A stretch of DNA of 64,000 nt, from NCBI GenBank assembly GCA_018366495.1, contig JAGZHZ010000003.1:32611-96610 (forward strand). The letters run 5' to 3'. Position 1 is the first letter of the stretch; each line of letters starts with the position of its first letter. The position numbers were made by a program, and so were the translations under genes. Origin of the DNA: Clostridiales bacterium (lineage in GTDB: Bacteria > Bacillota > Clostridia > Lachnospirales > Lachnospiraceae). This document shows, one piece after another, positions 1-64,000 of the stretch. The notes beneath the pieces were generated by a model. The model was given only the letters and a program-made list of their open reading frames with translations, did no database searches and had not been told where the DNA came from.

Positions 1-342
1 CGCTGTTAGTTTTTCTTCCTGTTCCTTCAGCGTCGTCTGCTGTTCTGACAGCTTGGCTGCCTGTTCTTCCAGCTTTGTCTTCTGGGAAGCTAACAGCTCA
101 TTTTGGCTTTTCAGGAGCGCTTCCTGCTGTTCTACCGTCAGTTTCTGCTGATCCAGCTCATTTGTATACTGCGCCTGCATTGCCATTCGCTCTTCCTGCT
201 CTGCAATTTTTTCATCATAGTTTTTCTGCGCTTGAAACAAAGTTACACACATAATCAATACAAACAGCATCAAAAGTCCGGCCATCATGTCAGAATAGGA
301 ACGCCATACATTAAAATTGTTTGACTCTCTGCGTTTGGACAT
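1..342 (-). CDS. MotB/OmpA-family stator-type protein, N-terminal part (partial, 3' end beyond window start)
   Basis: Reverse strand reads MSKRRESNNFNVWRSYSDMMAGLLMLFVLIMCVTLF..., an open frame to position 1. The W-x-x-Y-S-D-M-M-A-G-LL-x-x-F segment is the MotB-type plug/TM motif with the conserved Asp. It is followed by a Q/E/K-rich coiled coil. ATG is at complement 340..342 with AAAGGAA RBS, 24 nt after the MotA-like stop. The ORF track misses it because it has no in-window stop. Confidence 0.55.
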   Translation of the reverse strand, partial: MSKRRESNNFNVWRSYSDMMAGLLMLFVLIMCVTLFQAQKNYDEKIAEQEERMAMQAQYTNELDQQKLTVEQQEALLKSQNELLASQKTKLEEQAAKLSEQQTTLKEQEEKLTA

Positions 343-365
343 ATTACCATTCCTTTCTGATCTTC

Positions 366-2135
366 CTATCTAAAAAGTGAAAACTTTCCATTCTTTTGAA
401 TTGCTTTCACAAATTCCCTCATGATACTGTTCAGTTCCTCAATCAGTTCACTCTGTCTCTCGCCCTCTTCCTCAAGCACTTGCTCTAAATGCTTAATCAT
501 CTGAGGATCAAACTCCGGTGTCTGTTCCTTGGCTGCTGCAGTCTCTCTGCCTAACTGCACACGGTTTGCCGCGCCGGATACCTCAATCTGATTCAGCAAG
601 TCTTCCATATTGCGCAGAACAGTGAAGATCATATTCTGCGCATCCACAAACTCTCCGACTCTCTGGTTGTAATTGAGAATCAGTTTCTCATTTGCTTTAT
701 ATAACTCTTCAAATGCAGTATATACTTTTCCTTCTCTGTCAATAAATTCTTCTTTTAACGCTTCCAGACTTGCCATAAGATCTTTCTGAGAATCTTCATA
801 TCCTTTCAGCAGATTTACATTTGTCTTTCCGATTTCCTGAATATCACCAAATGCCTTTGAAGCAGAATCTAGGTATTTCTGCATAGTCTGGTTACATGCC
901 ACCCAGAATTTTGCTGATTTTTCTTCTGCTTCCTGCATATAAGAGACGGTATGGCGGCAGCTTTCATTCTGTGCTTCTGCCAGTTCCTGATTTTTCTGCA
1001 TCGTCTCTTCCATCGCCTGTGTATACTGCTTCTGAATATCCGTCATCTCCTTGACAATCTGTCTCATGGAGTGGTCTTCTTTTAAGAAGGAATTATTTAA
1101 TTCCACACTCAGCTGCTGGAACAGTTTTTCTGTATACAGCACATTTCGCTTCTGTGAACTTGCCATCTCTTCCACGGCTGCATTAAATCCTGCAAATTCT
1201 ATATGGAAAGATTCTCTCAGCTGCTTTAAAAATTGTCCTACCAGCTCGTCCAGAACTTCTTTCTGACTTTTTGAAATCGTAGACAGCATGACGTCAAGCG
1301 ACTCATTCATCTTCTGAAAAGCCGGTGTAATCGTCGTCTCAAAACTGCTTACAAGTTGTTTTGAAAATTCCTGAGCCATGTTCTGCATCATTTTTGTCTG
1401 TTCCTGCTGGTAAGCAAGCATTGTATTTCTGGACTCTGCTTCCGCTGAAGGAACGACATGTCTGTGGAAAATGTCCAAGAAACGCTGCAGCGTCATCATA
1501 AGACCTGAATATTCTGACTTCATACAGTAAGAATAAGACAAAGACAGAGATAATCCATAAATTGATGTCAAAAACGCCACTTTAATTCCTTCCACTAAGG
1601 AGACGACAGAAGTTGTCATTGCCTCATAGTTAGAAGGTTCAAAATCTCGAAGTCCCCATACAAGTCCCACGAATGTTCCCAGAATACCCATACTGGTCAA
1701 AATATCAGGAACCATCTCCAGCATTCTTTTTTGAATCATTCCATCAATTTCATCTGCATTGATGTAATCTTCGATATCACATACTCCAACTTTACTCCGA
1801 TACCAGTCATGCAAAAATTTTTCCATTCTTTCTTTTAATCCTTTATAGGAAAAAATTCTTCCAAGACTCTGAAAACGATTTTTCTTTTCTTCCTGATTTT
1901 CCTCTTTAATCTGCTCCAGTTTTCCTGCCGCCATATCGAGCGCGGTATTCATCTGTCCCATGCGCACCAGCCCGCCGGCTACTGCCACGATACAGATTAA
2001 AATCATAACCCCTAAAAATCCAAAGTTATATACCATCATGGAAAATGCTGCATCTGTTCCAACAAACAATGTCAATCCAATGCACGCTGCAATGACAGCG
2101 GCAAACAGCACTCCTCCAAACACTCTATGCCCCAT
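366..2135 (-). CDS. MotA/TolQ/ExbB-family proton channel with ~360-aa C-terminal coiled-coil tail (ZorA-like)
   Basis: 4-TM MotA topology: TM1-TM2, an ~90-aa cytoplasmic loop, then TM3 with the MGILGTFVGLVWGL signature and TM4. Residues ~230-589 are an uninterrupted heptad-rich helical region (Q/E/K/L). ATG at 2133..2135 with GAGAGGAG RBS. Confidence 0.6.
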   Translation of the reverse strand: MGHRVFGGVLFAAVIAACIGLTLFVGTDAAFSMMVYNFGFLGVMILICIVAVAGGLVRMGQMNTALDMAAGKLEQIKEENQEEKKNRFQSLGRIFSYKGLKERMEKFLHDWYRSKVGVCDIEDYINADEIDGMIQKRMLEMVPDILTSMGILGTFVGLVWGLRDFEPSNYEAMTTSVVSLVEGIKVAFLTSIYGLSLSLSYSYCMKSEYSGLMMTLQRFLDIFHRHVVPSAEAESRNTMLAYQQEQTKMMQNMAQEFSKQLVSSFETTITPAFQKMNESLDVMLSTISKSQKEVLDELVGQFLKQLRESFHIEFAGFNAAVEEMASSQKRNVLYTEKLFQQLSVELNNSFLKEDHSMRQIVKEMTDIQKQYTQAMEETMQKNQELAEAQNESCRHTVSYMQEAEEKSAKFWVACNQTMQKYLDSASKAFGDIQEIGKTNVNLLKGYEDSQKDLMASLEALKEEFIDREGKVYTAFEELYKANEKLILNYNQRVGEFVDAQNMIFTVLRNMEDLLNQIEVSGAANRVQLGRETAAAKEQTPEFDPQMIKHLEQVLEEEGERQSELIEELNSIMREFVKAIQKNGKFSLFR

Positions 2136-2168
2136 ATTATCACTCCTCTCTTTTTTCCTTTCGTCTTT

Positions 2169-3443
2169 TTAACCTTTTTTGCATCTTTCTGCAATTTGAT
2201 TCGCTTTTTCATAAATCTTTTCCGGATCTTCTCCTACAGAAAATTCTCCATTTTGATAAAGAATCTTACCATTTACCATTGTCAAGGCCACATTTTGTTT
2301 GCTTCCGCTGTAGACAAGGTTTTTCGTCAGATTATTAATTGGCTGCATATTTGGCTGATGCAGATCAATCAAAATCAAATCTGCCAATTTTCCTTCTGCA
2401 ATTGTATCACAGTCAAACAGCCGCATCGCTTTCGCACTTCCTGTTGTCGCCATAAACAGAACTTGATTTGCATCTACGCAGGAGGCATCTTTTTCTCTCA
2501 GTTTTGCAAGTCCTGTCGTCAGGAACATCTCACGGAACATATCAAGACAGTTATTGCTTGCTGGTCCATCTGTTCCGATTCCAATATTGATTCCCATTTC
2601 CATCATCTGCCGAATTGGTGCGATTCCACTTGCCAGTTTTGTATTGGATCCCGGATTTGTCACAACAGACATTCCTCTTTCCCGGAAAATTTTCAGATCT
2701 TCTTCATTGACCCAGACACAGTGATATCCGCCGCCGCCATAATTGAACATTCCCAGACTGTCCAGATAAGCAGTCGGTGTCTTGCCATGGCGTTCCATAC
2801 ATCCTTTTGTCTCTTCTTCTGTCTCAGACATATGTGTATACACCGGCGCATGGTACGTCTCTGCCAGCTGAGCCAGCTCCTTCATCAGCTGTTCCGACGC
2901 CGTATATTCTGCGTGAAGTCCCAGTTCAAACCGGATTAATTCATGGAAATGATTATAGTGCTCGTACCATTTCTCCAATTCCTGAACGGACTGCGAAAAA
3001 TTGTTCACTCCGCCCACCATGACGGTTCGAAATCCCATATCCACAGATGCCTGAGCAATCGTGTCCGGCGTCAGGTACATATCAAAATTGGAAGTGATAC
3101 CACTTGTCAGATATTCCAGAATCGCCAGCTTGGAAAGATCATAAATATCATCCGGGGTCAGTTTTGCCTCCATCGGAAATACCTGTTTGTTTAACCAATC
3201 AAGAAGAGGCAGGTCGTCTGCATAGGAGCGCAGAAATGTCATCGCTGAATGCGTATGTGCATTTTTAAATCCCGGCATCAGCAGATTTCCTTTTCCATCA
3301 ATCTCACAATCAAATTTTTCTTTCTCTTCTTTTGGTTTTCCTACGCATATAATACGATTTCCTTCTACCCAGACTTCTCCTTCTAAAATTTCAAATTCCG
3401 GGCCTTTCGTCAAAATCTTGACATTATAAAAACGTGTATTCAT
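2169..3443 (-). CDS. mtaD: Amidohydrolase; 5-methylthioadenosine/S-adenosylhomocysteine deaminase-like
   Basis: 424 aa. N-terminal HTH metal-binding motif (FKNAHTHSAMT) and overall MtaD/chlorohydrolase-family similarity. Confidence 0.7.
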   Translation of the reverse strand: MNTRFYNVKILTKGPEFEILEGEVWVEGNRIICVGKPKEEKEKFDCEIDGKGNLLMPGFKNAHTHSAMTFLRSYADDLPLLDWLNKQVFPMEAKLTPDDIYDLSKLAILEYLTSGITSNFDMYLTPDTIAQASVDMGFRTVMVGGVNNFSQSVQELEKWYEHYNHFHELIRFELGLHAEYTASEQLMKELAQLAETYHAPVYTHMSETEEETKGCMERHGKTPTAYLDSLGMFNYGGGGYHCVWVNEEDLKIFRERGMSVVTNPGSNTKLASGIAPIRQMMEMGINIGIGTDGPASNNCLDMFREMFLTTGLAKLREKDASCVDANQVLFMATTGSAKAMRLFDCDTIAEGKLADLILIDLHQPNMQPINNLTKNLVYSGSKQNVALTMVNGKILYQNGEFSVGEDPEKIYEKANQIAERCKKG

Positions 3444-3467
3444 TTTTTACGCCTCATTTCTTCTATT

Positions 3468-4427
3468 TTACCGTTTTCCTTTATCATAAATTTCTCCCAA
3501 AGCACGCGGTGCCTGATTATGTTTTGAGAAGAAAATCAACAGCAGCAGCGTCATAACGTATGGCAGGGTCATGACAAGGTCAGAATAACTGCTTGGCATC
3601 TGAAGCTGTTTGACAAGGAAATATCCGCCTGATCTTGCAAATCCGAAAATTAAAACAGCACCCAGCGTTGGAAGAATCTTCCAGTTTCCAAAAATCATTG
3701 CAGCAATGGCAAGATATCCATATCCCACATAAATACTGGATGAGAAATTTGCGGAGATTGAATATGCAAAACAGATTCCGGCAAGTCCGGACAGCGCTCC
3801 TGATACCATGACAGCAATCAGTCTGACTCTTCCCACATTGATTCCTGCCGCGTCCACAGCATGAGGGTTATCGCCGCACGCTCTTAAATGCAGTCCAAAA
3901 CGTGTCTTATACAGCACATACCATGCAATCACTGCTACTACAATAATAATAAATTCAAACGGATAAATCTGCTGAAAAATACCTCCAATTACAGGAATTT
4001 CAGAAAGCACCGGGATTGTGATACGCTCTGAAACACCCAGTACAAATTTATCTGATGTTGCTCCAAATACACTTTTGTTGATTGCTTTTGTCAAAAATGC
4101 AGTCAGCGCCATTCCTAAAATGTTAATTACAACGCCGCTGATTACCTGATTGGCTTTGAACTTAATACAAAGCAGTGCATGAAGCATTGCATAAACCATA
4201 CCTCCCAGCATTGCAAAGAGCAGCGCTCCATAAAATGGGATCTGTGAGCTTGTTCCAAGCCACTGCATCATAAAAACTGCAGAAAGTGCTCCGACAAATG
4301 CACCGACACCTTGCAGTCCTTCCAACGCCAGATTCGTAATTCCGCTTCTCTCAGAATAAATGCCGCCGATTGCCATGATGAATAAAGGCAGTGCAAAAGA
4401 AAGACCATCAATAAAAATCGTATTCAT
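3468..4427 (-). CDS. ABC transporter permease (BMP-family nucleoside/sugar importer, second permease)
   Basis: Polytopic 319-aa protein typical of the YufQ/NupQ-type permeases of BMP nucleoside transporters. Confidence 0.7.
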   Translation of the reverse strand: MNTIFIDGLSFALPLFIMAIGGIYSERSGITNLALEGLQGVGAFVGALSAVFMMQWLGTSSQIPFYGALLFAMLGGMVYAMLHALLCIKFKANQVISGVVINILGMALTAFLTKAINKSVFGATSDKFVLGVSERITIPVLSEIPVIGGIFQQIYPFEFIIIVVAVIAWYVLYKTRFGLHLRACGDNPHAVDAAGINVGRVRLIAVMVSGALSGLAGICFAYSISANFSSSIYVGYGYLAIAAMIFGNWKILPTLGAVLIFGFARSGGYFLVKQLQMPSSYSDLVMTLPYVMTLLLLIFFSKHNQAPRALGEIYDKGKR

Positions 4428-5522
4428 TTATTTGTCCTCCTTTCTTCTCTTTGCAATATATCGGATGTACGCGCTGCATGCGCTGAACAGAAGAATAATT
4501 CCTGTGATAACAGATACAATTTCTGCCTGTACACCAGATGTCGAACTCATATAAGTACTTCCCTTACTGATCGTTGTGATCATGAAAGAAGAAAATAAAA
4601 CTCCGATTGGATTACTGTTTCCCAAAAGTGATACAGCGATCGCATCAAATCCCATGCTCGGCAGAACTCCCGGCTGAATTGATCCATAGTATCCCATATA
4701 ATATGTGATTCCGGCAAGTCCTGCAAGCGCTCCTGATATTACCATTGAAAAAATCATTGTTTTTCCGACCTTGATTCCAGCATACTGTGCTGCTGTTCTG
4801 CTCATACCAACCGTCTTAATCTCATATCCAAGCGTTGTTTTTTTCACTAAAAAGTAGACGCAAACAGCTGCAATCACTGCCAGCGGAAATGCAAGCGGTA
4901 TATCAATTTTTAAATTTCCAATCTCCGTATTCATCATCGTCCATCGCGAAGAAGCGCTGATTGCTTTCGACTGTCTGGAAATCGGATCAACATACTGTGT
5001 CTTGATAAAAAAGCTGATAATGTACTGTGCAATATAGTTCAGCATAATGGAGGAAACGACTTCATTGATATTAAACTTATATTTCAAGAAGCCGATCAGA
5101 CCTCCCACAATGGCTCCCACTACAAGACCGATCAGCAGTGCCAATGGTTTTGCAATTCCCGCTGAGAGACTGCTGTATCCTACAATCAGAGTCGATATAA
5201 ACCCAGCTGCAAGCATCTGTCCTGAAACACCGATATTAAACAGTCCTGCCTTAAATGCCACAGCCACTGAAAGCGCTGCAAAAATCATCGGCGTCAGTGC
5301 ATTTAAAAAGCTTGTAAAGTCCGTCAGCATACTCTTATATCCCGCATAGGTAGGCTTTGGCAGGATTCCACATCCCTGCAGCAAATTCATATATGCAGTG
5401 AGCGGATTGTATCCCAGGCAGGCCATGATCAAAGCGCCTGCAAGCAAACCGATCAGAACGGCAAACAGAGGTACGGCGATCGGAGCTGTCTTATCATTAC
5501 TCAACAAATTATCTTTTTTCAT
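4428..5522 (-). CDS. ABC transporter permease (BMP-family nucleoside/sugar importer, first permease)
   Basis: 364-aa polytopic permease. Its start overlaps the ATPase stop. Confidence 0.7.
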   Translation of the reverse strand: MKKDNLLSNDKTAPIAVPLFAVLIGLLAGALIMACLGYNPLTAYMNLLQGCGILPKPTYAGYKSMLTDFTSFLNALTPMIFAALSVAVAFKAGLFNIGVSGQMLAAGFISTLIVGYSSLSAGIAKPLALLIGLVVGAIVGGLIGFLKYKFNINEVVSSIMLNYIAQYIISFFIKTQYVDPISRQSKAISASSRWTMMNTEIGNLKIDIPLAFPLAVIAAVCVYFLVKKTTLGYEIKTVGMSRTAAQYAGIKVGKTMIFSMVISGALAGLAGITYYMGYYGSIQPGVLPSMGFDAIAVSLLGNSNPIGVLFSSFMITTISKGSTYMSSTSGVQAEIVSVITGIILLFSACSAYIRYIAKRRKEDK

Positions 5523-7053
5523 GCTGTTTTACCCCCATCATAAATTCTCCTACTTCATGTGTTGTGAGAGATTTTGCATCTGCAATTTTCTGAATCTCTC
5601 CGTTATAAATTACAGCAATGGTATCGGCACAATTCATAATCTCATCCAGCTCCAGAGAAATCAGTAAAATTGCTTTTCCTTTGTCTCTCTCCCCGATAAT
5701 CTGCTTATGAATCTTTTCGATTGCTCCTATATCCAGCCCTCGCGTCGGCTGAACAAAAATCAGCAGAGAAGAATCCATTTCAATCTCTCGCGCAATAATC
5801 GCTTTTTGCTGATTCCCGCCGCTCATAGACCGGACAACAGTTTTATTTCCCTGTCCGCTTCGGACATCATATTTTTCAATCAGCTCAGAGCTGTATTTGG
5901 AAAATTCTTCCTGTTTTAAAATCCCGTTTTTAGAAAATGGTTCTTTAAAGTAGCTCTTCATTCCCATATTTTCTTCCAACATAAAGTCCAGAACCAGACC
6001 ATATCTCTGTCTGTCTTCCGGTATATACGAAATCCCTTCCAGTGTCCTTTTACGGATACTTTCATGGGTGATATCTTTTCCGTTTAATAAAATTCGTCCG
6101 CCTGCGGCTGGGAGCAGTCCTGCGATTGCATCCGCAAGCTCTACCTGTCCGTTTCCAGACACTCCTGCGATCGCCAGAATTTCTCCTGCGCGGATCGAAA
6201 AAGAAACATTTTTTACAACCTGAAAATGGTTTTCATTTTCAACACAGAGATTTTCGACTTGAAGCACAACTTCTTTAAAATCAGGCTCCTTTTTTTCTAC
6301 CTCAAATGTAACTTCTCTTCCAACCATCAAGTTTGCCATCTGTTTTGTGGATGTCGTCTTTACATCCAATACATCCACCAATTTTCCTCTGCACAAGATT
6401 GCGCAGCGGTCCGCTACTTTTTTTATTTCTTCCAGTTTATGTGTAATTAAAATAATCGTCTTGCCGTTGTCACGCAGTCCTTTTATGATTTCCAGCAAAA
6501 ATTCAATTTCCTGCGGTGTCAGAACGGCTGTCGGCTCGTCAAAAATTAAGATCTCTGCCTCCCGATATAACATTTTTAAAATTTCCACACGCTGCTGAAT
6601 CGAAACATTGACTTCACTGATCTTTTTTGTGGGATCCACTTCCAGACCATATTGTTTGGAAAGCTTTGCAATTTTCTCATTTGCCCCTTTTTTATCTACA
6701 TAAGGAAACAAACCCAAGAATTTTTTTTGCGGTTCAATCCCCATAATAATATTTTCTGCGATTGTATAGTCCTGCACTAATTTAAAATGCTGATGTACCA
6801 TCCCAATGCTTAGTTTTGTAGCATACGTCGGAGAAGCAATTTTTTCTTTTTTTCCATGAATATAAATTTCCCCTTCATCCGGCTCATACATTCCAAACAA
6901 CATACTCATCAAAGTCGATTTGCCGGCGCCATTTTCTCCCAGAAGTGCATAGATTTCACCTTTTTTGATCTGTATGGATACATCACTGTTGGCTACAATC
7001 CCAGGGAAACGCTTTGTAATATGCCTCATCTCCACAATGTACTCTTCCTGCAT
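5509..7053 (-). CDS. ABC transporter ATP-binding protein, two fused ABC domains
   Basis: Walker A GENGAGKST and a second GVSGNGQ motif. 514 aa duplicated ATPase, typical of sugar/nucleoside importers. Confidence 0.85.
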   Translation of the reverse strand: MQEEYIVEMRHITKRFPGIVANSDVSIQIKKGEIYALLGENGAGKSTLMSMLFGMYEPDEGEIYIHGKKEKIASPTYATKLSIGMVHQHFKLVQDYTIAENIIMGIEPQKKFLGLFPYVDKKGANEKIAKLSKQYGLEVDPTKKISEVNVSIQQRVEILKMLYREAEILIFDEPTAVLTPQEIEFLLEIIKGLRDNGKTIILITHKLEEIKKVADRCAILCRGKLVDVLDVKTTSTKQMANLMVGREVTFEVEKKEPDFKEVVLQVENLCVENENHFQVVKNVSFSIRAGEILAIAGVSGNGQVELADAIAGLLPAAGGRILLNGKDITHESIRKRTLEGISYIPEDRQRYGLVLDFMLEENMGMKSYFKEPFSKNGILKQEEFSKYSSELIEKYDVRSGQGNKTVVRSMSGGNQQKAIIAREIEMDSSLLIFVQPTRGLDIGAIEKIHKQIIGERDKGKAILLISLELDEIMNCADTIAVIYNGEIQKIADAKSLTTHEVGEFMMGVKQHEKR

Positions 7054-7137
7054 ATATTTATCTTCTCCTTATTTTTCCTGATCTCTGCCTCCCGGCACTC
7101 ATAATTTCTGCAAATTTTTCTTACTAAGAAAAGAAAG

Positions 7138-7187
7138 GACTGTCACAAAACAATCCAAACTGTAAATTCTTTGTTTTGAGACAGCCC
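7138..7187 (-). terminator. Intercistronic hairpin/attenuator after substrate-binding protein gene
   Basis: About 15-bp stem GGACTGTCACAAAACAA/TTGTTTTGAGACAGCCC followed by a T-rich tract on the minus strand. Typical SBP-gene attenuator in ABC operons. Confidence 0.5.
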
Positions 7188-7199
7188 TTATTTCCTGTA

Positions 7200-8393
7200 T
7201 TAGTTCAGTCCTGGAAAGTCTTCTGGAGTATATCCGTTAAAGTTTGCAGCCGGTACGATTGTTCCGTCTTTTACCAATGGATAAACCTCATCCAGTTTTT
7301 CCAGTGTATCTTCAGAAAGCTGGTGTCTTCCTTCCTCTTTTACATATCCGGTAGAATCTGTATCTGCCTTCAGCAGTGCATTTTCACCTTTAAATGTTCC
7401 CTCTACGATTGCATTCAGCTGTTTTTCTACGTTTACATCCATCACTTTTAATGCTGATGTCAAAATGATATTTGTGTCGCCGTTTGCTCCATCGTCATAC
7501 TGGTCAACATCACATCCGATTACTTTTACGCCTTCTGCTTCTTTTGCTGCTGTAAATACACCATTTCCTGATCCGCCTGCTGCTACAAACATAATGTCAA
7601 CGCCTTCAGAGATCAACGTGCTTCCGACAATCTTTCCTGTAGCTTCATCTGCAAAGCTTCCAACATAGTTTCCGCCGATTTCTGTATTTGTCACGTCTGT
7701 TCCTGCATAAGATGGCAATTCTACGATTTCTGCATCTGCTCCTAATTTTGCATTTGCATAATTAACGCCAGATTCAAATCCATACTGATAGTTTACATTA
7801 GAAGGATAAGCAATTCCATTTACAACTGCCACTTTATTTGTCTCTGTCTCAAGAGCTGCTGCAACTCCTGCAAAGAAACCGCTTTCCTGCTCTGCAAATG
7901 TCATGGCATATACATTGTCAAGCTCTACTTCTGCTCCTTCTGCATCGGTTGGGTTGGAATCTACTAAAATAAATTTTACATCCGGGTTATCCTGTGCAAT
8001 ACTTCCAATTCCTGCAAACTGGAAACCACAGCAAACAATCACATCATAATCTGCTACAATATCAGCTACTGCCTGAATAGCTGCCGCTACGTCTCCTGTC
8101 TCTTCTTTGACAGCCTGTACGGTTGCATCCGGATGAGATTCAATAAAGCTTAAAATTCCTTCATAATTATTCTGGTTAAAGCTTCCGTCATCCACGCCGG
8201 ATGGACTGCTGACAATCGCAATCTTTAATCCTTCGCCGGATTTTGTTGTTTCTTTTTCATTTTCTTTGACTGTAGCAGCTTCTGTTGTTGTTTCTGTCTG
8301 CTTTTCTGTCTCTTTCTCGTCTTTTCCGCAGCCTGCTGTCATAGCAGCCACCATGGATACGCAAAGCAATACACTCACTAATTTCTTCTTCAT
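7200..8393 (-). CDS. BMP-family (basic membrane protein/Med/TmpC) ABC substrate-binding lipoprotein
   Basis: Lipoprotein signal MKKKLVSVLLCVSMVAAMTAGC. ATG at 8391..8393 with AAGGAGG RBS (the ORF-track start at 8432 is upstream of it). Residues match the BMP nucleoside-binding family. Confidence 0.75.
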   Translation of the reverse strand: MKKKLVSVLLCVSMVAAMTAGCGKDEKETEKQTETTTEAATVKENEKETTKSGEGLKIAIVSSPSGVDDGSFNQNNYEGILSFIESHPDATVQAVKEETGDVAAAIQAVADIVADYDVIVCCGFQFAGIGSIAQDNPDVKFILVDSNPTDAEGAEVELDNVYAMTFAEQESGFFAGVAAALETETNKVAVVNGIAYPSNVNYQYGFESGVNYANAKLGADAEIVELPSYAGTDVTNTEIGGNYVGSFADEATGKIVGSTLISEGVDIMFVAAGGSGNGVFTAAKEAEGVKVIGCDVDQYDDGANGDTNIILTSALKVMDVNVEKQLNAIVEGTFKGENALLKADTDSTGYVKEEGRHQLSEDTLEKLDEVYPLVKDGTIVPAANFNGYTPEDFPGLN

Positions 8394-8475
8394 GAATAAT
8401 CCTCCTTTTTTGTGCCAAAATGCACATTCCAATGCAGGGAAACCCCTTGTACGAACACTTTTATTGTACTACGAT

Positions 8476-9555
8476 TCAATCAATCTGTAAAGCAGACTTT
8501 CTTTTTGCTTCTGCAAGACTCACTTCATAAGGAGCACGGCAGATTCCATATTCTGTCACAATTCCACTGATCAGATTGTGATCTGTCACATCAAATGCAG
8601 GATTGTAACATTTTACTTCATCCAGAGCCATCGGCTCTTTATAGAATTTACTCTTGATCTCTTCCATACTGCGCTGCTCAATCACAATGTCATCTCCTGT
8701 TTTACACGTCAGATCAATCGTAGATGTCGGTCCCAGAACATAGAATGGAATTCCATAGTGTTTTGCCAGAATTGCGACTCCGCTTGTCCCAATTTTGTTT
8801 GCAGTATCACCATTTTCGGCAATTCGGTCACATCCGACAAGGCAGGCCTGAACCCATCCGTTTTTCATCACGATGCTTGCCATATTATCGCAGATCAAAG
8901 TCACGTCTATACCGCCTTTCTGCAGCTCATACGATGTCAGGCGTGCTCCCTGCAGCAGAGGTCTTGTCTCATCTGCGAACACATGGAAGTTCATACCTTT
9001 TTCTTTTCCTAAGAATAATGGTCCCAGTGCCGTTCCGTATTTCGATGTAGCAAGAGGTCCTGCATTGCAGTGTGTCAAAATGCCGTCCCCGTCTTTCAGC
9101 AAAGACAGTCCGTACTCAGAAATCTTTCTGCACATTTCAATATCTTCCTGCTGGATTTTTTTAGCTTCCTGCTTCAGGATTTCCACCACTTCCGGCACAC
9201 TTTTTTCTCTGTTTGACAGCATGGTACGTTCCATTCTGTTCAAAGCCCAGCTTAAATTCACCGCTGTTGGTCTGGAAGAATTTAAGTATTCTTTCTCTTC
9301 TTTCATCTCCCTTTCAAACAGTTCCATCGGTTTTTCCTCTTTTGCCTTTGCAAGACAGTAATAGCAATAAGCCGCACAGATTCCAATCGCCGGCGCTCCT
9401 CTGACTTTCAGTTCAAAAATAGCATCGTACATTTGCTTTAATGTCTCAAGCTCCAGATACTCCGTCACATTCGGCAGCTTGGTCTGATCAATGATCAGTA
9501 CGCTCTTTTCCTCTTTTCCAAGAAGCACATTTTCTGTTCCAAATTCGTTTGTCAT
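8476..9555 (-). CDS. mtnA: S-methyl-5-thioribose-1-phosphate isomerase (eIF-2B alpha/beta/delta family)
   Basis: MtnA/e2B2-family similarity throughout. The ORF-track first codon is TTG. The likely start is ATG at 9553..9555 (MTNEFG...) behind GGAGGAAG. Confidence 0.8.
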
Positions 9556-9600
9556 ATCTTCCTCCAAAAAACATATTTTGTTTTTTATTTACTGATTCTT

Positions 9601-10533
9601 TTACTCAGAGATCGAAAATCCTGCTTTGAAAGCATTAGAAGAGAATGCTTTTTCAAAATCCTCCAGCCGATGCAGTTCAATTTCCGGCAGTTCAATTTTC
9701 CTCTTCCGCAACAAGTGAAGCGCCGGTTCAAAAGGACCGCATCTGCTTCCCTTTATCGTAATTTCATGGACAGTCAGATCACTCAAATTGATGGATACTT
9801 CCCCTGCATATGTACTCTTCAGCACAATAGTTCCCTGATGCCTTACAATCTCTTTTGCCAGCAAAATACCTTCTTTTTTGCCTGAGGCCTCAATGACAAT
9901 CTCATAGGTATCCTCCGGCTCCATTGTGGTCTCTGCATATGGACGAAACTTTTCCAGTTTTTCTTCATGGCGTCCAATCACTGTCACTCTTGCCCCTGTC
10001 ATAGCCACAACTTGGGCAATCAGAAAAGCAAGTCTTCCGTCTCCGATGATTGCGCAGTGCTCTTCCGGTCTGATATGAACCTGAGACAGGACTTCCAAGG
10101 CAGCAGCCAGCGGTTCCGTAAAAATTGCCCGTTCTGTCGGAAGATCCCACGGCACAATGTGCAGCAAATGAGTCGCAATCGTCATATATTCCGCAAAGCA
10201 TCCATCTTTTTGTTCCAGTCCGAGCACTTTCCGTTCCTCACAATGCTTCTCTCTTCCGCTTCTGCAGTAAACGCAGTGACCGCATCCTGCATTGATCTCT
10301 CCCACTACGCGTTTTCCTATCAGCTGTTCCTGATCCGATTCTTCCACAATGCCGACAAACTCATGTCCCATCACTCCGGTAAATCCAGACTTATATCCTC
10401 TTAATATCTCCTTGTCAGTACTGCACACAGCACTCATTAAAATCCGGACAAGACTCTCTCCTGCCTCTGGAACCGGTTTATCCAAATCGTCTCGAAATGC
10501 CGCCTTTGTCCCGTCAAAATAAACCGCCTTCAT
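9601..10533 (-). CDS. Zn-dependent medium-chain alcohol dehydrogenase
   Basis: Catalytic Zn ligands (CSTD, GHEFVG) and structural Zn cluster CGHCVYCRSGREKHC. 310 aa. Confidence 0.7.
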   Translation of the reverse strand: MKAVYFDGTKAAFRDDLDKPVPEAGESLVRILMSAVCSTDKEILRGYKSGFTGVMGHEFVGIVEESDQEQLIGKRVVGEINAGCGHCVYCRSGREKHCEERKVLGLEQKDGCFAEYMTIATHLLHIVPWDLPTERAIFTEPLAAALEVLSQVHIRPEEHCAIIGDGRLAFLIAQVVAMTGARVTVIGRHEEKLEKFRPYAETTMEPEDTYEIVIEASGKKEGILLAKEIVRHQGTIVLKSTYAGEVSINLSDLTVHEITIKGSRCGPFEPALHLLRKRKIELPEIELHRLEDFEKAFSSNAFKAGFSISE

Positions 10534-10551
10534 ACGTTCCCTTCTTCCTTT

Positions 10552-11394
10552 TTATTTTTCATCCAACAGTTTGTTTATTCCCACGATTGTTTTCGTGACA
10601 AGTGCTTTAAACAGAGGCGCCACACGATCCGCGGTCTCCTGTACTTCAATATGAGTCAATGGATGATCTGTCATGCCGCATCCCAGATTTGAAATGCAGG
10701 AAATACCGCAGATCTTCATTCCCATATGATTTGCTGCAACAGCTTCACATGCCGTGCTCATTCCCACAGCATCTCCTCCTAAGATTCTGCACATCCGCAC
10801 TTCTGCCGGCGTCTCAAAATTCGGTCCTGACAACTGTACATATGTTCCTTCTTTTAAAGCAATGCCCAGTTCCCCTGCTGCAGCGCGAATCACATGCTGA
10901 AGATCTTTATCATAAATCTCACTCATATCAGGGAAACGCATTCCCAGCTTTTCTTCGTTTGGTCCAATCAGAGGAGACGGCACAAAATTGCTGATCTGAT
11001 CAGTAATCATCATAAAGTCGCCTGCCTGAAAATCAAAATTGACACCTCCGGCTGCATTTGTCAGAAACAGGACTTCTGCTCCCATCATTTTCATCAAACG
11101 CGTCGGAAGAACCACGTCACTGATCGGATATCCTTCATAATAGTGAACTCTTCCTTGCATAATGACAACCGGCACATTTTCCACATATCCGAATAAAAAA
11201 CGACCCTTATGTCCTTGCACAGTGGAAACTGGAAATCCGTCAATATCATGGTAATCAAGTACCTGTTCAATCTGTATGCTGTCTCCATAATCACCAAGTC
11301 CTGATCCCAGCACCAATGCCACTTTCGGAACAAAATCAACTTTTTTACGCACACTCTCATAACATTTCATTAATTTTTCATATACCTGATTCAT
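10552..11394 (-). CDS. Purine nucleoside phosphorylase family I (PunA/MTAP-type), likely methylthioadenosine/methylthioinosine phosphorylase
   Basis: 280 aa. LVLGSGLG phosphate loop and STVQGHKGRF motif of the PNP/MTAP family. Adjacent to mtnA. Confidence 0.7.
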   Translation of the reverse strand: MNQVYEKLMKCYESVRKKVDFVPKVALVLGSGLGDYGDSIQIEQVLDYHDIDGFPVSTVQGHKGRFLFGYVENVPVVIMQGRVHYYEGYPISDVVLPTRLMKMMGAEVLFLTNAAGGVNFDFQAGDFMMITDQISNFVPSPLIGPNEEKLGMRFPDMSEIYDKDLQHVIRAAAGELGIALKEGTYVQLSGPNFETPAEVRMCRILGGDAVGMSTACEAVAANHMGMKICGISCISNLGCGMTDHPLTHIEVQETADRVAPLFKALVTKTIVGINKLLDEK

Positions 11395-11536
11395 CGTGTC
11401 CTCCTTTATTCATGCAAAATCAGCTTTTTCTGCCAATACCATATTCTTTTGTTTCTTTATCAGTATAGCAGAAAATTGAAAATTTGCCCACCCCTATTCT
11501 TTTTTTCAATCAAATTTAAGAAAAACGCAAAAAAAA

Positions 11537-11577
11537 GCGGAAACCGTTTCTTTCCTGACCAGTTTCCGCTCGTTTTT
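11537..11577. terminator. Bidirectional intrinsic terminator separating MBL-hydrolase gene from mtnP operon
   Basis: GCGGAAAC...GTTTCCGC stem with an A8 run upstream and a T6 run downstream. Confidence 0.6.
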
Positions 11578-11578
11578 C

Positions 11579-12397
11579 TTAAAACTCAAATACTTTTCCT
11601 GTCTCACAAAATAAAAATTTTTCTCCAAATGCTTCGGCCATTTTTGATATTGCTCTTTGTCCAGTACAATGTACTGCTGCTACAAATTCCAGATTTTCCT
11701 CCATCAATTTTTCTATTGTAAAACAAATTCTTTCATTCTCGGCATCCTTCAGGTGCATTCCGGCGAAAATCCCACGGATTTTTTCCCCTGGAAATATTTC
11801 TTTTGCATATGCCACGCAGTTTAAAATCCCCATGTGGGCACATCCGATGATTAGAATGATTCCTTTTTTCGTTTTTACAGCCAGAAACTGTTCATCTTCC
11901 ATGCAGTCCTGTCTTATCTCATCTCCATCTTGATACAAAAAACCATGCGGTTTTCCTTCCAGATTTGAATGTTCTGAAACATTGCCAAGCAAAAACCAAT
12001 TTTTTCTGATCTGCTGAACGTTTTCTGTAAAGACCAGCTTTTCTAAAAATTGTTCCTTTTTCCATGGGATACCGATTTCGCAGAGCCGATGCTCTTCTTT
12101 TACAGAAAATTTTCGGCAAAATGCCTTCTCACGCACATACACGTTTGGTATTTCTTCATTCAGATACTGGAGACCTCCACAATGATCATAGTGGCCATGA
12201 CTTAAGATCATCCCATTTAGATCTGAAAGACTCTCCCCCAAAGTCTGTGCGTTTTTTATATAAACATCACTCTGCCCTGTATCAAACAGCCAGCGTTCTC
12301 CTTCTTCTTCCAGAAGCAGCGACAACCCATGTTCTGCCAGCAGTCCTCTCCTTGTCACATGATTTTCATTTAATACCGTAATCTTCAACTTTCCCAT
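11579..12397 (-). CDS. MBL-fold metallo-hydrolase
   Basis: HGHYDHCGG (HxHxDH) motif. Start uncertain: M18 at 12397 has a weak RBS, and M13 or M1 are alternatives. Confidence 0.55.
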   Translation of the reverse strand: MGKLKITVLNENHVTRRGLLAEHGLSLLLEEEGERWLFDTGQSDVYIKNAQTLGESLSDLNGMILSHGHYDHCGGLQYLNEEIPNVYVREKAFCRKFSVKEEHRLCEIGIPWKKEQFLEKLVFTENVQQIRKNWFLLGNVSEHSNLEGKPHGFLYQDGDEIRQDCMEDEQFLAVKTKKGIILIIGCAHMGILNCVAYAKEIFPGEKIRGIFAGMHLKDAENERICFTIEKLMEENLEFVAAVHCTGQRAISKMAEAFGEKFLFCETGKVFEF

Positions 12398-12414
12398 CTT
12401 TTTTCCATCCATTT

Positions 12415-13824
12415 CTATACCAGATAGCGGAACGGCTGAATAATCCAAGAGGCAACTTTATAAAAAATCTCTCTGCCGCTGCTTAAATGTTTTTCTTCTA
12501 CTCCTTCTTTTGCCTCATAGCCTCCGTCTGCTTTGCGCAGCAATGAATCCTCTTCTATTTTTTCTACTTCTGTGCGCAGCAATTTTTGAAACTCTTTTCC
12601 ATTGATCACAAGCATCGTCTCTGTATCAATATAAGTACTTCGCATATCAAAATTGTAGGAACCGATGATGGACAGCTGGTCATCAATCAAAACAGATTTT
12701 CCATGGCATGAATGATCCCCCTGATATTCATATACTGGCATTCCTGTCCCGACTACTTTTTTCCAGTTTTTCGTGTAATCAGATGATGCTACTACATTAT
12801 CACCGACTGCTCTGGAATTAATCAGCATCTTTGTATTCGGAACTTCCTTTGCGATCTCTTCAATTCCCTGATACATATCGCCTGAAAAAACGGCGTACGG
12901 CGTCTGGATAATCACAGACTCTTTTGCCTGTCTCATCAGTTCGTATAAAGTATACCAGACATCTGGGCTCTTTTTCATAATGTGAGTTGGGTTTGTAACA
13001 AGCACTGCATTTTCAATCTCCACTGTCCGTTCTTCCCAGTTTTCTGAGACAGGGAATTTTTTGCTGTCTTTCATCTCTTTATAGTGATTTCTCAAATATT
13101 CCAGCTCTTTTTCTATTTTTTCTCCATTGTGTTTGTCAAATACTGTCTTACTATATTTTCCATCCCAGTTTTTCTGAAAATAAGATTTGACCTGCGCAAC
13201 CGTTCCTCTGCCATTTTTGTCTTCTTTCCCCTGCCAAATCAGCACTTCTCTGTCATATCCTACGCTGTTTGGCGTGTAATTTCCTATAAAATAATCAAAT
13301 GTATTGCGCCCGCCAAGCAAAACCATGCGATCATCTGCAATTAAATATTTGTCGTGCATTCTGCCGTTCGTCGTCCACGGCATCAATACGTTTGGCTCAT
13401 TATAGTATCGGATCTCCAAATTCTCATGGGAGCCTGCTGCTTCAAAAATAGTCTGCCCCGTCATATGAATCATTCCATACAGACCATCTACATAGACTTT
13501 CACTTTTACGCCTCTGTCGGCTGCTGCCACAAGAGCAGAAAAGATATCCGTTGTACTTTGCCCGGTACGGATATCAAATGTGGACAGTATAATCTCTTCT
13601 TTTGCCTCCTCTATCATGCTCAATCGTGTCAAAAGTGCATCTTCATTTTCTTCCACCAATGCTGCGCGTTCTTTTAAATTGGATGGTTCATAAAAAGAAG
13701 CAAGCTCATGCGTCATGTTTCCTGTTTTACTTTTTGCAAATGCAAAAGGCAGAATTGCTCCCAGTATTACATAGATGAGAAAACATCCAAAGCAGATCAA
13801 TACAATTTTTAACATTCCTTTCAC
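12415..13824 (-). CDS. Phospholipase D superfamily protein (cardiolipin synthase-like), single N-terminal TM
   Basis: Two HKD motifs: HDKYLIADD and HGKSVLIDD. N-terminal TM helix. Start probably GTG at 13822..13824 behind AAGGGG, or ATG at 13815. Confidence 0.65.
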   Translation of the reverse strand: MKGMLKIVLICFGCFLIYVILGAILPFAFAKSKTGNMTHELASFYEPSNLKERAALVEENEDALLTRLSMIEEAKEEIILSTFDIRTGQSTTDIFSALVAAADRGVKVKVYVDGLYGMIHMTGQTIFEAAGSHENLEIRYYNEPNVLMPWTTNGRMHDKYLIADDRMVLLGGRNTFDYFIGNYTPNSVGYDREVLIWQGKEDKNGRGTVAQVKSYFQKNWDGKYSKTVFDKHNGEKIEKELEYLRNHYKEMKDSKKFPVSENWEERTVEIENAVLVTNPTHIMKKSPDVWYTLYELMRQAKESVIIQTPYAVFSGDMYQGIEEIAKEVPNTKMLINSRAVGDNVVASSDYTKNWKKVVGTGMPVYEYQGDHSCHGKSVLIDDQLSIIGSYNFDMRSTYIDTETMLVINGKEFQKLLRTEVEKIEEDSLLRKADGGYEAKEGVEEKHLSSGREIFYKVASWIIQPFRYLV

Positions 13825-13952
13825 TTTCGTTCCCCTTCTTTTCTTTTGTTTGTTTCTTATTGTATCATATTGGATCTTTAAAAACATCTGCGCTATCTAA
13901 AAGTTTTTTAAAATATTATTAAATTTTTGTGATACTTTTCGGAACAAAAAAT

Positions 13953-13986
13953 TGACGGAAGTTTCCCGTCTGGAAAACTTCCGTCA
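13953..13986 (-). terminator. Intrinsic terminator after M42 peptidase gene
   Basis: TGACGGAAGTT-loop-AACTTCCGTCA 11-bp stem, then ATTTTTTGTT on the minus strand. Confidence 0.55.
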
Positions 13987-13990
13987 AAAA

Positions 13991-15067
13991 TTAAAAGGAT
14001 TGGATAATGTCTTTGTCAATCGCCCGCAGAATTTCACATGCCAGTTTAATTCCGCTTTCATAATCTGCATAAGCAGAAATTCCATAATGAGTATGTGCAT
14101 AGCGAACAGGGATTCCAATTACAATCGTCGGAACGCCTTCACCTGTCAGATGAATGTTTGCTCCATTTGTACTTCCGCCGCTTCTGACAGCTTCCTGTAC
14201 CATAATTCCTTTTTCCTTTGCCATAGAAAGGGCATATCTCTGGAAACGAGGATTTGTGATCATTCTGGCGTCTACATGGCGCAGCATCGGTCCTTTTTTA
14301 ATTGCAGTCTGAACCATATAAGGTTCTACGCAAGTATCGTCTGCCGGGCATCCTTCAAATACAATCGCAAGATCTGGCTGAATAACACGGGAAGTGATCA
14401 CAGAACCTCTCGTTCCCACTTCCTCCTGAACGCAGCATGCTCCTACAATGTCCACATTCAGCTCTTCTCCGCGAAGTTCTTTCAATGTCTCCAGAACAGA
14501 TGCGCATCCAAGACGACAGTCAAAACTCTTTCCAACCATCAGGTCATGTTTCTCATCGTAACGGAATGTGACATCCGGAACGATTGGCTCTCCGATGCGG
14601 ATATGAAAATTTTCGATTGCGTCTTCTTTGGAAACAGCTCCTACATCCACAGACATATTTGAAAATTCTAACGGTGCTTTTCTCTCTGCCTCTGTCATAT
14701 AGTGCGGCGGTTTGCTTGCCACAATTCCCGGAATGTACTCTCCATCTGCATTGCGCACCCATACTTTATGTGCAGGTACATTGGATGTCACCCATCCGCC
14801 CAGAGGGATAAAGCGCAGTGTTCCGTCCGGTTTGATTGCCTGAACCATGAAGGCAACTTCATCGCTGTGTCCGTCCAGCTGAACAACTGGTCTGTTTCCT
14901 TTATTTTCTTCGCGATATACATAAAAATTTCTTAAATGATCTTCTTTTAATGTGCCCAGTCCATCTGCATATTTCCGAAATACTTTTACCACTTCGTCTT
15001 CAAATCCCGGTGCACCATTTGCATTTGAAATCTCTGCAATCATCTGTAAACTTTGTTCTTTTTTCAT
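13991..15067 (-). CDS. M42-family metallopeptidase (FrvX/glutamyl aminopeptidase-like)
   Basis: M42/cellulase-M family similarity. ATG at 15065..15067 with AAGGGGAA RBS. The ORF-track extension to 15310 lacks an RBS. Confidence 0.65.
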   Translation of the reverse strand: MKKEQSLQMIAEISNANGAPGFEDEVVKVFRKYADGLGTLKEDHLRNFYVYREENKGNRPVVQLDGHSDEVAFMVQAIKPDGTLRFIPLGGWVTSNVPAHKVWVRNADGEYIPGIVASKPPHYMTEAERKAPLEFSNMSVDVGAVSKEDAIENFHIRIGEPIVPDVTFRYDEKHDLMVGKSFDCRLGCASVLETLKELRGEELNVDIVGACCVQEEVGTRGSVITSRVIQPDLAIVFEGCPADDTCVEPYMVQTAIKKGPMLRHVDARMITNPRFQRYALSMAKEKGIMVQEAVRSGGSTNGANIHLTGEGVPTIVIGIPVRYAHTHYGISAYADYESGIKLACEILRAIDKDIIQSF

Positions 15068-15155
15068 AGTAGTATTCCCCTTATGTCTGTCAAAATTTTT
15101 CACTGTCAAATCAGCTGTGACTCTGCCGTCTGCAGTGATTGTATGCCGCAAATAA

Positions 15156-15183
15156 GGAAAGCGGATTTTCCAATCCGCCTTCC
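15156..15183 (-). terminator. Hairpin after creatininase gene
   Basis: GGAAAGCGGATT-TTCC-AATCCGCCTTCC, followed by TTATTT on the minus strand. Confidence 0.4.
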
Positions 15184-15231
15184 TATGTTTAGTTTTCCCG
15201 CTGCTAAATTTAAGCCGCATGTGCCATCTGA

Positions 15232-15993
15232 TTACAGCTGTACTTTGCGGAATTCCTCGATGAAATCTGCAATATAATCTGCTGTTGTCTGAAGCATTTT
15301 CTGCCCCCATTCAATTGTTGCAGTCTTCGGATGATCCGGTCCGATCCATCCATTATCTGTGACATTTGGTGTGGATCTTAAAATCTCTACCTCAACGCCT
15401 TTAAATTTCACTGTTCGGAATCCTGTTGCAACCAGATTTTCAGATAAATCTTTCAATTTCAAAGGCTCATCTGTCAGCTCATCATAGTCGATCAAATCCG
15501 GATTTACGCCCATCACGCCGGCTGTCTCTTCTCCGCCGCCATGACCGCCTTTCCATGCCGGATCCATATCCCATGCCATCAGCCACCAGTTCAGCATAAC
15601 TACCAGAGCGCCTTTCTTTTCAAATTCCAGGCCAACGCGTTCAATCGTCTTGATATTTCCGCCGTGACCATTTAAAATTAAGATTTTTCTTGCTCCGTGG
15701 TCATACAGGCTTTCCACCACTTTGTATAAGAACTGATATAATATTTCTGTTCCGATATTAATCGTGCCCGGATATGGAGCCAGTGATTCACATGCGCCAT
15801 ATGGAATAGTCGGTGCAATTAAGATATCACTTTTTTCTTCCAATAATTCTACAATTTTGTTTGGAATTAAGGTATCTGTTCCGAGCGGCATATGGCGTCC
15901 ATGACATTCAATACTTCCGATTGGAAGCAGTACCATATCACTCTCTTTAAAATATTTTTCTGCTCTTGGCCATGTAATGTTCTCTAATCTCAT
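15232..15993 (-). CDS. Creatininase-family amidohydrolase
   Basis: 253 aa. Creatinine amidohydrolase fold signature (LPIGSIECHG, ILNGHGGN). Confidence 0.7.
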   Translation of the reverse strand: MRLENITWPRAEKYFKESDMVLLPIGSIECHGRHMPLGTDTLIPNKIVELLEEKSDILIAPTIPYGACESLAPYPGTINIGTEILYQFLYKVVESLYDHGARKILILNGHGGNIKTIERVGLEFEKKGALVVMLNWWLMAWDMDPAWKGGHGGGEETAGVMGVNPDLIDYDELTDEPLKLKDLSENLVATGFRTVKFKGVEVEILRSTPNVTDNGWIGPDHPKTATIEWGQKMLQTTADYIADFIEEFRKVQL

Positions 15994-16022
15994 GCCTGTT
16001 ATCCTTCTTTCTTCTATTACTA

Positions 16023-17540
16023 TTACTGTAATACTTTTACTTTGTCCAGTTTATGATATCCATTTGGATCCATCACAAAGTTTTCTACTTTGTTGCTGGA
16101 ACCTGCTGTGATATTGCTGTAATAAATCGGAGCGTTGTTGTTGATTTCTTTTAATTTTGTTGCTAACTCTCCATAAGCTTCCATTCTTGTCGCTTCATCT
16201 GTGCTCTCACGACCTTTTTCAATCAAAGCATCTACTTCAGGATCGTTGATGAAAGAACGGTTTCCTGCTGCGCCCTGCTGGCTGGAGTGTTCCAGTGAAT
16301 AATATGTGTAGTCTGCATCTGTCGTAGAAGTCGTCCATCCAAAGTATGCCATATCATGTTCTCCGTTGGAAGTAGCCTGGATAAAGCTTCCAAATTCCAT
16401 AACTTCAATGTTGCATGTAATTCCGACATCCATCAGCATTGCCTGAATTGCCTGACATGCTTCGATTCTTGTCTGCGTATCATTTACCCAGATACTTGTC
16501 TCAAATCCATTTTCATATCCTGCTTCCGCCAGCAGCTCTCTTGCCTTCTCCGGATCATACTCATAAGCGCCAGGGCTTACATATCCAAATACATCTGGTG
16601 CAATGATAGCATCTGCCGGCTGTCCTGCTCCGCTCACGATTGTGTCAATGATAAGCTGACGGTCGATCGCAAGATTGATTGCTTCTCTGACTTCCGGGAT
16701 GTTGAATGGCTCTTTGTTCATGTTCATGGAAAAATAATCACATGTCAAAGATGGAACATCATACAATATAAGATCTTCATTTTCTTCTACTCTTGCAATA
16801 TCATTAGGCAAAATATCGTAAGCGATATCAATTTCACCTGTTTCCAGAGCGATCGTTCTCTGCGCTGCTTCCGGAATTACTTTCATAACCAGATTCTTTG
16901 TGGCAGGCGCTCCTGCATAGTACTCGTCAAATCCTTCCAGTGTCACAGAATCTCCCTGTTTCCACTCTACAAATTTATATGGACCAGATCCGATCGGATG
17001 AAGACGAAATGCTTCCTCATCTGCTTCCACAACTGCCTTTGGCACGATTGCTGTAAACGGCACTGATAAATTACGCAGAGCTGGTGCATATGGAGCTTTC
17101 AGGTTCACAATTACTGTATAAGGATCTACAACTTCTACACTGTCAACAAAATCTATTACATAGGAAACAGCTGCTGAGTTGATTGCTCTTTCTAAAGAGA
17201 ATTTTACGTCTTCTGCTGTCAGCTCTGATCCATCATGGAATTTGATTCCCTGTCTGATTTTAAATGTGTAGGAAGTGTCAGATGTCTGTTCCCATGATTC
17301 TGCAATCTGAGGCTCCAGCTCATTTGTCTCTGGATTTACTACAAGCAGAGTATCAAAGATCTGGTCTGTTACTTCTACAGCCGGAGTTTCTTTTCCCTGA
17401 TGAGGGTCCATAGATGTCACGTCTGCTCCCTGACCCCAGACAAGTGTATCTTTGTATTCTCCCTCTGCTGATACGCTCATAGAACAGAGCATCGCTGCTG
17501 TCATAGACAGCGCCAATCCTTTTTTTACTACGTTTTTCAT
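16023..17540 (-). CDS. ABC transporter substrate-binding protein, family 5 (oligopeptide/dipeptide)
   Basis: Signal peptide, 505 aa. OppA/DppA family-5 SBP similarity. Confidence 0.8.
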   Translation of the reverse strand: MKNVVKKGLALSMTAAMLCSMSVSAEGEYKDTLVWGQGADVTSMDPHQGKETPAVEVTDQIFDTLLVVNPETNELEPQIAESWEQTSDTSYTFKIRQGIKFHDGSELTAEDVKFSLERAINSAAVSYVIDFVDSVEVVDPYTVIVNLKAPYAPALRNLSVPFTAIVPKAVVEADEEAFRLHPIGSGPYKFVEWKQGDSVTLEGFDEYYAGAPATKNLVMKVIPEAAQRTIALETGEIDIAYDILPNDIARVEENEDLILYDVPSLTCDYFSMNMNKEPFNIPEVREAINLAIDRQLIIDTIVSGAGQPADAIIAPDVFGYVSPGAYEYDPEKARELLAEAGYENGFETSIWVNDTQTRIEACQAIQAMLMDVGITCNIEVMEFGSFIQATSNGEHDMAYFGWTTSTTDADYTYYSLEHSSQQGAAGNRSFINDPEVDALIEKGRESTDEATRMEAYGELATKLKEINNNAPIYYSNITAGSSNKVENFVMDPNGYHKLDKVKVLQ

Positions 17541-17625
17541 TTCATTTCCTCCTTTTCAATAGTGTTATCTCAATCCTATACAAAATATTTATTTTCTTTC
17601 TCGTCCTTCTACGGTTTTCATTTTT

Positions 17626-18591
17626 TTATAATGCTGCATGACAGCAAGATACAAAATGTCCTGGCTCGATCTCTCTTAACTCCAGATCTTCTCCTACGCA
17701 TTTGCTGTCTGCATATGGGCATCTCTTGGCAAAACGGCATCCTTTCGGCGGATCAATCGGTGAAGTGATCTCTCCTTCCATCGGTATCCGTTCAATCGGA
17801 TAGTCCGGATCAGGAATTGGAATTGCTGACAAAAGAGCTTTTGTATACGGGTGACATGGATGCTGGAATAATACTTCCGCCGGTGCTTTCTCTACCATCT
17901 GTCCCAGATACATAACTAAAATATCATTAGAAAAATGTTTTACCACGGATAAATCATGTGTAATAAAGAGATAGGTTAATCCCAAGTCATCCTGAAGATC
18001 CTGCATCAGGTTCAAAATCTGTGCCTGAATTGAAACATCAAGTGCGGATACCGGTTCATCACATACAACAAATTTCGGATTCAGCGCAAGCGCTCTTGCA
18101 ATTCCAATTCTCTGTCTTCTTCCTCCATCCAGTTCATGAGGATAAGAATTGACAAGTCGTTTTGCAAGCCCTACCAGTTCCATCAATTCTTCCACACGAT
18201 TTTTCAATTCTACTTTTTGCTTTTTACTGAACACTTTCTGAATCAGCAGAGGCTCTGCAATCGCCTCGCTGACTGTCATTCTTGGATTTAAAGAAGCAAA
18301 CGGGTCCTGAAAGATAATCTGCATATCTTTTCTCAATGCTTTCATCTGCTGCTTGTTATATTCAAAAATGTTATTTCCCTGAAAAAATACTTTTCCGTCT
18401 GTTCTCTCATGCAGTCTTAAAATGGTACGTCCCATCGTTGATTTTCCGCATCCTGACTCGCCTACAACTCCTAACGTCTCACCTTCTTTGATCGTAAAGG
18501 AGATATCGTCCACTGCATGAAGGACACCTCCCGGTGTATAAAAGTATTTCTTCAGATTTTCTACCCGAAGGATTTCTTTCTTCTCTTCCAT
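17626..18591 (-). CDS. Oligopeptide/dipeptide ABC transporter ATP-binding protein (OppF/DppF-type)
   Basis: Walker A GESGCGKST and C-terminal oligopeptide ABC domain. Confidence 0.85.
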   Translation of the reverse strand: MEEKKEILRVENLKKYFYTPGGVLHAVDDISFTIKEGETLGVVGESGCGKSTMGRTILRLHERTDGKVFFQGNNIFEYNKQQMKALRKDMQIIFQDPFASLNPRMTVSEAIAEPLLIQKVFSKKQKVELKNRVEELMELVGLAKRLVNSYPHELDGGRRQRIGIARALALNPKFVVCDEPVSALDVSIQAQILNLMQDLQDDLGLTYLFITHDLSVVKHFSNDILVMYLGQMVEKAPAEVLFQHPCHPYTKALLSAIPIPDPDYPIERIPMEGEITSPIDPPKGCRFAKRCPYADSKCVGEDLELREIEPGHFVSCCHAAL

Positions 18592-18600
18592 GCTCTCCTC

Positions 18601-19578
18601 CTATTTCTGTTCCAGACAGACGCAGCGTGCAACGTGTTCTCCGCCCAGATGAACAAATTCCGGAACTTTTTCTTTACATTTTGGTGTCGCACATTTGCAT
18701 CGTTCTTCAAATTTACATCCCTTTGCCAATTTTGTCGGGTCCGGCATCAGACCATCAATCGCCTGAAGACGTCTGACATGTGTGACAAGATTCGGTATGG
18801 AAGCAAGCAATCCTTTTGTATATGGATGAGATGGATTTTTATATACCTCTCTGATCGTTCCATACTCTACCAGTTCTCCCGCATAAATAATTCCTACATA
18901 ATCACAGTTCTGAGCCACAACGCCAAGGTCGTGCGTAATCAACAGCATGGAGGTATTATCTCTGTTTTTTAATTTTCGGATCAGCTCCAGAATCTGAGCC
19001 TGAATTGTCACATCGAGCGCCGTTGTCGGTTCGTCTGCAATCAGCAGTTTTGGCTGACACGCCAGTGCAATTGCAATGATTACCCTCTGTTTCATACCAC
19101 CGGAAAACTGATGAGGATAGTTATCGAAACGCCCTTTTGTGATTCCTACAAGTTCCAACATCTGTTCCGCTTTTTCTCTTGCTTCTTTTTTACCGATTTT
19201 ATTATGGCGCAGAATAACTTCCATGATCTGTTCTCCCACTGTCATAACAGGGTTTAAAGAAGTCATCGGATCCTGGAAAATCATTGAGATATGCTCTCCT
19301 CTGATTCCCTGCATTTCTTCTTCACTTAACTTCAGCAAATCTTTTCCATCATAAAATACTTCACCGCTCACAATTTTCCCCGGCGGGCTCTGAATCAGAC
19401 GCATGATTCCTCTCGCCAGAGTCGTCTTTCCTGCGCCTGTCTCTCCTACAAGTCCAAGTGTTTTTCCTTCTTCTATCTGAATACTGACACCGTTTAACGC
19501 TTCCACGATGCCATCATCTGTCTCGTAGCGGATGACTAAATCTTTGACATCCAGCAAAATTTTCTTCTCTTCTGACAT
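18601..19578 (-). CDS. Oligopeptide/dipeptide ABC transporter ATP-binding protein (OppD/DppD-type)
   Basis: Walker A GETGAGKTT and C-terminal Cys-rich oligopeptide ABC tail. Confidence 0.85.
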   Translation of the reverse strand: MSEEKKILLDVKDLVIRYETDDGIVEALNGVSIQIEEGKTLGLVGETGAGKTTLARGIMRLIQSPPGKIVSGEVFYDGKDLLKLSEEEMQGIRGEHISMIFQDPMTSLNPVMTVGEQIMEVILRHNKIGKKEAREKAEQMLELVGITKGRFDNYPHQFSGGMKQRVIIAIALACQPKLLIADEPTTALDVTIQAQILELIRKLKNRDNTSMLLITHDLGVVAQNCDYVGIIYAGELVEYGTIREVYKNPSHPYTKGLLASIPNLVTHVRRLQAIDGLMPDPTKLAKGCKFEERCKCATPKCKEKVPEFVHLGGEHVARCVCLEQK

Positions 19579-19601
19579 ATCTTCCTCCTCATATGCTGTT
19601 C

Positions 19602-20513
19602 CTAGTTTTTCAGTTTCGGATCAAGTGCGTCACGCAAACCGTCACCGATCACATTCAGTGCAAGAATTGTCAGCATAATGCCAAGTCCTGGAATAACTGT
19701 GATGTGCCAGGAATCACGGATATACGTTCTTGCATTGGAAAGCATTGCGCCCCATTCCGGTATTGGCGGCTGAATACCAAGTCCTAAGAAAGAAAGTCCG
19801 GCGATGGAAAGGATTGCACCTGCAACACCGAGAGTCGCCTGTACAATAATCGGCGCCATAGAGTTTGGAATAATATATTTAAATATAATACGCAAATCGC
19901 TGGCTCCTACTGCTTTTCCCGCCTCGACAAACTCCTGATCCTTGATCGTCAGAATCGGGGCCCGCACAGTACGCGCAAACGTCGGAATATAAGCAATCGC
20001 AATCGCAATCAAAAGGTTTGTAATACTGGAACCCATCGCCGCAACGATTGCAATCGCAAGCAGCATAGATGGAATAGCAAGCAGAACATCCATAACACGC
20101 ATGATCACATTATCTACGATTCCTCCATAATATCCGGCGATCGCTCCTAAAAATCCTCCTATCAGACAGGAGATTGCGATTGCAATCGTTCCCATGAATA
20201 AAGAATAACGGATTCCCCAGATCATACGGAATAACATATCACGTCCAAATTCATCGAGGCCAAACGGATGCGCCAGGCTTGGCGGCTGTAATCTTCCTCT
20301 TAAGTCCTGTTTAATTACATAAGTATTATAAATTGATTTGTTTGTCGCTAAGTCAATAATAATCGTCGCAACAGCAAGAACTACCAGAATCAGCATAAAA
20401 ATCATACCTGCCATCGCAAGTTTGTTCTTTTTAAATCTTCTCCAGGTTTCTTCCCAGAGAGTTCTCTGATTTCCTGCATCGGCGACCATCTGTTCTGATT
20501 TCAGTTTTTTCAT
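19602..20513 (-). CDS. Oligopeptide/dipeptide ABC permease (OppC/DppC-type)
   Basis: 303-aa BPD_transp_1 permease with N-terminal OppC-type extension. Confidence 0.8.
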   Translation of the reverse strand: MKKLKSEQMVADAGNQRTLWEETWRRFKKNKLAMAGMIFMLILVVLAVATIIIDLATNKSIYNTYVIKQDLRGRLQPPSLAHPFGLDEFGRDMLFRMIWGIRYSLFMGTIAIAISCLIGGFLGAIAGYYGGIVDNVIMRVMDVLLAIPSMLLAIAIVAAMGSSITNLLIAIAIAYIPTFARTVRAPILTIKDQEFVEAGKAVGASDLRIIFKYIIPNSMAPIIVQATLGVAGAILSIAGLSFLGLGIQPPIPEWGAMLSNARTYIRDSWHITVIPGLGIMLTILALNVIGDGLRDALDPKLKN

Positions 20514-20525
20514 AAGTCCCTCCTG

Positions 20526-21470
20526 CTATTTCTTATACTGTGATTTAATACGCGGATCAATAAAGGCATAAATCAAATCCACAATCAAGTTAACCACAGT
20601 AAACATAATTGCTAAAAAGATAACGGAACCGAGTACCATCGGAATATCTTTTGATTTAATTGAATCTACCATCAATCTTCCAAGACCCGGCCACGAAAAT
20701 ACTGTCTCTGTCAGCATCGCTCCGCCGAGCAGTGTTCCGAACTGAAGTCCTACAGCTGTGATAATTGGAATCATTGCGTTTCTGAGCATATGACGATATG
20801 TAATTGTTTTTTCTGATACGCCTTTTGCTCTTGCTGTGCTGATATAATCCTGACGGATTACTTCCAGCATGGAGGAACGTGTCATACGAGTAATCATCGC
20901 AGCAGAACCCGTTCCAAGGGTCAGTGCCGGCAGCACTAAACTTTTCAGGAGATCTATTCCCCCCGCTCCCATACCTTGTGATGGCAGCCATCCCAGATTT
21001 AAGGCAAAAATGATTACCATCAGCAATCCAAACCAGAAGTTCGGCATCGCGACACCAATCAAGGCAAGTACCATAGAACAGTTGTCAATCGCTGTATATT
21101 GCTTTTTCGCTGAGATGATACCGGTTGGAATACCGATCACCAAGGCGACTAAAATACCGGCGACAGCTAGAATCGCTGTGTTAGGGAAACGTTCAATTAC
21201 CTGATCCCATACGCTTAAATTATTTTTGTAGGATACTCCTAAATCCCCATGGAGCATATCCCAGATATAATTTCCATATCTGACCAGTAAAGGATCATTC
21301 AGCCCCAATTCTTCTCTTTTCATTTCTAATGCTTCTGCTGATGCCTGATCCCCCAGAATCATAGCTGCCGGATCCCCCGGTGATAGATTCAGGATAAAAA
21401 ATACGATGAAGGTTACACCAAGCAATACCGGGATCAGCATCAAAATTCTTTTCAACACATACTTATACAT
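20526..21470 (-). CDS. Oligopeptide/dipeptide ABC permease (OppB/DppB-type)
   Basis: 314-aa permease, 6 TM. First gene of the operon. Confidence 0.8.
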   Translation of the reverse strand: MYKYVLKRILMLIPVLLGVTFIVFFILNLSPGDPAAMILGDQASAEALEMKREELGLNDPLLVRYGNYIWDMLHGDLGVSYKNNLSVWDQVIERFPNTAILAVAGILVALVIGIPTGIISAKKQYTAIDNCSMVLALIGVAMPNFWFGLLMVIIFALNLGWLPSQGMGAGGIDLLKSLVLPALTLGTGSAAMITRMTRSSMLEVIRQDYISTARAKGVSEKTITYRHMLRNAMIPIITAVGLQFGTLLGGAMLTETVFSWPGLGRLMVDSIKSKDIPMVLGSVIFLAIMFTVVNLIVDLIYAFIDPRIKSQYKK

Positions 21471-21591
21471 TTTGTCCTCTCCTTACCTGTTTTTTGATTT
21501 TCTCGCTTTCTCTTTAAAAATTACCTCCAATTTCAAAGCTGTATTGCTTTAATTGATTATAACTTGAATTCTTTCTACAGTCAACTTTTTT

Positions 21592-21620
21592 TTGATATTG
21601 TTAACAATTTCTTGTATTAT
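21592..21620 (+). promoter_or_regulatory. Sigma-A-type promoter candidate (TTGATA-17-TATTAT with TG extension)
   Basis: Hexamers at 21592..21597 and 21615..21620, about 75 nt upstream of the 21695 start codon. Confidence 0.45.
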
Positions 21621-21694
21621 GTCTATCTTTGTGATATAATTTTTTTTAAATTCAAGGGTATTTTTTAGTAATTTTTATCAAGGAGGTTTTTAAA

Positions 21695-22765
21695 ATGAAA
21701 AAAATTGGCGGTTATTTTCCATATGAGGCACTTTTGCCTGAAAAAAATAATTTTCTGGAAGGTCTCTGTCCGGACACTGGCGATCTGCGCTATCTCATGT
21801 CAGGAAGATGTGCGATTTATTATGCATTAGAAGATTATAAAAATACAGATATGCGTCGAATTGCATATGTTCCAATCTACACATGCGAGACCGTTCTTGC
21901 ACCATTTCACAAAGCAGGATACACTCTTCTCTTCTATGATTTTGACAGGAATATGAATCCCGTCTTTGATCCTGCTGTTTTGGATCAGATTTCTGTCATC
22001 TCTATCTGCGGCTATTACGGCTTTTCTTCCTATAACCGCGAATTTGTGGCTGAATGTTCCAGGCGAGGCATCGGTATCATCGAGGATACGACTCATTCAA
22101 TTTTTTCTTCTGACGGAATTGACCCGCACTGCGATTATATTGTGGGCAGTCTTCGAAAATGGATCGGAGTCGCTGCAGGTGGATTTGCAATCAAGACAAA
22201 AGGCCAGTTTTTATCAAATCCAAAGGAACCGGACAAGCAGCACCTTTCCATCCGTAAACAGTGTCTCGATTTAAAGAACCATCTTGATGAGCTTTCCTGT
22301 GAAGAGCGTGAAGATCTGTTAAAAAAAGGGGATGATCTGTTTTGGGATGCTGAAATGATGCTCCGTCAAATCTTTGATTCTTTTGGAAGCGATCCGGAGT
22401 CTATCCACATCATGCAGCACTATCCCGTCAGACAGTTGATGGAAAAACGCCGTACTAATTACCAATATCTGCTCGATCATGTAAAAAAATCTGATAAATT
22501 TCGGATTGTTTTCCCGACTCTTCCATCCGGAACCGTTCCAAGTCATTTTACTTTATTTGCAAAAGATCGGGAATCTCTGCGCGCAGCGCTTGCCGCACAT
22601 GAAATTGGAAGTACCATCTATTGGCCTGTCGGTCCTCTTGTAGATCTGAAGGGTCATCCAAATGCCCAATATATTTATGACCATGTGATTTCTATTCCAT
22701 GCGATCAGAGATATGATGAAATTCAGATGCAGGAAGTCTGCGATGTATTAAACAGTCTCTCCTGA
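21695..22765 (+). CDS. PLP-dependent aminotransferase-like protein, DegT/DnrJ/EryC1/StrS family fold
   Basis: 356 aa. The YVPIYTCETVLAPF...GIIEDTTHS...GSLRKWIGVAAGG pattern resembles the DegT family PLP-lysine region. AGGAGG RBS 8 nt upstream. Confidence 0.45.
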   Translation: MKKIGGYFPYEALLPEKNNFLEGLCPDTGDLRYLMSGRCAIYYALEDYKNTDMRRIAYVPIYTCETVLAPFHKAGYTLLFYDFDRNMNPVFDPAVLDQISVISICGYYGFSSYNREFVAECSRRGIGIIEDTTHSIFSSDGIDPHCDYIVGSLRKWIGVAAGGFAIKTKGQFLSNPKEPDKQHLSIRKQCLDLKNHLDELSCEEREDLLKKGDDLFWDAEMMLRQIFDSFGSDPESIHIMQHYPVRQLMEKRRTNYQYLLDHVKKSDKFRIVFPTLPSGTVPSHFTLFAKDRESLRAALAAHEIGSTIYWPVGPLVDLKGHPNAQYIYDHVISIPCDQRYDEIQMQEVCDVLNSLS

Positions 22766-22806
22766 CATTTTCATTCTCGGTTTGATTGCATTTTCATACA
22801 AAAAAA

Positions 22807-22843
22807 GGTCTGTATGCGATAAAAGTCTTATCGCATACAGACC
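22807..22843. terminator. Bidirectional intrinsic terminator between convergent genes
   Basis: 16-bp perfect stem GGTCTGTATGCGATAA/TTATCGCATACAGACC, flanked by an A-run and a T-run. Confidence 0.65.
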
Positions 22844-22846
22844 TTT

Positions 22847-23554
22847 TTATTTATTTTTTTTATCAGCAAAAAGCATCTGCTCTCTCTGTTTTTCACAGCG
22901 CCAGATCCGTTCACCCGTGTTCACATAATGATAGTCAATCGCTTTCATGGATTCCTCTAAATCTCCTTTTGACAAGATCTGTAAGATATCCAAATGGTAT
23001 TCCCATACCCATTGTCTTCGCAGCACTTCTTTCCGATACTCATAGCTCTGTTCCACTTTCAAAAACATTGCACTGTTCAATGGACTCATCGTTTTCCATA
23101 GATGGAGCAGCCGCTTCATCTTGCCCGATTTTAAAATTTCCTCGTGAAAACGCTCATCACATTCCACAAGAACCTCAAATGGCTTGTTTTCTTCCTGCGC
23201 CTCTCTCATTTCATCGATTATATTTTTCATTGTAAAAATACTGCTATCCAACAATTTTCCGCCGCACTTTTTGAGCGCCTCTTTTTCCAGCATCCCTCTT
23301 AGATAAAAAATCTCATACGCATCTTCCCCTGACAAACGTGTCACTATACAGCTTTTGTTCGGCTCTGCCGTCACAAGCCCCTCATATTCCAGCATTAAAA
23401 GTGCATCTCTGACAGGCCCTCTGCTCATACCTAATTTCTTGGCAATCTCCGCCTCTATCAAACGTTCTCCTGGTTTTAGTGTCCCATTAAAAATTTTTCC
23501 TCTCAAGAACGAAGCGACTTCTTCCGGACGATTTCTTTTTTCTGATTGTTTCAT
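22847..23554 (-). CDS. GntR-family transcriptional regulator (HTH + FCD-type C-terminal domain)
   Basis: N-terminal GntR HTH (ERLIEAEIAKKLGMSRGPVRDAL). 235 aa. Confidence 0.75.
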   Translation of the reverse strand: MKQSEKRNRPEEVASFLRGKIFNGTLKPGERLIEAEIAKKLGMSRGPVRDALLMLEYEGLVTAEPNKSCIVTRLSGEDAYEIFYLRGMLEKEALKKCGGKLLDSSIFTMKNIIDEMREAQEENKPFEVLVECDERFHEEILKSGKMKRLLHLWKTMSPLNSAMFLKVEQSYEYRKEVLRRQWVWEYHLDILQILSKGDLEESMKAIDYHYVNTGERIWRCEKQREQMLFADKKNK

Positions 23555-23692
23555 AAAAATCTCACTTTCATATTTTTTTCTTTTTATCTATCCTGAAAAT
23601 CTAATCTATTGATATCTTATTTTTCTGTATAGTTAGAAAAAGTTTGAAATTTATTCTGTCGGCAAAAGCCTGTCATTTTAGCAAGAAAAAAA

Positions 23693-23719
23693 CCAGGTAA
23701 TCGCATCAGCAACACCTGG
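23693..23719 (-). terminator. Intrinsic terminator downstream of tRNA-Gly
   Basis: CCAGGT...ACCTGG hairpin followed by a T7 run on the minus strand. Confidence 0.6.
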
Positions 23720-23725
23720 AAGATA

Positions 23726-23797
23726 AGCACGAGACGGGATTCGAACCCGCGACCCTCGCCTTGGCAAGGCGATACTCCACCACTGAGCCACTCGTGC
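23726..23797 (-). tRNA. tRNA-Gly (anticodon GCC)
   Basis: Cloverleaf: acceptor GCACGAG/CTCGTGC, anticodon loop TTGCCAA, T-loop TTCGAAT, discriminator U. Confidence 0.85.
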
Positions 23798-23832
23798 AAA
23801 CTATTGTATTTCAATTTCTCTTAACAATAGTT

Positions 23833-23861
23833 ACTATACTATACTTTTTCTTTTTTGTCAA
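23833..23861 (-). promoter_or_regulatory. Consensus sigma-A promoter for tRNA-Gly (TTGACA-17-TATAGT)
   Basis: -35 at complement 23856..23861 and -10 at complement 23833..23838, about 35 nt upstream of the tRNA 5' end. Confidence 0.6.
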
Positions 23862-23898
23862 CGACTATTTTCCAAATTGTTGAAAAATTTTATTCATT

Positions 23899-24663
23899 TC
23901 ATTGTTTTACCAAAATACTGATGATATATTGATTGTTTGGGATCGTCTTATGAGTAATATTATTTAATTTAATCAGATCCAAGTCTACCCATATCTCCTC
24001 TGCAGTGATACTGATATTAGCAAGCATTACTCCAAAATTAAATTCATTAAATTTTCCCCAACTCTTTCCTGTAGAGGTTGGTTTTTTAGAGAAAACGTGA
24101 ATACGGTTCTCATATATGACAAATCGCCACGGCTGGCTGTTCAGACTGGACGGCGCCAGACGGGCTGCTTCCAGAATCTCATTGACCCATGCTTTTGGCT
24201 TCTCTTTAAAGACACAAAGTTCATCCATACTCAAACGATTTGCCTCATAGTCATGGCGGACTGCTTCTCCTTTTGGAATTCCAAATGCCATTCCAATCAC
24301 AAAATGCAAGTCTTCTTCTTTTTTCTTCGGTGCTTTTGTCATCCCTAAAAAGCAGCTTCCGATTCCTTTTGATGTCATGTAGAGAGAAATCTGTTCCAAA
24401 ATATATCCGGCATTTAAATCATGCTTCTCTTTTTCTTCCGAGTAGAATGCCAGATAATAAGGAGCATTAGGCGTAAACAAGCCTTTTAATTTCTCTTTCT
24501 CACTGATATTATTTAAGATTTCTATCTTTATTTTGATTTCCGGAAATAGAGGTTCCAGATGGTCGATAAAATTTTTTAATTCCTCGATTGTTTTCTGGCT
24601 TAATTCTTCTGTTTTGTAATGACGAACAGATTTTCTAACGTAAATGGACTCATATAAATTCAT
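23899..24663 (-). CDS. Nitroreductase-family protein
   Basis: SVRHY and SLNSQPWRF motifs. The ORF-track first codon is GTG. The likely ATG is at 24661..24663. Confidence 0.7.
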   Translation of the reverse strand: MNLYESIYVRKSVRHYKTEELSQKTIEELKNFIDHLEPLFPEIKIKIEILNNISEKEKLKGLFTPNAPYYLAFYSEEKEKHDLNAGYILEQISLYMTSKGIGSCFLGMTKAPKKKEEDLHFVIGMAFGIPKGEAVRHDYEANRLSMDELCVFKEKPKAWVNEILEAARLAPSSLNSQPWRFVIYENRIHVFSKKPTSTGKSWGKFNEFNFGVMLANISITAEEIWVDLDLIKLNNITHKTIPNNQYIISILVKQ

Positions 24664-24770
24664 TTTGATCACCTTTTAATTACTTCGTAACATAATTGTA
24701 ACATGTAAACAGCAAAATTTCCAGTAAAAAACAATTTTTTTCTATTCTATTTTTTCACTTGTGAACTCCC

Positions 24771-24799
24771 CATAAGCTAAAGCAAATGGAATTTTCGCG
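24771..24799. repeat. Copy C of ~30-nt structured repeat (IS200/IS605 end-like hairpin motif)
   Basis: GTGAACTCCCCATAAGCTAAAGCAAATGG. Same orientation as copies A and B. Stem CCAT/ATGG with covarying inner pair. Confidence 0.5.
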
Positions 24800-24834
24800 A
24801 AGTAACTTTAAATTTGCGCCTCTTTTCCTCTTAT

Positions 24835-25665
24835 TTATAAAGCCAGAAGTTCTAGAACAATTCCTGCCGCCACACCGACAGTATACAAAATTCCCACTAT
24901 TTTCAAACATTCTTTTTTATCCGTATTCAGTCTGAATAAAATTGCCAGTCCTATTCCTGCTCCCACTAAAACACCGGACATCATTGCTCCAAAGCTGATC
25001 ATTCCCTCCAGATAAAGCTGTGTGATCACGACAGAAGAAGCACAGTTTGGAATCAGTCCTACAAGGCCTGCCAGAAGTTCTCCCACAACAGGACGGTTCA
25101 TTAATAACTGAGAAATCTGCTCCTCTCCGATCATACTGATTACCCCATTTAATACCAAGGAAATCAAAAAGATGAATACGACAATCTGAATTGTATGATT
25201 GACGGCGCTTAGGAAAATTCCATGTTCACAGCAATGTGTCTTTTCCTCCTGTATCCTGCTCTTTTCTCCAGCTTGTCTCTTCACAAGCAGATCCACTGCC
25301 ATGCCCGCTGCAATTCCAATAATCATTTTCAGCATCAAAACTTTCACGATAAAAGAAACGGGAGCTTTTTCTGAAATCATCACCGGAATCATTTCATCCG
25401 AAGTCGACAAATAAATTGCAATCAGCGTTCCCATTGTGATCACTCTTCCTGAATACAGTCCGGAAGCGGCAGCCGAAAATCCGCACTGTGGGAAGACTCC
25501 TAAAATTCCTCCAACAACAGGCCCCATTCTTCCGGCACGTCCGATCATCTGTTTTGCTTTTTCGCCTGTTTTGTGTTCCAAATATTCCATCAGTAAATAC
25601 GTCAAAAATAAAAACGGAATCAATTTTAATGTATCTACCGCCGTATCCAGCAGTATTTCCAACAT
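24835..25665 (-). CDS. Polytopic membrane protein with internal two-fold repeat, putative permease/metal exporter-like
   Basis: 276 aa, about 8-10 TM. Repeated motifs GVFPQCGFSAAASGLY and GLIPNCASSVVITQLY. GGAGGT RBS. Family assignment (10TM heavy-metal exporter-like) is from memory only. Confidence 0.4.
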   Translation of the reverse strand: MLEILLDTAVDTLKLIPFLFLTYLLMEYLEHKTGEKAKQMIGRAGRMGPVVGGILGVFPQCGFSAAASGLYSGRVITMGTLIAIYLSTSDEMIPVMISEKAPVSFIVKVLMLKMIIGIAAGMAVDLLVKRQAGEKSRIQEEKTHCCEHGIFLSAVNHTIQIVVFIFLISLVLNGVISMIGEEQISQLLMNRPVVGELLAGLVGLIPNCASSVVITQLYLEGMISFGAMMSGVLVGAGIGLAILFRLNTDKKECLKIVGILYTVGVAAGIVLELLAL

Positions 25666-25714
25666 ATTATTACCTCCATCTTCTTTTTCAGTCTTTCTGT
25701 TTTTTTCTTATAAG

Positions 25715-25744
25715 GTGAACTACCCATCACCTAAAGGTAATGGG
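25715..25744. repeat. Copy A of ~30-nt structured repeat; putative right-end hairpin of the IS200/IS605 remnant
   Basis: GTGAACTACCCATCACCTAAAGGTAATGGG. Nested hairpin CCCAT-ACC-TTTA-GGT-ATGGG. Lies 80 nt downstream (minus sense) of the truncated TnpB frame. Confidence 0.5.
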
Positions 25745-25825
25745 CTTCTAAAAGGTGCTTACGCACCTCTATTTAAGAAGTTTGATATTTCAGTTTCCAC
25801 CTGAATACTCAGGCAATCCTTATTC

Positions 25826-26197
25826 TTATAGGTGTGTCCACTTCGCCTCTAGCATATATAAATTGATAATCTTGCGAGCTGTCTTATTCGTATAGTCATT
25901 GACTTTGTTGCTGCGGTCTCTTGCAATTGCTTTTTGCCGATTGGCAGCTTTCTTTCCCATATGCTGTTTATCCTTTATGGATTGTAAACGTGCATTTTCT
26001 TTATTAAATCACTGATTTATGGATTTAAGCTTACGTCCGTCAATAATGAATGATTTGCCATCGCTTAACACTGCTGTTACAAAATTATTTATCCCCAAAT
26101 CAAGTGCAAGTGCATTGTTTGTGTTTAGATTTCTCTGAATGTTTTCCGCTTCATAGATATACTGAATTTCAAAGAACCTTGCTTTTTGGAACGATAT
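25826..26197 (-). pseudogene. tnpB: IS200/IS605-family TnpB (OrfB) remnant, internally stopped and C-terminally truncated
   Basis: Minus-strand translation ...RFFEIQYIYEAENIQRNLNTNNALALDLGINNFVTAVLSDGKSFIIDGRKLKSINQ*FNKENARLQSIKDKQHMGKKAANRQKAIARDRSNKVNDYTNKTARKIINL... matches the central TnpB region (GIDLG...DG, the lysine/arginine-rich RNA-binding stretch). In-frame TGA at complement 26009..26011. N-terminal and RuvC/Zn-finger parts are absent. Confidence 0.6.
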
Positions 26198-26223
26198 TTA
26201 TAAATACGCTGGCGTTCCCTGTA

Positions 26224-28110
26224 TCATTCCTGATATTTTTGAAACTCTTCATCATTGATTGCTGCCTCAAAATCTTTTTCTGAAACTTTCCATTCTTTTT
26301 TTGTGCTAAACTGCTGTCTCGTCAGAGCATTGTTCCACACTCTCTCATACAAATTCCGAACCATACGGACATTTCCAAATTTCTTATCTCTGTAAACCTT
26401 ATCTGGTATCTTTCCAAAAAATGCCTTTGCTTTTGCCTCAAATCGTTTCCCATATTCAAAGTCCTTCTGTACCATCTTCATAAAAATGGAAAACAGCTCT
26501 TCTCTTGAATAATTCGGGAAATGAACTGTATGAGGGATTCGATCTCGTAACCCCGGATTCGCCTCCAGCATATTTTCGATCTCCTCCGAATATCCTGCAA
26601 AAATCACAATCAGATTATCTCTGTGATTTTCCATCTCTGTCATCAGAGTCAATAATGCTTCTTTTCCGTAATCGTTTTTTTCTCCGTCTCCCTGATACAG
26701 CGCATACGCCTCATCAATGAATAAGACAGAGCCATATGCGTCACGGCAGACTGCCATTGTCTTTGGCGCAGTCTCGCCGACATAACGTCCGCATAGTTCC
26801 CGACCCGAAATCTCAATAAAACTTCCTTTTTTCAAAATTCCTTTCTCATAGAAAATCTTTCCTACAATCCGCGCAATACTCGTCTTTCCCGTTCCCGGAT
26901 TTCCTAAAAATTTCATATGCATACAAGGATATTCCAGTTCTTTTCCGTGTTCTTTACAGTATTTCCAGTTTTCAGCCAGCGCAATAATCTCACGGACTTT
27001 TTTCTTGACTTCTTCCAGCCCTTCCAGCTCATCCAGCATTTCTTCACCTTTTTTTTCAAACTGTCCTGCCTGCTCCGGCAGAATCTCTGCAATGTCTGTG
27101 GCATGAATGAGTTTACTGTCTTTGCCTCTCAAAAAGCAATTCTTCGCTTTTGTATAAATTACTTCATTTACGATCTTCTGAATCGTATTAAATCCGTAAA
27201 AATAGCCGTCTTTCTTTTCTTCATTGATCTTTTCATCAATTACTGTCCAGGTGTCGTCCGCCATCTCAAATCCATACAGGCAGACTTGCTCATCGAGATA
27301 TCTTTTATAGTCTTCCTGAGAAAATGGTACGATTGAAACCTGCCGCACGACCATGAGATCCATCAGTCCTTTTCTGACACGTTCCAAAATATTTCGTTCC
27401 AGAAAAGGGACACGGAACACAAAAATATAGTCATCCTGCCATTGATTGATCTGGCGGAGCAGTCGTTTAAAGCGCAGTTCTGTCACATGAGTGATCCAGT
27501 CTGAAATATCAATGGATACAATTCCCTTCTTGCTGTTCTTGATTGCATTGACACAAGCTGAAAGAGGAGCAGTATCCAAAATAGAGGTGGGCGCCTCAAT
27601 TTTCAGTTCTGTCACTCCCATCCCTTTTTCAAACAGTCCCAGCGCTTCCAGAAGACGCCACAGCAATTTTAAATAAGTGCTCAGACCGCACCCATCGTTG
27701 ACGGCAAATAAATAATTCTGGGCAAAATAGATTTTCATCAATTTCATTTTTTTAATGCGGTCTGCAATACCGACAAGTTCTTTTGTCAGTTCTTTAAATT
27801 CTGCTGCACCGCTGAGCGATTCAATTTCCTGCTGGATCTCACTTAGAGGTTCATATTTTGCAATGGAAATATGAATTTCATCTTTCTGAGGACTCATTTC
27901 AGCAATACTTTCCTCTAATGTCTGCAGGATTTCCTTTCCTTTTTCCTCTGTCTCCAGCAGAATCTTACAACATTTCTGATCAATCTCCAGCTTTTGAATT
28001 TCTCCAAATTCGTCTAGTTTTTCTTTGATTTCTGCATGTGGAAGAATCCCTTCTTTTTTCGCACGTTCCAGAAATTTTTTGCGAAATGAAACCTCTATTC
28101 TAATTAACAT
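26224..28110 (-). CDS. AAA+ ATPase, SpoVK/CbbX family, tandem architecture with degenerate N-terminal AAA module
   Basis: C-terminal module has Walker A GNPGTGKT, Walker B VLFIDEAY and the CbbX/SpoVK-type ENHRDNLIVIFAGY region. The N-terminal ~330 aa repeats the fold with a degenerate P-loop (NDGCGLST). Confidence 0.7.
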   Translation of the reverse strand: MLIRIEVSFRKKFLERAKKEGILPHAEIKEKLDEFGEIQKLEIDQKCCKILLETEEKGKEILQTLEESIAEMSPQKDEIHISIAKYEPLSEIQQEIESLSGAAEFKELTKELVGIADRIKKMKLMKIYFAQNYLFAVNDGCGLSTYLKLLWRLLEALGLFEKGMGVTELKIEAPTSILDTAPLSACVNAIKNSKKGIVSIDISDWITHVTELRFKRLLRQINQWQDDYIFVFRVPFLERNILERVRKGLMDLMVVRQVSIVPFSQEDYKRYLDEQVCLYGFEMADDTWTVIDEKINEEKKDGYFYGFNTIQKIVNEVIYTKAKNCFLRGKDSKLIHATDIAEILPEQAGQFEKKGEEMLDELEGLEEVKKKVREIIALAENWKYCKEHGKELEYPCMHMKFLGNPGTGKTSIARIVGKIFYEKGILKKGSFIEISGRELCGRYVGETAPKTMAVCRDAYGSVLFIDEAYALYQGDGEKNDYGKEALLTLMTEMENHRDNLIVIFAGYSEEIENMLEANPGLRDRIPHTVHFPNYSREELFSIFMKMVQKDFEYGKRFEAKAKAFFGKIPDKVYRDKKFGNVRMVRNLYERVWNNALTRQQFSTKKEWKVSEKDFEAAINDEEFQKYQE

Positions 28111-28137
28111 GACTTTTTTTCTTTCTCCCCTGTTAAA

Positions 28138-28422
28138 TCATCTGTATGTTACCTGATCCCAAAGTGCCTTTTTTTCTTTATATTTTTCATTCAGCCAGGA
28201 AACGGCCTCTTCTATTCCCTGCGCAGAAAATGGAAACTGTTCTGTTTCCATTTCCTCCTCCGTCTGGTCATACGATTTTGGTCCTTTCCAGATCTGAGCT
28301 TGGATTTGATCTTTCTGTTCCGCATTGATTTTGCTCAGACGGTAACGCATTCCGCAATAGCTGCCTTTAAAGTCGGACTTTTTTAAAAAAGGAATCGAAA
28401 TCCATCCTTTTAAACTAATCAT
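28138..28422 (-). CDS. Hypothetical 94-aa cytoplasmic protein, translationally coupled to upstream hydrolase gene
   Basis: ATGATTAG overlap with the hydrolase stop. Ends 27 nt before the AAA ATPase start. No recognisable domain. Confidence 0.4.
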   Translation of the reverse strand: MISLKGWISIPFLKKSDFKGSYCGMRYRLSKINAEQKDQIQAQIWKGPKSYDQTEEEMETEQFPFSAQGIEEAVSWLNEKYKEKKALWDQVTYR

Positions 28423-29782
28423 TTTTTCTCTCTTCTTTCATAAATTCTGCAATTTCATCTGTCACTTGAGGCGATACATGCTGGATATTCTGGTAGTCTT
28501 TTGATCCATTCTCTTTCTTTCCTTCCATAAACAGATGTGTTAAACCAGGAAAAGATACAAACTTTGCATTGCTTTTTTCAGAAAAAATTTCTTTCCATGA
28601 TTCAAACTCTCTCATGGTCACTTGATAATCTTCCTCCCCTTGCAGGATCAGACACGGTTCTTCTATCTTTTTTGCCTCCTCCTCTATATTATACTGCTCC
28701 AGATTCTTCCAATATGGCACATATGCTCCCATAATCAGCTCATTATCTTTATATTTTTCAAGATGATCCAGTTTTTTCAATTCTGCATCAATCATCTTCT
28801 TTTGCTCTTTGACTGCATCAGAAGGACTTGCTTCCAGCCCAAACAAAAAATTATACTGTTCTTTCATAAGATCCGCCAGTCCCTGCACCGGAGCCGCGAG
28901 CAAAATATATCCTGCCGCTTCCCCCTCTTTCAGCTCTTTGTCAATCATAGGGACTACGTATCCTCCAAGGCTGTGACCTGCCACAAAAATCTCTTCCGGA
29001 TTAATTTCCTGTGTCTCCTTCAGCATCCTCACTGCATTCACTGCATCGTCGACGGTCTCTTCTTTTACTGTCAGCCCTATGTCCATTGCCGCTTCTTTTT
29101 GATATACATACGTCCGTTTATCATACCGGTAAGAAGCAATTCCCTTTTCTGCCAGCCCCTCAGCCAGATCTTTAAATGGTTTATTTCCATTTATTGTTTC
29201 ATCCCGATCCGACGGCCCTGATCCGTGTACAAAGACTACAACTGGAAATGGCCCTTCTCCATCTGGAAGAATCAATGTCCCCGGAAGTTCTTTTCCTTCC
29301 CCGATAGAGATGCTGATTTCTTTTTCTGTATATTCTTTTCTCTCTTCCGTATCCGGTTCCTGATACACAGCCGTCAAAATGCCTGCAATTTTTCCATCCT
29401 GAAAAGAAATCTGCAAATTTAAATTCTGCACTTCAAACTGACATGGCACACAGACCGTTTTGTACCCATACTGTTCAATGACAAATGGGGTTTTTACTTC
29501 TTTCAGTCCTTTCAGCATTCCCATCAGGCTTTCATAGCTCTTCTGGAGACTGCCGTCCTTAACCATGACCTCCATTTCCTCTGTATAAGAGAACTTTGTC
29601 ATCAGATCATCATACGCTTTTTCTCCCAGCAGCGTCACATATTCCAATGCCGTCTCTTCTTCTGTGTGCTGCATCATTTTACTTGTCTCTTCTTTTGTAT
29701 TTTCCCCGGCATATCCCACCGATGTTATACCAAAAGCCGCAATGATTGCTGCGCTGATCCATACCATGCCTTTTCTTCTCAT
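28415..29782 (-). CDS. Secreted alpha/beta-fold hydrolase (S9/dienelactone hydrolase-like)
   Basis: Signal peptide MRRKGMVWISAAIIAAFGITSVGYA and nucleophile elbow GHSLGG. ATG at 29780..29782 with AGGAGGGG RBS (the ORF-track TTG at 29800 is upstream). Confidence 0.65.
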   Translation of the reverse strand: MRRKGMVWISAAIIAAFGITSVGYAGENTKEETSKMMQHTEEETALEYVTLLGEKAYDDLMTKFSYTEEMEVMVKDGSLQKSYESLMGMLKGLKEVKTPFVIEQYGYKTVCVPCQFEVQNLNLQISFQDGKIAGILTAVYQEPDTEERKEYTEKEISISIGEGKELPGTLILPDGEGPFPVVVFVHGSGPSDRDETINGNKPFKDLAEGLAEKGIASYRYDKRTYVYQKEAAMDIGLTVKEETVDDAVNAVRMLKETQEINPEEIFVAGHSLGGYVVPMIDKELKEGEAAGYILLAAPVQGLADLMKEQYNFLFGLEASPSDAVKEQKKMIDAELKKLDHLEKYKDNELIMGAYVPYWKNLEQYNIEEEAKKIEEPCLILQGEEDYQVTMREFESWKEIFSEKSNAKFVSFPGLTHLFMEGKKENGSKDYQNIQHVSPQVTDEIAEFMKEERKND

Positions 29783-29859
29783 ATTTTCCCCTCCTGCCAA
29801 ACATTTTTTCTATCTTGTTTTATTTTTTATATCCTGTTTCCAAGTTTTATCTATTTTCC

Positions 29860-30582
29860 TCATCCCTGAAACGGCTTTGTAAAATATCCTGACTGGGAAA
29901 CAGGTTCTTTTCCTTCGTACAAATGTCTTGTATCTCCCAAGACCTGACATCGGAAATACGCTTCCCCTTTCTTCATCTCCTCTGATCCGAGAACAGTGAC
30001 AGACGTCGGCGCCACAAAAAATCCATGCCACAGTACAGCGGGAGAAATTCCCATAAGATGTCCCATGATGGCAAGCATCACTCCGAGATGGCAGAAAAAG
30101 ACAATATTCTTTTCCTGATCATCTTCCTCTGGATTTCTTCGCAAATAATATCCTCCATGTCTCTCATACCCATATTTCAGTAAAAGCTGATCGATTCCAC
30201 TGCAAATCTTATCATACGCTTCTTTTACAGGCGCTGTCTTCATAAGCGGCGCTTCCGTCCATCTGTCCTTGTCATAATACGCTTCTTCTTTTGTCCAATA
30301 AGAAGGCTTCATATCCCACGGCACTTTCATTCTCCCCAGATCTTCCCGAAAAACCTTGACAGGAAATTCCTGCAGCCAGTCAAAAACTTCCGCTTTTCTT
30401 CCTGATTTTTCTAAAAAACAAGATGCCGTTGCCTTTGCTCTTCCAAGCGGAGAGCAATAAATATCTGATATATCCCATAACGCCGCACGTTCTGCTAACA
30501 GTGCCGCTTCTTTCCATCCTTTTTCTGTCAGAGAATCTTTCTCATAGTCTGGATCTCCGTGACGGATAAAAATCAATCTCAT
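29860..30582 (-). CDS. Histidine phosphatase family protein (phosphoglycerate mutase-like)
   Basis: N-terminal LIFIRHGDP catalytic RHG motif. 240 aa. Confidence 0.7.
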   Translation of the reverse strand: MRLIFIRHGDPDYEKDSLTEKGWKEAALLAERAALWDISDIYCSPLGRAKATASCFLEKSGRKAEVFDWLQEFPVKVFREDLGRMKVPWDMKPSYWTKEEAYYDKDRWTEAPLMKTAPVKEAYDKICSGIDQLLLKYGYERHGGYYLRRNPEEDDQEKNIVFFCHLGVMLAIMGHLMGISPAVLWHGFFVAPTSVTVLGSEEMKKGEAYFRCQVLGDTRHLYEGKEPVSQSGYFTKPFQG

Positions 30583-30596
30583 TTTTCTCTCCCCTT

Positions 30597-31526
30597 TTAC
30601 TGTATCTGCTCAAATTTTACTTTTTGATATAGCTTCATAACCATCATCTGATCTGCCGGTCTTGTTCCCTGTGTTGTCACTGCCGCCGCAGAAACAGCCA
30701 TTGCAAGGCGGATTCCAGCCTCAAAGCTGATTCCTTCTTCCCAGCTGCTGACTAATGCTCCTACCATTCCGTCACCGGCGCCCACAGTTGAAACGATTGG
30801 TACTTTTAATCCCGGACATCTCACACAAAAATTCTGGCTGAGAAAAACAGCGCCTTCAGCTCCCAATGAGATAGCTACAAATCCCACTCCTTCATCCAGC
30901 AGCTGCAATCCCAAAATCGCTGCTTCTTTTGCATCCGATATCTTTTTGCCACACAGAGTCTCAAGTTCTTTTTGATTTACTTTCAGAAAGTCTGGTTTTG
31001 CTTTCAGTCCCCTTTTCAGGAGCATTCTGTCGGCATCCAAAAATACCTTCGCCCCTTTTTGATGAACCATCTTGATTGCCAGTTCGTAAAATTCATCTGA
31101 CACGCCGTCTGGTACGCTTCCAGAAAAAACAAACATCGTATCTTCTGCGGCATACTGATACAGCTTTTGAAGCAAATCATTCAGTTCTTCCTCAGAGATA
31201 TGCGGTCCTAATTCGTTCAGTTCTGTTACACTTCCGTCTGTCTCTGCCACTTTTGTATTGATGCGATTGTTTCCTTCAATCCTCACAAAATCCGTATGTA
31301 TTCCTTGTTCCTGCAGAACGCGTTCAATCATTCTGCCGCTTTTTCCTCCGATCAGACCAGTAGCAATGCTTTTCAGACCTAACGTGTGGATGGTCTTAGA
31401 GACATTAATCCCTTTTCCTCCTACATCTGTCTTTTTGCTCAAAATTCGATTTAATCCGCCTTTTTCTAAATGATCCAGCCAAACAGTGCGGTCCACCGCC
31501 GGATTCATTGTCACTGTAACGATCAT
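30597..31526 (-). CDS. PfkB-family sugar kinase, 1-phosphofructokinase/tagatose-6-phosphate kinase-like
   Basis: MIVTVTMNPAVDRT N-terminus and GAGDGMVGAL ATP-binding motif. The start could be 31535 instead. Confidence 0.7.
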   Translation of the reverse strand: MIVTVTMNPAVDRTVWLDHLEKGGLNRILSKKTDVGGKGINVSKTIHTLGLKSIATGLIGGKSGRMIERVLQEQGIHTDFVRIEGNNRINTKVAETDGSVTELNELGPHISEEELNDLLQKLYQYAAEDTMFVFSGSVPDGVSDEFYELAIKMVHQKGAKVFLDADRMLLKRGLKAKPDFLKVNQKELETLCGKKISDAKEAAILGLQLLDEGVGFVAISLGAEGAVFLSQNFCVRCPGLKVPIVSTVGAGDGMVGALVSSWEEGISFEAGIRLAMAVSAAAVTTQGTRPADQMMVMKLYQKVKFEQIQ

Positions 31527-31597
31527 ACGCTCCACCTACTCCTATCCAGATCTTTTCTCTTAAGTATTTTTTATAGTCTATCACACGACTCTCATTT

Positions 31598-31626
31598 TCT
31601 CAATACTTTGGGGGAAAATGAAATCA
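31598..31626. terminator. GC-rich hairpin plus T6 run in fruK/azlD intergenic region
   Basis: GAGGGTGC-TGCAGGAA-GCACCCCC followed by TTTTTT on the plus strand. It is oriented against the flanking minus-strand genes, so its function is uncertain. Confidence 0.3.
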
Positions 31627-31654
31627 GAGGGTGCTGCAGGAAGCACCCCCTTTT

Positions 31655-31966
31655 TTATAGTCCAATCAGCTGCGCCGCAAACACTGCCGCACTTGCTCCG
31701 ATGGCTACTGTCAGCAGACCTTTTCCAAAATATGCCAGCGCCACTGCCGCAGCACATCCAATAGCTGCGCTCGCTGTACTCCCTGTACTTTCAAAGATTG
31801 CCGGAAATGTCATCGCTGAAAGTACAGCATACGGCACATAATTTAAAAAAGATTTTATAAATGGATTCTCAATTTTTTTTCTGAAGATGACCATCGGCAG
31901 CACTCGGATCAGATATGTTGTCCCTGCCATAATTGCTATGCTGCATAAAATTTTTCCTGTATTCAT
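31655..31966 (-). CDS. azlD: Branched-chain amino acid exporter small subunit AzlD
   Basis: 104-aa 3-TM protein MNTGKILCSIAIMAGTTYLIRVLP. ATG at 31964..31966 overlaps the azlC stop by 4 nt. Confidence 0.7.
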   Translation of the reverse strand: MNTGKILCSIAIMAGTTYLIRVLPMVIFRKKIENPFIKSFLNYVPYAVLSAMTFPAIFESTGSTASAAIGCAAAVALAYFGKGLLTVAIGASAAVFAAQLIGL

Positions 31967-32676
31967 GATTCTTCTCCCTCTTCTTCCTTCACTGGAAATA
32001 GCAGCGCTACTGCAATGCTGACTATGACAGTGATGACGATAATGCTCCATCCCCCTTTTAGGAAGGAAAAAACTGAAAAGCATGAAATCAGACCGCTCAT
32101 CGCAGCTGCAAGCACAACCGTAAATAATACTGCTTTACTCTTTCTGGAAGGAGGAACAATAATTGCAATAAACATTCCATATAGCGCAATTCCAAGTGCA
32201 TTTGTCAGGTTTTGCGGCATCAAAGATGTGATTGCCCCTCCACACAGCGTTCCAAGCGTCCATCCCAACACCGGCGTACAGATCAATCCTGCCATATAGG
32301 CTGCACTCAGTGCTTTTGGATACTGCATTCCCACAGCAAAAATTTCATCTGTAATTCCAAAGGAAACTGCGCATCGCTGCCTCATTGTCATTTTCTCTTC
32401 TACTTTCTGAGAAATAGAAAGCGACATTAAAAAATACCGGATGTTAATAATCAATGTAGTCATCACCAGCTCCACTGCACTGCCTCCGTCAATCATCAGA
32501 TTTAATCCGGCAAACTGCCCTGCACTCGTCACATTTGTCAAGGAAATCAAAACGGCCGCCCAAAGCGGAAGCCCTTGAATCACCGCCGTCATTCCAAATG
32601 CAAACGAAACGGAAAAATATCCAAGGCAAATCGGGATTCCATGGCGAATCCCCTGCATAAACTCTCCCTTTTTCAT
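31963..32676 (-). CDS. azlC: Branched-chain amino acid exporter AzlC family
   Basis: AzlC-family polytopic protein. ATG at 32674..32676 with GGAGAG RBS. Confidence 0.7.
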   Translation of the reverse strand: MKKGEFMQGIRHGIPICLGYFSVSFAFGMTAVIQGLPLWAAVLISLTNVTSAGQFAGLNLMIDGGSAVELVMTTLIINIRYFLMSLSISQKVEEKMTMRQRCAVSFGITDEIFAVGMQYPKALSAAYMAGLICTPVLGWTLGTLCGGAITSLMPQNLTNALGIALYGMFIAIIVPPSRKSKAVLFTVVLAAAMSGLISCFSVFSFLKGGWSIIVITVIVSIAVALLFPVKEEEGEES

Positions 32677-33006
32677 CTCTCCTGTAACTCTTTTCTGTCT
32701 TATTTTTTCTCTCTCATCTGCTGAATATGGCATAATGAAAGAACAATAATTCAGAAATATCCTGCACTGAACTTCCATATGCCGAACCAGAATATGGTGC
32801 TTATGATATCACAAAGGATATTTTTTTTCAACTCCATATCGTTTTTCTGAAAACCATTTGTCTGCCCTTTCCAATTTAATTTTCCCTGGAAACAGCTGCG
32901 CAGTGCAAATCTACAAATACTTTAAAAAATGGGTGACTTTACAAAGATATTGTGATAAAATAATCAAAGTTTGAAAATTTTACAACAGTGAAAGGGGCAA
33001 CTGATT

Positions 33007-33306
33007 ATGGGTATACTTATGATCATGTGTATCGGGATTCTTGCAGGCCGTTTCCTTGTATCTCCTCGTCTGAAAAAAGGCAACGAATATGTTTCTATCC
33101 TGTGTACTTTTATTTTAATCTTTGCCATGGGCGTCATGCTTGGCAAAAAAGAGAATTTTCTTGAAGAATTATCTTCTTTAGGTCTTTCCAGTTTTTTATT
33201 CTTTCTGATTCCGGCAGGTTGTTCGATCGGAGCTGTCTATTTTCTGACAAAACATTTTATGAAGAATGATGAATCCGAATCCTGCGGAAAGGAGCTGGAA
33301 GAATGA
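33007..33306 (+). CDS. LysO/YbjE-family (DUF340) exporter, N-terminal half-protein
   Basis: 99-aa 3-TM protein. Firmicutes-type split DUF340 pair, with a 4-nt overlap with the second gene. Confidence 0.55.
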   Translation: MGILMIMCIGILAGRFLVSPRLKKGNEYVSILCTFILIFAMGVMLGKKENFLEELSSLGLSSFLFFLIPAGCSIGAVYFLTKHFMKNDESESCGKELEE

Positions 33307-33905
33307 TCGTTATTCTTATGATTGTGTCTCTCGTCTTAGGGCTTGCCTGCGGACTTTCCGATATTGAAAATGTTCTGATCTCCGCCATCAGTCAAAATAC
33401 TGATCTCGTATTATATATTCTCATGTTCTCTGTCGGCATCAGTATCGGAATGCAAAAAGGCATCGTGAAAAAAATTCGAGAATATCATTTTAAAATTTTT
33501 ATCATTCCTCTTGGAATCATTCTGGGATCGCTTTTGGGCGGTCTGATTTGTTCCGCTTTGCTTGGAATACCGACCGGATATGCTACAGCCATCACAAGCG
33601 GAATGGGCTGGTACAGCCTTGCCGGTGCAACCATCAGTAAACTGGCAGATGCAGAGCTTGGAAGCATTGCTTTTATGAGCAATCTGATGAGAGAAATCTT
33701 TTCATTTTTCGTTATTCCCTTCCTGGCGCTTCATCTGAATCAATATACTTGTATCGCCATCGCTGGTGCGACAAGTGAAGATACAACGCTCCCTGTCATT
33801 TTAAAATATACAAATGAGGAAACCGTCGTGCTGTCCGTTTTTAATGGCATGATCTGTTCCTTTTTTGTTCCAATTCTTATTTCTTTCTGTCTCAATATGG
33901 TATAG
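33303..33905 (+). CDS. LysO/YbjE-family (DUF340) exporter, C-terminal half-protein
   Basis: 200 aa, 6 TM, DUF340-like. Confidence 0.55.
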   Translation: MIVILMIVSLVLGLACGLSDIENVLISAISQNTDLVLYILMFSVGISIGMQKGIVKKIREYHFKIFIIPLGIILGSLLGGLICSALLGIPTGYATAITSGMGWYSLAGATISKLADAELGSIAFMSNLMREIFSFFVIPFLALHLNQYTCIAIAGATSEDTTLPVILKYTNEETVVLSVFNGMICSFFVPILISFCLNMV

Positions 33906-33947
33906 GGAACAAAAACAAATGGTAAAAGAAATTCAGAATTTAAATCA

Positions 33948-33971
33948 CCGCAGGAAATAAATTTCCTGCGG
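33948..33971 (+). terminator. Intrinsic terminator after lysO-like pair
   Basis: CCGCAGGAAAT-AA-ATTTCCTGCGG hairpin followed by CTTTTTCTT. Confidence 0.6.
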
Positions 33972-33990
33972 CTTTTTCTTACGCTCTTTT

Positions 33991-34020
33991 GTGAACTACC
34001 CATCACCTAAAGATAGTGGG
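33991..34020. repeat. Copy B of ~30-nt structured repeat
   Basis: GTGAACTACCCATCACCTAAAGATAGTGGG. 27/30 identical to copy A. Lies between the lysO terminator and the metA stop. Confidence 0.5.
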
Positions 34021-34061
34021 TTTTCTGGCTAAAAATTTATAAGGATGGAGATCCTTTATGA

Positions 34062-34982
34062 TTAAAATGATTTTTTATTCAAAGAATACGGTGTGATCTG
34101 ATAAACGTAATAATTGAGCCAGTTTGTATACAGGTTATTTGCATGTGCTCTCCACATCAGCATCGGACGGGCGTCTGAATTATTTTCTGGATAGTAATTT
34201 TTCGGCTGCTCAATCGGCAGTCCTTTTCCCATATCTCTTTTATACTCGCCGTCCAATGTTACCCTGTCATACTCCGGATGACCCATCACAAAAATCTGGC
34301 GTCCGTCCTTCGTCATGGCAAGAAATACACCCGCCTCTTCTGATTCTGCCAGAATAATCAAATCTTCACACGCTGCTATTTCCTCTCTCGGTGATTCTGT
34401 ATGCCGGGAATGTGGCGCTAAAAACATATCATCAAACCCACGAACTAATGGATACTTTCTGTTTTCCACCTTATGCCAAAACAGACCAAACATTTTTTTC
34501 TCAAGCGGTCTTTTCTGAATTCCAAAATGATAGTAAAGACCTGCCTGTGCCGCCCAGCAAAGATACATCGTGGAAGTTACATTTTTTTTGCTCCAATCCA
34601 TGATCTGCGTCAGCTCTTCCCAGTAGTCCACCTCTTCAAACGGCATCTGCTCTACCGGAGCGCCGGTGATAATGAGTCCGTCAAACTCCTGATCCTTGAT
34701 ATCATTAAACGTGACATAAAATTTATTTAAATGGCTCGTTGACGTGTTCTTTGATTCATGAGAACAGACATGAAGAAAAGTGACATCGACCTGAAGCGGT
34801 GTATTGGACAGAGAACGCAGAAGCTGAAGCTCGGTTTCTTCTTTTAAGGGCATCAGGTTCAAAATTACAATCTGAATGGGACGGATATCCTGATGGCTCG
34901 CTCTTGTCTCATCCATCACAAAAATATTTTCATCTTCCAGAATCTGCCTTGCTGGAAGATCTGCCTGTATTTTAATTGGCAT
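34062..34982 (-). CDS. metA: Homoserine O-acyltransferase (MetA family)
   Basis: [12 protein letters not shown]-terminus and MetA-family similarity. ATG at 34980..34982 with AAGAGG RBS (the ORF-track start at 35234 has no RBS). Confidence 0.8.
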
Positions 34983-35034
34983 ATGAAAAACCTCTTTTCT
35001 CTTATTTTCTATCATACATAGATACTGTTTGTCT

Positions 35035-35043
35035 ATTATATCA
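35035..35043 (-). promoter_or_regulatory. Extended -10 element (TGaTATAAT) of putative metA promoter
   Basis: Located about 50 nt upstream of the metA ATG. An 11-bp inverted repeat with 27-bp spacer (35045..35093) lies immediately upstream, over the -35 region. Confidence 0.4.
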
Positions 35044-35140
35044 CAGGCGGACATCCCGTGAAAAGAATAAATTCTTAACACAGATGTCCGCCTGAAAAAG
35101 ACAATTTTTCTGAATTTATCAATACTTTCTATTCCAGCAA

Positions 35141-36742
35141 TCACATCAGCGGAGCGAACAGGCGCAGCACTCTTCCTGTAATAATATTCATGATTCCCTG
35201 TTTTCTGACATCCCCCGGCATTACTTTCTGACATTTCTTTAACGTCTCCTGGAAATCTTTCTCGATATTCGGAATCTCTTTGTTTCTATACATCATCGCT
35301 GCACATTCAAAATGCAGATAAAAGCTGCGATAATCCAGATTGATTGTTCCCACAACAGCTTTGCAGTCATCTGATACAAATACCTTTGCGTGTACAAATC
35401 CAGGCGTATATTCATAGATCTGAACTCCCGCCTCCAGTAATTCCTCATAATACGTCTTTGCAAGAATAAACGCATACTTTTTATCTGGTATATGCGGCAT
35501 GATAATGATGACTTCTACTCCACGCTTTGCCGCATAGGTAAGTGCATGAAGCATCTCATAATCCAGAATCAGATATGGCGTCATGATATGTACATATTTC
35601 TTTGCATTAAAAAGAATGTCTATGTACACTTGCTCTCCTAAAATCTCATCGTCAAGCGGCATATCGCTGTACGGAATGACATATCCATCTCCCTGTTCCG
35701 GTGTGCGCCGTACGGGAACATCGACATACTTTGCAAAGTTTTCTGTGACAATACGTTTGTCTGTGTTCCACATCTTTAAGAACATCATTGTAAAACTGCG
35801 CACCGCTTCACCTTCCAGCATAATTGCCGTATCCTTCCAATGTCCGAATCGTTCTTTCTGGTTAATATATTCATCCGCCAGATTAATTCCTCCTGTAAAT
35901 GCCACCTGTCCATCAATCACTAAGATTTTTCTGTGATCTCTGTTATTCTGTATTGTAGACAGAACGGGCCGAACTGGCGAAAACATTTTACACTGAATTC
36001 CCTTTGCCTGAATTTCTTCCGGATAATGATAAGGCAAAAGCGCCAGACAACACATTCCGTCATACATAAATCGGACTTCTACTCCCTCTTTTACCTTCTC
36101 TTCCAGAATTGCCAGAATACTCTCCCACATATATCCTTTTGCCACGATAAAATATTCCATGAAAATAAAGGACTTCGCTTTTCTCAGCTGAATCTTCATC
36201 TCTTCAAATTTTTCTTCACCGGAAGCAAAATATTTCACCGATGTGTTTTGATATGTCGGAAATCCCATTTTTCCAAGATAATGGGATAAATTTGCCTGTT
36301 CCAGACTTTCTTCTTCCAGCCTGACCATAACGGCAGGCTTTTGCTGGCTCAGACTGCGATTTTCCCAGTCCATCTTTTCCTGTCTTCTGCGCAGAATTTT
36401 CGGTTCCTGCTGAATGGCACAAAAAAGATACAAAAGTGTTCCAAAAATTGGAATTGACAGCATAGGAACGATCCAGGCAAGCATAAATGCTGGATTTTCT
36501 CTTTTATTAATAATAAAAATAACAAGGCATACCGTCAGAAGTGTGACTCCTCCGTAGACATAAATTAATTTTTCCTCCAGCAGCTGAACTCCGGCAAATA
36601 GAATTCCAATCTGAATCAGCAAGAGAAGAACTACTACCGCCGTTCTTCCGAAAACCACGCTGAACAGACCCTTTTTTCCTTTTTCTACTGTCTTTTTTGT
36701 AAGTTCTGTTGTTTTCTTTGAAAACTCAAAATTATTACTCAT
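35141..36742 (-). CDS. cls: Cardiolipin synthase
   Basis: Two N-terminal TM helices and two HKD motifs ([10 protein letters not shown]..., HAKVFVSDD...). Confidence 0.85.
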
Positions 36743-36751
36743 ATTCTCATC

Positions 36752-39533
<2,782 letters not shown>

Positions 39534-39613
39534 CTTCTTTTTTCCTCATTTTATCTGCCATATCCATACAAGAATTGAAAGCGGACCCCCAAAGACAAGG
39601 TCCGCTTTTCTTT

Positions 39614-41455
39614 TTATGCTGTTTTCTTCTTCTCAAAGAAAACCCGATACCATACCAAAAAGGCATAGACTACCCAAATTTTTCTGCTGTTGTCATCTCT
39701 TCCCGCTTTATGATCATCTAGAAGTTTTACCAGCTCTTCTGTGTTAAAAAACTTCTTTGCCAGATCACTTTCCAGCTCTGTCTTCATCAGATTATATCCT
39801 TCTTCATCCGCCAGCCATACACGGATCGGCACTGGGAATCCAAGTTTCTTTTTGTCTGATGTCTTCTGCGGCAAATGCAATTCTGCTGTTTTTCTGAAAA
39901 TATATTTTGTCACACGTTTTCTCTGTTTTGCCTTCGGCTGAAGCTGTCTTGCCAGCATAAATACTTCTTTGTCCAGGAATGGCACCCGCAATTCCAGAGA
40001 ATGTGCCATACTCATCTTGTCCGCTTTCTGGAGAATGTCTCCTGGAAGCCAGTTCTTTAAATCAATATACTGCATCTTGCTTGCATCGTTTAGATCAGAA
40101 ACTTTTGCATAACAGCTTTTTAAAACTTCCTGCGGTGACGGTGCATTTGTTGGATGTTTTAAAATTTTTCTTCTTTCTTCGTAAGAAAACATATTAGCAT
40201 TTCCAATAAAACGTTCTTCTACCGTCTTGCTTCCGCGAATTAAAAAGTTACGGCCTTTTACATGAGGACGCTTCTGAGCCCATGCGCCGATTTTCTTTCT
40301 CAGCCCCCGCGGCAGCATCTGATAATATTTCAGGGAATCCGGCTCCAGATAAATGTTATATCCTCCAAACAGCTCATCAGCACCTTCTCCTGATGTCACA
40401 ACCTTCACTTTCTTTGCTGCTTCCTGCGCAACAAAATACAGGGCAATCGCAGACGGATCTCCCGAAGGCTCGTCCAGATAATACATAACCTTTGGAATTG
40501 CATCCCAGTATTCCTCTCTGCTGATCAGTTTGGAATAATGTTCCAGTCCGAGATGTTCCGCCAGTTCTCTTGCATACGATGCCTCATTATATTTGCTTGT
40601 CTCACTGATAAATCCAACGGTAAACGTTTTTTCAGCTGAAAACTCGCTGACTACAAGACTGGAATCCACACCGCTTGACAAAAATCCTCCGACTTCTACA
40701 TCCGCAATCATATGAGCATTTACAGATTCCTGAATCACCTGATCCAGTTTTTTAATCAGTTCTTCATCAGACAGATTTAATTTTGGATCAAGTGTAGGAT
40801 CAAAATACTGTGTTTTATAAACTTTTCCATCTGTAAAACGCAGGAAATGACCTGGATCCAGTTTAAAAATACCCTTGAAAAAAGTTTCATTCATCACAGA
40901 ATATTGAAAAGAAAGATAATGTTCCAAAGCTTCTTCGTTCAATTCTTTTTTGTATCCAGGATATTCCAGAATGCTTTTGATCTCAGATCCAAATACAAAC
41001 ACTCCGTCCACAATCGTATAATAAAATGGCTTGATTCCAAAGAAATCGCGTGCTGCAAAAATTTCTTTTTTTACATTGTCCCAGATTAAAAATGCAAACA
41101 TTCCACGCACACGGTCTAACAGTTTTTCTCCCCACTCTTCATATCCATGAAGCAGTACTTCAGAATCTGTATGTGTTTTAAAAATATGTCCATGATCCAC
41201 AAGTTCTTTTCTCAGTTCCTGAAAGTTATAAATTTCTCCGTTAAACACCAGCGCCATTTCACCTGTTTCATTTACCATAGGCTGAGAACCATTTTCCAGA
41301 TCAATAATGCTTAGTCTGCGAAATCCAAGCGCTGCTTCTTCTGTAATATACTGATCGGCTGAATCAGGACCTCTATGGATGATTGCATTCATCATATTTG
41401 TCAAGATCTCACTCTGATTCTGTCTTTTCCCGATAAATCCACAAATACCACACAT
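39614..41455 (-). CDS. asnB: Asparagine synthase (glutamine-hydrolysing)
   Basis: Starts MCGICGF (catalytic Cys2 of a class-II glutamine amidotransferase) and has the SGGVDSS PP-loop. ATG at 41453..41455. Confidence 0.85.
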   Translation of the reverse strand: MCGICGFIGKRQNQSEILTNMMNAIIHRGPDSADQYITEEAALGFRRLSIIDLENGSQPMVNETGEMALVFNGEIYNFQELRKELVDHGHIFKTHTDSEVLLHGYEEWGEKLLDRVRGMFAFLIWDNVKKEIFAARDFFGIKPFYYTIVDGVFVFGSEIKSILEYPGYKKELNEEALEHYLSFQYSVMNETFFKGIFKLDPGHFLRFTDGKVYKTQYFDPTLDPKLNLSDEELIKKLDQVIQESVNAHMIADVEVGGFLSSGVDSSLVVSEFSAEKTFTVGFISETSKYNEASYARELAEHLGLEHYSKLISREEYWDAIPKVMYYLDEPSGDPSAIALYFVAQEAAKKVKVVTSGEGADELFGGYNIYLEPDSLKYYQMLPRGLRKKIGAWAQKRPHVKGRNFLIRGSKTVEERFIGNANMFSYEERRKILKHPTNAPSPQEVLKSCYAKVSDLNDASKMQYIDLKNWLPGDILQKADKMSMAHSLELRVPFLDKEVFMLARQLQPKAKQRKRVTKYIFRKTAELHLPQKTSDKKKLGFPVPIRVWLADEEGYNLMKTELESDLAKKFFNTEELVKLLDDHKAGRDDNSRKIWVVYAFLVWYRVFFEKKKTA

Positions 41456-41562
41456 AATTCGTTCCTCATTTCTTCTTATGTTTATGTAGGAAAGCCGCCC
41501 GTGAAAACAGATCAATCTGTTTTCTTTGCAGCCTCTCGGTCTTTGTTGTCCATAACTTCTTC

Positions 41563-41592
41563 ATTATACACTATATTTTTATTGATGTCACG
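41563..41592 (-). promoter_or_regulatory. Putative asnB promoter (GTGACA-18-TATAAT)
   Basis: Hexamers at complement 41587..41592 and 41563..41568, about 110 nt upstream of the asnB ATG. Confidence 0.35.
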
Positions 41593-41684
41593 ATGAAAAT
41601 AGCCCCTTAAAGCTGTTTTCTTTTGTTAGTATATCACAAAAAATGTGAAATATACAGCCATTATTTTTATCACAAATATAAAAA

Positions 41685-41710
41685 CAGGATAGGGCTTACA
41701 CCCTATCCTG
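41685..41710 (-). terminator. Intrinsic terminator after SH3-domain protein gene
   Basis: CAGGATAGGG-CTTACA-CCCTATCCTG hairpin followed by TTTTTATATTT on the minus strand. Confidence 0.55.
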
Positions 41711-41716
41711 CTATAT

Positions 41717-42688
41717 TTACTGTGCTGATAAAAATTCTGTCATGACATATCCTGTCACTCCATCAATCTCAATCTTAGACCATCCATTTCCAGCGTCACC
41801 TAAGACGGTCACTTCATCTCCCTGGGCAAGCATCGTTAAAACTTCAGAGTCTGTGTTTGCCTCGGCACGCACATTGATATCTTCTTCATTTGCATACATC
41901 TTGACTGCTTCATTCTGCTGCGACTGTGTCTCTTCTGTATTTTCACCTTCTGCGGAAGCCATCTGCTGCAGCCAGTTCTTTACACTCTCATCGGAATCTT
42001 TCAGTTCTTTTGTCTTTGTTTTTGTCTTGTCAATAATCTCAACAATTTCTTTTTTCTCCGAAAATTCCTGTACTGCTTTCTTTGTCTCCTCATCCTCGTT
42101 CGGATCAGCGATATAGAGAAATCCTTCTTCATCCGTTCTCATATACAGCAATGCCAGCTGCGGAATCATCGGTTCAATATCTTTAATCTTCTGCTCATAA
42201 TAGACACAGACCAGATAAGAATCCTCTTTCGGTCCCGCCTCAGAGTAAGTCTCCAGATTATTGTAGCTTTCGATTGAAGCATTATTCAGTTCATTTTCCA
42301 TCTCTTCCGTATATGGATTTACAATCTGCTGCAATGTCACTGTGTCATGCTCCTGGTGTGCTTTATAATATTTCTGCACAATCGCTAAAATTGCCGGATC
42401 GTTCTTTTTCAGCTCTCCATCTGCCGTTGTCTGCTCTGTCTGTGATTGCTCTGTTTCTTTGTTCTTTTCCCCATCGTCTGAAGTTTGAGACTGCTTTTCT
42501 GTCACTTGCACATTTTCATCTTTCGGATCTTTTCCCCCTACCGTATCTTTTATCCAACGTGCCGCAAAGATTACTATCACAAGAACCAGAATGCCTGCCA
42601 AACCAAGTAAGATATATCTTAGATTATCCGAAATCCATTCTCTGAAATTATCCACTTTGGTTACCTCCTTTTCTGTTTGATGTTTCAT
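41717..42688 (-). CDS. Membrane-anchored protein with acidic low-complexity linker and C-terminal SH3b domain
   Basis: Single TM (ILLGLAGILVLVIVIFAA). C-terminal NVRAEANTDSEVLTMLAQGDEVTVLGDAGNGWSKIEIDGVTGYV matches bacterial SH3. Start moved to ATG at 42686..42688 because the ORF-track start overlaps tRNA-Arg. Confidence 0.5.
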   Translation of the reverse strand: MKHQTEKEVTKVDNFREWISDNLRYILLGLAGILVLVIVIFAARWIKDTVGGKDPKDENVQVTEKQSQTSDDGEKNKETEQSQTEQTTADGELKKNDPAILAIVQKYYKAHQEHDTVTLQQIVNPYTEEMENELNNASIESYNNLETYSEAGPKEDSYLVCVYYEQKIKDIEPMIPQLALLYMRTDEEGFLYIADPNEDEETKKAVQEFSEKKEIVEIIDKTKTKTKELKDSDESVKNWLQQMASAEGENTEETQSQQNEAVKMYANEEDINVRAEANTDSEVLTMLAQGDEVTVLGDAGNGWSKIEIDGVTGYVMTEFLSAQ

Positions 42689-42731
42689 TTCTTTTTCTAT
42701 TGTCAGACAATTCAAATAGATAAAAGAAAAA

Positions 42732-42804
42732 CACACCCGGAGGGATTCGAACCCCCGACACGTGGTACCGGAAACCACTGCTCTATCCCCTGAGCTACGA
42801 GTGC
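42732..42804 (-). tRNA. tRNA-Arg (anticodon CCG)
   Basis: Cloverleaf: D-arm GCTC/GAGC, anticodon stem GTGGT/ACCAC with loop TTCCGGT, T-loop TTCGAAT. Two G-U pairs in the acceptor stem. Confidence 0.75.
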
Positions 42805-43060
42805 GTATACGTCCATTGCCTATTCATCTTTACGCTGTTTGGGCATATCACATAAACTCCTGTATTCTGTCTCTCTCTTCCGGTCATCAAAAGATTGTCT
42901 CTCTTCATATTTCAAGCTGCAATCTCTTCTCAAGCAGAACTGTGCCAAACAACGATAGTATGATATCACATCTCATAAGCTTTGTCAATTTTTTTCCCTT
43001 CTATTTGTATATTTTACCACGAAACAGGCATAAATTTCTTCTCTTCTGACCTATCAAAAA

Positions 43061-43120
43061 AATGACAGAATCCGCAGATCTGTACTGATTTATGTCCGTC
43101 TTGTCTGTGGTCTGTCATTT
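43061..43120 (-). terminator. Long-stem intrinsic terminator after hypothetical gene
   Basis: AAATGACAGA...TCTGTCATTT outer stem with a structured interior, followed by a T7 run on the minus strand. Confidence 0.5.
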
Positions 43121-43130
43121 TCTGTATTAC

Positions 43131-44087
43131 TTATATCATGATTTCTGCCTCTAAAAAAGGATACTCTTCCTCATTCTCCAGAACCATGCTCAGTCGATGA
43201 TACTTTCTTTCATACTGATAAATCTGATCAGAAAGCACTTCCTCCGGCTGTACCTGAGTTTCATTAATCTCCCGCACCATAAATTTAATTTCTTCTGCAT
43301 CAAATTCCTCTCTTTTTGGAATAATAATGCATTCATGTATACTGCTTGGCAGTATATAATAATCTTCCTCCAATTTCTCCCCCACATGATTGAGAATGGA
43401 ATCATAGATGATACAGACTGCTCCCAGATTTTTCTCACGGTTTGTCAACACATACATTGGCATCGTCTCATCTGTCTCCTGAAATTCCTGTACAGACAGT
43501 ATTCCCTCTTCATCTTCTGAATAATTCTGCAAAAGATCGATCATATCCAGCAATTCATAGGAAAACCTTTCCTTTGTATTTTCCCTTGCAATGTGAATCA
43601 GTTCTTCTGCTGTGACATTCCAAAATTTCAGATGATTATTGCGAATCAGAATCATCCCTTCTCCCATCGCTCCGTCGCTGACAGGATAATACGCTACAAT
43701 TGCCAAATCCAGATATCTAAGATGCGGAATGTCTCTGAGCAGTTCTCTATTTCTTTCATAATTGATTACCTTGCAGGACACACGTCTCCATATATTTGAA
43801 AAATCACAATAAAAAGCTGGATCAATCGGCCTTTCTATGCGGTATCTCTCATACAGTTCTTTGATCTGCTGTGCAATTTCCTTTATGGCTCTCCCTTCTT
43901 GATAATTTTCGTAAAAACTATTCAGATAGATCGTCGGTGAAACGTTCTCTCCCTCTCTCCATATCGAGATGCCATCGAGACAGATCCCATTATTTTTCTG
44001 TACCTTATGAATTTTCATGCAGGTCTCCTCGCCCATCTTCTTTTGCAGCTCTTCTCTTAATTTCTCTATAAATTCTTGATATTCCAT
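43131..44087 (-). CDS. Conserved hypothetical cytoplasmic protein (Clostridia-type, function unknown)
   Basis: 318 aa from MEYQEFIEKLREEL. ATG at 44085..44087 with AAAGGAAGGAA RBS. The ORF-track start at 44171 adds 28 codons with a weaker RBS. Confidence 0.45.
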   Translation of the reverse strand: MEYQEFIEKLREELQKKMGEETCMKIHKVQKNNGICLDGISIWREGENVSPTIYLNSFYENYQEGRAIKEIAQQIKELYERYRIERPIDPAFYCDFSNIWRRVSCKVINYERNRELLRDIPHLRYLDLAIVAYYPVSDGAMGEGMILIRNNHLKFWNVTAEELIHIARENTKERFSYELLDMIDLLQNYSEDEEGILSVQEFQETDETMPMYVLTNREKNLGAVCIIYDSILNHVGEKLEEDYYILPSSIHECIIIPKREEFDAEEIKFMVREINETQVQPEEVLSDQIYQYERKYHRLSMVLENEEEYPFLEAEIMI

Positions 44088-44272
44088 GATTCCTTCCTTT
44101 CTTCCCCGGCTGCTTTGGGCATTAAAAACGGCCAGAACTTTTATTTTCTGCTCTCTGCAGCCATGCTTCACCCTATTGCTGAATTAACATTCTCTTTTTA
44201 CCTGTCTGTTATTGTGGAAAACTTGTGCGATCTGCACTTTGAAATGTATCTTTTAGATTTTTTATATCACTT

Positions 44273-44301
44273 ATTATATCATGTTCTTTTTCAGATTGCA
44301 A
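44273..44301 (-). promoter_or_regulatory. Strong sigma-A promoter candidate (TTGCAA-17-TATAAT with TG extension)
   Basis: -35 at complement 44296..44301 and TGaTATAAT at complement 44273..44281. This leaves a ~180-nt leader before the 44087 ATG. Confidence 0.5.
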
Positions 44302-44320
44302 GCTTTTTTCATTAAAAAAA

Positions 44321-44348
44321 GCCACTATTCTCTTAAAAGAATAATGGC
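44321..44348. terminator. Bidirectional terminator downstream of efp
   Basis: GCCACTATTC-...-GAATAATGGC hairpin flanked by an A7 run and a T7 run. Confidence 0.55.
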
Positions 44349-44381
44349 TTTTTTTCTTAAAAACACCTGTCACAGATGAAA

Positions 44382-44939
44382 TTAAACACGGGACAGATAT
44401 TCTCCTGTTCTTGTGTCAATTTTGATCTTATCGCCTGTCTCTACAAACAGAGGTACATATACGGTTGCCCCTGTCTCCACTGTTGCAGGTTTTGTAGCGC
44501 CCTGAGCAGTGTCTCCTTTAAATCCAGGTTCTGTGTTGCTGATCTCCAGCTCTACGAATAATGGTGGCTCTACTGCAAATACGTTTCCGTTATGAGAACA
44601 CATTTTTACCATTTCATTCTCTTTTACAAATTTCAGTGCATCGCCAATTGTCTCTTCGTTCAGAGCAATCTGATCGTATGTCTCTACATTCATGAAATGG
44701 TATAAATCACCATCAGAATATAAGTACTGCATATCTACTCTCTCGATACGAGCCTGTGGAAATTTCTCTGTCGGTCTGAAAGTCTTTTCAACTACACCGC
44801 CATTGATAATATTTTTTAATTTTGTTCTCACGAATGCAGCACCTTTTCCCGGTTTTACATGCTGGAATTCAATAATCTGGAAAATTCCATTATCCATTTC
44901 CAATGTGATGCCGTTTCTAAAATCTCCTGCTGATATCAT
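44382..44939 (-). CDS. efp: Translation elongation factor P
   Basis: 185 aa. [43 protein letters not shown] is the canonical EF-P N-terminus with the KPGKG loop. Confidence 0.95.
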
Positions 44940-45036
44940 TCTTGATATTCCTCCTTAAATTTTGCACATATAGGAAAAGTAATTCCCATAATTTCTTTCA
45001 TTTTATAATAAAATCTGCACTTTTTCAACTCTTTTT

Positions 45037-46107
45037 TTACAGTTCAATCAACTCTTTTTTAGAATGTGCAAAATTTTTATGTCCGTCTTTTGTGACAACG
45101 ACCATATCCTCTATACGCACACCGCCAAATTCAGGCAGATAGATTCCTGGTTCTACCGTCTCAATCATATTTTCCTGCAGAACAGTTGTTCCTTTCGGTG
45201 CCAGACGAGGATCTTCATGGATATACAGTCCTACGCTGTGGCCAAGTCCATGTCCAAAATACTCTCCATATCCTGCCTTTGTGATGATATCACGTGCCAC
45301 CTGATCCACTTCTCTTCCTGTCAGCCCTGCTCTTAAAACATCCAGCGCCGCAAGCTGTGCCTCTAAGACAACACCATAGATCTCTTTTTGTTTGTCAGAC
45401 GCCTTTCCAATCACAATTGTTCTTGTCATGTCAGAACAGTATCCATCATACTTACATCCAAAATCCATTGTCACAAAATCCCCGACTTCCACTTTTTTGT
45501 CGCTTGGAATCGCATGAGGCATTGCACTGTGAATGCCAGACGCCACAATCGTGTCAAAACTTGTGCCGGAAGCTCCATGCTGTTTCATACAATATTCAAT
45601 CTCAGCTGCAATCGCAAGTTCTGTCATTCCTGGCTTAATCACGTTCAAAATATGAGAAAATGCCGCATCACCGATTGCCTCTGCCTTTTCCAGACGTTCC
45701 AGTTCCCATGCTTCTTTGATAACACGCAGATTATTCAGGCTCTCCCCAAGCTCTGTCCAGATTTTTCCCGGAATCTGCTTTGTCCATCTGTCATATGCGG
45801 CATATCCGATATGCTGATCTTCAAATCCCACTCTCTCGATTCCGTCTTCTTCCATCAGCTGTCTCAAAAGCTGTTCGTATCCGCACACATTACTGATCTC
45901 AAACACTTCAAAATCTTCTGCTTCTCTTTTTGCCTGTGTTGTATATCTGGAGTCTGTCAGAATAGCCTGACGTTTCTTTGTCAGATACAGATATCCCTCT
46001 CCACGAAACTGGCTGATATAACGCATATTGTATTCATCTGATACAATCATCGCCTCCACATTGTTCTGTTCCATAACTGCTGTTAATTTTTCTCTATTAT
46101 ATCTCAT
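45037..46107 (-). CDS. M24-family Xaa-Pro aminopeptidase/dipeptidase (YqhT-like)
   Basis: M24B metal-ligand pattern (DFGCKYDGYCSDMTRT, HGLGHSVGLYIHE, IEDMV). Conserved yqhT-efp synteny. Confidence 0.8.
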   Translation of the reverse strand: MRYNREKLTAVMEQNNVEAMIVSDEYNMRYISQFRGEGYLYLTKKRQAILTDSRYTTQAKREAEDFEVFEISNVCGYEQLLRQLMEEDGIERVGFEDQHIGYAAYDRWTKQIPGKIWTELGESLNNLRVIKEAWELERLEKAEAIGDAAFSHILNVIKPGMTELAIAAEIEYCMKQHGASGTSFDTIVASGIHSAMPHAIPSDKKVEVGDFVTMDFGCKYDGYCSDMTRTIVIGKASDKQKEIYGVVLEAQLAALDVLRAGLTGREVDQVARDIITKAGYGEYFGHGLGHSVGLYIHEDPRLAPKGTTVLQENMIETVEPGIYLPEFGGVRIEDMVVVTKDGHKNFAHSKKELIEL

Positions 46108-46600
46108 TTTTTATATCCTCTATGATTTCTTCAAAATTTTTCTGATCTGTCTGTATATGACAGTCTGCTGCTTTATCATATGCTGTTTTTCTCTGTTCCA
46201 TCAACATATGAATTTTTTCTCTCAGGTCTCCGCCTTTGAGCATCGGTCTTGTTGTATCTCCTTCCAGCCTCTCTATCAGCGTCTTTTCAGATGCTTCCAG
46301 AAAAACAACGGTTCCCAGCTCTTTTAAATAAGGCTGGTTTCTCTCCTGAACAGGAAGTCCGCCCCCTACGGAAATTACCTTTCGTTCTTCATCTTTTAAC
46401 AAATTTTTTAATGTCTCTGTCTCCAGTTCACGAAAATATACTTCCCCATATTTTTCAAAGATATCTGCAATTTTCATTCCAGATGTCTTCTCAATCTGTT
46501 CGTCCGTGTCCAGAAAAGACAGATTCAGCGTGTCTGCAAGCTTTTTTCCCACAGAAGTTTTTCCGCTGCCCATAAATCCGATCAAAATGATATGATTCAT
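46097..46600 (-). CDS. aroK: Shikimate kinase
   Basis: P-loop GFMGSGKTSVGK. 167 aa. Confidence 0.85.
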   Translation of the reverse strand: MNHIILIGFMGSGKTSVGKKLADTLNLSFLDTDEQIEKTSGMKIADIFEKYGEVYFRELETETLKNLLKDEERKVISVGGGLPVQERNQPYLKELGTVVFLEASEKTLIERLEGDTTRPMLKGGDLREKIHMLMEQRKTAYDKAADCHIQTDQKNFEEIIEDIKNEI

Positions 46601-47103
46601 TTTTTTCTTCCTTTCTTTTTTCTGTAAAAGTGAAGCACGATTTTTTCCAGATACCGTTTCAGCACAATCTGGATTTCCTCTTTTGGATGAATCGGTTTTA
46701 CTAAAATAGTATGGATTCCAGCTCTCTTTGCTCCATAGATATCGGTAAAAAGCTGATCCCCGATAAATACTGTATTTTTCGTATCTGTTCCTAAAATCTG
46801 CATTGCACGAATATAGTTTTTTCTGCTTGGCTTATGCGCATCCTCAATAAAATTCACCTGAATATCCTGGTTGAACATCTCTACGCGCTCTTTTTTATTG
46901 TTTGAAATCAGGCAGCACCGATATCCTGTCTTTTTTAATTTTTCAAACAGAGCCATCGCTCGTTCATCTGCCTTCTCTCCGTGCGGCACAAGTGTGTTGT
47001 CAATATCAAACAAAATTCCCCGATATCCCTGCCGGTAAAGTTTTTCAAAGTCTATCTGATACGTGGAATCCGCATCTTCATCTGGAAAAAATTGGTCAAA
47101 CAT
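46597..47103 (-). CDS. yqeG: YqeG-family HAD-IIIA phosphatase
   Basis: ILFDIDNTL motif I and GDQLFTD motif IV. 168 aa. Confidence 0.8.
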   Translation of the reverse strand: MFDQFFPDEDADSTYQIDFEKLYRQGYRGILFDIDNTLVPHGEKADERAMALFEKLKKTGYRCCLISNNKKERVEMFNQDIQVNFIEDAHKPSRKNYIRAMQILGTDTKNTVFIGDQLFTDIYGAKRAGIHTILVKPIHPKEEIQIVLKRYLEKIVLHFYRKKKGRKK

Positions 47104-47974
47104 CTCCGTCTCCTTTATGCTCCTTTTCCCTCATATATGCAAGAAGCTTGCTGTACATCTCTTTCATTGTGTCATATCCGTCCTGATAAAAAGCTTCCAA
47201 TCGCTCTTGATCATGCTCCAGTCTTTTGATTGCTTCTGTCCGCGGACGAATCACAAAAATTTTTCCCTCCGCTTCCAGTTTTTCAATCTGCTCCATCGTT
47301 CGATTGTAAATCTTGGCGCGCAGGCACATCGTTCTGGCCAGATTTGGATATTTTCTCATCACAAATTGATAACAGCGCATCGCCCGCTTTGATGTATTTT
47401 TTCGATATCCTTTGTTTCTTGTCAGTATTACAACAATTTTTCGATATCCCTTTTCTAGAGCTCTTTTCACAGGGACAGAGTCTGCAATTCCACCGTCCAG
47501 ATATGGCTGATTGTCTACCTCCACGATCGGCAGCACCATAGGCATACTGCAAGAGGCGCGGCAAATCTCCATCAGTCTTTTCCTGTCCTGTTTTTCTGTC
47601 ATATACTCCGCCTGACCGCTCAGACAGTTTGTCACAACTGCCTCAAACTCCATCTCTGATGAAAAAAATGTATCATAGTCAAACGGAATAAGCGTATTGG
47701 CATAATCATCAAACAGACGATCCATATCAAACAGACTCTTTTTCTTCCACATCCCTTTTAAATCGAGACGCTCTTCTTTTTTATTCTGTCTGATCACACA
47801 TTCCTTTGTTCGCCCAATCTGTCTTGAAACGTAGTCCACGCCATTACATGCTCCCATTGAAACGCCTAATACGTACTGTGTATAAAATTCCTGCTCCATC
47901 AGATAATCCAGCACGCCCGAGGTAAAAATTCCTCTGTTTGCACCGCCCTCTAAAATCATCGCAGCTTTCTGCAT
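47096..47974 (-). CDS. Patatin-like phospholipase
   Basis: GGANRG oxyanion motif and GVSMGA (GxSxG) nucleophile. Confidence 0.75.
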   Translation of the reverse strand: MQKAAMILEGGANRGIFTSGVLDYLMEQEFYTQYVLGVSMGACNGVDYVSRQIGRTKECVIRQNKKEERLDLKGMWKKKSLFDMDRLFDDYANTLIPFDYDTFFSSEMEFEAVVTNCLSGQAEYMTEKQDRKRLMEICRASCSMPMVLPIVEVDNQPYLDGGIADSVPVKRALEKGYRKIVVILTRNKGYRKNTSKRAMRCYQFVMRKYPNLARTMCLRAKIYNRTMEQIEKLEAEGKIFVIRPRTEAIKRLEHDQERLEAFYQDGYDTMKEMYSKLLAYMREKEHKGDGDV

Positions 47975-47983
47975 GAATGCCTC

Positions 47984-49201
47984 CTATCTCTGTCTGTATT
48001 TGCTTAAAAAATATTCTAGTTTTTCCATTGCACATTCTAACTCTTCCAGTCTTGGCAGGTATACAATCCGGAAATGATCCGGATCTCTCCAGTTAAATCC
48101 TCTGCCATGAACCAGCAGTACCTTCTCCTGCTTCAAAAAATCCAGTACGAACTTTTCATCATCATAGATTCCAAAGCGCTCCGTGTCCAATTTTGGGAAA
48201 ATATAGAATGCTGCTTTCGGTTTTACTGCTGTAACTCCGGGAATATCATTGAGCGCCTTATAAACAAATTCTCTCTGCTCATAAATCCTTCCTCCTGGAA
48301 GTAACAGCTCATCTGCGCTTTGGTATCCTCCCAATGCTGTCTGAACAATCATCTGCGCCGGAACATTAGAACAAAGCCGCATGGATGAGAGCATATTCAG
48401 ACCTTCAATGTATCCTCTCGCCGCTCTCTTGTTTCCGCTCAGGCACATCCAGCCCACACGAAATCCGGCAACACGGTGCGACTTTGAAAGACCGTTCATC
48501 GTCACACAAAATACATCCGGTGCAAGCGATGCAATCGAAATATGTTTTTCTCCGTCCATCACCAGACGATCATAAATTTCATCTGCAAAGATGATCAGTC
48601 CATGTTCTCTTGCAATCTCCACAAGATCCAGAAGCACCTCCTTCGGGTACAAAGCTCCTGTAGGATTATTTGGGTTAATGATAACGATTCCTTTCGTCCT
48701 ATCTGTAATTTTGCTGCGGATATCCTCTATATCCGGATACCAGTCAGACTGCTCGTCACAGATATAATGAACAGGTTTTCCTCCTGCCAGATTGGCCGCC
48801 CCTGTCCAAAGCGGATAATCCGGAGATGGAATTAAAATTTCATCTCCGTCATTTAAAAGTCCCTGCATAGCCATCACAATCAGTTCACTGACACCATTTC
48901 CTGTATAGATATCGTTGATTCCAACATCAGGAATGCCCTTTAACTGGCAGTACTGCATAATCGCTTTTCTGGCAGGGAAAATCCCTTTTGAATCGGAATA
49001 CCCCTGGCAATCTCTTAAGTTGTGCATCATATCCAGAATGATCTCTTCCGGCGCCGAAAAACCAAATGGAGCTGGATTTCCGATATTCAGTTTTAAAATA
49101 TCAATGCCGCTTTCTATCATGCGGTCTGCTTCCTCCACAACAGGACCTCGTACATCATAACACACATTGTCAAGTTTTGCAGACTTCTCAAATTTTTTCA
49201 T
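47984..49201 (-). CDS. alaA: Class I/II aminotransferase, alanine aminotransferase (AlaA-type)
   Basis: KLDNVCYDVRGPV...ILKLNIGNPAPFGF closely matches the AlaA N-terminus. ATG at 49199..49201 with AAGGGGGG RBS. Confidence 0.75.
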   Translation of the reverse strand: MKKFEKSAKLDNVCYDVRGPVVEEADRMIESGIDILKLNIGNPAPFGFSAPEEIILDMMHNLRDCQGYSDSKGIFPARKAIMQYCQLKGIPDVGINDIYTGNGVSELIVMAMQGLLNDGDEILIPSPDYPLWTGAANLAGGKPVHYICDEQSDWYPDIEDIRSKITDRTKGIVIINPNNPTGALYPKEVLLDLVEIAREHGLIIFADEIYDRLVMDGEKHISIASLAPDVFCVTMNGLSKSHRVAGFRVGWMCLSGNKRAARGYIEGLNMLSSMRLCSNVPAQMIVQTALGGYQSADELLLPGGRIYEQREFVYKALNDIPGVTAVKPKAAFYIFPKLDTERFGIYDDEKFVLDFLKQEKVLLVHGRGFNWRDPDHFRIVYLPRLEELECAMEKLEYFLSKYRQR

Positions 49202-49225
49202 GCAAAACATCCCCCCTTTTTTGAT

Positions 49226-52200
49226 TTATCCCTGAAAATCAAACAGCGATAATTGATTTGATTCCGGAAGTCCATTTAAAATTCCCAGCTCTGTCATCAG
49301 ATCAATCACAGTCTTGCTGACCTTCGTCCGCTCCCGAAAATCATCTTTTGATAAAAATGTTCCCTCTTTCGCCGCATCTACCACAGCGTCCGCCGCCTTA
49401 TCTCCAAGTCCCTCTATTGTGCTTAAAGCCGGCATCAGCTTGCCGTCTAAAATCTGGAATCGTCTCGCCTGGGCCTTGTACAGATCAATCGGCAGGAATG
49501 TAAAGCCTCTGGCATACATTTCACGCACAATTTTCATATCTTTATAGGTATCCTGTTCTTTTTTCGACAGCTTATCATATCTTTTTTTGTATTCTTCCAT
49601 ATGATATAACAGTTTTGCCTGTCCCTGACACATCAGTTCATAGCTAAAAGAAGACGCCCGAATGCTGAAGTAAGCTGCATAGTAAGCAAGCGGATAAAAT
49701 ATCTTAAACCATGCAATACGGAATGCCATCATGACGTACGCCGCTGCATGGGCTTTCGGAAACATATATTTAATCTTTTTGCAAGACCAGATATACCAGT
49801 CCGGAACATCATGTTTAAGCATCTCTTCTTCCCATTCCGGCTTCAGGCCTTTTCCCTTTCTTACACTTTCCATAATTGTAAAGGAAAGTTCACTCTCCAA
49901 TCCCATATGAATCAGATATGTCATAATATCATCTCGCGTACAGATCGCTGTTGAGATCGTCGCCTTTCCCTCCTGAATCAATGTCTGCGCATTTCCAAGC
50001 CACACATCCGTTCCGTGCGACAATCCAGAAATACGCACCAAGTCGGAAAAGGATTTTGGCTTTGTATCTACGAGCATCTGAATAACAAAGTCTGTTCCAA
50101 ATTCAGGTATACCAAGCGCTCCAAGCGGACAACCGTCGATATCCTCCGGTGTAATCTTCAGCGCAGATGTATTTAAAAATAAAGACATCACTTCTTTATT
50201 ATCGAGAGGAATTGTCTTTGCATCAATTCCTGTAAGGTCTTCCAGCATTCGGATCATCGTCGGATCATCATGGCCGAGAATATCGAGTTTTAATAAGTTA
50301 TGATCAATAGAATGGTAATCAAAGTGCGTTGTGATAATGTCTGTTGTCATATCATTTGCCGGATGCTGCACCGGTGTAAAAGAATAAATCTCTTCTCCAT
50401 GAGGAAGCACGATAATTCCTCCCGGATGCTGTCCTGTCGTTCTTCTGACCCCAACGCAGCCCTGTGCAATTCTGGCTACTTCACATCCTCTTTTACTTTC
50501 GCCATGTTCTTCAAAATAATTTTTCACATATCCATATGCCGTTTTCTCAGCCAGAGTGCCGATCGTTCCGGCACGGAAAGTCTGACCTTCTCCAAAGATA
50601 ACTTCTGTATATTTATGAGCCTTACTCTGATAATCGCCTGAAAAGTTCAAATCAATATCCGGTTCTTTGTTTCCTTTAAATCCTAAAAATGTCTCAAATG
50701 GAATATCAAATCCCTCTTTTTTCAGAGGTTTTCCGCATTTAGGGCAGTCCATATCAGGCATATCGCACCCTGCTCCTCCGACATACGGTTTTACATAGTC
50801 AGAATCAAAATCACTGTAATGACAGTGCGGACAGTAATAATGCGGTCTCAGCGGATTTACCTCTGTAATTCCAGCCATTGTAGCTACAAACGAAGATCCA
50901 ACCGATCCTCTGGAACCTACAAGATAACCATCCTCATTCGATTTCCACACAAGCTTCTGCGCGATAATATACATCACCGCAAATCCGTTTGAAATGATGG
51001 AATTGAGTTCTCTCTCCAGCCGTTCTTTTACGACTTCCGGCAATTCCTCTCCATATATTTCATGCGCCCTGTTATAACAGATATCACGCAGTGTCTGATC
51101 TGAATTTTCAATGACAGGAGGACATTTATCAGGGCGTACAGGTGAAATTTTTTCACACATATCTGCAATTTTTCTTGTATTTGTGATAACAACCTCTTTT
51201 GCTTTATCGCTGCCCAGATATGAAAATTCTTTCAGCATCTCCTCCGTCGTGCGCAGATACAGCGGAGCCTGCTCGTCTGCATCATCAAATCCTTTTCCTG
51301 CCATGATAATACGCCGATACACTTCATCTTCCGGGTCGAGAAAGTGGACATCGCACGTCGCAACCACCATCTTCTGAAACTCTTCCCCCAGCTTCACTAT
51401 TCTTTTATTGATACGGATCAGATCTTCTTCTGACTGAATGTTTGGATACTTATCGCTGCGGATCATAAACCCGTTGTTTCCAAGAGGCTGAATTTCATAA
51501 TAATCATAGAATTCAGCAAGCCGTGCCACTTCCTGTTCGGGACGATCATTCAGAATCGCCTGATACAGCTCTCCTGCTTCACATGCCGACCCAATCAGCA
51601 GACCTTCTCTGTTTTTCAGAAACTCACTTTTTGGAATTCGCGGTCTTCTGTTATAATATTGAAGATGAGAATAGGAAATCAGCCGATACAGATTGATTCT
51701 GCCCACATCATTTGTAGCGAGTAAAATTGCATGGTATGTGGGCATCTTTTTTATCTTATCCGTATTATTTGCCCCAAGTTCATTTACCTGATCGAGAGAT
51801 ATAATCTCTCTGTCTTTCAGCATTTTTACAAATTTCACAAAAATTTCTGCCGTACACTCTGCATCATCGACTGCACGGTGATGATTTTCCAATGAAATCT
51901 GCAGTGTTTTCGCCACGGTATCCAGTTTATAGCGGTTGAGCTGCGGAAGCAGAACTCTGGCAAGCGCCACCGTGTCAATACTCGTAAATTCTCTCTCTAT
52001 TTTCTGTCTTCTGCAGTTCTCCAAAATAAAGCTCATATCAAACGATGCGTTGTGCGCTACCATAACAGCTCCCTCGCAGAATTTTAAAAACTGCGGTAAA
52101 ATCACATCAATCGTGTCACTGTCCATCACCATCGCATCGTTGATCCCTGTCAATTCTTCAATCCGAAATGGAATCGGAACTTTTGGATTTACAAATGTGC

Positions 52201-53665
52201 TGAATCGGTCTGTGATTTTTCCATTCTCCACACGTACTGCGCCAATCTCAATAATCTTGTTGTGAACAGGACTGAATCCTGTTGTCTCCAGATCAAATAC
52301 GACAAATGTTCCGTCCAGACTCTGATTTTTAGAATTTTCCACAAGACTTTGCAGATCATCGACCAGATATGCTTCTGTCCCATAAATCACCTTAAAATCA
52401 TCATCCGGTGAGACTGCATGGTTGGCATCTGTAAACGCCTGAACGACGCCATGATCTGTGATGGCGATGGCCTTATGTCCCCATTTGGCTGCACGCTTGA
52501 TAATGTCTTTGACATCGGACACGCCATCCATATCGCTCATCTTCGTATGGCAGTGCAGTTCCACTCTCTTTTCTGCATAGGTATCTTTTCTCTCCACGCG
52601 GAAATCCTGAATCTTTTTAATTCCGACAAGAGAGCCGATCGTCAACTGGCTGTCAAAGCGGTCGATCGTCGTCACTCCCTTTACTTTCAAAAAAGCACCT
52701 TTTTTGATATGTGACAGGATCTCCTCACATTGATCTTTTTTCACAAAGATCTTCATCACAAACGTATCGGTAAAGTCTGAAAGCTGAAAAATCACAATCG
52801 TCTTTTCATTTCTGATCTCTTTTGTCTCTACCTCGAGCACTTGACCGTGTACTGCAACTTCTCCCATCTCTCCCTGAATATTTTTCATCGGAATAATCTC
52901 ATCGTCAAAGCTTCTTCCGTAAATTACATCCGGGTCATCTGATCTTTTCACGTTGGAATAATAGTTCTCCCGCCGCTCAAATTTGAGAATATTGCCATTT
53001 TTCGGCTTCTCCTTCGCTGTTTCTTTCTGCTCTGCCTTTTCTTCCTGCTGACTCTTCTTCTCTTCTCGGATTTCTGCACGTCTTTGTTTTACCTGCTCAA
53101 TCACAGCCTCGACTTCCTGCTCAATCTGAATCTGACTGTTTTTCTTTTCCAGGCTTTCCTCTGCCTTCTCGATCTCTGCATCAATCAGTACAGAGAATCC
53201 GCATCTGTCATCGAAAATTTTTTCCAAAATTCTCACTAAATCTTTCAGCTTCTCTTCCAGAAAAGCAGAATCAGGTACTTTCATTTTCAGCTCTCTTTCA
53301 TTTTTAAATGAAAATTCTGCCTGACGAAACAGATTGTATTCAAATATACTATATTGTTTCAGCTCCATCAAAATACTGCTGCGATACTCTTCCAGCAGTA
53401 TTTGCGGCGTATATTGCTTTGACAGTTTGAATTTTTCAATGATCTTGACCTGAATATCAATTCCTTGAAAGATCTGCTGTGCAATTTCATGTTCCATCTG
53501 ATAGATATATTTTTTTTTGATCAGCTTTTCACTGTACAGAAAAATATGTAAAAAATCTTTTCTGGAAGTAACACTTACTTTCGTCACCTGCGCTTCCCCA
53601 AACAGCATTTTCAATGTACTGTTCAGATTCAGCGTAGAAAATACATCAAAAAAAGGTTTTCCCAT
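49226..53665 (-). CDS. polC: PolC-type DNA polymerase III alpha subunit
   Basis: About 1480 aa with PHP domain (HCHTKMSDMDG), DEDDh exonuclease (DLETTG), the Zn-finger CPHCH...CPKCG and the Pol III palm/fingers. The ORF-track first codon is GTG. The likely ATG is at 53663..53665. Confidence 0.95.
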   Translation of the reverse strand: MGKPFFDVFSTLNLNSTLKMLFGEAQVTKVSVTSRKDFLHIFLYSEKLIKKKYIYQMEHEIAQQIFQGIDIQVKIIEKFKLSKQYTPQILLEEYRSSILMELKQYSIFEYNLFRQAEFSFKNERELKMKVPDSAFLEEKLKDLVRILEKIFDDRCGFSVLIDAEIEKAEESLEKKNSQIQIEQEVEAVIEQVKQRRAEIREEKKSQQEEKAEQKETAKEKPKNGNILKFERRENYYSNVKRSDDPDVIYGRSFDDEIIPMKNIQGEMGEVAVHGQVLEVETKEIRNEKTIVIFQLSDFTDTFVMKIFVKKDQCEEILSHIKKGAFLKVKGVTTIDRFDSQLTIGSLVGIKKIQDFRVERKDTYAEKRVELHCHTKMSDMDGVSDVKDIIKRAAKWGHKAIAITDHGVVQAFTDANHAVSPDDDFKVIYGTEAYLVDDLQSLVENSKNQSLDGTFVVFDLETTGFSPVHNKIIEIGAVRVENGKITDRFSTFVNPKVPIPFRIEELTGINDAMVMDSDTIDVILPQFLKFCEGAVMVAHNASFDMSFILENCRRQKIEREFTSIDTVALARVLLPQLNRYKLDTVAKTLQISLENHHRAVDDAECTAEIFVKFVKMLKDREIISLDQVNELGANNTDKIKKMPTYHAILLATNDVGRINLYRLISYSHLQYYNRRPRIPKSEFLKNREGLLIGSACEAGELYQAILNDRPEQEVARLAEFYDYYEIQPLGNNGFMIRSDKYPNIQSEEDLIRINKRIVKLGEEFQKMVVATCDVHFLDPEDEVYRRIIMAGKGFDDADEQAPLYLRTTEEMLKEFSYLGSDKAKEVVITNTRKIADMCEKISPVRPDKCPPVIENSDQTLRDICYNRAHEIYGEELPEVVKERLERELNSIISNGFAVMYIIAQKLVWKSNEDGYLVGSRGSVGSSFVATMAGITEVNPLRPHYYCPHCHYSDFDSDYVKPYVGGAGCDMPDMDCPKCGKPLKKEGFDIPFETFLGFKGNKEPDIDLNFSGDYQSKAHKYTEVIFGEGQTFRAGTIGTLAEKTAYGYVKNYFEEHGESKRGCEVARIAQGCVGVRRTTGQHPGGIIVLPHGEEIYSFTPVQHPANDMTTDIITTHFDYHSIDHNLLKLDILGHDDPTMIRMLEDLTGIDAKTIPLDNKEVMSLFLNTSALKITPEDIDGCPLGALGIPEFGTDFVIQMLVDTKPKSFSDLVRISGLSHGTDVWLGNAQTLIQEGKATISTAICTRDDIMTYLIHMGLESELSFTIMESVRKGKGLKPEWEEEMLKHDVPDWYIWSCKKIKYMFPKAHAAAYVMMAFRIAWFKIFYPLAYYAAYFSIRASSFSYELMCQGQAKLLYHMEEYKKRYDKLSKKEQDTYKDMKIVREMYARGFTFLPIDLYKAQARRFQILDGKLMPALSTIEGLGDKAADAVVDAAKEGTFLSKDDFRERTKVSKTVIDLMTELGILNGLPESNQLSLFDFQG

Positions 53666-53666
53666 G

Positions 53667-54722
53667 TTATTCACTCCAGTTTAATAATTCTTCCCTCAGG
53701 GCTAAAAGCAGCTGGTCTTCCGGAAGTTTGCGCACAACCTGACCTTTTTTTATCAGAAGCCCTTCTCCTTTGCCTCCCGCAATTCCGATATCTGCCTCTT
53801 TTGCCTCTCCGGGACCGTTGACTACACATCCCATGACTGCAACTTTTAAGTTGAGCGGGATGTCAGCAACCATATTCTCCACGCGGTTTGCAAGTCCAAT
53901 CAGATCAATCTGTGTTCTTCCGCAGGTAGGGCAGGAGACAACCTCTATTCCACCCTTTCTCAAACCAAGCGTTCTCAATATCAATTTCGCTGATTTGATT
54001 TCTTCGATCGGATCTCCCGTCAGAGAAACGCGGATAGTGTCTCCGATTCCTTTTGATAAAATCAGTCCCAGCCCGACTGCCGACTTGATATTTCCAGATA
54101 ACAACGTACCTGCTTCTGTGATTCCCACATGAAGAGGATACGTTGTCTGTTCCGCAATCAGCTCATGCGCTTTCGCACACATCAGCACATCGGAAGATTT
54201 AATGCTGATTACAATCTGATCATACCCTGCTTCCTCTATCATATGTGCTTTATCTAATGCGCTTTCTACAATTCCTTCTGCTGTCACGCCGTGGTCCCGC
54301 TCTACAATTTCTTTTTCAAGCGAGCCGCTGTTTACTCCGACACGAATCGGAATGTTTCTCTCTTTTGCTGCATCGACAACGGCTTTCAGCCGCTCTTTGC
54401 TTCCAATATTTCCAGGATTAATCCTGATTTTATCTGCGCCGTGTTCGATAGCTGCGATTGCCAGACGGTAATCAAAATGAATATCCGCAACTAAAGGAAT
54501 AGAAATTTGTTTTTTAATCTCGGACAATGCCGCTGCCGCCTCCATTGTCGGAACGGCGCAGCGAATGATTTCACATCCTGCCGCCTCCAGGCGTTTAATC
54601 TGAGCAATCGTTGACTCTATATCTTCTGTCCTTGTATTTGTCATAGACTGAATTAAAATCGGATTTCCCCCGCCAATTACACGGTCTCCAATCGAAATAA
54701 CTTTTGTATGGTCTCTATACAT
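53667..54722 (-). CDS. ispG: 4-hydroxy-3-methylbut-2-enyl diphosphate synthase
   Basis: GcpE family similarity and the C-terminal CPTCGRT Fe-S cysteines. ATG at 54720..54722 with GGAGGG RBS. Confidence 0.9.
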   Translation of the reverse strand: MYRDHTKVISIGDRVIGGGNPILIQSMTNTRTEDIESTIAQIKRLEAAGCEIIRCAVPTMEAAAALSEIKKQISIPLVADIHFDYRLAIAAIEHGADKIRINPGNIGSKERLKAVVDAAKERNIPIRVGVNSGSLEKEIVERDHGVTAEGIVESALDKAHMIEEAGYDQIVISIKSSDVLMCAKAHELIAEQTTYPLHVGITEAGTLLSGNIKSAVGLGLILSKGIGDTIRVSLTGDPIEEIKSAKLILRTLGLRKGGIEVVSCPTCGRTQIDLIGLANRVENMVADIPLNLKVAVMGCVVNGPGEAKEADIGIAGGKGEGLLIKKGQVVRKLPEDQLLLALREELLNWSE

Positions 54723-54765
54723 AAATATATCCCTCCATTCTGACCTCAAAATCACCTGTTTTTTT

Positions 54766-54774
54766 ATTATACCA
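54766..54774 (-). promoter_or_regulatory. Extended -10 (TGgTATAAT) candidate for ispG/polC operon
   Basis: Located about 45 nt upstream of the ispG ATG, preceded by a weak -35 (TGTGAA) at 17-nt spacing. Confidence 0.35.
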
Positions 54775-54866
54775 TGGCTTTGTTTTTTTTCACACTTTTT
54801 TTTACATCAGAAAAGACTGAGAATCTTTTTCAGTCATCTCAGCCTTCTTACTTTCTCTCAGATTTT

Positions 54867-55937
54867 CTATTTCACTTCCACGGTCCAGTGATGTGTATCT
54901 TCCAATTTTCCCAGCTGAATTCCTGTCACTGTATCATACAGTTTCTGGCTGACTGGTCCGATTCCTCCGTCTCCAATCTCAAAAACTTCCTCCTCATAGC
55001 GCAGGTGTCCTACTGGAGAAATGACTGCTGCTGTTCCGCTGCCCCAGACTTCTTCCAATGCGCCGGTTCTTGCAGCCTCCACTAATTCTTCAACAGAAAC
55101 TCTTCTTTCTTCTACTGGCATTCCCCATTCTCTGCAAAGTGCGATACATGTATTTCTTGTAACGCCTGGAAGAATACTTCCGTTCAGCATCGGAGTCACT
55201 ACCGTGCCATTGATCTTAAAGAAAATATTCATTGCTCCTACTTCTTCGATATATTTTCGCTCTACGCCATCCAGCCATAATACCTGTGAGTATCCTTCAT
55301 CGTGTGCTTTCACCTGTGCCGCAAGGGAAGCAACGTAATTTCCTCCCGTCTTTGCCTCGCCGATTCCGCCTCTGACTGCACGCACATATTCGTCCTCAAT
55401 CCAGATTTTTACCGGATTAAGGCCTTCCGGATAGTAAGCGCCTACTGGTGAAAGAATGATAATAAATTTATAGGTATCTGACGGACGTACACCTAAAAAT
55501 GGATCTGTGGCAATCACAAACGGTCTGATGTATAAAGAAGTACCCGGTTTTGTAGGAATCCATGCCTCGTCTGTTTTTACCAAGGTCCGAATCGCATTTA
55601 AAAAGTCTTCCGGATCAATCTCAGGAATCATCAGACGACGATTCGAATTGTTCGCCCTCTCAATGTTTTTGTCCGGACGGAATAATAACGTTCTTCCATC
55701 CTCTGTCTTATAAGCTTTTAATCCTTCAAACATCTCCTGACCATAGTGAAATACCATCGCAGAAGGCTCCAGAACAATTGGCTGATACGGAACAATCCGC
55801 GGATCATGCCATCCTTTTCCTTTTGTATAGTCCATCACATACATATGATCTGTAAAGATTGTTCCGAATACTAATGGATTTTCCGGTCCTGGGATCGGTT
55901 TTGGATTTGTTGTTTTTTCGATTTTAATGTCAAGCAT
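54867..55937 (-). CDS. ilvE: Branched-chain amino acid aminotransferase
   Basis: Class IV aminotransferase similarity throughout. Start ATG at 55935..55937 gives GGGAGG at 9-nt spacing. Confidence 0.85.
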   Translation of the reverse strand: MLDIKIEKTTNPKPIPGPENPLVFGTIFTDHMYVMDYTKGKGWHDPRIVPYQPIVLEPSAMVFHYGQEMFEGLKAYKTEDGRTLLFRPDKNIERANNSNRRLMIPEIDPEDFLNAIRTLVKTDEAWIPTKPGTSLYIRPFVIATDPFLGVRPSDTYKFIIILSPVGAYYPEGLNPVKIWIEDEYVRAVRGGIGEAKTGGNYVASLAAQVKAHDEGYSQVLWLDGVERKYIEEVGAMNIFFKINGTVVTPMLNGSILPGVTRNTCIALCREWGMPVEERRVSVEELVEAARTGALEEVWGSGTAAVISPVGHLRYEEEVFEIGDGGIGPVSQKLYDTVTGIQLGKLEDTHHWTVEVK

Positions 55938-56113
55938 TTTCTTCATCCTCCCGAATAATTGATTCACTTTCTCTAATTATTATACTTTCCTTTCACTTTG
56001 TCAAGGTAAAACAGTAAACTGTCTCTGTTTTTCTGTTTTACCTCTTCCATCCATGTGCAATCGTTTAAGCTTCTCATGACCGAAATCACGAATATTCCCG
56101 CCTTATTTATAAT

Positions 56114-56608
56114 TTATAAATTTTTTCTTTCATACTGCAGAAAATAGTATTCCAGATCAAAGTACGTCTGCTCATCACTCTCTGCTGTAATTTCCCATTC
56201 GGAACATTCATCCAGATTTGGAACGTATGTATCTGCCTCAAAAGCATGGTCAATTTTCGTCACATGCGCCCTGCTGCAGTACGGGAGAAGCTGTTTATAC
56301 ACTGTGCCGCCCCCGATCACATAAATATCTTCACTGTCATATTTTTTCAGTTCTTCCTGCAATTCTTCCAGAGAATGAACCAGAATTGCTCCCTTTGCTT
56401 TATAAGTTTTATTTTTTGTCAAAACAATATTGATTCTGTTTGGAAGAGGCATACCATTTGGAAAACTCTCCAGCGTCTTTCTGCCCATTACAACGACTTT
56501 TCCTGTCGTCATCTCTCGAAAAAACTTCTTATCTCTCGGAATATTCACCAGCAGTTCATTTTTATTACCAATCGCCCAGTTTTTATCTACCGCTACAATC
56601 AGATTCAT
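56114..56608 (-). CDS. folA: Dihydrofolate reductase
   Basis: MNLIVAVDKNWAIGNKNELL...VVMGRKTLESFP...YVIGGG DHFR signature. 164 aa. Confidence 0.9.
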   Translation of the reverse strand: MNLIVAVDKNWAIGNKNELLVNIPRDKKFFREMTTGKVVVMGRKTLESFPNGMPLPNRINIVLTKNKTYKAKGAILVHSLEELQEELKKYDSEDIYVIGGGTVYKQLLPYCSRAHVTKIDHAFEADTYVPNLDECSEWEITAESDEQTYFDLEYYFLQYERKNL

Positions 56609-56630
56609 TTTTGTCTCTCCTCTAAAAATC

Positions 56631-56655
56631 TGCGGGATAAAATAATTTTATCCCG
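56631..56655 (-). terminator. Hairpin terminator/attenuator between pepV and folA
   Basis: GCGGGATAAAA-TAA-TTTTATCCCGC followed by ATTTTTA on the minus strand. Confidence 0.45.
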
Positions 56656-56678
56656 CACACCATGTAAATTTTATACGA

Positions 56679-58085
56679 TTATAAATTACACAATTTTATA
56701 ATTGCATCTGCAAAAATTTTAGCGCTCATAAACAACACGTCAAGCAGCATAAATTCGTCATCGCCGTGCATATGATTATCCACTGCAGGATCTTCGCATC
56801 CAAATGCAACTCCTCGTTTTAAATGATGTACATAAGTTCCGCCTCCGATTGCCAGTGGTTTTCCTTTTATGCCAGTATATCGCTCATAACTTTCCAGAAG
56901 CGTCTCCACAAGAGGTGAGTCAGCCGGCACATGATGCGGCGGAGTCATCTCTCCCCCTTCCATCACAATACCTTCTGCTTCTAATTTTTTGCGGATCGTC
57001 TCTGTCAGATTTTCATCATTTGCACAGATCGGAGCACGACTGTCAAATTCTCCTCTCAGAGAAGTTTCGTCATAGTGGAATACGCTGAAGCAGATTGTCA
57101 ATTTTCCTGAAATTTCATCCTCCATGTTGATTCCAAGAGCTTCTCCCTGATGGTCATGATGTGGGAATAATTTTGCTGTGGCACACAATTTTTCAAATCC
57201 TGCGCTTTTTGCTGCCGGAAGTGAAACAAGCAATGTAACCAGCGCTGTCACTGCGTTCACTCCTCCGTCCGGCGCTGAAGCATGTGCTGACTGTCCCTTG
57301 CAGGAAACAATTATTTTTCCGTCTTCCTGTGTCATCTCAAAGCTTGCTTTTGTACTGTTTTCTGCTTCTTTTACTTTCTCCTGTACAACTTCCATTGAAA
57401 ATCCTTCCAGAACGGCTTTTGCTCTTCCCGGAACTACATTTGATTTATCTCCTCCGTCCACAGATACAATCTTCGGCAAATCTGCTGACTTCTCAAAAGA
57501 AGCTGTAAACTCCTTTGAAAGACGTCCCTTTTCAATATTAATTACCGGGAAATCAGCATCCGGTGTAAATGACATTGGCGCTTCCTCTTCAATACCGTAA
57601 TAATACTCTAAATCCTCAGATCCGCACTCTTCATCCGCGCCTAAAATCAAACGCACATTTTTCTTTAATGGAATATTCAGATCTTTGATTGCTTTCATCG
57701 CATAAAGAGCCGCAATCGCAGGTCCTTTATCATCAGCTGTTCCTCTTCCGTAAATGCGATCACCTACAACAAGTGGAACAAATGGCTTTGTCACTGTCCA
57801 GTCGTCTGTAACCGGAACAACATCTAAATGTGCCAGAATGTCCAACTGTTTTTCTTTTTCAGAAAAATCTGCTGTCACAACATGGTTTTCATAATTTTTT
57901 GTGATGAATCCTGCCTTTTCCATCATTTCTTTTGCCGCTGCGATCGCTTTTGCTGCCCCTTCACCGTATGGCATCCCCTCTTTTGCCGCTGTTCTTTGAC
58001 TGTCAATGCGCACCAGCGTTTTTAAGTCTTCAATCATTTCCTCTTTATGCGTGTCAATATAATGGTCAATCTGTTCTCTGTACAT
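56679..58085 (-). CDS. pepV: M20-family dipeptidase (PepV/Sapep-type)
   Basis: M20 metal-binding motifs (HLDVVP, GTADDKG, EECGS). 468 aa. Confidence 0.8.
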   Translation of the reverse strand: MYREQIDHYIDTHKEEMIEDLKTLVRIDSQRTAAKEGMPYGEGAAKAIAAAKEMMEKAGFITKNYENHVVTADFSEKEKQLDILAHLDVVPVTDDWTVTKPFVPLVVGDRIYGRGTADDKGPAIAALYAMKAIKDLNIPLKKNVRLILGADEECGSEDLEYYYGIEEEAPMSFTPDADFPVINIEKGRLSKEFTASFEKSADLPKIVSVDGGDKSNVVPGRAKAVLEGFSMEVVQEKVKEAENSTKASFEMTQEDGKIIVSCKGQSAHASAPDGGVNAVTALVTLLVSLPAAKSAGFEKLCATAKLFPHHDHQGEALGINMEDEISGKLTICFSVFHYDETSLRGEFDSRAPICANDENLTETIRKKLEAEGIVMEGGEMTPPHHVPADSPLVETLLESYERYTGIKGKPLAIGGGTYVHHLKRGVAFGCEDPAVDNHMHGDDEFMLLDVLFMSAKIFADAIIKLCNL

Positions 58086-58108
58086 AATTTTGTTTCCTTC
58101 CTTTTTTT

Positions 58109-59125
58109 CTATTCATCAGGCAAAATAACCGGAATTTCATTTTCTTTCTTTATTTCATTTTCTTTCTTTTCTTCCGAACAAATTATAATCGCCTGGCGTT
58201 CCATATCGTTATAATGGCGTTCAAACGCCGTTCTGTCATAGTCTACAATGCCTCTTAAAGGATCGCAAACTTTTACTGTGTCATTTTTCAGACTGAACCC
58301 CGTTAAGACCATACAATGCTCATTTCCAGGCCATGTCACCTGTTCTCCATCAATTTCCCAAGAACCAATTTCTACTATCTCCTGGTCAATATACATACTT
58401 CCCCATACAATAACAGGATATCCATAGCGGAGTGCTTCATACAAATCTTCAAATTTTGTCCCTGTCAGGTCAATCGCTCTCTTATCCGTTTTTTGTTCCT
58501 CCAGATATTGATTCGCTGCATCGGCAAGAACAGGGGCAAAACATCCAAATGCTTCCGGAGATCTGGGATCTCCCCAGAAAATTTCACGATAGCTTTCAGA
58601 GGCTGGCTCGCCTTTTTTCAGATACTGATCAGATAATTCTCCGATTGTCACATCAAATCCTTCATAGTTCAATACCATTGTCATGGAAGTCACTTCACAC
58701 CCAGTTGGAAAATCTGGATACTGTGCAAGAGGATATACACCAATCCAAATCTCATCTGAATCATTTCTCTCCGGCTTGACCTTCTCTCCCTTATTTTTTT
58801 CCAGAAGATCAATCCGTTTCGGATCAGCGCCTTCCATTATCTGTTCATCAAAATTCCAGAGGTATTCTAAAGATTCCGGCTTACTATATGTTTCCAGTTC
58901 TTCTGATTCCTCATAAAATTCTTCTTCGCCATAATTATAGTATTCTTCCCGCACAATCCACTCCTCTTCTTCTAATGTATCATATTCTTCTGGATTATAT
59001 TCTTCCCACGGCATTTCGGCTTCTTCTGCACAGACAGTTTCTGCTTTGCCGCCTGAAAGAGGAAAGTCAAATGCGGACAGCAGCACCATTCCTCCTGCCA
59101 ATATATAAATTATCTTTTTTTTCAT
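58109..59125 (-). CDS. Secreted protein with C39-like (papain-fold) cysteine peptidase domain
   Basis: Signal peptide MKKKIIYILAGGMVLLSA. YPDFPTGCEVTSMTMVLNY resembles the C39-like catalytic Cys region. ATG at 59123..59125 with AAAGGA RBS. Confidence 0.4.
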   Translation of the reverse strand: MKKKIIYILAGGMVLLSAFDFPLSGGKAETVCAEEAEMPWEEYNPEEYDTLEEEEWIVREEYYNYGEEEFYEESEELETYSKPESLEYLWNFDEQIMEGADPKRIDLLEKNKGEKVKPERNDSDEIWIGVYPLAQYPDFPTGCEVTSMTMVLNYEGFDVTIGELSDQYLKKGEPASESYREIFWGDPRSPEAFGCFAPVLADAANQYLEEQKTDKRAIDLTGTKFEDLYEALRYGYPVIVWGSMYIDQEIVEIGSWEIDGEQVTWPGNEHCMVLTGFSLKNDTVKVCDPLRGIVDYDRTAFERHYNDMERQAIIICSEEKKENEIKKENEIPVILPDE

Positions 59126-59286
59126 ATTCTTTGGTCCTTTCTCAGAAAATATTTTGCTCTTGTTGTCTCGCTCTCTTTCCCTCAAAAGTATACCTTTTGG
59201 AAAATCATCAGTTTTAGCGCTGATTTCCTATAAAAGAAAAATATCCTTCATTTCATGCGCAAGCTTGTGGGATTTACGCCGTAGAT

Positions 59287-60165
59287 TTATAACATTTTCA
59301 TTTTTTCTGCTAAAGCATGAATATATGCCGGTGTTGTGCCGCAGCATCCTCCAACAATCCATGCTCCTTCTCTTATCAGCCGGATCATCGCCTCTGCAAA
59401 TGCTTCTTCTCCCATAGTGTATACCGCTGTTCCTTTCTCATCAATTGTCGGCATTCCGGCATTTGGTTTTACAAGAACTGGAACTTCTGCGACTTTTTTC
59501 ATACCGCGTACAACGGCTTCCAGCTGGTCAGGCCCTACGGAACAGTTTAATCCAACAGCATCCGCTCCCATTGCCTGAAGAGACTCCATTGCTTCCACCG
59601 CACTGCCTCCAAAAAATCCTGTTCCATCCGCGCTGACGGTCATACTGCACATCATCGGCAGATCGCAGACAGCTCTTGCTGCATCAAGCGCTGCCATCGT
59701 CTCTTCTATGCTGATCATTGTCTCAGCCACAAGCAGATCAACCCCGGCATTCGCAAGGCTTGTAATCTGCTCTTTATAGACATCAAATAATTCTTCATAT
59801 GTAATTGTTCCATTTTCCCCGACCGTCTTTCCAGTCGTTGTCAGGTCTCCGGCAATCAGCGCCTGCCCCTGTGCAGCTTCCCGGGAAATATGGACTAATC
59901 GTTCATTGTATTCTTCCACTTTTTTTTCCAGCCCGTATCCCTCAAGTCCGATCCGATTCGCTGAAAAAGTAGGTGCATACAAAATCTGGCTTCCTGCTTT
60001 TTGATATTCTCTTTGAAGTTGAATCAATACATCTTGATGTTCTAAAATCCAAGATTCTGCGCAGATTCCCCTCGGCATTCCACAGGAAAGCAGATTGGAG
60101 CCTGTTGCTCCGTCCAGCAGAACCGGTTTCCATCTGACCAGTTCATTCCACTCTTCTCTCGTCAT
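59287..60165 (-). CDS. Homocysteine S-methyltransferase domain protein
   Basis: Pfam S-methyl_trans-type fold with the Zn-binding GGCCGTTP motif near the C-terminus. 292 aa. Confidence 0.7.
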   Translation of the reverse strand: MTREEWNELVRWKPVLLDGATGSNLLSCGMPRGICAESWILEHQDVLIQLQREYQKAGSQILYAPTFSANRIGLEGYGLEKKVEEYNERLVHISREAAQGQALIAGDLTTTGKTVGENGTITYEELFDVYKEQITSLANAGVDLLVAETMISIEETMAALDAARAVCDLPMMCSMTVSADGTGFFGGSAVEAMESLQAMGADAVGLNCSVGPDQLEAVVRGMKKVAEVPVLVKPNAGMPTIDEKGTAVYTMGEEAFAEAMIRLIREGAWIVGGCCGTTPAYIHALAEKMKML

Positions 60166-60183
60166 AAAATTCTTCCTTTTCTT

Positions 60184-61482
60184 CTATTCTTCTGGATTAT
60201 AGACACGGATAATGCTGGAAATCTCCTTGATTATTGACATTCCCTCCAGAATCGTCACAGAATCTCGAATATTCTTTTCGCGCACTTCATCTGTAATCAC
60301 CACTAATTCTGCGCAGTCTTTTACTGCTTTTTTCTGCACAATCTGTGCAATGCTGACCTGATTATTTCCAAACACTGCCGCTATATTTGCAAGAACGCCA
60401 GGACGATTAAGCACCTGTATTCTCAGAAAATAGCTGTTGCAGATCTCTTCCATCTTTTTGATCGGAATATTTTTATAACAGGTACATCCGATTCTTCCAT
60501 TGCAGGAATGGAGAATATTGCGTGCTACGTCGATCACATCTCCGGCAACTGCACTGCCCGTAGGCAGCTCACCGGCTCCTCTTCCATAAAACATCGTATC
60601 TCCCACAGCGTCTCCGTGCACAAACACAGCATTAAAAGAATCTCTCACAGAAGCAAGTGCATGATTGCTTGGTATCAGCATTGGATGCACCCGGACTTCA
60701 ATTCCGTCCGGCGTGTTTTTCGCTACTCCAAGCAGTTTGATGTCGCATCCCATCTCTTTTGCATATCGGATATCATCTGCTGAAATCTTTGTGATGCCCT
60801 CTGTATACACATCTTGAAACGTAACTCTCGTATTGAAAGCGCTTGATGCCATGATCGCCATTTTTCTTCCGGCATCAAGTCCCTCAATGTCCGCCGTCGG
60901 ATCTGCCTCAGCATATCCTAAATCCTGCGCCATTTTCAGAGCATCTGCGAAGTCCATCCCATTTTCTGTCATCTTTGTCAGGATAAAATTGGTTGTTCCA
61001 TTTACAATTCCCATCACTTCTGTCAGATTATTTCCCGCAAGGCACTGCTTTAAAGGACGAATAATCGGAATTCCTCCGGCAACTGCAGCCTCAAACAAAA
61101 AGTCTCTTCCATATTTCTGAGCCGTTTCAAACAGCTCTTTTCCATCCTCTGCAATCAAATCTTTATTTGCCGAAACCACATGTTTCCCATGACGGAAAGC
61201 TTCTAGAATATACGTTCTCGCCGGTTCCAGTCCGCCCATCACTTCAATTACGATCTGGATCTGCGGATCATCCATAATTTCCTGAAAAGAATCCGTCAAT
61301 AATTCTCCTGGAATTCCCTTTCGTTCTTTTTTAATATCCCTGACCAAAATTTTGACAATTTCAAGCTGGGCCCCAATCTTATTGATCATCTCATCTTTCT
61401 GTCCTGACAGTATCTTATAGACTCCTGTTCCAACTGTTCCGACGCCGAGCAGAGCTATTTTTATCTTTTTTGGAATTTCCAT
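60184..61482 (-). CDS. hom: Homoserine dehydrogenase with C-terminal ACT domain
   Basis: GVGTVGTGV NAD motif and Hom family. The ORF-track first codon is GTG. ATG at 61480..61482 with AAAGGAA RBS. Confidence 0.85.
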   Translation of the reverse strand: MEIPKKIKIALLGVGTVGTGVYKILSGQKDEMINKIGAQLEIVKILVRDIKKERKGIPGELLTDSFQEIMDDPQIQIVIEVMGGLEPARTYILEAFRHGKHVVSANKDLIAEDGKELFETAQKYGRDFLFEAAVAGGIPIIRPLKQCLAGNNLTEVMGIVNGTTNFILTKMTENGMDFADALKMAQDLGYAEADPTADIEGLDAGRKMAIMASSAFNTRVTFQDVYTEGITKISADDIRYAKEMGCDIKLLGVAKNTPDGIEVRVHPMLIPSNHALASVRDSFNAVFVHGDAVGDTMFYGRGAGELPTGSAVAGDVIDVARNILHSCNGRIGCTCYKNIPIKKMEEICNSYFLRIQVLNRPGVLANIAAVFGNNQVSIAQIVQKKAVKDCAELVVITDEVREKNIRDSVTILEGMSIIKEISSIIRVYNPEE

Positions 61483-61575
61483 CTTCACTCGTTCCTTTCT
61501 GTAAAAGAATCTTTTTTTTAAAAAAGAATCGTTACAGTCCTGTCAAAGATTATAACGACTCTTTTCTCTTACTTT

Positions 61576-62643
61576 TTATTTTTCAAACCGTTTTGCTAAT
61601 AAAGGCAGCTGCTCTTTCTTCAAAAACAGGTTGCATCCCAGCGGATTCAGAACAATTCCGACGCCGTTTCCGATAAATCCTGACAGCTTGTCAAATGTCA
61701 GAATCACAGCGCTAAACTTCTTTTCTCTGTTATATTTTGCAAACTCCATCAGATCTGTGAATACAGGTAAAATCATACTGTCATCTCGGCCTTTTAAATA
61801 TGGAATCTGAATATTTTTCTGATCGTTTCCTGCTTCCGGATCTACTTTAATAAATGGAACAAGAAATCTTCCTGCTACCAGGTTTTTACTCATTTCTTCT
61901 TCCAGCTGAGGAAGACTTTCTTTCTGGCGTTTGTCTTCTGCTTTTCTTGCTTCCTGCAGGAAATACATACTTGTCAGCTGAAGAGCTGAGTTTTCCACTG
62001 CCGCTGCTTTATTTTCCATCTCCGCAAAGTTTGGTTTTTTACAGATACGGGTCAGTTTAAACATCATGCCTTCTGTTCCATAGTCAAACAGTACATTATC
62101 GATTCCCATATAAAACAGGCTTGTAAAGAATTGTAAAAACTTTTCATTTTCAACTTTTACGCCTCTTAACTCAATGTTGTTTTCTTTCTGTTTTTCCATT
62201 ACCTGTCTTAATTTTTCTTCTGATGTAAAGATCCATGTCATATCATCAAATGTATTTGGATCGCAGAATGCAAATGGAGAATTTGTATATTTTGAGTACG
62301 CAACATAAAATGCTTCCAGTTTTTTCATGCGTTCAATGGAAAGAGTGTAAAAGAAATTTGCCTTTCCCAGTAATACTTTCGCCACGTTCTCCTGTGATTT
62401 GATTTTTGCCTCATTAAAATCTGTGATATGCAGATTTTCTTCTTTCTCTTCCTGTTCGCTTTTTTCCTGCTTTGGCTGCTCTTCTTTCAATTTTGCTATA
62501 TTTTCTGTCACTTTTTTATGATGCATAGCTGCCAGACGAAACAGGGCATATGCGTCCTCCATAGACAGCTGATCAAAAGCTTCCTTATCCGGTTTGCTGT
62601 TCAGCAATAACTGATTCAGTTCTTGTAATCGTTCTTTTTTCAT
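61576..62643 (-). CDS. SseB-family protein (putative)
   Basis: 355-aa cytoplasmic protein. The C-terminal GIVLNPLG region resembles SseB-family proteins. Weak assignment. Confidence 0.35.
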   Translation of the reverse strand: MKKERLQELNQLLLNSKPDKEAFDQLSMEDAYALFRLAAMHHKKVTENIAKLKEEQPKQEKSEQEEKEENLHITDFNEAKIKSQENVAKVLLGKANFFYTLSIERMKKLEAFYVAYSKYTNSPFAFCDPNTFDDMTWIFTSEEKLRQVMEKQKENNIELRGVKVENEKFLQFFTSLFYMGIDNVLFDYGTEGMMFKLTRICKKPNFAEMENKAAAVENSALQLTSMYFLQEARKAEDKRQKESLPQLEEEMSKNLVAGRFLVPFIKVDPEAGNDQKNIQIPYLKGRDDSMILPVFTDLMEFAKYNREKKFSAVILTFDKLSGFIGNGVGIVLNPLGCNLFLKKEQLPLLAKRFEK

Positions 62644-62944
62644 AATTCCTCGTTCACTTTCTTAAAATTTTTGTGCTCTTTTTTCACATAGTTTCAAAAA
62701 CGACTGCACACGAAATTTTCCGATCCTGCATCGCTTTGTCTCCTTTGCAAAATCGATTCTTTTTTTTTCGATGCTTCCATTATATCATAGTGTTTTTAAT
62801 TTCTCCACCCCTCAATTTATTTTTCTGATAAAAATCTTTTCTTTTTTTATCTTTTTCTCGTTTATTTCTCTTAGAAATATAAAAAAATATTCTTCTCTTC
62901 TCTGCTTTTTGCCCTCTTCATTTCCATAAAATATCTTTTTTTTA

Positions 62945-63499
62945 TCATAAAATTCCCAAATGTTCCAAAAGAATTTTCAAGCCGATTACAATCAAAATCA
63001 CGCCTCCCATAATCTCAGCGCGTGCTTTATAACGAGTTCCAAATACATTTCCGATCCAGATTCCTACTGCTGAAAACAGAAATGTAACACAGCCGATCAT
63101 ACAGACAGCCGGCACAATTTCTACCTGTAAAAAAGCAAAAGTCACACCGACTGCAAGCGCATCAATGCTTGTGGCAACTGCAAGTGGAATCATCTCTTTC
63201 ATTCCAAAAGAACTGTTTACATTTTCTCCTCCTTTCGATTCACGAATCATCTGAAATCCTATGAGACTTAACAAGATAAATGCGATCCAATGATCAATAC
63301 TGGAAATAATTTTCTGAAAACTCACTCCCAAAACATATCCCAAAAGCGGCATTAGTGCCTGAAATCCTCCAAAATAAATCCCAGCTGTCCCAGCTTCTTT
63401 GACCGTTGCTTTTTTTACAGACAGACCTTTGCAGATAGAAACGGCAAACGCATCCATTGACAATCCCACCGCAAGTATAAACAGTTCCCATAAATTCAT
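62945..63499 (-). CDS. mntP: Manganese efflux pump MntP
   Basis: [23 protein letters not shown]-terminus and the duplicated DUF204 pattern. 184 aa. Confidence 0.8.
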
Positions 63500-63625
63500 A
63501 TTTTTTATCTCCTTTGTCTTTTATTTTTCAAAAATACAGGATGAATCCACTGAAAAAAGTTTAAACTTTTTCTACTATGAGGTGCCGCTTGATCTCCGCC
63601 TTTCTATTTTATATAAATAAAAAAA

Positions 63626-63667
63626 GAGACTCACAGGACAGTATTTTATACCAGTCCTATGAGTCTC
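63626..63667. terminator. Bidirectional intrinsic terminator (aspA-like gene / mntP boundary)
   Basis: 14-bp stem GAGACTCACAGGAC/GTCCTATGAGTCTC flanked by an A7 run and a T-run. Confidence 0.6.
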
Positions 63668-63824
63668 GCTTTTTCAGAACCTGCCAGATTTTCATCATTT
63701 TGTTGACAGATCCACAGTTTTTGCTGCAAGCTACTCCCCCACAGATTTATTTTCGTTGAAACATCTCTACTTTTGATTAATTCTTGTCAAGAATATCATA
63801 CTTCTTTTCAGATGTCAATTTGTT

Positions 63825-64000
63825 TCTGCCTCTTCTATCCTAATTTATCTTGTTTTTTCAAGATCAATTCTTTTCCTGAAATTCCAGGTTCTGTCATCTC
63901 CATCGGATCTAAGATTTCATCCAGCTGTTCGGATGTCAGCAATTTCTTCTCTACAATCAGAGAACGAATTGATTTTCCTGTCTTGATTGCTTCTTTTGCC
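63825..64000 (-). CDS. Aspartate ammonia-lyase/class II fumarase family, C-terminal end (partial, 5' beyond window)
   Basis: Minus-strand translation ...AKEAIKTGKSIRSLIVEKKLLTSEQLDEILDPMEMTEPGISGKELILKKQDKLG* matches the AspA/FumC C-terminal helix. Stop at complement 63825..63827. Confidence 0.5.

What the first reader, a model, noticed from the sequence alone, without database searches (positions are those of the whole stretch)
1..2135. MotA-like proton channel with a ~360-aa coiled-coil tail plus MotB-like partner: ZorAB-like (Zorya-type) or novel stator-like module at the window edge
The 589-aa protein has the full 4-TM MotA/ExbB/TolQ core, including the TM3 GxLGTxxGL signature. It then continues into ~360 residues of heptad-rich, proline-free helix. 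A MotA homologue with a long C-terminal helical tail is the defining architecture of ZorA in Zorya anti-phage systems.

The next gene encodes a MotB-type plug/TM segment (WRSYSDMMAGLLMLF, conserved Asp) followed by more coiled coil, and it runs off the window. That is the ZorA-ZorB order. ZorC/D or ZorE would lie beyond position 1.

The organism's own flagellar stator would not normally carry such a tail, so this is either a Gram-positive Zorya-like defence module or an undescribed ion-driven machine. One oddity: only 33 nt and no terminator separate it from upstream mtaD, so it may be co-transcribed with the nucleoside-salvage operon.
Basis: partly seen in the sequence, partly recalled or inferred. 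Interest (0 to 1): 0.7.

Follow-up and report, generated by a model that had tools for sequence, protein, structure and literature searches.

The report
Effector-less ZorAB-like motor in Lachnospiraceae
These two genes encode a membrane ion-driven motor related to the ZorA/ZorB core of the Zorya anti-phage system, but it has no effector genes and sits among housekeeping genes as an inherited feature of a large group of human-gut Firmicutes, so it is probably a motor of unknown, possibly non-immune, function.

Summary
Window 366..2135 (-) encodes a 589-aa protein with a MotA/ExbB-type core (GILGTFVGL) and a ~380-aa helical tail. A MotB-like gene starts 23 nt downstream and runs off the window.

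Sequence profiles and predicted folds place both proteins nearest to ZorA and ZorB, far above flagellar MotA/MotB or ExbB/TolQ. All scores are below NCBI's curated Zor cut-offs.

An identical metagenome contig extends the locus past position 1. The partner is 367 aa: TM helix with Asp18, a ~170-residue single helix of perfect heptads, then an OmpA-like peptidoglycan-binding domain. After it come a cell-wall-binding CAP protein, parE, parC, rimP, nusA and infB. There is no ZorC/D/E/F/G.

The pair is adjacent in all 91 related loci where the region after the A gene is held. Within each genus it sits in a fixed housekeeping neighbourhood. It is under strong purifying selection (dN/dS 0.035), diverges in step with pheS/pheT, and is essentially absent from plasmids and phages.

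So this is not a canonical Zorya system. It is an uncharacterised, effector-less ZorAB-type motor of monoderm bacteria. Its role, envelope housekeeping or sensing versus unlinked defence, is unresolved.

The parts
366..2135 (-). Gene A: ZorA-like subunit, 589 aa (stop codon 366-368)
   Evidence: ORF. PADLOC ZorA1/2/3 models score 1e-20 to 1e-8. PDB profile search: ZorA 8vvn_C 8.5e-21 and 8qyy 3e-18, against MotA 8gqy 0.21. Foldseek top six hits are all ZorA. Precomputed Pfam assignment is PF28082 ZorA-like_t1.
1509..2135 (-). Membrane core of A, residues 1-209: four predicted TM helices plus an ~80-residue cytoplasmic insert (58-135)
   Evidence: AF2 pLDDT is 70-87 over this part, with helices 2-26, 31-76, 136-161 and 170 onward. 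Hydropathy. ZorA models start aligning at about residue 33-42, so TM1 is extra relative to them.
1662..1688 (-). GILGTFVGL motif (residues 150-158). T154 aligns with E. coli ZorA T147.
   Evidence: HMMER alignment to 8qyy_A. T154 and S191 align with the T147/S184 ion filter described in PMC11946911. Both are invariant in 26 homologues.
369..1508 (-). Cytoplasmic helical tail of A, residues 210-589
   Evidence: Predicted helices. Periodicity 3.6-3.75. Residues ~230-335 are homologous to the proximal ZorA1 tail. dN/dS is 0.014 for 210-430 and 0.077 for 431-589.
873..917 (-). Nearly invariant tail patch SAKFWVACNQTMQKY (residues 407-421)
   Evidence: In alignments A1 and A3, A408-Q416, M418 and Y421 are invariant in 26 sequences that are only 43-86% identical overall.
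369..395 (-). C-terminal basic + G[LF]F-type peptide (KNGKFSLFR)
   Evidence: Present in 119/119 close and 111/112 broader Lachnospiraceae homologues, in 0.3% of control internal 14-mers, and in about 12% of more distant ZorA relatives.
343..365 (-). 23-nt A-B spacer with a ribosome-binding site (AAAGGA)
   Evidence: Read directly from the sequence. A and B are adjacent on the same strand in all 91 related loci where the region after A is held.
1..342 (-). Gene B, 5' part: ZorB-like subunit, first 114 of 367 codons. The complete gene is L001:11794-12897.
   Evidence: L001 differs from the window at 1 of 2135 bases here and 0 of 10000 upstream. Full-length B scores 4.6e-66 on PADLOC ZorB1 PDLC00609. 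PDB profile search: E. coli ZorB 8qyd_F 1.9e-22, MotB 6ysf 5e-4.
232..303 (-). B residues 14-37: RSYSD motif with Asp18 and the single TM helix
   Evidence: Aligns with E. coli ZorB FWISYADLMTAMMVLF, containing Asp26. Invariant in 13 homologues.
1..228 (-). Start of the extracellular coiled-coil stalk of B. Residues 38-114 are in the window; the stalk continues to ~209.
   Evidence: AF2 predicts a single helix 13-209 with pLDDT up to 94. About 18 consecutive QxxxLxE heptads. Stalk length is quantised in heptads across 112 homologues.
2136..2168 (-). 33-nt spacer between the mtaD-like gene and A, with no terminator-like site
   Evidence: Co-transcription is inferred, not shown. This junction is specific to the window's genus.

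Best explanation
Genes A and B encode a ZorA/ZorB-type 5:2 ion-driven membrane motor. It is not part of a Zorya defence operon. It is a self-contained two-gene module inherited vertically in the core genome of the Blautia / Marvinbryantia / Limivivens / 'Robinsoniella' branch of Lachnospiraceae, with more divergent versions elsewhere in the family.

Shown: homology of both subunits to ZorA/ZorB. Conservation of the B Asp (D18), the A Thr/Ser filter (T154, S191) and the OmpA-type peptidoglycan-binding residues (Y283, N284, L287, R291). Absence of effector genes. Fixed housekeeping synteny.

Inferred mechanism: five A subunits surround two B helices. The B dimer forms a rigid heptad coiled-coil stalk of ~170 residues (about 25 nm). 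This carries its OmpA-like domains across the wall-membrane gap of a Gram-positive envelope and fixes the axle to peptidoglycan. Proton flow through D18 turns the A pentamer and its ~380-residue cytoplasmic tail. The invariant patch at 407-421 and the C-terminal basic-GLF-type peptide are the probable output or contact sites.

Inferred role: a proton-motive-force-dependent transducer coupled to the cell envelope (wall-membrane sensing or wall remodelling). It is not motility and not a classical mobile defence system.
For: Homology:
- PADLOC ZorA and ZorB models.
- PDB profiles: ZorA 8.5e-21 and ZorB 1.9e-22, against MotA 0.21 and MotB 5e-4.
- Foldseek top six hits are ZorA, with TM-score normalised to the target (TMt) 0.61-0.69. 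ExbB/TolQ give 0.4-0.5 and MotA 0.25-0.32.
- 29% identity over 240 aa to an annotated ZorA, extending into the proximal tail.

No effectors:
- The extension L001 shows A, B, CAP, parE, parC, rimP, nusA, ylxR, L7Ae, infB.
- A PADLOC scan of all 53 window ORFs gives only generic hits.

Core and vertical inheritance:
- At least 577 matches in species-representative genomes.
- A and B are adjacent in every locus where the region after A is held. Each genus has its own fixed housekeeping flanks: pheS/pheT...rplS/lepB in Blautia, hisH/hisF/UDG in Marvinbryantia.
- dN/dS is 0.035 for A and 0.034 for B, against 0.011-0.071 for flanking genes.
- Pairwise distances of A correlate with PheT (r=0.64), about as well as PheS does with PheT (0.67). 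A and B correlate at 0.88. Mantel tests give 0/999.
- Nothing close on plasmids or phages, and one host-like hit among 2.9 million viral contigs.

Stalk:
- Single helix 13-209 with perfect heptads.
- Length is 93-194 residues, and 102 of 112 homologues share the same value modulo 7.

Envelope link (suggestive only):
- An orthologous cell-wall-binding NlpC/P60 gene lies within two genes upstream in 8 of 10 loci of the broader family, although the outer flanks differ.
- Transglutaminase-core, GDPD and sulfatase-family genes also occur nearby. In the window's genus a cell-wall-binding CAP gene follows B.
Against: - No experiment bears on function.
- The stoichiometry and rotation are extrapolated from E. 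coli ZorAB (PMC11946911).
- The AF2 tail has pLDDT below 50, so its architecture (straight five-helix tube or folded back) is unknown.
- The NlpC/P60 association is absent from the window's own clade, and intervening genes differ between loci. It may be residual synteny among related genomes.
- Core-genome location does not exclude immunity.
- Effectors could be encoded elsewhere, and only about 85 kb of this genome was seen.
- A evolves about three times faster than PheT (mean distance 0.38 against 0.13).
Confidence: 0.55

Rival explanations
1. It is a genuine anti-phage system: a minimal or monoderm-adapted Zorya. ZorAB senses envelope perturbation by phage, and the tail activates an effector encoded elsewhere in the genome, or acts on its own, for example by dissipating membrane potential.
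For: The closest characterised relatives are all Zorya components. The tail is long and constrained, as Zorya function requires (PMC11946911). PADLOC's relaxed '[system]_other' rules accept two co-localised defence genes (PMC8565338). The long stalk could be the adaptation that lets a ZorB reach a Gram-positive wall.
Against: ZorAB alone is not sufficient for defence in the tested systems (PMC8565338; PMC11946911). No effector lies within about 10 kb in any of the loci. There is no defence island, mobile element, plasmid or phage association. A canonical Zorya I on pPAG5, in contrast, sits beside a restriction-modification system and IS elements. Synteny is fixed, dN/dS is 0.035, and the tail patch is invariant across genera. 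Zorya is reported as under-represented in monoderms. All NCBIfam Zor cut-offs are missed.
Confidence: 0.25
2. The motor specifically energises or gates an extracellular cell-wall enzyme, such as the cell-wall-binding NlpC/P60 endopeptidase or, in this genus, the CAP-domain protein. The B stalk would act as the transmission element, by analogy with FtsEX-CwlO/PcsB or TolQR-Pal (analogy from general knowledge, not tested).
For: An orthologous NlpC/P60 gene lies within two genes upstream of the pair in L087, L088/89, L091, L092, L093, L094, L099 and L100, although the outer flanks differ. A choline-binding-repeat CAP gene lies 38 nt after B in the window's genus. The stalk is long, rigid and keeps its heptad phase.
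Against: There is no such neighbour in about 70 Blautia/Marvinbryantia loci. NlpC/P60-to-A gaps are 175-263 nt, and other genes are sometimes inserted, so it is not a tight operon. The CAP gene is confined to one genus. A B subunit fixed to peptidoglycan would not itself move.
Confidence: 0.15
3. It is a flagellar or other motility stator (MotAB/MotPS type).
For: Some sources label relatives 'flagellar motor component' or 'chemotaxis protein MotB'. There are weak Pfam MotA_ExbB and MotB_plug hits.
Against: MotA scores E=0.21 against 1e-20 for ZorA. MotA TMt is 0.25-0.32. MotA_ExbB and MotB_plug are below their gathering scores. No flagellar genes appear in any flank. The family is centred on Blautia, which is described as non-motile (general knowledge).
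Confidence: 0.02

Closest known systems
ZorA/ZorB of type I Zorya (E. coli 8QYD; Shewanella ANA-3 8VVN; PMC11946911, PMC11890865)
   Same: Best sequence and fold match for both subunits. Shared features: the B Asp in the TM helix, the Thr/Ser filter in A (T154/S191 against T147/S184), the YNLxLSxxR peptidoglycan-binding motif, a long cytoplasmic helical tail with non-heptad periodicity, homology extending into the proximal tail, and A-then-B gene order.
   Different: - No zorC/zorD (or zorE, zorF/zorG).
- Core-genome housekeeping context instead of defence islands.
- A has an extra N-terminal TM helix and a shorter tail (~380 against ~507 residues).
- The tail ends in a basic-GLF-type peptide.
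- B has a ~170-residue coiled-coil stalk, whereas E. coli ZorB fuses its peptidoglycan-binding domain to the TM helix without a linker.
- The host is monoderm.
- Scores are below NCBIfam cut-offs.
Flagellar stators MotAB / PomAB / MotPS
   Same: Same superfamily of 5:2 motors. Four TM helices in the A subunit. The B subunit has an OmpA-like domain.
   Different: Very weak similarity. No plug-linker, no torque-generating loop and no flagellar context. Has a long tail.
ExbBD / TolQR(-Pal)
   Same: Second-best fold matches (TMt 0.4-0.5). These are housekeeping envelope motors driven by proton-motive force, which is the functional analogy proposed here.
   Different: ExbD/TolR lack an OmpA domain and work through TonB/TolA in diderms. 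No such partner exists here. The tail is absent in ExbB/TolQ.
PRK09039-type 'peptidoglycan-binding protein' (NCBIfam NF006543; TM + coiled coil + OmpA)
   Same: End-to-end alignment of B (2-349 against 4-347 of 350) with the same TM / coiled coil / OmpA layout.
   Different: 61 bits against a cut-off of 305, so B is not a member. Those proteins also have no established function that I know of.
Pfam PF28082 'ZorA-like_t1'
   Same: The precomputed annotation assigns A and all its relatives to this family.
   Different: The model is not in the local Pfam copy, so its definition and description could not be read. Members also occur in a different gene cluster (L090).

Membership tests
Zorya anti-phage system (types I-III) | ZorA: MotA/ExbB-like membrane core followed by a long cytoplasmic helical tail | tested here: met
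Zorya anti-phage system (types I-III) | ZorB: single TM helix with the essential Asp, plus an OmpA-like peptidoglycan-binding domain | tested here: met
   D18 aligns with E. coli ZorB D26. Y283/N284/L287/R291 have the spacing of Y151/N152/L155/R159.
Zorya anti-phage system (types I-III) | Operon partners: zorC+zorD (type I), zorE (type II) or zorF+zorG (type III) | tested here: not met
   The contig extension and 91 related loci show only housekeeping neighbours. The PADLOC scan of the window found none. Unlinked copies elsewhere in the genome could not be checked.
Zorya anti-phage system (types I-III) | Score at or above NCBIfam curated cut-offs for ZorA/ZorB families | tested here: not met
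   A scores at best 74.7 bits against a cut-off of 100 (NF033915). B scores 76.3 against 400 (NF041788).
Zorya anti-phage system (types I-III) | Peptidoglycan-binding domain joined directly to the TM helix (E. coli ZorB structure) | tested here: not met
   About 170 helical residues lie between the TM helix and the OmpA domain.
Zorya anti-phage system (types I-III) | Protection against phage infection | not testable with these tools
   Needs experiments.
Zorya anti-phage system (types I-III) | Patchy distribution, or defence-island / mobile-element context (typical, not strictly defining) | tested here: not met
   Fixed synteny per genus, a Mantel test consistent with vertical descent, and nothing close on plasmids or phages.
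Flagellar stator MotAB | Significant similarity to MotA/MotB, a plug-linker in B, and flagellar gene context | tested here: not met
   MotA E=0.21 and TMt 0.25-0.32. MotB_plug is below its cut-off and covers the TM part only. No flagellar genes in the flanks.
ExbBD / TolQR | B subunit of ExbD/TolR type (no OmpA domain) and a TonB/TolA partner | tested here: not met
   B carries an OmpA domain. No TonB/TolA-like neighbour was seen.
5:2 ion-driven rotary motors (superfamily) | A5B2 stoichiometry and ion-driven rotation | not testable with these tools
   Only monomer models were possible. This is inferred from homology.
Pfam PF28082 ZorA-like_t1 | Hit to the family model | tested here: met
   Precomputed hit without a weak or faint mark for A and its relatives. 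The model is absent from the local Pfam library.

The most novel reading that the evidence does not exclude
ZorAB-type motors are not only immune sensors. In monoderm gut Firmicutes a ZorAB lineage is a core, effector-less machine driven by proton-motive force. It is fixed to the thick wall through a heptad-quantised ~14-29 nm stalk, and its rotating cytoplasmic tail serves a housekeeping purpose, such as wall-membrane mechanosensing or control of wall hydrolases. Zorya immunity would then be one specialisation of a broader class of tailed 5:2 motors.
Probability: 0.4. Interest if true: 0.8.

Novelty: new variant of a known kind. Interest (0 to 1): 0.6.

Why it matters
Zorya is the only setting in which tailed ZorAB motors have been studied. 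It is reported to be under-represented in single-membrane bacteria (PMC11946911).

This locus shows a ZorAB lineage that is abundant and conserved in one of the commonest human-gut clades, without any effector. Its structural changes look like adaptations to a Gram-positive envelope: the long phase-preserving stalk on ZorB, and the extra TM helix and C-terminal peptide on ZorA.

It offers a natural test of what a ZorAB motor does on its own. It may also reveal a new envelope function powered by proton-motive force in Firmicutes. A practical consequence: relaxed defence-finder rules could mislabel these core genes as defence systems.

Tried and rejected
- Flagellar stator and ExbB/TolQ readings were rejected on profile and fold scores.
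- dN/dS against L008-L010 was unusable because dS is saturated. It was repeated with L007.
- A third conserved gene or small ORF after B was searched for and none was found.
- A riboswitch or leader upstream of A was searched for. Nine loci gave only T-box, 6S and tRNA matches elsewhere.
- tblastn of A and B against plasmids and phages found only a true Pseudomonas zorA, an unrelated OmpA protein and one weak phage hit.
- The scan of viral contigs gave one locus with a host-like flank.
- An NlpC/P60 or transglutaminase-core orthologue, or a paralogue of A or B, was searched for elsewhere in the 64-kb window and none was found.
- Foldseek on the B model does not discriminate ZorB from other OmpA-like domains.
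- Searching the held literature for 'ZorA-like', 'ZorAB-like', 'ZorB-like' and 'Zorya-like' returned nothing. Reviews of 5:2 motors do not mention such orphan pairs.
- The one metagenome-contig scan available was not used. It keeps only the closest 80 loci and would not have reached effector-linked relatives.
Full report
**1. What is in the sequence**

Window 366..2135 (minus strand) is a 589-aa ORF. The 33-nt spacer after the upstream amidohydrolase gene (2169..3443, Amidohydro_1, mtaD-like) has a strong ribosome-binding site and no terminator-like site.

Hydropathy and an AlphaFold2 model (26-sequence alignment) give helices 2-26, 31-76, 136-161 and 170-289. That corresponds to four membrane helices with an ~80-residue cytoplasmic insert. 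pLDDT is 70-87 over residues 1-230. GILGTFVGL is at residues 150-158.

From ~206 to 589 the protein is predicted helical in four segments: to 289, 294-430, 442-515 and 544-581. Confidence is low there, as expected for a monomer model of an oligomeric bundle.

- The tail contains four prolines, and two of them (P229, P271) are invariant.
- Its hydrophobic periodicity is 3.6-3.75 rather than 3.5.

Twenty-three nt after the stop, a second ORF starts at 342. It reads MSKRRESNNFNVWRSYSDMMAGLLMLFVLIMCVTLF... and runs off the window.

**2. Extending the locus**

The 589-aa protein is encoded, identical in sequence, on many human-gut metagenome contigs. L001 differs from the window at 1 of 2135 bases over A-B and at 0 of 10000 bases upstream, so it is a valid extension.

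The partner gene is complete there, at 367 aa. Its parts are:
- a short N-terminus;
- one TM helix with Asp18;
- a single continuous helix from 13 to 209 (pLDDT up to 94);
- an OmpA-like alpha/beta domain (Pfam OmpA 9e-11).

Downstream lie a 491-aa protein with choline-binding (cell-wall-binding) repeats and a CAP domain, then parE, parC, rimP, nusA, ylxR, L7Ae and infB. No helicase, nuclease, EH-signature, HNH, DUF3348 or DUF2894 gene is present.

A PADLOC scan of all 53 ORFs of at least 90 aa in the window found only ZorA models for gene A, plus generic hits from ABC ATPases, PLD-domain proteins and PolC. The Pfam content of the window is housekeeping.

**3. Family assignment**

*Gene A*
- It hits 17 PADLOC ZorA1/2/3 models at 3.6e-20 to 1e-5 and nothing else of note.
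- A 10-sequence profile searched against PDB sequences finds ZorA of Shewanella (8vvn_C, 8.5e-21) and of E. coli (8qyy/8qyd, 3e-18 to 1e-14). Flagellar MotA (8gqy) reaches only 0.21.
- Foldseek with the model ranks six ZorA chains first (E 5e-7 to 3.5e-4, TM-score normalised to the target (TMt) 0.61-0.69). ExbB/TolQ follow (E ~1e-2, TMt 0.4-0.5), then MotA/PomA (TMt 0.25-0.32).
- Pairwise, A is 29% identical over 240 residues (E 3e-19) to an annotated zorA of a Pseudomonas plasmid. The alignment runs through TM3-TM4 into the proximal tail.

*Gene B*
- Full-length B scores 4.6e-66 on PADLOC ZorB1 model PDLC00609, with the stalk as an insertion.
- Its profile finds E. coli ZorB (8qyd_F) at 1.9e-22 and MotB (6ysf) at 5e-4.

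*Functional residues described for E. coli ZorAB (PMC11946911) are conserved*
- B Asp18 aligns with Asp26.
- A T154 and S191 align with the T147/S184 filter. Both are invariant.
- B Y283, N284, L287 and R291 reproduce the spacing of the peptidoglycan-binding Y151, N152, L155 and R159.

*Limits*
- All NCBIfam Zor matches are below the curated cut-offs: A 74.7 bits against 100, B 76.3 against 400.
- Public sources name the proteins only 'MotA/TolQ/ExbB proton channel family protein' and 'OmpA family protein'.
- The precomputed Pfam label is PF28082 'ZorA-like_t1'. That model is not in the local library.

**4. Distribution and context**

The best 80 are Blautia, Marvinbryantia, Candidatus Limivivens, 'Robinsoniella' and unnamed Lachnospiraceae. 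The window's nearest species representative is an 'uncultured Robinsoniella sp.' MAG at 92% identity.

A and B are adjacent on the same strand in every locus where the region after A is held. The neighbours are fixed within a genus and differ between genera:
- **Window's genus:** nucleoside ABC transporter and mtaD | A B | CAP, parE, parC.
- **Blautia:** SpoIID-domain, BrkB, pheS, pheT, histidine phosphatase | A B | a variable slot (MetAP, ZIP, MatE, ThiT), then rplS, lepB, ylqF, rnhB.
- **Marvinbryantia:** hisH, hisF, UDG | A B | CoA-activase, tgt.

Evidence for selection and descent:
- Against the 92% relative L007, dN/dS is 0.035 for A and 0.034 for B, within the range of the flanking housekeeping genes (0.011-0.071). 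The proximal tail (210-430) is the most constrained part, at 0.014.
- Across 41 Blautia-type loci, pairwise distances of A correlate with those of PheT (r=0.64) as well as PheS does with PheT (0.67). A and B correlate at 0.88. All Mantel tests gave 0/999. A does evolve about three times faster than PheT.
- tblastn against 72,556 plasmids and 50,697 phage records found nothing close.
- One of 2.9 million viral contigs carries a relative, with a host-like flank.

For contrast, the canonical Zorya I found on plasmid pPAG5 is zorA-(zorB)-EH-domain ZorC-DEAD-box ZorD. It lies beside a restriction-modification system and IS elements.

**5. Features that set this family apart from studied ZorAB**

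(a) *The B stalk.*
- Residues 66-191 form about 18 uninterrupted heptads of the form QxxxLxE.
- They are partly encoded by a 42-nt tandem repeat.
- Across 112 homologues, the distance between the end-of-TM motif (FQAQK) and the start of the OmpA domain (IIGVKA) ranges from 93 to 194 residues. It has the same value modulo 7 in 102 of them.
- So length changes by whole heptads and the angular register is kept. This is what a rigid coiled-coil transmission or spacer element would require.
- The window's protein (156 residues between the motifs) is among the longest.
- E. coli ZorB joins its peptidoglycan-binding domain to the TM helix without a linker.

(b) *An extra N-terminal TM helix in A.* This gives four helices, against three in E. 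coli ZorA.

(c) *A nearly invariant tail patch, SAKFWVACNQTMQKY (407-421).* It is conserved among sequences that are otherwise only 43-47% identical.

(d) *A C-terminal peptide made of a basic cluster followed by G[LF]F.* Examples are KNGKFSLFR, KKKKGLFR and RRGLFGR.
- It is present in 119/119 close and 111/112 broader-family members.
- It occurs in 0.3% of control internal 14-mers and in about 12% of more distant ZorA relatives.
- It resembles a short membrane-targeting or docking peptide. This is a resemblance from memory and was not tested.

**6. The broader family and a possible envelope link**

A search of 1.84 billion cluster representatives found 2991 clusters at E up to 1e-3. Only about seven share the full tail.

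More divergent Lachnospiraceae versions (445-604 aa, same Pfam label) are also A-B pairs in housekeeping settings. The main observations are:
- In 8 of the 10 such loci with upstream sequence, an orthologous choline-binding-repeat NlpC/P60 endopeptidase gene lies within two genes upstream, on the same strand.
- The outer flanks of these loci differ: proC...V-ATPase, proC...F-ATPase, trmB...holB, glmS...Big_2, aroE...sbcCD.
- Transglutaminase-core, GDPD and sulfatase-family genes also appear next to the pair.

This suggests a connection with cell-wall enzymes. It is not seen in the Blautia clade or in the window's genus, where a cell-wall-binding CAP gene follows B instead. Because the genomes are related, it may be residual synteny.

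One member (L090) lacks a ZorB-like partner. It sits in a cluster with VWA, Tubulin_2 and patatin genes, so the A-type protein is used in at least one other, conflict-system-like setting.

**7. Interpretation**

*Shown:* the pair is a ZorA/ZorB homologue with the catalytic and anchoring residues intact. It lacks every known Zorya partner gene in cis. It is a conserved, vertically inherited core-genome module of a large monoderm clade.

*Inferred:* it assembles as an A5B2 motor. The B2 coiled coil (~170 residues, about 25 nm at 0.15 nm per residue) places the OmpA-like domains in the Gram-positive wall. Proton flow rotates A and its tail. The invariant patch and the C-terminal peptide are the output sites.

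*Biological role, with my estimates:*
- Envelope-coupled housekeeping or sensing function: about 0.55.
- The more specific hydrolase-control version: about 0.15. I count this as a sub-case of the housekeeping reading.
- Defence with unlinked or no effectors: about 0.25. ZorAB alone is reported to be insufficient in the tested systems.
- Motility: about 0.02.

**8. Novelty**

No paper in the held library uses 'ZorA-like' or similar terms. Reviews of 5:2 motors and of stator evolution do not describe such pairs. The Zorya structure paper notes that Zorya is under-represented in monoderms. A Pfam family name shows that curators have already recognised the ZorA likeness.

I therefore rate this as a new variant of a known kind, with moderate to high interest. 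PADLOC's relaxed '[system]_other' rules could label these core genes as a partial Zorya, which would be misleading.

**9. Limits**
- Only about 85 kb of this genome was seen.
- The genome scan kept only the 80 best loci.
- The tail model is unreliable.
- No multimer prediction was available.
- All functional statements beyond homology are inference.

Noticed in passing
L090:1-11056 (ZorA-like gene at 6001-7719): A PF28082 ZorA-like protein (572 aa) has no OmpA/ZorB-like partner. It sits in a same-strand cluster: VWA | Tubulin_2 (1178 aa) | 552 aa | 181 aa | ZorA-like | 551 aa | 171 aa | patatin. This looks like an uncharacterised conflict or defence-type system.
   Followed up: no
L001:12935-14410 (just beyond window position 1): A 491-aa secreted protein with six choline-binding (cell-wall-binding) repeats and a C-terminal CAP/SCP domain lies 38 nt after gene B. 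It is conserved only in the window's genus.
   Followed up: partly
L087, L088/L089, L091-L094, L099, L100 (upstream of the ZorA-like gene): An orthologous choline-binding-repeat NlpC/P60 endopeptidase gene stays within two genes upstream of the A-B pair in 8 of 10 loci of the broader Lachnospiraceae family, although the outer flanks differ.
   Followed up: partly
L001:12052-12237 (gene B stalk; part lies in window 1-~85): A 42-nt tandem repeat (4.4 copies, 71% matches) encodes pairs of heptads. Stalk length across 112 homologues changes in whole heptads, from 93 to 194 residues.
   Followed up: yes
L057, L075, L082: Assemblies labelled Holdemanella biformis, Ruminococcus bicirculans and Prevotella sp. 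CAG:279 carry Blautia-type synteny around the pair. This is probably bin contamination.
   Followed up: no
L097 (IMG/VR contig, match at 3210-4682): The only viral-collection contig with a relative has Blautia host genes after B, including an rplS-like ORF. It is likely a host flank or a misclassified contig.
   Followed up: partly
L096:10800-11560 (P. aeruginosa plasmid pPAG5): In a canonical zorA - EH-domain (ZorC) - DEAD-box (ZorD) locus beside a restriction-modification system and IS elements, zorB is unannotated and its ORF ends after 191 aa. It may be frameshifted.
   Followed up: no
window 1-64000: 47 of the 53 ORFs of at least 90 aa are on the minus strand, and their content is housekeeping: a PolC-like 1479-aa ORF at 49226-53665, ligA, ispG, asnB, hom, opp-type ABC transporters and two PLD-domain proteins. 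tRNA-Gly is at 23726-23797 and tRNA-Arg at 42731-42805. No defence genes were detected.
   Followed up: partly
L017:1784-1962 and 5335-5557; L054:1532-1710 and 5195-5419: Blautia loci carry a 6S RNA gene and a T-box leader (upstream of pheS) a few kb upstream of the pair. These are ordinary features.
   Followed up: no

What the first reader, a model, noticed from the sequence alone, without database searches (positions are those of the whole stretch)
24771..34020. Three direct copies of a ~30-nt structured repeat (GTGAACTMCCCAT...ATGGG) with stem covariation; two flank the permease gene
Copies at 24771..24799, 25715..25744 and 33991..34020 share GTGAACT(A/C)CCCAT, a TAAAG-containing loop and ATGG(G). 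Copies A and B are 27/30 identical. Copy C keeps the outer stem (CCAT/ATGG) while the inner pair changes from ACC/GGT to GC/GC. This favours selection on RNA or ssDNA secondary structure, as expected for IS200/IS605 subterminal hairpins or their miniature derivatives.

Read on the minus strand, all three end ...AGTTCAC and the sequences diverge immediately afterwards, consistent with an element boundary. Copies A and C are direct repeats bracketing the single permease gene 24835..25665. Copy B sits between the lysO terminator and the metA stop.
Basis: seen in the sequence. Interest (0 to 1): 0.55.

Follow-up and report, generated by a model that had tools for sequence, protein, structure and literature searches.

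The report
Dead ends of IS200/IS605 transposons
The three repeats are the leftover right-hand tips (a small hairpin plus the cleavage motif TTCAC) of decayed IS200/IS605-family transposons, the kind that carry the RNA-guided nucleases TnpB or IscB; this is an ordinary kind of genomic debris, not a new RNA element.

Summary
The repeat is real: three copies in 64 kb, all on the minus strand (0 expected by chance; covariance-model E 1e-11 to 5e-6).

The motif (hairpin + TAGTTCAC, read on the minus strand) is the right end of IS200/IS605-family elements. Across at least 119 public loci it ends elements that carry an IS200-type tnpA plus tnpB, tnpB alone, or iscB. They sit beside TTTAT and end in TTCAC, the same two motifs as the tested Geobacillus element ISGst2.

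- **Copy B (25715-26199)** is a 485-bp wreck: two tnpB fragments with an in-frame stop, no left end, but an intact guide-RNA scaffold and right end.
- **Copy C (33991-34038)** is a 48-bp single-hairpin scar: left-end start, one hairpin, right-end tail.
- **Copy A (24761-24836)** is a 76-bp relic; only its last ~36 nt are recognisable.

A sister species has empty sites for A and B, each exactly after TTTAT. Related phage contigs show a 1.6-kb element and 48-bp scars at one site, so scars arise in place by left-end × right-end hairpin collapse.

This is a known kind of element; interest is low.

The parts
24761..24836 (-). Copy A: a 76-bp relic present in this species only. Only its last ~36 nt (24761-24796) are recognisable as the right-end hairpin plus tail. 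The hairpin lies at about 24769-24790 and has two internal mismatches. The element ends GAGTTCAC, with TTCAC at 24761-24765.
   Evidence: CM hit 31.7 bits, E 4.6e-6. The block is absent from sister-species contigs L268 and L271, whose sequence is collinear with the joined window flanks. The left 48 nt show no significant similarity to left ends or right-end upstream regions (p>0.25). The fold is no better than shuffles.
24837..24841 (-). TTTAT immediately 5' of copy A, in the position of the transposon-adjacent motif (TAM). Its last T is the first base of the permease stop codon TAA (24837-24835).
   Evidence: Sequence, empty-site alignment, and TTTAT as the ISGst2 TAM in Meers et al..
25715..26199 (-). 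Copy B: a 485-bp decayed tnpB-only element of the IS200/IS605 family. The left end and tnpB codons 1 to ~162 are missing, and so are codons ~281-402. The right end is intact.
   Evidence: The insertion is absent from L268 and L271; the joined flanks align end to end with the empty site. tblastn with full-length 416-437-aa TnpBs from related elements.
25862..26197 (-). tnpB pseudogene fragment 1, covering residues ~163/174-280 of a ~422-aa TnpB and including the ...ALDLGINNF... RuvC-I region. It has an in-frame TGA at 26011-26009.
   Evidence: tblastn 81-85% identity, E 1e-50 to 1e-52. Pfam OrfB_IS605 E 1.9e-22, 80 bits against a cut-off of 30.5. 77 homologues, nearly all carrying PF01385. Sequence.
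25809..25871 (-). tnpB pseudogene fragment 2: the last ~20 codons (...ARGEVDTPIRIRIA) plus the stop codon. It overlaps the start of the guide-RNA scaffold.
   Evidence: tblastn to the last 16-20 residues of the full-length TnpBs. Alignment with other right ends.
25715..25847 (-). Right end, which is also the predicted 3' guide-RNA (omega-RNA) scaffold. It has 133 nt and six predicted helices. The terminal hairpin is at 25723-25744 (CCCATTACC-TTTA-GGTGATGGG), followed by TAGTTCAC, with TTCAC at 25715-25719.
   Evidence: Alignment A3 and consensus fold. Pair counts: 97.4% of cells paired, 13 pairs with compensatory change, 0/500 shuffles as good; all 7 pairs of the terminal hairpin covary. CM hit 53 bits. 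Hairpin z -2.4.
26200..26204 (-). TTTAT immediately 5' of the copy B insertion (TAM position).
   Evidence: Sequence and empty-site alignment.
33991..34038 (-). Copy C: a 48-bp single-hairpin scar. It consists of the left-end start (AAATTTTTAGCCAGAAAA), one hairpin at 33999-34020 (CCCACTATC-TTTA-GGTGATGGG, with a C·A mismatch) and the right-end tail TAGTTCAC (TTCAC at 33991-33995).
   Evidence: CM hit 49.6 bits. The left part matches the left ends of full-length elements. Nine other loci have the same 48-bp architecture. The left-end-type C at arm position 5 occurs in 8/22 scars against 0/65 true right ends.
34039..34043 (-). CTTAT at the TAM position of copy C, one base different from TTTAT.
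   Evidence: Sequence.

Best explanation
All three repeats are the right-end tips of dead IS200/IS605-family insertion sequences, of the lineage whose target motif is TTTAT and whose last five bases are TTCAC (as in Geobacillus ISGst2). The functional strand is the window's minus strand.

**Role in a live element (established knowledge).** The hairpin has two jobs. As single-stranded DNA it is bound by the TnpA Y1 transposase, which cuts right after TTCAC. As RNA it is the last stem of the omega-RNA scaffold used by the element's TnpB or IscB nuclease, whose guide is the flanking sequence just after TTCAC.

**State in this window (shown).**
- B is a 485-bp wreck: a tnpB pseudogene with two large deletions and a stop codon, no left end, but an intact omega-RNA/right end.
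- C is a 48-bp scar in which the left-end start is fused through a single chimeric hairpin to the right-end tail.
- A is a 76-bp relic with only the right tip recognisable.
- A and B are insertions directly after TTTAT.

**Inferred.** Scars like C arise in place, by recombination or replication slippage between the near-identical left-end and right-end hairpins of one element. All three copies lack a left end, a second hairpin or a nuclease gene, so they are most likely inert. They are fixed in all eight other contigs of this species that were inspected.
For: **Identity**
- 119+ loci carry the motif. 14 lie less than 60 nt from a contig end, as expected for a multicopy element.
- In L022 the motif ends 108 nt after a 367-aa TnpB (Pfam). 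IS200-type tnpA lies upstream in seven loci (Y1_Tnp E 1.6e-37).
- Full-length tnpB-only relatives of copy B carry the same right end.
- Left ends carry a matching hairpin about 18 nt after TTTAT. Meers et al. report TAM TTTAT and TEM TTCAC for ISGst2.

**Window B**: PF01385 hit; tblastn E 1e-50.

**Insertions**: the sister-species empty sites for A and B are collinear with the joined flanks, with no target duplication.

**Structure**: all 7 pairs of the terminal hairpin covary; 0/500 shuffles do as well. G·U wobbles lie on this strand only.

**Orientation**: GC skew of the + strand is about -0.2 throughout, so the minus strand has the leading-strand sequence. This matches the known orientation bias of the family.

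**Scar origin**
- L239 (1602-bp element) and L250, L236 and L245 (48-bp scars) share the same left flank. L239 and L250 also share the right flank.
- The L250 hairpin is left-end type and the L245 hairpin is right-end type, so there were at least two independent collapses.
- Chimeric arms occur in 8/22 scars against 0/65 right ends, p = 5e-6.
Against: - No empty or full-length allele was found for copy C itself, so its in-place origin rests on analogy.
- The left 48 nt of A cannot be assigned, and the A boundary rests on an alignment with small indels.
- Inertness is inferred, not tested. B's omega-RNA scaffold is intact and lies 49 nt upstream of the permease start codon. The rest of the genome was not available to check for live TnpA or TnpB.
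- The loci used for the chimera test are not phylogenetically independent.
- The mechanism of collapse (slippage versus recombination) is not resolved.
Confidence: 0.92

Rival explanations
1. The 48-bp single-hairpin units (C, perhaps A) are a mobile miniature element in their own right. On this view they are a minimal PATE with TTTAT-side and TTCAC-side cleavage sites around one hairpin, spread in trans by a TnpA encoded elsewhere.
For: The units keep both junction motifs and recur with the same architecture at different loci in many genomes, sometimes several per genome: three in MAG S27M_St_13 (L028, L033, L073) and two in this 64-kb window. Some pairs among them differ by compensatory stem changes, for example TTACC/GGTGA against TTGCC/GGCGA.
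Against: - Full-length and scar alleles occupy the same site.
- Crossover points vary and chimeric arms carry mismatches.
- The hairpins of A and C are no more stable than shuffles.
- Meers et al. found excision was lost when either end was scrambled, and TnpA needs two hairpins (established knowledge of IS608).
- The copies are fixed in the species, with no polymorphism among eight contigs.
Confidence: 0.08
2. The relics have been taken over by the host. B's intact omega-RNA could be loaded in trans by a TnpB or TnpB-derived repressor encoded elsewhere. Alternatively, the hairpins could act as RNA stabilisers or attenuators for the neighbouring permease, nitroreductase or metA transcripts.
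For: B keeps every predicted helix of the scaffold although tnpB is destroyed, and it lies 49 nt before the permease start codon. The copies are fixed in the species. PATE-borne omega-RNAs acting in trans are discussed by Meers et al.. Free-standing IS605 stem-loops kept next to genes are reported in Borrelia.
Against: - The sister species has the same genes and spacers without A or B.
- No terminator or promoter signal was found at any copy.
- The A and C stems are degraded.
- No TnpB or TnpA gene lies in the window.
- There are no expression data.
Confidence: 0.07
3. The motif belongs to something else: group II intron domain VI (which also ends ...CAC), a REP/RAYT repeat, an integron attC site, or an undescribed riboswitch or terminator.
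For: On first sight the 3' end resembles the ...CTACTTCAC end of Ll.LtrB (from memory), and the motif contains GTAG. Copy B lies in a 5' leader.
Against: - No Rfam family reaches threshold at any copy or in eight related loci, including the group II intron and riboswitch models.
- The adjacent genes are tnpA, tnpB or iscB, not a reverse transcriptase or a RAYT.
- The scan finds no terminator at the copies.
Confidence: 0.01

Closest known systems
ISGst2 and related ISGst1-5 elements of Geobacillus stearothermophilus (IS200/IS605 family; Meers et al. 2023, bioRxiv 10.1101/2023.03.14.532601)
   Same: The adjacent motif is TTTAT and the element ends in TTCAC. Both ends carry subterminal hairpins on one strand. 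A shared end family carries either TnpB or IscB cargo, and gene-less derivatives exist. The copy B tnpB fragment has G. stearothermophilus homologues at 68-69% identity.
   Different: The window copies are dead relics in an uncultured gut Clostridiales/Eubacteriales bacterium. Nothing here has been tested biochemically.
PATEs (palindrome-associated transposable elements): gene-less IS200/IS605 derivatives
   Same: They are short non-coding derivatives that keep the transposon ends. L025 and L115 are of this type, with left end + omega-RNA + right end and no ORF.
   Different: A PATE keeps both hairpins. Scars such as copy C keep only one chimeric hairpin, and copy B has lost its left end, so neither meets the two-end requirement.
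Free-standing IS605 stem-loops in Borrelia plasmids (Delihas 2009, PMC2775950)
   Same: These are IS605-specific stem-loops found without the transposase gene or adjacent flank, some of them next to genes.
   Different: They come from a different IS605 lineage and host. That paper does not describe left-end/right-end fusion at one hairpin or orthologous full and collapsed alleles, as far as its abstract shows.
TnpB omega-RNA (reRNA), as in ISDra2
   Same: It is a 3' scaffold that starts inside the tnpB 3' codons and ends at the transposon right end, with the guide read from the flank.
   Different: Only predicted here. Rfam's IS605-orfB RNA models do not match. The helix closing GUGGAC with GUUCAC rests on a single compensatory change.

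Membership tests
IS200/IS605 family insertion sequence | Subterminal imperfect palindromes at both ends, on the same strand, rather than terminal inverted repeats | tested here: met
   Met for full-length relatives: the left-end and right-end hairpins are direct, near-identical copies. In the window only one hairpin per copy survives.
IS200/IS605 family insertion sequence | Y1 (HUH) transposase TnpA of the IS200 type | tested here: met
   tnpA lies upstream of tnpB in L104, L049, L067, L032, L117, L102 and L030. Pfam Y1_Tnp E 1.6e-37. None is present in the window.
IS200/IS605 family insertion sequence | Accessory RNA-guided nuclease gene (tnpB or iscB) | tested here: met
   TnpB domain sets in L022 and L144. 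An IscB-like ORF in L239 was recognised by motif reading only, not by Pfam. The window has only a tnpB pseudogene.
IS200/IS605 family insertion sequence | Insertion 3' of a specific penta-nucleotide, with no target-site duplication | tested here: met
   A and B lie directly after TTTAT. The joined flanks are collinear with the sister-species empty sites. TTTAT sits at a fixed distance before the left ends.
IS200/IS605 family insertion sequence | Active strand on the lagging-strand template (orientation bias with replication) | tested here: met
   All three copies are on the minus strand, which is the G-rich (leading-sequence) strand; + strand skew is about -0.2. With only three copies this is consistent rather than decisive.
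IS200/IS605 family insertion sequence | Excision and insertion catalysed by TnpA on single-stranded DNA | not testable with these tools
   Needs an excision assay.
ISGst2-like lineage (TAM TTTAT / TEM TTCAC) | Flanked by TTTAT and ending in TTCAC | tested here: met
   Window A and B: TTTAT and TTCAC. Window C: CTTAT and TTCAC. Motifs as reported.
PATE (gene-less but mobilisable derivative) | Both a left-end and a right-end hairpin retained | tested here: not met
   The CM finds one hairpin per copy. B lacks the left end. The left part of A is unrecognisable.
Group II intron (domain V/VI) | Match to the Rfam group II intron models, and a reverse-transcriptase ORF | tested here: not met
   No Rfam hit in the window or in eight related loci. 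The neighbouring ORFs are TnpA and TnpB.
Intrinsic terminator / riboswitch | GC-rich stem followed by a U tract, or a match to a known aptamer | tested here: not met
   No terminator is called at the copies, and there is no Rfam match.

The most novel reading that the evidence does not exclude
Collapse between the left-end and right-end hairpins may be a common, recurrent way for IS200/IS605 elements to die. It leaves a 48-bp single-hairpin scar. The scar keeps 48 bp between TTTAT and the old flank, so the site no longer looks like the 'donor joint' that the element's own TnpB or IscB guide RNA cuts. Such scars would then be a route by which host genomes lose these elements without triggering the nuclease-driven retention described by Meers et al. 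Recurrence is supported here: about 20% of sampled motif copies are scars, with at least two independent crossovers at one site. The escape-from-nuclease idea is pure inference.
Probability: 0.25. Interest if true: 0.45.

Novelty: new member of a known kind. Interest (0 to 1): 0.2.

Why it matters
For annotating this window it matters little. Three intergenic oddities are explained as transposon debris, and the 558-bp 'empty' spacer upstream of the permease is a tnpB pseudogene with its omega-RNA.

More generally, the 36-nt model (hairpin + TAGTTCAC) is a handy marker for the right ends of a widespread gut-bacterial and phage IS200/IS605 lineage, and for the contig breaks it causes.

The 48-bp single-hairpin scars, seen here with orthologous full-length alleles, are a simple and recognisable end-state of these elements. 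Repeat finders and RNA-motif screens will keep flagging them as 'structured RNAs'.

Tried and rejected
- **Group II intron domain VI.** This was my first guess from the ...CAC end. I rejected it: there are no Rfam hits and the neighbouring ORFs are TnpB and TnpA.
- **Lysine riboswitch or leader for the permease.** No Rfam support.
- **A decayed left end at 26150-26199 in copy B.** I first read it that way. This was wrong: the stretch is tnpB coding sequence (tblastn starts at 26197/26182). The TTTAT at 26204-26200 is nevertheless the true insertion junction.
- **Empty site for copy C.** An exact-pattern scan of metagenome contigs for the predicted joint gave 0 hits. LysO relatives at 78% identity or less do not keep the lysO-metA arrangement, so they are uninformative. 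Contigs with the identical LysO or permease all carry the copies.
- **Relatives of copy A.** A viral scan gave 0 hits. Local alignment of its left 48 nt to left ends and right-end upstream regions was no better than shuffles.
- **Terminator or promoter function.** Nothing was found at the copies.
- **Intact TnpA or TnpB in the window.** None at E<1 apart from the copy B pseudogene.


Full report

Yes, with corrections. Read on the + strand, GTGAACT(A/C)CCCAT...CTAAAG... occurs at 24761, 25715 and 33991. The 22-nt degenerate motif has 3 matches against 0.00 expected in shuffles.

I built a 36-position covariance model from 36 diverse family members. Run over the whole window without filters, it finds exactly these three, all on the minus strand (53, 49.6 and 31.7 bits). 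Nothing else scores better than E about 2.

Copies 25715 and 33991 are the near-identical pair, and 24761 is the divergent one. Copies 24761 and 25715 flank the ArsP_2-type permease (24835-25665, minus strand). Copy 33991 lies between the lysO terminator and the metA stop.

**2. What the motif is**

Most are Lachnospiraceae or other Clostridia MAGs, with some Bacteroidota, Chloroflexota, Saccharibacteria and a proteobacterium. Many hits lie 12-150 nt from a contig end, always with the element extending to the same side. This is the signature of a multicopy mobile element that breaks assemblies.

- On the strand that reads ...hairpin-TAGTTCAC, flanks diverge immediately after CAC in every locus.
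- In L022 the motif ends 108 nt after the stop of a 367-aa ORF with HTH_OrfB_IS605, OrfB_IS605 and Cas12f1-like_TNB domains, that is, TnpB.
- tblastn finds this TnpB next to the motif in about 25 loci.
- In seven full-length copies an IS200-type transposase gene lies directly upstream (Y1_Tnp E 1.6e-37).
- The left ends of these copies carry a hairpin nearly identical to the right-end hairpin, in direct orientation.
- No Rfam family matches the motif in the window or in eight related loci. This removes my first idea (group II intron domain VI) and any known riboswitch.

**3. Copy B**

Copy B shares about 150 nt with a second group of loci. A scan of viral contigs, using a pattern about 100 nt upstream of the hairpin, returned 23 loci. 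Many hold full-length tnpB-only elements (416-437-aa TnpB). These end ...VDTP(I/V)RIR(I/V)A*, then about 95 nt, then hairpin-TAGTTCAC.

Their left ends read TTTAT|AA....CAGCCAGAAAA-CCCAC...CTTTAG...GTGGG-ATGAATGGCG.

Against these proteins, window 26182-25862 (26197 for two of the queries) matches residues ~174-280 at 81-85% identity (E 1e-50 to 1e-52). Window 25871-25812 matches the last 16-20 residues. The translated fragment hits Pfam OrfB_IS605 (E 1.9e-22) and has an in-frame TGA.

So B is a tnpB pseudogene that lacks its left end, its first ~162 codons and codons ~281-402. It retains the complete 3' non-coding module.

**4. Structure**

I aligned 24 right ends chosen by the upstream pattern, so the hairpin was not constrained by the search.

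- RNAalifold predicts six helices.
- 97.4% of cells pair and 13 pairs show compensatory change. No shuffle in 500 reaches the observed values, and slid controls fall to 31-58% paired.
- All 7 pairs of the terminal hairpin covary.
- Wobble pairs (U·G) occur on this strand and would be A·C mismatches on the other. This confirms that the minus strand is the functional one.
- A closing helix between GUGGAC (in the last tnpB codons) and the terminal GUUCAC is predicted but nearly invariant, with only one compensatory case.

Within the window itself only B's hairpin is stable (z -2.4). A and C fold no better than shuffles.

**5. Link to a tested system**

Meers et al. (bioRxiv 10.1101/2023.03.14.532601) show the following for Geobacillus ISGst2:

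- TnpA and TnpB both recognise the transposon-adjacent motif TTTAT.
- The transposon-encoded motif at the right boundary is TTCAC.
- The hairpins are subterminal palindromes on the top strand.
- One family of ends carries TnpB or IscB cargo, and gene-less PATEs exist.

The elements here have the same two motifs. The copy B fragment has G. stearothermophilus homologues at 68-69% identity. One viral relative, L239, carries an IscB-like ORF between the same ends (PLMP, RuvC and HNH motifs read by eye).

**6. Empty sites**

Every other contig of this species that I inspected (eight loci) carries the copy or copies in its region. The closest other permeases (86-87% identity) lie on contigs L268-L271, which keep the AAA-ATPase / permease / nitroreductase order. 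Their spacers are 73 and 96 nt, against 558 and 162 nt in the window.

- **B site.** Joining the window flanks (...GCGTATTTAT + CTTATAAG...) gives a sequence that aligns end to end with L268, with only 1-nt indels. The 485 bp at 26199-25715 are therefore an insertion directly after TTTAT, without target duplication.
- **A site.** The window-specific block is 76 bp (24836-24761), again directly after TTTAT. That TTTAT overlaps the permease stop codon.

The permease is thus not cargo bracketed by the repeats. It was there first.

**7. What copies A and C are**

Copy C reads CTTAT|AAATTTTTAGCCAGAAAA-CCCACTATC TTTA GGTGATGGG-TAGTTCAC. That is the first 18 nt of a left end, one hairpin and the right-end tail, 48 bp in all. 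Nine other loci have the same architecture. Twelve more have the equivalent fusion for the tnpA+tnpB family.

An independent viral scan, seeded on the left-end side, gave 24 true left ends and 6 such scars.

Decisive case:

- L239 has a 1602-bp element. L250, L236 and L245 have 48-bp scars behind the same 75-nt left flank and TTTAT. L239 and L250 also share the right flank.
- The L250 hairpin is the left-end version and the L245 hairpin is the right-end version, so the crossover happened at different points at least twice.
- Consistently, the left-end-type C at arm position 5 (which mismatches the right-end-type A) is found in 8 of 22 scars but in 0 of 65 true right ends (Fisher p 5e-6). Copy C has it.

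Scars therefore arise in place, by deletion between the two hairpins.

Copy A's last 36 nt fit the right-end model, but its left 48 nt match nothing. I call it a relic of undetermined internal structure.

**8. Other consistency checks**

- The + strand GC skew is about -0.2 across the whole window, so the minus strand has the leading-strand sequence. All three copies have their active strand there, as expected for this family. Three copies are too few to be decisive.
- No intact tnpA or tnpB lies in the window.
- No promoter or terminator prediction coincides with a copy.
- The organism is an uncultured gut Clostridiales/Eubacteriales bacterium.

**9. Mechanism and verdict**

The following are shown:

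- The identity of the motif.
- The pseudogene in copy B.
- The insertion junctions for A and B.
- Family-level covariation.
- Full-length and scar alleles at one site.

The following are inferred:

- C itself collapsed in place.
- The copies are now inert.
- Collapse occurs by slippage or recombination.

Free-standing IS605 stem-loops have been reported before (Delihas 2009), as have PATEs. This is therefore a new member of a known kind.

The only mildly new angle is the single-hairpin left-end × right-end scar as a recurrent end-state, and the untested idea that it escapes the element's own guide-RNA nuclease.

Noticed in passing
L239:6166-7494 (minus strand of the locus); element spans about L239:6116-7717: An element with the same left-end and right-end hairpins, TTTAT and TTCAC carries a 442-aa ORF on the opposite strand instead of TnpB. 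The ORF has PLMP, GVDTGS (RuvC) and HNH-like motifs, so it looks like IscB. One end family therefore carries both nuclease types, as in Geobacillus.
   Followed up: partly
L095:62-99 and L118:4125-4162: Perfect 38-nt palindromes, GTGAACTACCCATTG(T/G)CTTTAGACAATGGGTAGTTCAC. The right-end tail is present in inverted form on both sides of one hairpin. Their origin is unknown.
   Followed up: no
Alignment A3 columns 7-12 with 136-141; window 25836-25841 with 25715-25720: A predicted long-range helix pairs GUGGAC, inside the last tnpB codons, with the terminal GUUCAC, closing the whole omega-RNA scaffold. It is almost invariant. One sequence (L145) has a compensatory C-G, so it is suggestive only.
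   Followed up: partly
L025:about 1215-1700 and L115: An ORF-less derivative of roughly 450-500 bp with a left end, a conserved non-coding stretch that includes a TTGACA-type promoter-like site, the omega-RNA and the right end. This is a true PATE of the copy B lineage, shared between two genomes.
   Followed up: partly
window 24835-24841: The permease stop codon TAA is split by the copy A junction. Its T is the last base of TTTAT and its AA are the first two bases of the inserted block. The reconstructed pre-insertion sequence also reads TAA, so the insertion did not change the protein.
   Followed up: yes
L146 (same species, another sample), lysO-metA spacer: There is a single-base polymorphism in the copy C hairpin: + strand CCCATTACC against CCCATCACC in the window. 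It turns a T·G wobble into T-A on the element strand. The scar is otherwise identical.
   Followed up: no
for example L020, L029, L031, L035, L085, L090, L111, L113: At least 14 of the 119 genome loci have the motif less than 60 nt from a contig end. This IS family is a frequent cause of assembly breaks in gut MAGs.
   Followed up: no
window 23726-23797 and 42732-42804 (minus strand): Two tRNA genes (Rfam 67 and 55.5 bits). The first lies about 100 nt downstream of the nitroreductase gene.
   Followed up: no
window 34062-35234 (minus strand): The mechanical metA ORF is 390 aa, but gene callers in identical contigs give 339 aa and the HTS domain starts at residue 86. The true start is probably internal, and the long ORF overlaps the upstream PLD-like gene (35141-36742).
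   Followed up: no
window 26199-26150 (minus strand): The deletion that removed copy B's left end starts within about 2-17 nt of the TTTAT junction. A breakpoint this close to the TnpA cleavage site could be chance, or an aberrant TnpA excision using an internal pseudo-right end. Meers et al. report use of alternative TTCAC sites.
   Followed up: no
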